From: Candidatus Altiarchaeota archaeon
Lineage (GTDB): Archaea > Altiarchaeota > Altiarchaeia > IMC4 > QMZM01
NCBI GenBank assembly: GCA_016931955.1
Contig: JAFGDV010000011.1
Location: forward strand, 1-16,945
Length of the DNA stretch: 16,945 nt
Direction of reading: 5' to 3'
Below the pieces are notes generated by a model, which saw nothing but the letters and a program-made list of their open reading frames with translations, was not told the DNA's origin and did no database searches. A program made the translations under genes and the position numbers. Positions 1 through 16,945 of the stretch are shown here, one piece after another (the first letter of the stretch is position 1; every line of letters begins with the position of its first letter).

Positions 1-11
1 AGTCGTATTGT

Positions 12-32
12 AGCGAATAGAATCTATTCGCT
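12..32. repeat. Perfect 9-bp inverted repeat with 3-nt loop, downstream of tRNA-Ser
   Basis: AGCGAATAG(12-20)-AAT-CTATTCGCT(24-32). Confidence 0.85.
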
Positions 33-135
33 TATTGGCTTCTGGTTGAATCAGGCCTCTTTCAGGTTTCTGTTTTGGTTTCTGGGCTTTATTCGCTTTG
101 AAAATAGGAGGCGATTTTATCCTGCTCTAAGTTAT

Positions 136-169
136 TTCGACTCCAATCGACTTGTCGAAGGGAGTCGGA
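136..169. repeat. Interrupted hairpin just 3' of tRNA-Ser (possible terminator or part of the hairpin array)
   Basis: TTCGACTCC(136-144) pairs with GGAGTCGGA(161-169, one G-T); inner TCGAC(147-151)-TT-GTCGA(154-158). Confidence 0.65.
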
Positions 170-180
170 CGGTTTTGAAA

Positions 181-267
181 CGCCGAGGTTGGGATTTGAA
201 CCCAAGCCTCCCAGGGGGAGACAAGCTTTCCAGGCTTGCGCGTTAGTCCAGGCTCTGCCACCTCGGC
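181..267 (-). tRNA. tRNA-Ser(GGA)
   Basis: Reverse complement folds as a cloverleaf: acceptor GCCGAGG/CCTCGGC, anticodon arm CAAGC-CT-GGA-AA-GCTTG (anticodon 231-229), long variable arm, T arm TTGGG-TTCAAAT-CCCAA, discriminator G, no encoded CCA, no intron. Confidence 0.97.
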
Positions 268-269
268 AT

Positions 270-527
270 GTCGGAATTAGCCGACGACTAAGGTGCTATC
301 TTCACACCTTCGGTGTTCGATAACACAGATGTTTATTGCCGATTTCTTATCTGTCGACACAAAGTGTCGACCTTTCTTTTCCGTGAGCGAGACCTTCGGT
401 CTCGACTCAGACAAGACAGCAACGCTGTCTTGTTGATGCACGTTTTTCTTGCTAAGAAAAGGGTGCCCACGGCTCTGCCACCTTGGCATGAAGAGGCTAG
501 CGACGACGGTCGCTTCTGCCTTGGCAT
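270..527. repeat. Hairpin array 1, upstream of tRNA-Ser
   Basis: Stems at 304-316, 353-371, 384-409, 411-433, 438-466 and 499-514; segment 353-466 is homologous (reverse complement) to 7787-7953. Confidence 0.85.
471..490 (-). repeat. Duplicate of the tRNA-Ser 5' end
   Basis: GGCTCTGCCACCTTGGCATG (471-490) vs GGCTCTGCCACCTCGGCATG (251-270), 19/20 identical; further degraded copy TCTGCCTTGGCAT at 515-527. Confidence 0.85.
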
Positions 528-601
528 ATGGGTTAATTATCTTGATTTGAGGTAGTTAAATTAGATGTATATTAATGTGAAAATCACATAAGTAATTCAA
601 T

Positions 602-1381
602 ATGGCTGAGAAACCTGAGACAGAGGCGGCTGAAGCCGACGGTGAGTGCGAGGTGGCTGTGAAAGAATGCGAGGACGCGATACTTGAATGCGAGGATGCG
701 TCGCTCTCGTGCAGGTATCTGCTCTCAGTATGCGTCATCATAATCATACTATTGGGTTCGCTGATAATCTACCTCAATCTGCCCTACGACGAAAACGGCG
801 AAAGGTTCGAGAATCTGACAGTGTATTACCTGAAGCCCCAAGGATGTGTTGACTGCGATCTTTCAGCGATGAATGAGGTTTCATCGGAGCTGAGATTAGA
901 TATAGCAGTCGTCGAATCAGACAGCGTCTTAAGGCCGAGCCTATTCGTCGTCTATGGGGATGAGTCCACGTTGGGTCTGGCCAACTCAAAGCTGAATATG
1001 CTATCTCTCCTGTGCTACTTCGCGGATGTTAAGGAATCGTGTGAGTTAAGGGATGAAGACATAAGGTCTGCAGTAGAGTGTTTAAGCAGTTACAACATCT
1101 CGGGAGATGCTGTGGTGTTTTACACCCAAGAAGGCTGTGAACGATGCTCTGACATGATACAGTGGATTAGGCAGTTGAGGGATGAGGGCTATAGTTTTTA
1201 TACAATAGACGTGGACGACGAAGATGAGAGAGAGATCGCTGAGCAATGTCTTAATGATGTTCTTGACTTACACGGTGTTGTGCCTCAGTTCGCCTGCGCC
1301 GCTAAGGGCAGGAACAGTATTGGAGCGTTCACCTCAATCGAACAGATGACGTCTTTCGCTGAAGACTGTAAAGGCAGTTAA
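602..1381 (+). CDS. Membrane-anchored Cys-rich protein with two thioredoxin-like CxxC domains
   Basis: 259 aa; hydrophobic helix at about aa 39-59; beta-strand-CxxC motifs [13 protein letters not shown] and [12 protein letters not shown]; cis-Pro-like GVVPQF motif. Confidence 0.7.
644..706 (+). repeat. Imperfect 21-bp intragenic tandem repeat (three ECExAxx units)
   Basis: GAGTGCGAGGTGGCTGTGAAA / GAATGCGAGGACGCGATACTT / GAATGCGAGGATGCGTCGCTC. Confidence 0.75.
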
Positions 1382-4158
1382 GCTTCGATATAGATTCCCG
1401 GCTTCATAGGTAGTGCGTTCTTTGCCTTGTTTTCCGGGTCATATTCAGGTGTCTTCTGTATCCTAATATCTGCCTTGAATTCCTCTCTGAGGAATTCCAC
1501 GGCATCGGATAACGTGGAGTGCTCTTCTTCCGGGGTCAAGACGATCTCTGGGATCTCGTCCTTCCTCGTTTTCTGCATGAGGGTTGCCGTAAGTTTACCG
1601 TTCTTCCTTATCTCTGGATCCCCCATCGCGTCTTTAATGGTTTTCCCCTCCTTGATTAATTTGAAAAGCCTCCACTTCCACTCAGGTGCGATGTAGACGT
1701 GGATTGTCTTGGGTTCCACTCTGGTTACATCCAGTATGCTCTGTATGTCTTTTAGGAGGGCCTTAATCATCTCCTCCTCCTGGATTATCTGAGGTCTGAT
1801 CCTCTCAGTATCCGGTTCAGGGTATCCTGCAAGCGAGACAAAATCTTTTTCTTTGCCCATCCTCGACCAAAGCTCCTCGCATACGAATGGCGTGAATGGT
1901 GCCATTAGCCTCACCCATTTGTTTACGACAGCCTTTAAGACAGTCGAGTTCGGCTTACAACGCCTAGTATACCATGTGAGGTCGTTCAGGATGTTATAGA
2001 ACGCTGACTGCAATGCTTTTCTCATCTGAAATCCTTCAAGGGCATTGATTGTCTCGCTTATAGACTCCTCAACCCTGCTGAGCAACCACCTGTCTATGTC
2101 CCTCACAGGGATATCGTTTTCCATGCTTAATGCATGATTAACGTGTTCGTAGAACTGCTTCAGTTTCTTCGCGGCATTTTTGACTAACGAATCCCTCCAA
2201 TCGAAGTCCTGCCAAGGCTCTGCGTTACCCATCAAGAACAGTCTGACTGTGTCGCTTCCATACTTCTCTATAGCTTCGCTTAATAGTATGATATTACCCT
2301 TAGAGGAAGACATCTTGTTCCCCTCAAGAAGCCCCATGCCGAAGACAACAATCCCCTTAGGCCAGCAATTTTTCGGGAATAATGCGGTGTGATGAAACAT
2401 GTGAAACGTTAGATGGTTTCCTACCAGGTCCTTGGCCGAAAGCCTCCACTCAGATGGATACCAGTACTGGAACTCGTCTCTGATAGCCTGCAGCCTTTTA
2501 TCGTCTATACCGGCCTTCTCAGCAATCTTCCCTATGTCTCCCTTCCCAAGAAAGACGAAATCGAAGAACTCCGGTTGAAGTCCTCCTGGCTCTATATCCT
2601 TCAAGTGCCGTGAGATCGTGTAGTATGCCATGTATATCGTTGAATCGCTCAGGGGCTCTACCAACCATTTATCATCCCATGGAAGCTTAGTCCCCAAACC
2701 CACCCGGCGAGTGCACGCCCAATCCCTAAGCCAGTCTATAAAGTATGAAAAATTCTGCCGAGTCTCCTCTGGGACGATCTTCATCCCCCCAAGACATTCA
2801 TGGGTTTTTTCCTTCCACCCAGGGTTGCTGTATTCAAGAAACCACTGGTCCTTGAGGATTTTTATGTAACAACGAGTACCGCACCTGCAGACTACTGGGT
2901 TCTGAGAGAACTCGTAGAATATCCCACCATCACCTTTTTCGATTAATTCTCTTATGATATCCTCCCTCGCTTCCCTCACAGGCATACCCCCATAGCCTTT
3001 TATCGACTTCTTCATAACGCCCTTGGCATGCTCTGTACGATAAAGGACCTCAGTGGCTTCCTCCAGTTTCTTATCCTTCTGGTCTCTTATGCCCATCCCT
3101 TCAACGATAACCTTGGCCGGTATGCTATCCACATCATCGGTCTCTATTATGGAGACTGGCTCAATTTCGCTTTTCAGGTCCCTTAAGGCCACATAGTCGT
3201 AGGGTGCATGAGCTGGAACGGACATAACAACACCTGTTGCGTAATCAGAATCGACGAATGGCGCAGGAAGTATTGGGACCTCCCTCCTGCCTATTGGATC
3301 AGTGCAGGACCTGCCGATAAATTCTTCTCCACTAATGCGATCAAGCACGTTGACGATCGTGCCAGCGTGTTTGAGTTTCTCCGCAGCCTCTTCTGAGAGA
3401 AGCCAGGTCTCTCCCCCAACATTCGCCTTAACGTATTCTATATCAGGGTTAAGCCACATATTCGTCACCCCAAATATTGTCTCGGGTCTGAGGGTTGCCG
3501 CCGGCAGTATGATGTCATCGCATCTGAATTTTATCACAGTGAACTCATTTATTGTGGCGTTTTCTCCCTCCAATAGGTCGTGGTCGCCAACAGGGTTATC
3601 GCACCCTGGACAGTACCTCACCGGGTGCTCTCCCTTCTTAACCAACTCTTTACTGTGGAGGGTCTTATACTGCCATTCGACGAATTTACTGTACTGGGGC
3701 GTTATCGTGAGGAACTGTCTGCTCCAATCTATTGAAAACCCCATCTGGGTCATGTTTTCCCTGTATTCATCAGAGAAATGCTTGACGATGTTTTTCGGCT
3801 CGATGAAGGTGTCCAGAACGTTCGCTGGGACCTTATAGAGTTCCCCATATATCCTCATCGCCTTAGGATCCTTTTTCTTTATCCTCTCAGCTATGCCAAG
3901 AACGGGGCTTCCGGTAACGTGCCACGCCATCGGGAACAGGACATTGTAGCCCTGCATCCTCTTGAACCTGGCTATGACGTCCGGGACGGTGTACGTCCTA
4001 CCATGACCTACGTGCATGCTTCCTGAGGGATAGGGGTAAGCAACAGTCAGATAAAATTTCTTTCTGGCGTCTGGGATGGCCTTAAAGACATCCCTCTTGG
4101 TCCATGCATTAACCCACCTGTCCTCCATCGCCTTAGGATCGTATTCCGTCGTCTTCAT
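1378..4158 (-). CDS. leuS: Leucine--tRNA ligase, archaeal type
   Basis: 926 aa; HIGH motif [17 protein letters not shown]-like KMSSS, editing-domain motifs ATLRPET and [14 protein letters not shown]-terminal [15 protein letters not shown]. Confidence 0.97.
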
Positions 4159-5306
4159 AGTTTCTCCATGAATTTCTGCATTCTATCCAATGCCCCAGAG
4201 ATGTTTTCCCTAGACACAGAGTAAGCGCAGCGAACGTATCCCTCCCCTGATCTGCCAAAAGCATCCCCTGGGATTACTGCGACCTTCGCCTCCTTCAGAA
4301 GGCGTTCAGCAAACTCAGCAGAGGAAAGCCCGGTTTCCTTTATATTAGGGAACGCGTAGAATGCGCCCTTAGGCATTATACATGACACATCAGGTAATGA
4401 ATTCAGGCCCTTAACCAGCAGCTTCCTTCGGAGGTCATAGCTTTTGACCATGTCCCTAACGTAGTCGTCAAGCTCAAAAGCGTTCAAAACAGCATGCTGA
4501 GATATGGATGACGCACATATCTGCGTGTATTGGTGTATCTTCACCATGGCCTCGATGAATTCTACAGCAGCAGCTACATAACCCAAACGCCATCCGGTGA
4601 ACGCATAGGGCTTAGAATAACCATTCAGGGTTATCGTCCTATCCCCCATACCGTTCAACGAAGCTATCGAATAGTGTTTTTCGTTATCATAAATCAGATC
4701 CTCATAGATCTCATCTGATATCACCACAAGGTCGTGCTCTACAGCAATTCCCGCAATCTCCTCTAAGTCCTTTTTCCTGAGTATGTTGCCTGTGGGGTTG
4801 TTTGGGGAACCGATGAGGATCGCCTTCGTTTTCTTCGTCAGCCTCTCCACTATGTCCTCTGACCTCACCCTGAAGCTGTTTTCCTCAGTTGTTGGAACAG
4901 TCACAGGGTTCCCGTAAGCAAACCAGACGTTTGAGGTATAGGATACGTAGCTGGGCTCTGGGATGATGACGTCGTCTCCTGGGTCGACGATGGCCCTCAC
5001 AGCCAGATCCAAGCCTTCACTAACGCCATTCGTTATAAGGATCTCGTTTTCAGGACTCCTATTTATATCATTCCGGGTCCTCAGTTTTTTGGCTATCCTC
5101 TCCCTCAACTCCAGCAGACCATAGTTCGACGTATAGGATGTATAGTTGTCCTCTATGGCCCTAATGGCGGCGTCCTTCAGGGGCTCAGGTGTGGGAAAAT
5201 CCGGCTCACCCACGCCCAGACTGATGATGCCCTCACTCCGCATAACAAGATCGAAGAACTTCCGTATCCCAGAGAAAGGAACATCTCGAACCCTCTTCGC
5301 TATCAT
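4155..5306 (-). CDS. PLP-dependent aminotransferase class I/II
   Basis: 383 aa; [20 protein letters not shown] and PLP-lysine motif [15 protein letters not shown]; its stop overlaps the leuS start by 4 nt. Confidence 0.95.
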
Positions 5307-5314
5307 CTTAAGCC

Positions 5315-5809
5315 CTAGATACTGATCTTCAGCCTCTTCGTTTTATCGTCGAAGGAGATGACCCCATCCCTCTTGTACGCTTGCAGGACGATGTGAGTGT
5401 ACGTTCCAACAACCTCCTTCTTCGGCGCCAATTTCTCCGTAACAAACTCGCTTATCTCATCTATGTTAGCCGTCTCCACCAACAAGATCAGATCATATTC
5501 GCCGGTAGCTACATAAAGATCCTTAACCCTCGAATCCTTGGATATCTCCCTGCAGATGCGGGAGAAACCTGCCCTCTGCTGCGGAACAACCTTGACCTGT
5601 ATGACCGCCGCAGACCGATGTTTTCCCTTCCTCTTCCAGTCGATGCTTGTCTTAAACTTCCGGATAATACCCTCTTTGCTGAGCTTATCCATCCTGTCCT
5701 CGACCTCTTTCTCGCTCAAGTCCAGCATCTCAGCCATCTCCTTGACCGGGATCCTCGCATCATCCTCAAGTATCTTCAGTATCTCCTCATCAACATCCAA
5801 CTTGCTCAT
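5315..5809 (-). CDS. Lrp/AsnC family transcriptional regulator
   Basis: 164 aa; N-terminal wHTH (DEEILKILEDDARIPVKEMAEMLDLS...EGII) and RAM-domain motif VATGEYDLIL. Confidence 0.93.
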   Translation of the reverse strand: MSKLDVDEEILKILEDDARIPVKEMAEMLDLSEKEVEDRMDKLSKEGIIRKFKTSIDWKRKGKHRSAAVIQVKVVPQQRAGFSRICREISKDSRVKDLYVATGEYDLILLVETANIDEISEFVTEKLAPKKEVVGTYTHIVLQAYKRDGVISFDDKTKRLKISI

Positions 5810-5826
5810 TTAGATCACCACAAAGA

Positions 5827-6873
5827 TTAGATTAGTTTCCTTGCGCGCGCAAGCTCGGCGTTCAAGACGCTCGCACCCGCAGCACCCCTCACCGTATTAT
5901 GGCTCAAACAGACAAATTTAAGAAGCCTCTCCCTCTTCTTCCTTATCCTGCCGACTGAGACGCTCATCCCGCCACCCAAGCCCCTGTCAAGCACAGGCTG
6001 CGGCCTATCCTCCTCCTCCATGACGATGACTGGGTTCTCAGGAGCCGAGGGAAGACCAAGCCTCTGAGGTTCGCCCCTAAACGAGGAAAGCGCTTTCTTG
6101 ATGTCTTCCAATTCAAAATCCTCATCTGTTTGTACGAAGACAGCCTCAGTATGCCCGTCTCGGACCATCACTCTATGACACGAAGAGAAGACATAAAAAT
6201 CTGCGAACTCTATCCTATTCTGTCTCAGTTTGCCCAACAGCTTCAGGGCCTCAACCTCCACCTTCTCCTCCTCATTCTTTATGAAAGGGATGACGTTATC
6301 CAAGATAGCCATCGACGGGACCCCAGCATAGCCGGCACCAGACAATGCTTGCATAGTGGATACGTGAACCCATGAAACCCCGAAGGAGTCCAAGATCGGC
6401 TTTAAGGGGATAATGAAGCCAATTGTTGTGCAATTAGGGTTGGTTACGATGAAACCATTCCATCCCCTCTTTTCCCTTTGAGCCTCTACTAGCTTAAAAT
6501 GATCTGGGTTCACCTCAGGTATCATCAAAGGGATGTCTTCTTCCATCCTATAAGTTGAAGTGTTCGAGAAAACCGGCACATGCTCAGCGAAACCACCCTC
6601 AACCTCCTTCGCAATATCGGAGGGTATTGCAGAGAACACAATATCCAGTCCATCAGCGATCCTAGGATCCATCCCCTCAACAGTCATCTCAGCAATATCT
6701 GAAGGAATCCTGCTCTCAAGATACCACTTCGCCACATCGGAGTACCTGCTACCGGCACTCCTCTTCGAAGCAAGCAACGCCTCCACACTAAACCAAGGAT
6801 GGTCATTAAGCTGCTCTATAAACCTCTGCCCCACCATACCAGTAGCACCCAGTATACCTACCCTGAGTTTCAT
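5827..6873 (-). CDS. asd: Aspartate-semialdehyde dehydrogenase
   Basis: 348 aa; Rossmann motif GILGATGMVG, catalytic Cys in NPNCTT, QALSGAG, HNTVRGAA. Confidence 0.95.
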   Translation of the reverse strand: MKLRVGILGATGMVGQRFIEQLNDHPWFSVEALLASKRSAGSRYSDVAKWYLESRIPSDIAEMTVEGMDPRIADGLDIVFSAIPSDIAKEVEGGFAEHVPVFSNTSTYRMEEDIPLMIPEVNPDHFKLVEAQREKRGWNGFIVTNPNCTTIGFIIPLKPILDSFGVSWVHVSTMQALSGAGYAGVPSMAILDNVIPFIKNEEEKVEVEALKLLGKLRQNRIEFADFYVFSSCHRVMVRDGHTEAVFVQTDEDFELEDIKKALSSFRGEPQRLGLPSAPENPVIVMEEEDRPQPVLDRGLGGGMSVSVGRIRKKRERLLKFVCLSHNTVRGAAGASVLNAELARARKLI

Positions 6874-6912
6874 CTTACGACATAATAACTTACACAGGGA
6901 TAAATAAATAGC

Positions 6913-7530
6913 CTACAGAAGCCCACACATCCGCCGATTAATCGTTTCCCTGATCACCCTAAGCTTATCTACCTGAGACACTATCTCAACCCTACCCGCA
7001 AGAATAGACTCAATAGGGTCATTTCCAACCACCATCAAAACAGACCCCAACTCCCTCACAGAGTGTGCATCGCTTCCACCAACCTTCCGAAGCCCGGCTT
7101 CGTCAGCAATTCTCTCCGCGTTATTAGACGTCAGAAGCGTGTGTCCATTAGACACCTCCACAGCGTCGAAGTCCAGCTTACAGATGAGGTCGCCCACACC
7201 CCCCCGCAAGACATCATAAGGATGAGCTGCTATTGCAATACCCCCCAGCTCATGAGCCCTCTCAATGACCTCCCCCGCCGACAAATATTTTTCTAAAGAC
7301 TCAGAGACGTTCAAGACAAGGATATGACCCTCAAGCGAAGAAACCTCCATACCAGGAATAACCCGAAAATCCTCTGAATCAAACCTCAAAGCCCTAAGAC
7401 CGCCCTCCACAGTATTATGGTCCGTCACCGCCAAACCATCCAAGCCAATCCTCTTAGCCTGCTCAACCATCTCCTCCACAGAGTTCAACCCATCCGAGCA
7501 ACGCGTATGCACGTGTATGTCAATCCTCAT
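6913..7530 (-). CDS. PHP-domain metal-dependent phosphoesterase
   Basis: 205 aa; DIHVHT, TDHN, AHPY and GGSDAH metal-ligand motifs. Confidence 0.92.
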   Translation of the reverse strand: MRIDIHVHTRCSDGLNSVEEMVEQAKRIGLDGLAVTDHNTVEGGLRALRFDSEDFRVIPGMEVSSLEGHILVLNVSESLEKYLSAGEVIERAHELGGIAIAAHPYDVLRGGVGDLICKLDFDAVEVSNGHTLLTSNNAERIADEAGLRKVGGSDAHSVRELGSVLMVVGNDPIESILAGRVEIVSQVDKLRVIRETINRRMCGLL

Positions 7531-7554
7531 CCCAGATTTAACCCCATACTCCGC

Positions 7555-7566
7555 TATTTATAATTA
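7555..7566. promoter_or_regulatory. Candidate bidirectional TATA box for tRNA-Arg (+) and the PHP gene (-)
   Basis: TATTTATAATTA reads TTTATAAT on + (about 27 nt before 7591) and TATAAATA on - (about 25 nt before the ATG at 7530). Confidence 0.55.
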
Positions 7567-7590
7567 AGGAAAAACAACATTAAAGGACAA

Positions 7591-7664
7591 GGGCCTGTGG
7601 GGTAGCCAGGATATCCTAGGGGACTTCGGATCCCTTGACCCGGGTTCGAATCCCGGCAGGCCCG
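7591..7664 (+). tRNA. tRNA-Arg(TCG)
   Basis: Acceptor GGGCCTG/CAGGCCC, anticodon loop CT-TCG-GA closed by GGGA/TCCC, T arm CCGGG-TTCGAAT-CCCGG, discriminator G, no encoded CCA. Confidence 0.97.
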
Positions 7665-7667
7665 CTA

Positions 7668-8019
7668 ATAGCCCTTTTAGAAAAAGGGCTATCATCCCAA
7701 AAGAAAACGGATTTCTTTTTCGTGCACGTTTTTCTTTCCCAAAGAAAAAGGTGCTTCGCAATCCCGGCAGGCCCGCTAATAGCCATCAGCCTTTCTTTTT
7801 AGAGAGCGCAAAATCTATGATTTTGGCTACCAAAATTGCTTTGCAATTTTGAGTAAAAGAAACGCTGTCAGCAGAACGCAACAGCGTTCTGTCTGAGTTG
7901 AGACTGAAGGTCTCACTCAGCGAAAGAAAAAGGAATTCGCCAAAGGCGAATTCTTTTTGATCAACCTTTTACGAAAAGGTTGGGGTTGATAAGGGAGGGA
8001 ACGCAGTTCCCACACTTAT
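7668..8019. repeat. Hairpin array 2, downstream of tRNA-Arg
   Basis: Stems at 7668-7692, 7699-7719, 7724-7754, 7787-7867 (enclosing 7809-7825 and 7831-7851), 7872-7891, 7893-7920, 7933-7953, 7962-7982 and 7997-8011. Confidence 0.88.
7760..7784 (+). repeat. Exact 25-bp duplicate of the tRNA-Arg 3' end plus trailer (att- or TSD-like)
   Basis: AATCCCGGCAGGCCCGCTAATAGCC at both 7649-7673 and 7760-7784. Confidence 0.93.
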
Positions 8020-8162
8020 TTTTTCAGGATTATGATGTCTCCCCCGCCTTTCTTGAATTTCCCCTTCTCAGCGCTTCTCCCAGGTATCAGAGAATACAGC
8101 AAACTGAGTAGTAATTACAGGGACTACCATACTTCACTTTATCCTCTAGTAAAGGAGGGATA

Positions 8163-8648
8163 TCATTCAGGCAGCTTGAAGAACACCATGGATTCGTTCG
8201 TTATATTATATCGTTCTGCAAAGCCTGCAGTGACCTCTACGACGTAGAGTGTGTCATTCAAGGGAGTATAAGAGGGGCAAGGTCTTTTCGGGCAAGGTTG
8301 GAGGTTCTCTGATATGTCTACCACTCTTTTCTCTTTGTCGACCCAGACTATGTCTATTGGAAACTTCATACGCCACATCCAGAAACCGTATCTGCCCTCT
8401 CTCTCAAAGACGAAGAGCATGCCTTCCTCGTCAGTCAACGAATTCTTACTTGAGAGTCCAATGCTGCGGCTTCTGTCGTTGTCTGCTATCTCAACCAAGA
8501 CACATCTGGCATCTGGCTCCCCCCTGGGTGAATTAAAGCACAGTTCAGTGGTCCGGAGACCGGGATTCAGCAAGAGAATCAATAAGAAGATGGCTACAAC
8601 AACCACTAACCCTATCAATAAAGTCCTGTTGTTTATCTCTAACTCCAT
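8163..8648 (-). CDS. DUF192 (UPF0127) family protein with N-terminal membrane anchor
   Basis: 161 aa; VEIADN...GL, GMLFVF, FWMWRMKFPIDIVWVD, YVVEVTAG. Confidence 0.9.
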   Translation of the reverse strand: MELEINNRTLLIGLVVVVAIFLLILLLNPGLRTTELCFNSPRGEPDARCVLVEIADNDRSRSIGLSSKNSLTDEEGMLFVFEREGRYGFWMWRMKFPIDIVWVDKEKRVVDISENLQPCPKRPCPSYTPLNDTLYVVEVTAGFAERYNITNESMVFFKLPE

Positions 8649-8671
8649 CCTTAATTAATCAAATCACTCAC

Positions 8672-9538
8672 TTATAAAATGTTTGAGACTACCTCAGAGA
8701 TCAACCCAGAGACACTAATCCTGCTGACCTGCTGAGAGATGGAGTCAGTGCAGGCTAATTCATCCAAGACCCCCCCGAAGATCTGCAAACCCCTGGAGAA
8801 AACCCCGTGAACGCATCCAGCGCTTACCGATTTCGCCTTCTGAGCCCTGATGAATCTTGCGGCTTCCAGGATAGTGCCCCCAGTAGATATCATGTCATCC
8901 AGTATCACCACGTCCCTTCCAGAGACATCCACCTCCTTTACTGTAAACCTTACTTTGTCATCTGATATCCTTGTCTTCTCCAAGTAATCGAATTCACAGT
9001 TGACTGCCTTAGCAGCCCTCCTCACATACTCGAAGGCTCCCCTGTCAGGGGATATGAGTATTAAATCCTCAGTCTTCTCCTTGAAATAGTCGGCGACCAG
9101 CGGACCAGCGTCGATGTTTCTGATGTCAACCCCCTCAAAGTCGAAGACGCCCTCAGAATCAAGAAAATGACAGTTTATCGTCGTTATGGAGTCAGAGAAC
9201 TGATTTATCAACTCCAAAACAGTTTTTGCACTGAAGGCTTCCCGCTCCTTGAATCTTCTATCCTGGCGGGAATAGCCCATATATGGCATAAAGGTGTGGA
9301 TAGTCTGCGCATTAAAGTCTCGAAGCGCGTCCAAGAGGAGGAGTAATTCCATAAAGGCGTCGTTGGAGTTCGTAGATTGTATCACAACACAGTCCTCACC
9401 TTTGACTTCGGAGAGAATCCGCATATAGTGTTCGCCATCAGGGAATAGCCTGTGTTCAATCAAACCGATGTCTGCATTTAACCTCCTGGAGACCTTCTCA
9501 GAGAGGTTCTTGGAGACAGAACCGCAGAAAACAATCAT
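8672..9538 (-). CDS. prs: Ribose-phosphate pyrophosphokinase
   Basis: 288 aa; FPDGE, PYMGYSRQDR, SPDRGA, PRPP-binding motif ILDDMISTGGT, CVHG. Confidence 0.95.
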   Translation of the reverse strand: MIVFCGSVSKNLSEKVSRRLNADIGLIEHRLFPDGEHYMRILSEVKGEDCVVIQSTNSNDAFMELLLLLDALRDFNAQTIHTFMPYMGYSRQDRRFKEREAFSAKTVLELINQFSDSITTINCHFLDSEGVFDFEGVDIRNIDAGPLVADYFKEKTEDLILISPDRGAFEYVRRAAKAVNCEFDYLEKTRISDDKVRFTVKEVDVSGRDVVILDDMISTGGTILEAARFIRAQKAKSVSAGCVHGVFSRGLQIFGGVLDELACTDSISQQVSRISVSGLISEVVSNIL

Positions 9539-9583
9539 ATAATGATAAATAAAAAGAAAGAATAAAAAATAAAAACAGATAGA

Positions 9584-9871
9584 TTAGATCTTTTTGACTC
9601 TGTCGACGCCTTCTTTCTTGACTACTGGCTTCTTGACCTTCGCAGGCAACCAGCTTGGTCTGTTAGCCGGTGCATTAACGGTTTTAACGTCCCCCTTAAA
9701 AACGTGAATGGAGTACGTGCCGTCTTTGTTTCTCCTCCCCCTCTCCCTTAGCTTTATGTCCTTAAAACCTCTTGTAGCCGCCTTCAACGCAGCCTGTCGG
9801 GGTGTCTTCCCTGTAAACACATGCTTTTCTTTGCCTTTCCTTAGTTCATAGTATTTTGTTTCTTTAGCCAT
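9584..9871 (-). CDS. Non-histone chromosomal protein MC1 family
   Basis: 95 aa, very basic; VFTGKTPRQAALKAA, LRERG, HVFKG and RPSWLP match the MC1 signature; strong RBS GGGGAGGT at 9886-9879. Confidence 0.92.
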   Translation of the reverse strand: MAKETKYYELRKGKEKHVFTGKTPRQAALKAATRGFKDIKLRERGRRNKDGTYSIHVFKGDVKTVNAPANRPSWLPAKVKKPVVKKEGVDRVKKI

Positions 9872-9952
9872 TTTTTATACCTCCCCATGTGACTGTTGGT
9901 AGGTTATATAGTTATTAACATATAGCCTTAAAAACTAAGATTAGTATGCAGG

Positions 9953-11191
9953 ATGGAAAATCTGGTTATCTGTGTTGACAGGGATGATGACATAGGAAGG
10001 AAAACGAAAGCAAGAGGCCCTATCATCGGCGTAGAAGAAAATCTTGCAGTTGCAAGAGAGCTTGCCTTAGTAGACCCAGAGGACACTGATACAAATGCCA
10101 TATTCGCGGCAGTAAAGATAGCAAAGGAGATAGGGTCAGAGGTAGTAACCTTGACCGGGGACAAACAGGTGGGCGTAACATCTGATACAAGGATAGCAAA
10201 ACAATTGGATAAAGTCCTTGAGGAATTCAAACCAATGGGGGTAATACTTGTAGTAGACGGGGCTGAAGATGAGAACGTCATACCCATAATAGAATCAAGG
10301 ATCAAGATCAATTCAGTAAAAACCGTGATAGTCAGACAGAGCCAAGAGCTGGAGCGGGCATACTTTAAGATAATCAACTTTATAAAGGAGATCGAAGAGG
10401 ATCCTAATCTGGCGAGGCTCGTCTTCGGCATTCCTGGATTAGTATTAATCCTGATTGCTATCGGTGGGGCCTTTGGAGTGATGGTGCAAGCAACAACCAT
10501 CGTCATAGCAATAATCGGCGTCTATCTGCTCATAAAAGGCTTCGGCTACGAGGAAGAGTTCTTCACCAGGATATCACACTTCCTTAAGTCACTTTCTGTG
10601 GAGAAGATAAGCACCTTCACCTACCTGGTAGCAACCGTTGTCTTCTTGGTTGCAGTCTCTTATGGGTACAGCGAAGTCTTTGGACAGGAATCGATAGACC
10701 TAATACTTGCTGCATTCATAGTGGGGTCGGCGAACCTCATGCTTGCCGCAGTAGTCATCGCCGTGATCGGCAAAATCATAGACGACTACTCCAGCGGCAA
10801 ATACCTTAATGTGCGAACCGACTTGGTCTTCCTAGCATTCATATTCCTTGTAAAGTTGACATTAGAGTCAGGGGCAAGGTTTTGGTTAAAACAACCATCG
10901 CCTACAGAGATACCCAGCTACATCATATCCCTGCTTGCAGGAATCATCATATTCATAGGCGTTATCAAGATCACTGAGTACCTGTTCATCGAGGAAATAG
11001 AGGCAAGAAAGAGGCTAATAAGCAACTTCGCTAATATGGAAGTATACGACGAGAAGGGTGAACTACTAGGCAAGGTAAACCGAGTGCTCTTGGATGGCTC
11101 AAAACTCATAGGTTTAAAGGTTAAGAGGAGGATAATACCAAAGGAAGACATAATATCGCGGGAAGAGAGGATCGTTGTTCGAGTGAAATAG
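9953..11191 (+). CDS. DUF373 family membrane protein with C-terminal PRC-barrel-like domain
   Basis: 412 aa; LVICVDRDDDIG, DPEDTDTN, DGAEDE and VRQS motifs; several TM helices; C-terminal MEVYDEKGELLGKVNRVLLD. Confidence 0.85.
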   Translation: MENLVICVDRDDDIGRKTKARGPIIGVEENLAVARELALVDPEDTDTNAIFAAVKIAKEIGSEVVTLTGDKQVGVTSDTRIAKQLDKVLEEFKPMGVILVVDGAEDENVIPIIESRIKINSVKTVIVRQSQELERAYFKIINFIKEIEEDPNLARLVFGIPGLVLILIAIGGAFGVMVQATTIVIAIIGVYLLIKGFGYEEEFFTRISHFLKSLSVEKISTFTYLVATVVFLVAVSYGYSEVFGQESIDLILAAFIVGSANLMLAAVVIAVIGKIIDDYSSGKYLNVRTDLVFLAFIFLVKLTLESGARFWLKQPSPTEIPSYIISLLAGIIIFIGVIKITEYLFIEEIEARKRLISNFANMEVYDEKGELLGKVNRVLLDGSKLIGLKVKRRIIPKEDIISREERIVVRVK

Positions 11192-11193
11192 GT

Positions 11194-11820
11194 TCATATA
11201 TTATCCATCTTTTTTCTTCCCTTACTCAGGTCAATCAATGTGTCAACAGCAGATTCGCTGCCGCTTGCAACGAGAACATCCCCCTCAAATATTTTAGTGT
11301 CCTTTCCGGGATCGTATATCCAAGCAGACCCCCTCTTTATAGCCCTCACATAGCATCCCGTCTTGGAGGAAACCCTTAGTTCTCCAAGGGATCTGCCAGT
11401 CAGCTCAGATTCGCTCACAACCTTGGTTTTTACAATCTGCTCCTCGGCTTCACCCAGCATCTTCTTGTAGATGGGGTGGTCTCCAACGCCTCGAAGAACG
11501 ACGTCGGCTATCTCCGCTGCCGCGTTTGATATGTTTTCTGCAGCGACCACTACATGCAGGATCCCGGAAAGATCTGCTGCGTCATCTGGGGTTCTTGCAG
11601 AGAGGAGGAGCATGGCTTCGATTTCATACCTTAGGTTATCCATGGACCCCTCAAGCTCCTGAACCTCTTCCGCGATCTCCTTGCTGTTAGTCAGAAGCGC
11701 AGAATAGGCCAGATCGATCATCAATTCGGAGGTATCCTTCATCTCCACAAGGATTTCGGAAACGTTCCTCTTATGAAAAAGAGCATTGTCTACAAGATCA
11801 TCAATTTCCTGTTCCGTCAT
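11194..11820 (-). CDS. PhoU-like helical domain plus TrkA-C (RCK-C) domain protein
   Basis: 208 aa; EMKDTSELMIDLAYSALL and AAENISNAA (PhoU-like); SELTGRSLGEL...AIKRG...PGKDTKIFEGDVL (TrkA-C). Confidence 0.88.
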   Translation of the reverse strand: MTEQEIDDLVDNALFHKRNVSEILVEMKDTSELMIDLAYSALLTNSKEIAEEVQELEGSMDNLRYEIEAMLLLSARTPDDAADLSGILHVVVAAENISNAAAEIADVVLRGVGDHPIYKKMLGEAEEQIVKTKVVSESELTGRSLGELRVSSKTGCYVRAIKRGSAWIYDPGKDTKIFEGDVLVASGSESAVDTLIDLSKGRKKMDNI

Positions 11821-11854
11821 TTTGTGGTAGTGTTAATATATTACTCCATTGTTT

Positions 11855-12433
11855 TTAAATAATGGATGTCGGGATAAGGCTAACTACTTTGACCGCGAAA
11901 AACAAGCAGAAGACAGTTATCACATCCCCGACAGTCGATAGAGCTGGCATCAACACATTATCAGGATCAAAGCCCTTTGAGTAGGTGGCTATTGCAAGGT
12001 ATACAGATAAAGCGGTTAAGAATAAACCTGCAATCGTCCCCGCGATAAGGGATATCAAGGTAAGCTGGATGACGTTCGCATGAGTTTCTACGTTAGTAAT
12101 CTCATAGGCTATACACGCTATTATGCCCGAAATTAATGCCATAAGCACGTTTAAGAACATCGCAGACCAGACATTATCGCTGAGGGGTTTACCCCATCTG
12201 ATCTCAGGCTCGATTAATCCAAGATGCAGTCCGGAGGCGAGACGGGAACCCAAGGCACCGCTTATGTTGCCCCTCATACCAAGGCTTGCTGGCAGGAGTA
12301 TCAGAAGTCCCGGGATCCCCAGCAGGTCATGCTCCATTCCAGTCAAGATTACGCCTGCTCCAATCCCGCCGACGACGCAGATTATCTGTATGGGTATGCT
12401 CTCGATCAGTATCCTCCTGACATCTGAATTCAT
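11855..12433 (-). CDS. MgtE/SLC41-type divalent cation transporter, membrane domain only
   Basis: 192 aa, about 5 TM helices; LPASLGMRGNISG and GFDPDNVLMPALSTVGD motifs. Confidence 0.88.
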   Translation of the reverse strand: MNSDVRRILIESIPIQIICVVGGIGAGVILTGMEHDLLGIPGLLILLPASLGMRGNISGALGSRLASGLHLGLIEPEIRWGKPLSDNVWSAMFLNVLMALISGIIACIAYEITNVETHANVIQLTLISLIAGTIAGLFLTALSVYLAIATYSKGFDPDNVLMPALSTVGDVITVFCLFFAVKVVSLIPTSII

Positions 12434-12463
12434 GTAAGATATTGTAAGATAGTTTTATTTAAG

Positions 12464-13348
12464 CTACAGCATGAGAGATAAAACAATCAATTCAAGGACG
12501 TTTCCATAGAAGAAGGTCATAAGGAAAGCAATGAAAAAGACTGGAGCAAACCTGATGCCCCATCTTATAGAGATTTTCTCAGGAATATTGCCCTCAGCAG
12601 CCAGGGAGCGTATCTCCCCCAACTGCTCTTTAGTGATGCCTTCAATATCCCTCCTACTAGCTATCTTCCGGTCATCAATAACTAGATCGTATGCCAGTAT
12701 ATCCGCCTCCCTCAGCTCACTGAGGGGTATGCTCTTTTGTAGGGCTATCCTTTCCACCGCCTTCAGGTAAAGCGACACTAAGACAAGGAGTGGTATGAGA
12801 ACATAGATAAATGTCAACCTCTGCGTTCCCAGATTGGAAACTATAAAAGACAGCAAAAAAGAAAACAGAACAAGTGCCAAATACGCCCTATTAGTGAGGC
12901 TTTTAATGAATTCTTCGAAAACGGCAGGTTTCATCAACCCAAGGAATAAGGAGTAGAGTATGGCATAAGGGGGTGCCGCAGTCGCAAAATTTATGAAATA
13001 ATCCACAGGATAGGAGAAGGCTCCCTGAGGGGTGAAATAACCCAAGGCGTTCAATAAGCCAAGAGAGCAGCCGATCCCAGCCAAGAGCTTAACATCCCCC
13101 CCACCCCACTCACCCAGATAAAACATCACATAGCCGACTACGAAAAAACCAGTTCCAACAGCCAGAGACCAGAACATGAAGTAATAGCCCAAGGTATTAA
13201 AAGAGGATATAGCTGCTAAGACAATGACTGCGACGATAAGGCCGCGCGTGATCTTCTCGGGAATCTCCCCCGTCTTCAGGTCAAAGTAGCTCGCAAAAAA
13301 AAGGAATATTGAGGTAATCCACACAACAATGTCTGGTGACGTGATCAT
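12464..13348 (-). CDS. A24 family prepilin/prearchaellin peptidase
   Basis: 294 aa polytopic membrane protein; catalytic Asp motifs SYFDLKTGEIP and WGGGDVKL; C-terminal GIRFAPVF. Confidence 0.88.
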   Translation of the reverse strand: MITSPDIVVWITSIFLFFASYFDLKTGEIPEKITRGLIVAVIVLAAISSFNTLGYYFMFWSLAVGTGFFVVGYVMFYLGEWGGGDVKLLAGIGCSLGLLNALGYFTPQGAFSYPVDYFINFATAAPPYAILYSLFLGLMKPAVFEEFIKSLTNRAYLALVLFSFLLSFIVSNLGTQRLTFIYVLIPLLVLVSLYLKAVERIALQKSIPLSELREADILAYDLVIDDRKIASRRDIEGITKEQLGEIRSLAAEGNIPEKISIRWGIRFAPVFFIAFLMTFFYGNVLELIVLSLML

Positions 13349-13383
13349 CCTATTTAATTATTAGGATTTGAAATATTAATCCA
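13349..13383. promoter_or_regulatory. 35-bp divergent intergenic region with two opposed TATA-like boxes
   Basis: TTTAATTA at 13353-13360 (+, about 24 nt before ATG 13384); TTAATATT on the - strand near 13379-13372 (about 24 nt before ATG 13348). Confidence 0.5.
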
Positions 13384-14478
13384 ATGGCTAAAAACGTGAT
13401 CTGTTTCGACCTTGAAGGGCCTCTTTCGCCTCAGGACAACGCATATGAGGTCATGGGGCTATTCGATAACGGACACAAGATATTTGAGGTCATAAGCAAG
13501 TATGACGACGCACTCACACTCGAAGGCAGGGAAGACTACGAACCAGGAGATACCCTATCCCTAATCATCCCCTTCCTGATAAACCACAACATTTCGGAAA
13601 AAGATATTGTTGAAGTCTCCCGGAAGGCGAAGATCGTCGACGGAGCAGGTTACCTCATCTCAAGACTCACGGAACTGGGATGGTCACCACACATAATATC
13701 AACAAGCTACCAACAGCATGCATACAACATCGGGGGGCAAGTGGGTGTGCCAGAGAACAGGATACACTGCACCCGGTTCCCCTTAAACGAATTCAGAAAA
13801 GGACTTAAAAAAACAGAAACGCCTATGATCAAAGAACTTGAAACAGACATACTCGAGGAACTTTATCCGAAAATCGAAGACGAAGACAGGATAAGGGAGA
13901 GGCTTGACAGATTCTATTACAGCGACATTAAAGGGACTGCGATAGGAGACATTATGGATAAAGTAAGAGTAGTAGGCGGTATGAGAAAGGTGAAAGCAGT
14001 TGAGAGGATAGCCGAGGAGATGAGAACAAAACGCTCTGAGCTGATCGTTGTCGGGGACAGTATAACGGACTATAAGATGCTCGAGGGGGTAAGAAGTGAG
14101 GGGGGCATAGCGATAGTGTTCAACGGGAACAAGTATGCTATACCCTATGCGAACGTGGGCCTTGCGACGACAGACATGCGCTTTCTTCTAGTCATCGTCG
14201 CAGGATACATGTGTGGGGGCACATCCTATGCCATGGATGTGGTAAGAGAATGGGAGAAGAACCACAAAGAATTTATGAAAGACCCAGCAGCGATCAGGGA
14301 GGACCTCATACCAGAAGACGTGAGAAAACTGCTCATAGAAAAAACCAGAGAACCAGTATTCTTCCAGCCACGCTTCCACTACCTGCAGGGTAGCAGTAAA
14401 GAGAAAATCGACGAAGTCGTGAGGATACATGCGGAAAGCCGGGCCCTTGTCAGGGGGAATGCAGCAAGGTTAGGTTAA
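13384..14478 (+). CDS. HAD-superfamily hydrolase of the EhaR-like family
   Basis: 364 aa; motif I CFDLEGPLSPQDNAYE, ISKYDD, YEPGDTL, ISTSY, motif IV VGDSITD, FNGNKYA. Confidence 0.8.
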   Translation: MAKNVICFDLEGPLSPQDNAYEVMGLFDNGHKIFEVISKYDDALTLEGREDYEPGDTLSLIIPFLINHNISEKDIVEVSRKAKIVDGAGYLISRLTELGWSPHIISTSYQQHAYNIGGQVGVPENRIHCTRFPLNEFRKGLKKTETPMIKELETDILEELYPKIEDEDRIRERLDRFYYSDIKGTAIGDIMDKVRVVGGMRKVKAVERIAEEMRTKRSELIVVGDSITDYKMLEGVRSEGGIAIVFNGNKYAIPYANVGLATTDMRFLLVIVAGYMCGGTSYAMDVVREWEKNHKEFMKDPAAIREDLIPEDVRKLLIEKTREPVFFQPRFHYLQGSSKEKIDEVVRIHAESRALVRGNAARLG

Positions 14479-14976
14479 CGCCTTCCCACAGTAGGGACAG
14501 AATATGCTATCATAGGGTATCTTTCTATCGCAGTTCTTGCACTTTTTGACCTGAAAGAGCTGCACCGCTGGATGAGCTTTTAAACCCAGCCTCTTGAGGA
14601 ACCCCTCCGCAGAGGATGCTAAACTTCTGTATTCCCTGCTATCCTCTATCCCAGATTTGAGGTCCCTATACCACTTCATCCGGTACAGGACCTTCTTGAA
14701 GATGAGATTGAACAGAACGTAATTGATTTTCGACAAGGTGAAGATAATCCAAGCATAGAGTGTTGAAATAATCGGCAGCGAGGTGGCAAAGTAAAAAATC
14801 GAGAACAACACCCCGAATAGAAGGGCAAAGAATCCTGAGAGGTATCCTATAAGGAAGAGAATCACTCCAAGAGCCGCGAAGATCGCATCCACAATATGCT
14901 GTCCGACAAAGTAGTAGGCCACGGCGATAATTGCCGAGGAAATCACTATAAGCAACGCAGCCTTCCAGGAATCCAT
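14470..14976 (-). CDS. Hypothetical membrane protein with C-terminal zinc ribbon
   Basis: 168 aa; hydrophobic N-terminal half; CKNC-x10-CPYCG at the C-terminus; convergent 9-nt overlap with the HAD gene. Confidence 0.75.
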   Translation of the reverse strand: MDSWKAALLIVISSAIIAVAYYFVGQHIVDAIFAALGVILFLIGYLSGFFALLFGVLFSIFYFATSLPIISTLYAWIIFTLSKINYVLFNLIFKKVLYRMKWYRDLKSGIEDSREYRSLASSAEGFLKRLGLKAHPAVQLFQVKKCKNCDRKIPYDSIFCPYCGKALT

Positions 14977-15025
14977 CGCAGTAATAAATTAAGGAATCGA
15001 GTTAATAATATAAACAGATAAAAGA

Positions 15026-16774
15026 ATGAGAATAACCAAAGTAAAGACATCGGCTTTTGCTATCTCTAAGGGAGAGGAAAAGAAGCTTACAAGCAAGAAA
15101 CAGGATGATATAAGGATTAAACTGCACAGAAGGTATCTGCCATTAGGCAAAATCAAGACGGTAAAGACGAAGGGGGTAAGTAAGGGCGCGTTAAGGAGAG
15201 AAAAGACAAGCATAATCAGGAACTACATCTATGTGGACCTATCCCACCTCAACATTTACTATGTCGGCGTCGAAGGGATTCTAAGGCCACAACCGGTAAT
15301 CAAAAAGACAGACATCCTCAGGAGGTCTTGGGATTTCACGCCCCAGATGTTGAACACTTTAAACTACGTATGGGAGAGGGGGAGCGTCCTATACGATGGA
15401 CTTAACAGGGACATCGTGATTGATCTGGCAAGACTTGGCTTCGTTGTCGTTTACGAGTCAGGGGACAGCCAGATCTTCAATCTACTCAAAATCGCGACCG
15501 ATGAGAGGATGATTCCACGATACAGTGTCAAGCCTAGATTTTATATCCCAAAATATGGCGACCGGAGGTATAACCTATCAAGTTTCTTGGAGGTTGTTGG
15601 CACGGTAGATAGCTCATACAGGATAGACCCCATAAGACACTCGATAAAGAAGATCGAAAAAACAGTGAGCTATTTGTTCAACTGCGACGCCCAGCTTGAG
15701 GGGATAACCTACTTGCCATACATAGTATCAGAACGTGCTGGTTCAGGTGATGCGGATGCTGTTTTTTATTACCCCATATGCCCTATGAAAAGCACAGACA
15801 TAAAGAAGAAATATGATACTGAGACTAAATTAGCGCCTATATCCCTAAGCACGGAACTCTATGAAGGAGACTCAGTACCCATTGAAAAATCAAGCATATC
15901 CTTCTCTGACATCGGCGGCTTACAAGAAGCAAAAAGAGAGATCGTTGAGGCCATAATATTCCCCCTCATAAGACCTGACCTGTCCAAGAAGTTCGGGAGA
16001 AAATCTGGTGGGGGAATACTCCTGTACGGCCCACCTGGCTGTGGTAAGAGCCAGATAGCAAAAGCGGCCGTAACAGAGTGCGGGGTTTCCTTCTTCAATG
16101 TGAATGTTAGCGACATCATGAATGAGAAGGGGGAGGAGGCAAAAAAGCTCCATGAGGTCTTTGAGAAAGCAAACAATAGTACCCCAGCGATCATATTCTT
16201 TGACGAGATAGATGCCCTCTGCAGCCGCAAGAGTTCACAAGACGAATCAAAGAGGAAGGTGTTGAACCAGTTCCTCATGGACATGGACGGCGTCGAACGA
16301 CTTAGCGAAGGTTTGCTGATTATTGCAGCGACCAACATCCCATGGGAGCTTGACCCCGCACTAAGGAGGGCTGGAAGACTCACCAAACAGATATTCATCC
16401 CACCACCAGACCTCGTCTCCAGGGCAGAGATCTTTAAGATCTGCACACGAAACAAGCCACTATCAAAAGATATCGATTTCATGAGGCTTGCTGAGTTGAC
16501 GGAGGGCTACTCTGGCGCGGACATCGCGGAAATCTGCAATACTGCGGCAAGCATCCCCTGGAAGGATGCAGTATATGGAGAATCTGAAAGGGCCATACTC
16601 ATGAGCGATTTCCTGACGGCGATAAAAAAACAAAAGTCGTCCCTGATAACATGGTCCCTGTCCGCAGAAGGGCTTATAAGAGAGAGCAAGGAAGAGGAAC
16701 TCTACCGGGACCTTCTCAACCTAGTAGAAAGGATAAACAAACTATTCACCCCCGAAAAGAAAGAACAGCAATAA
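15026..16774 (+). CDS. Classical-clade AAA ATPase (single CDC48/Vps4-like module) with long unassigned N-terminal region
   Basis: 582 aa; FSDIGGL, Walker A GPPGCGKS, Walker B IIFFDEID, SRH ATNIPWELDPALRRAGRL, TEGYSGADI. Confidence 0.9.
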   Translation: MRITKVKTSAFAISKGEEKKLTSKKQDDIRIKLHRRYLPLGKIKTVKTKGVSKGALRREKTSIIRNYIYVDLSHLNIYYVGVEGILRPQPVIKKTDILRRSWDFTPQMLNTLNYVWERGSVLYDGLNRDIVIDLARLGFVVVYESGDSQIFNLLKIATDERMIPRYSVKPRFYIPKYGDRRYNLSSFLEVVGTVDSSYRIDPIRHSIKKIEKTVSYLFNCDAQLEGITYLPYIVSERAGSGDADAVFYYPICPMKSTDIKKKYDTETKLAPISLSTELYEGDSVPIEKSSISFSDIGGLQEAKREIVEAIIFPLIRPDLSKKFGRKSGGGILLYGPPGCGKSQIAKAAVTECGVSFFNVNVSDIMNEKGEEAKKLHEVFEKANNSTPAIIFFDEIDALCSRKSSQDESKRKVLNQFLMDMDGVERLSEGLLIIAATNIPWELDPALRRAGRLTKQIFIPPPDLVSRAEIFKICTRNKPLSKDIDFMRLAELTEGYSGADIAEICNTAASIPWKDAVYGESERAILMSDFLTAIKKQKSSLITWSLSAEGLIRESKEEELYRDLLNLVERINKLFTPEKKEQQ

Positions 16775-16818
16775 GTTGTATTAAATAACTCAGTCAATAA
16801 TATAAACACGGGCAAAAG

Positions 16819-16850
16819 ATCAACAACCACGCCCTAAAGGGCGTGGTATG
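16819..16850 (+). mobile_element. IS200/IS605-like terminal hairpin (possible element end; any continuation lies beyond the window)
   Basis: TCAACA-ACCACGCCC-TAAA-GGGCGTGGT-ATG: 9-bp stem preceded by TCAAC, resembling subterminal hairpins of TnpB/IscB-carrying elements; no transposase or nuclease ORF visible. Confidence 0.5.
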
Positions 16851-16945
16851 AACTTACAGTCAAAAACAAAGGAGGTGCAAGCGCAAGGTAACGGGATATA
16901 CGCAATGTGGCTGAAATACGTTCAGACAGCGCAAAACTGCAGGCA

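What the first reader, a model, noticed from the sequence alone, without database searches (positions are those of the whole stretch)
353..466. A four-hairpin module with conserved structure is shared by two different tRNA loci (353-466 minus; 7787-7953 plus)
Seen: read in the direction of the adjacent tRNA, both loci show the same order. Hairpin A (4 bp, mismatch, T-rich/A-rich stem) is followed by a TCA linker, hairpin B, one T, hairpin C (GAA loop), an A-rich linker (CGGAAAAGAAAG vs CGAAAGAAAAAG) and hairpin D. The core is 27/30 identical: TGTCTGAGTCGAGACCGAAGGTCTCGCTCA (413-384) vs TGTCTGAGTTGAGACTGAAGGTCTCACTCA (7890-7919). Two of the three differences are one compensatory pair (C-G to T-A) and the third gives a T-G wobble. 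Hairpins B and D differ in sequence but stay perfectly paired: CAAGACAGC/GCTGTCTTG vs CAGAACGC/GCGTTCTG, and GTCGACAC/GTGTCGAC vs GAATTCGCC/GGCGAATTC. Inference: shape is conserved more than sequence, pointing to a tRNA-linked structured RNA or a single-stranded-DNA mini element. I cannot match it to a named family.
Basis: partly seen in the sequence, partly recalled or inferred. Interest (0 to 1): 0.85.

Follow-up and report, generated by a model that had tools for sequence, protein, structure and literature searches.

The report
Hairpin repeat blocks colonising tRNA genes
The four hairpins belong to a genome-wide family of short palindromic repeat blocks that have been inserted beside and inside tRNA genes of this archaeon, leaving partial copies of the tRNA ends, and this may bear on how archaeal tRNA genes acquire introns and fragments.

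Summary
Both loci hold the hairpins as described, and the 30-nt core is 27/30 identical. It is not a two-copy oddity. A covariance model of the B-C core finds 17 sites in this 1.55-Mb, 92%-complete MAG, and 12 of them have flanking hairpins in the same order. Stems covary: 93.4% of cells are paired against 86.7±0.9 in shuffles, and 11 of 20 pairs are compensatory. No Rfam family matches.

Of 106 module sites, 55 lie within 300 nt of the 21 tRNA genes, which is 0.88% of the genome. The blocks end in a terminal hairpin that abuts a partial copy of the local tRNA. In the window these copies are 25/25 nt of the tRNA-Arg T-loop-to-trailer and 19/20 nt of the tRNA-Ser 5' end. Similar hairpins fill long tRNA introns.

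One terminal hairpin (GGTTGATAAGGG…CCCTTAT) recurs in many archaeal phyla at tRNA-fragment junctions and inside tRNA T-loops.

Best reading: non-autonomous mosaic hairpin elements that insert at tRNA loops. No enzyme or RNA evidence was found, so the mechanism is inferred.

The parts
180..268 (-). tRNA-Ser(GGA), intact gene
   Evidence: ARAGORN; Rfam tRNA 49 bits
353..371 (-). Hairpin D' (8-bp stem, 3-nt loop). It holds the position that the GAATTC-type hairpin D has in other copies.
372..383 (-). A-rich linker between C and D'
   Evidence: A similar linker occurs in other copies.
384..409 (-). Hairpin C (4 bp, a 1-nt bulge, 7 bp, GAA loop)
   Evidence: Part of model R1 hit 383-437.
412..432 (-). 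Hairpin B (CAAGAC...GTCTTG base, variable top)
438..466 (.). Its GGTGC end faces the partial tRNA-Ser copy.
   Evidence: (D13). The same hairpin abuts partial copies of other tRNAs.
471..490 (-). Partial copy (19/20) of the tRNA-Ser 5' end, positions -1 to 18, ending in the D-loop. Weaker likeness continues upstream.
   Evidence: (D14)
7591..7665 (+). tRNA-Arg(TCG), intact gene
7649..7673 (+). Direct repeat copy 1: tRNA-Arg from the T-loop (position 59) to 8 nt past the 3' end
   Evidence: (D11)
7669..7691 (.). T/A-rich hairpin directly behind the tRNA
7724..7759 (+). Terminal 'G' hairpin (7724-7754) plus the T-loop-like TTCGC (7755-7759), abutting repeat copy 2
   Evidence: (D13). About 92% identical to the block behind tRNA-Met on C21.
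7760..7784 (+). Direct repeat copy 2 (25/25), the displaced partial tRNA-Arg 3' end
7806..7851 (+). Hairpins H (7806-7827) and I (7830-7851). They recur on C9 and in related genomes.
7872..7919 (+). Hairpins B (7872-7891) and C (7894-7919)
   Evidence: (R1 hit 7867-7920)
7933..7953 (.). Hairpin D (GAATTCGCC...GGCGAATTC), followed by a T run
7963..7981 (.). Hairpin E (AACCTTTT...AAAAGGTT)
7984..8019 (+). Terminal hairpin F (GGTTGATAAGGG...). Here the lower stem has one change (CACTTAT) and no tRNA copy follows it.

Best explanation
The four hairpins are one recurrent arrangement (T/A hairpin, B, C, D) of a dispersed mosaic family of short palindromic repeat modules in an Altiarchaeota-type archaeon. 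Blocks of these modules are non-autonomous insertion elements that settle at tRNA genes.

Shown:
1. Each block is closed by a terminal hairpin. In the window this is the 'G' hairpin or hairpin F.
2. The outer side of that hairpin abuts a displaced partial copy of the local tRNA. The copy runs either from the T-loop to the 3' end and trailer, or from the 5' start to the D-loop. The intact tRNA lies on the inner side.
3. The same roughly 50-nt G block sits at different tRNAs (Arg, Met, Val, Ser twice, and one more), each time next to a copy of the local tRNA.
4. Blocks stack in tandem, nest in each other's loops and fill long tRNA introns.
5. The orthologous tRNA-Ser locus of the same-genus genome lacks the block and keeps its neighbouring gene; its tRNA-Arg has no modules either, but that neighbourhood is rearranged.

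Inferred:
1. A block enters at the palindromic loop DNA of a tRNA gene.
2. The tRNA stays functional because the tRNA end is duplicated, or a replacement end is carried in.
3. The terminal hairpin next to the loop core is the site that the recombination enzyme reads. This resembles an att-type or integron-like cassette more than a cut-and-paste transposon.
4. The hairpins with T runs may secondarily serve as tRNA terminators.

The enzyme is unknown.
For: Copies and structure:
- R1 finds 17 sites in G000, and hits in 12 of 49 genomes of the order counting G000.
- 12 of the 17 sites have perfect hairpins on both sides.
- Covariation is beyond the controls.

tRNA linkage:
- 55 of 106 module sites, and 19 of 44 clusters, lie within 300 nt of tRNAs. 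That territory is 0.88% of the genome (binomial P about 1e-27).
- 8 more clusters sit at contig ends.

Partial tRNA copies:
- 3' copies start at tRNA positions 57-62 behind 7 tRNAs. 5' copies end at positions 7-28 before 6 tRNAs.
- An exact copy of 14 nt or more lies within 1.5 kb for 9 of 21 tRNAs, against 77 of 3000 random windows.
- The G hairpin abuts partial copies of Arg, Val and Met (T-loop type) and of Ser, Ser and the C27 tRNA (D-loop type).

Dynamics:
- The orthologous G001 tRNA-Ser locus lacks the block; the G001 tRNA-Arg also has no modules, in a rearranged neighbourhood.
- F copy number ranges from 0 to 22 among 49 genomes.
- Three units stand in tandem behind tRNA-Pro, with different bodies and different hairpin tops.
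- Modules lie in the introns of tRNA-Leu, Trp, Asn and His.

Other phyla:
- F abuts a repeat of its downstream flank in 39 of 149 copies, and 22 of those repeats lie in tRNAs.
- There are four antisense T-loop insertions flanked by a repeat of about 5 nt of the loop palindrome, and one canonical tRNA-Trp intron.
- In L024, L048 and L128 an identical core sits next to diverged homologous flanks. This is what an imported replacement end would give.

A real 9.6-kb integrase element at tRNA-Cys made the same kind of T-loop-start repeat. It displaced a T/A-B-C-D trailer.
Against: - No cognate enzyme was found. There is no Y1 or Y2 HUH, RT, TnpB, Cas1, rve, DDE_Tnp_1 or IS110 transposase in the 92%-complete MAG. 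IS genes are often unbinned, and the Y2 control rang nowhere.
- The only tyrosine recombinase belongs to the 9.6-kb element. Its homologues do not track F copies: 18 genomes have F, 16 have the homologue, 5 have both out of 49, and about 5.9 would be expected by chance.
- No filled and empty pair from close strains was obtained. The relatives found are 45% identical or less. G001 is diverged and rearranged at the Arg locus.
- Several arrays have as many tRNA copies as terminal hairpins, not one more. These are C9, L039 and window locus 2. Simple insertion models do not predict this.
- Repeat lengths vary from about 5 to 76 nt. No known single mechanism gives this.
- The trailer behind the displaced tRNA-Cys end shows that T/A-B-C-D can also be the resident trailer.
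- In relatives the B-C core is mostly not next to tRNAs.
Confidence: 0.55

Rival explanations
1. The hairpins are resident functional flanks of tRNA genes. They would act as bidirectional terminators, processing signals or insulators, transcribed with the pre-tRNA. The partial tRNA copies would come from unrelated integrase events.
For: - T runs follow many hairpins.
- All 10 B or C sites near tRNAs, and all 9 F sites near tRNAs, are in the tRNA's sense.
- A T/A-B-C-D trailer follows the tRNA-Cys end that a 9.6-kb integrated element displaced.
- The same-genus G001 also has a T/A hairpin behind tRNA-Ser.
- F upper stems show 15 G·T against 3 A·C, a sign of one functional strand.
Against: - The same G block lies next to copies of different tRNAs.
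- It is absent upstream of the orthologous tRNA-Ser in G001.
- Copy number varies from 0 to 22 among relatives.
- Copies lie inside or at the ends of protein genes with duplication of the gene end.
- B-C stems have almost no wobble pairs and no strand bias.
- In relatives, B-C is mostly away from tRNAs.
Confidence: 0.15
2. The short inserts are decayed scars of ordinary gene-carrying integrative plasmids or viruses that target tRNA genes. They would be att sites left after internal deletion, that is, CIME-like remnants.
For: - The repeats start in the T-loop. The 9.6-kb integrase element at tRNA-Cys made the same kind of repeat.
- Partial copies are stacked.
- Sugahara et al. 2012 (PMC3293823; abstract and outline seen) proposed that integration of a mobile element leaves tRNA fragments and introns.
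Against: - Inserts are 40-350 nt in every case examined and consist only of the shared hairpin modules, with no gene fragments.
- The ends of the 9.6-kb element carry no such modules.
- Among the 17 matches to the F pattern in IMG/VR viral contigs, most lie in a phage coding sequence.
Confidence: 0.12
3. A REP/BIME-like or MITE family moved by a transposase. Candidates are an HUH enzyme acting on single-stranded hairpins or a DDE enzyme giving short target duplications. The long tRNA repeats would be a by-product of selection for intact tRNAs.
For: - The make-up is mosaic and palindromic, with conserved stem bases and variable tops.
- Four T-loop insertions are flanked by a repeat of about 5 nt.
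- One element is bounded by two inverted F hairpins (L028).
- Contigs break at the repeats.
Against: - No Y1, rve, DDE_Tnp_1, IS110 or TnpB gene is present in G000.
- Repeat length is not fixed.
- Most copies have no terminal inverted repeats.
Confidence: 0.1
4. Retroposition: a hairpin-ended RNA is copied into nicked tRNA loop DNA. This would give a fixed 3' junction, variable 5' extent and variable target duplication.
For: - The junction at the terminal hairpin is fixed, while the other junction and the repeat length vary.
- G·T exceeds A·C in F stems.
Against: - No reverse transcriptase is present in G000.
- The partial tRNA copies carry the gene's trailer, not CCA.
- Module order is shuffled and inverted rather than 5'-truncated.
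Confidence: 0.05

Closest known systems
REP sequences and BIMEs (bacterial interspersed mosaic elements) of Enterobacteria and Pseudomonas. The description of that family is recalled; no paper on it was read here.
   Same: They are short intergenic palindromes with a conserved stem base and a variable top. They are combined in mosaic clusters with conserved linkers. Copy number differs between relatives. They break assemblies.
   Different: This case is archaeal. No RAYT/Y1 gene is present. The blocks concentrate at tRNA genes and are tied to partial duplications of the target.
att-site duplications of tRNA-integrating archaeal elements, and the tRNA-disruption model of Sugahara et al. 2012 (PMC3293823; abstract and outline seen)
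   Same: A partial tRNA copy lies on the far side of the insert. There are T-loop-start and 5'-fragment types, and stacking occurs. One true example lies in this genome.
   Different: The inserts are 40-350 nt with no genes. The same block sits at several different tRNAs. The genome's integrase family does not co-vary with the hairpins.
Archaeal bulge-helix-bulge tRNA introns, including non-canonical positions. The 2026 preprint 10.64898/2026.10.13.758758 (abstract and outline seen) states that the route of intron arrival is open.
   Same: The same kinds of hairpin fill canonical introns of four G000 tRNAs. The F hairpin forms a tRNA-Trp intron and four T-loop interruptions in DPANN-labelled contigs.
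   Different: The window's copies lie outside the mature tRNA. A splicing motif was not rigorously tested.
Integron attC cassettes (the features of attC are recalled)
   Same: A folded hairpin with a conserved base and a variable top marks each cassette end. Cassettes stack next to a fixed site, and the copy nearest the tRNA is the best-preserved one.
   Different: No integron integrase is present (21 bits against a cut-off of 265). The cassettes carry no ORF. The repeat at each junction is a piece of the target gene.

Membership tests
Any Rfam RNA family | Match to a curated covariance model at or near its gathering score | tested here: not met
   Only the two tRNAs reach threshold in the window. 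In permissive scans of 7560-8080 and 150-620, every non-tRNA hit is far below its gathering score; apart from tRNA-like models lying on the tRNA genes themselves, all have E of 0.3 or worse.
REP/BIME | Short imperfect palindromes in many intergenic copies, combined in mosaic clusters | tested here: met
   106 module sites fall in 44 clusters. R1 finds 17 sites. Orders are mixed and orientations inverted.
REP/BIME | Cognate RAYT (Y1 HUH transposase) gene in the genome | tested here: not met
   PF01797 is absent from G000, which is 92% complete. The control rang in 6 genomes.
MITE | Terminal inverted repeats and a fixed-length target site duplication | tested here: not met
   Most copies have one terminal hairpin only. 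Flanking repeats range from about 5 to 76 nt. One element with two inverted F ends was seen (L028).
MITE | A related autonomous IS with a transposase | tested here: not met
   No rve, DDE_Tnp_1, IS110, TnpB or Y1 is present in G000. IS genes may be unbinned.
Integrase att-type integrated element (or its miniature derivative) | A direct repeat made of the target gene's end flanks the insert, with the intact gene on one side | tested here: met
   Window: 25/25 (Arg) and 19/20 (Ser). In all, 12 of 21 tRNAs have such copies.
Integrase att-type integrated element (or its miniature derivative) | A cognate tyrosine or serine recombinase, in cis or in trans | tested here: inconclusive
   G000 has one tyrosine recombinase, and it lies in a 9.6-kb element at tRNA-Cys. 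Its homologues do not co-vary with F copies.
Archaeal BHB tRNA intron | Lies within the mature tRNA sequence and is bounded by a bulge-helix-bulge motif | tested here: not met
   The window's modules lie outside both tRNAs. Related hairpins do lie in introns. For the T-loop cases, only a helix with one 3-nt bulge was seen in free-energy folds.
Integron attC | An integron integrase and paired core sites at the hairpin base | tested here: not met
   The best integron-integrase score is 21 bits against a cut-off of 265. The two sides of F beyond the 7-bp stem are not complementary.

The most novel reading that the evidence does not exclude
A hairpin-ended miniature element (conserved base GGTTGATAAGGG…CCCTTAT and lineage-specific partners) inserts into the loop DNA of tRNA genes across Archaea. 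The labelled contigs include Altiarchaeota, Woese-, Nano-, Pace-, Aenigm-, Micr- and Iainarchaeota, Methanosarcinales and ANME-1.

Depending on orientation and on how much of the target is copied, it would leave one of three products:
- an intron (T-loop or anticodon loop)
- a 5' fragment
- a 3' fragment beside a restored gene

That would make it a vehicle for the gain of archaeal tRNA introns and for split or fragmented tRNA genes, whose route of arrival is still open. Its loop-directed recombination mechanism would use no known transposase.
Probability: 0.25. Interest if true: 0.9.

Novelty: new variant of a known kind. Interest (0 to 1): 0.68.

Why it matters
Archaeal tRNA genes are often interrupted, split or accompanied by fragments. 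How the interruptions arrive is an open question: the 2026 Asgard census found no general route (abstract).

Here, one family of tiny conserved hairpin elements is seen in three states:
- as flanking blocks with partial tRNA copies
- as the filling of canonical introns
- as T-loop interruptions

These states occur in this genome and across several phyla. If the family is mobile, the question becomes directly testable.

There are also practical consequences. The repeats break MAG assemblies at tRNA genes: only 21 tRNAs were assembled here. They also create tRNA fragments that annotation tools can mis-call.

Tried and rejected
- **Rfam.** The gathering scan and two permissive scans found nothing but tRNA.
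- **Literature.** The F motif as a word occurs in 42 papers, and none of the 15 listed is relevant. Word searches on archaeal tRNA, palindromes, MITEs, the T-loop and intron transposition gave no description of these hairpins in the listings and abstracts seen. Supplements are closed and subscription journals are not searched, so a prior description cannot be excluded.
- **Xer/dif idea.** The P. abyssi dif site (methods passage of PMC2958812) has 11-nt arms and a 6-nt spacer. F has 10-40 nt between its ATAA and TTAT, and its right flank does not mirror the left. Rejected.
- **Viral contigs.** There were 17 matches, mostly one phage coding sequence, and none was an attP next to an integrase.
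- **Integrase in trans.** Homologues of the only tyrosine recombinase do not co-vary with F copies.
- **RNA evidence.** No RNA holder was listed. Two metatranscriptomes of the same study held next to none of the words. The laid contigs were fragments and showed nothing on expression, ends or excision.
- **Close strains.** The metagenome scan with the PHP-domain neighbour gave only relatives of 45% identity or less, so there is no filled/empty comparison.
- **Strand test for B-C.** There was no G·T against A·C asymmetry, so it does not point to an RNA.
- **Bacterial matches to the F pattern.** Only 1 of 40 lies near a tRNA. Bacteroidota cases are tandem TTATCAACC-like iterons. A Clostridiales repeat shares the hairpin but was not followed. 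About 100 chance matches are expected in 596 Gb (my estimate).
- **First hand-in.** It was corrected and sent again.

Full report
**Setting.** The window is a whole 16,945-nt contig (C22) of a 1.55-Mb assembly in 46 contigs, 92% complete. Its genes are housekeeping: leucyl-tRNA synthetase, an aminotransferase, an Lrp/AsnC regulator, aspartate-semialdehyde dehydrogenase, a PHP protein, PRPP synthetase and others. No mobile-element gene lies in it. The most similar named contigs among the fetched loci carry titles of Altiarchaeota or 'Methanobacteriota archaeon' MAGs, at 66-81% protein identity. I therefore treat the organism as an Altiarchaeota-type archaeon.

**The observation.**
- The core is 27/30 identical between 413-384 and 7890-7919.
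- Its differences are one compensatory exchange and one wobble.
- Both regions fold as strings of hairpins, with z-scores of -5.36 and -9.52 against dinucleotide shuffles.
- The two flanking genes are tRNA-Ser(GGA) 180-268 (minus) and tRNA-Arg(TCG) 7591-7665 (plus).
- No Rfam family other than tRNA matches, even in permissive scans.

**A genome-wide family.**
- BLAST of both loci against the genome hits many contigs, often at contig ends.
- I distinguished six modules: T/A-rich hairpins, B, C, D, E and F. Simple patterns for them give 106 distinct sites in 44 clusters.
- Sixteen copies of the B-C core align well.
- On that alignment the named structure has 93.4% of cells paired, against 86.7±0.9 in shuffles (0 of 500 reach it). 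Eleven of 20 pairs change on both sides, against 4.9±1.2. Slid controls give 30-47% paired.
- Covariance model R1 finds 17 sites in G000. It finds hits in 12 of 49 genomes of the order counting G000, and none in the same-genus G001.
- Twelve of the 17 sites have a perfect hairpin within 60 nt on both sides. Typically this is a T/A-rich one upstream and the GAATTC-type D downstream.

**tRNA linkage and rearranged tRNA ends.**
- ARAGORN with introns finds 21 tRNA genes and the Rfam model finds 17.
- Fifty-five of the 106 sites, and 19 of the 44 clusters, lie within 300 nt of a tRNA. That territory is 0.88% of the genome (P about 1e-27). Eight more clusters lie at contig ends.
  - In the window, 25/25 nt from the tRNA-Arg T-loop to 8 nt past its end recur at 7760-7784.
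  - Also in the window, 19/20 nt of the tRNA-Ser 5' end recur at 471-490.
- Genome-wide, 3' copies starting at positions 57-62 follow Pro, Val, Met (twice), Arg, Gln, Gly and Phe. 5' copies ending at positions 7-28 precede Ser, the C27 tRNA, Phe, Asn, Arg(GCG) and Glu.
- An exact copy of 14 nt or more lies within 1.5 kb for 9 of 21 tRNAs, against 77 of 3000 random windows.
- The hairpin next to the partial copy is always a terminal one.
  - One type is the 'G' hairpin. In the window it lies at 438-466 and 7724-7754. It also occurs at Met, Val, a second Ser and the C27 tRNA.
  - The other type is hairpin F.
- Behind tRNA-Pro, three units stand in tandem. Each consists of a tRNA 3' piece, a body and F, with different bodies and hairpin tops. 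The farthest tRNA piece is the most decayed.
- In the same-genus G001, the orthologous tRNA-Ser has a short plain upstream region. tRNA-Arg there is followed directly by a gene, although that locus is rearranged.

**Introns.** The long introns of tRNA-Leu, Trp, Asn and His in G000 are built of hairpins of the same kinds. They include an E-like hairpin with the same linker as in the flanking blocks.

**Hairpin F beyond this lineage.**
Eighty are archaeal-labelled and 40 bacterial-labelled.
- In the archaeal loci, 36 of 87 copies lie within 350 nt of a tRNA. In the bacterial loci the figure is 1 of 40.
- Within the order, 18 of 49 genomes hold 81 copies, against 1 for the reversed control pattern.
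- Upper stems differ widely (73 distinct inner sequences among 100 copies) but stay paired. The mean Watson-Crick run is 1.58 against 0.33 in shuffles, with 15 G·T and 3 A·C.
- In 39 of 149 copies the sequence just after F recurs 13-800 nt upstream (all but two within 220 nt), and in 22 of those that partner lies in a tRNA.
  - With F in the tRNA's sense, the repeat starts in the T-loop.
  - With F antisense, it is the 5' part up to the D-loop.
- In four loci (L018, L045, L097, L127), deleting the F element restores a tRNA across the junction at the T-loop. In L060 the element is the canonical tRNA-Trp intron.
- The four T-loop inserts are flanked by a repeat of about 5 nt of the loop palindrome.
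- F also sits at the 3' ends of protein genes with duplication of the gene end. In L048 and L128 an identical core (18 and 41 nt) is flanked by homologous but diverged sequence that keeps the stop codon. In L024 the tRNA piece is identical while the trailers differ. That pattern fits an imported replacement end better than a duplication followed by drift.

**Mechanism.** The DNA has clearly been rearranged at loop positions of tRNA genes, with the terminal hairpin at the fixed junction.

A real integrase element shows what site-specific integration does here.
- A 403-aa tyrosine recombinase lies just behind tRNA-Cys. It is followed by a DUF3987 primase-helicase-like gene.
- 9.6 kb downstream lies a 15-nt copy of tRNA-Cys positions 61-75, which is followed directly by a T/A-B-C-D block.

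I therefore favour an att-type, cassette-like route.
- The core would be the loop palindrome.
- The terminal hairpin would be the arm next to it.
- tRNA ends would be captured by aberrant excision.

The following points count against certainty:
- No recombinase tracks the hairpins.
- No known transposase, RT or Cas1 was found in this incomplete genome.
- Repeat lengths vary from about 5 to 76 nt.
- Some arrays have one tRNA copy too few for simple insertion.
- The same G block at different tRNAs argues for duplication of the local target rather than inheritance of a carried end.

B-C stems are nearly pure Watson-Crick with no strand bias. This points to DNA-level palindromes. A secondary role as terminators is plausible but untested.

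**Comparison and verdict.** The family works like REP/BIME mosaics in make-up and like att-flanked miniature integrated elements in its junctions. It overlaps with archaeal tRNA introns in where it sits. It fails defining tests for each:
- no RAYT
- no TIR or fixed target duplication
- no cognate integrase shown
- the window copies lie outside the tRNA

I found no description of it in the papers searched. Supplements and subscription journals were not visible. I rate it a new variant of known kinds. The bolder reading, that it is a vehicle for tRNA intron and fragment gain, remains open.

Noticed in passing
G000 contig C38:51049-60750 (locus L260): A 9.6-kb integrated element sits at tRNA-Cys. 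It carries a 403-aa tyrosine recombinase with a C-terminal zinc-ribbon-like motif, a 951-aa DUF3987 (primase-helicase-like) protein, a weak winged-helix protein and a 219-aa ORF with a borderline histone-fold match (25.8 bits against a cut-off of 26.4). It is bounded by a 15-nt repeat of tRNA-Cys positions 61-75.
   Followed up: partly
L021, L022, L030, L033-L035, L050, L054, L084, L092, L100, L111, L114, L119, L121 and viral contig L140: Clostridiales- and Christensenellaceae-labelled MAGs carry a multi-copy repeat with the same hairpin base (GGTTGATAAGGGGCCGCAGCCCCTTAT). It is followed by a conserved stretch of two further hairpins and is not near tRNAs. It could be an independent element or a cross-domain relative.
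   Followed up: no
L011 (G019:C236), about 1500-2000: At least four tandem 129-nt units. Each has an E-type hairpin, a second hairpin and a stretch that looks like a tRNA 3' end.
   Followed up: no
G000 C10:3230-3450 and L006: A tRNA-Leu-like 3' half is not called by ARAGORN or the Rfam model (a long intron is likely). It is followed by an E-D-F block and a partial copy of its T-loop-to-3' end. tRNA counts in this MAG are therefore underestimates.
   Followed up: partly
G000 C21:11600-11700: An F hairpin whose loop holds two further palindromes, that is, hairpins nested within a hairpin. This suggests that the elements insert into each other's loops.
   Followed up: no
G000 C10:27976-28153: The tRNA-Trp intron (105 nt) holds a T/A hairpin and also box C/D-like motifs, as known for euryarchaeal tRNA-Trp introns (recalled).
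   Followed up: no
window 602-1381: A 259-aa ORF next to the tRNA-Ser locus has no Pfam match. Its start holds short cysteine- and glutamate-rich tandem repeats (repeat D1).
   Followed up: no
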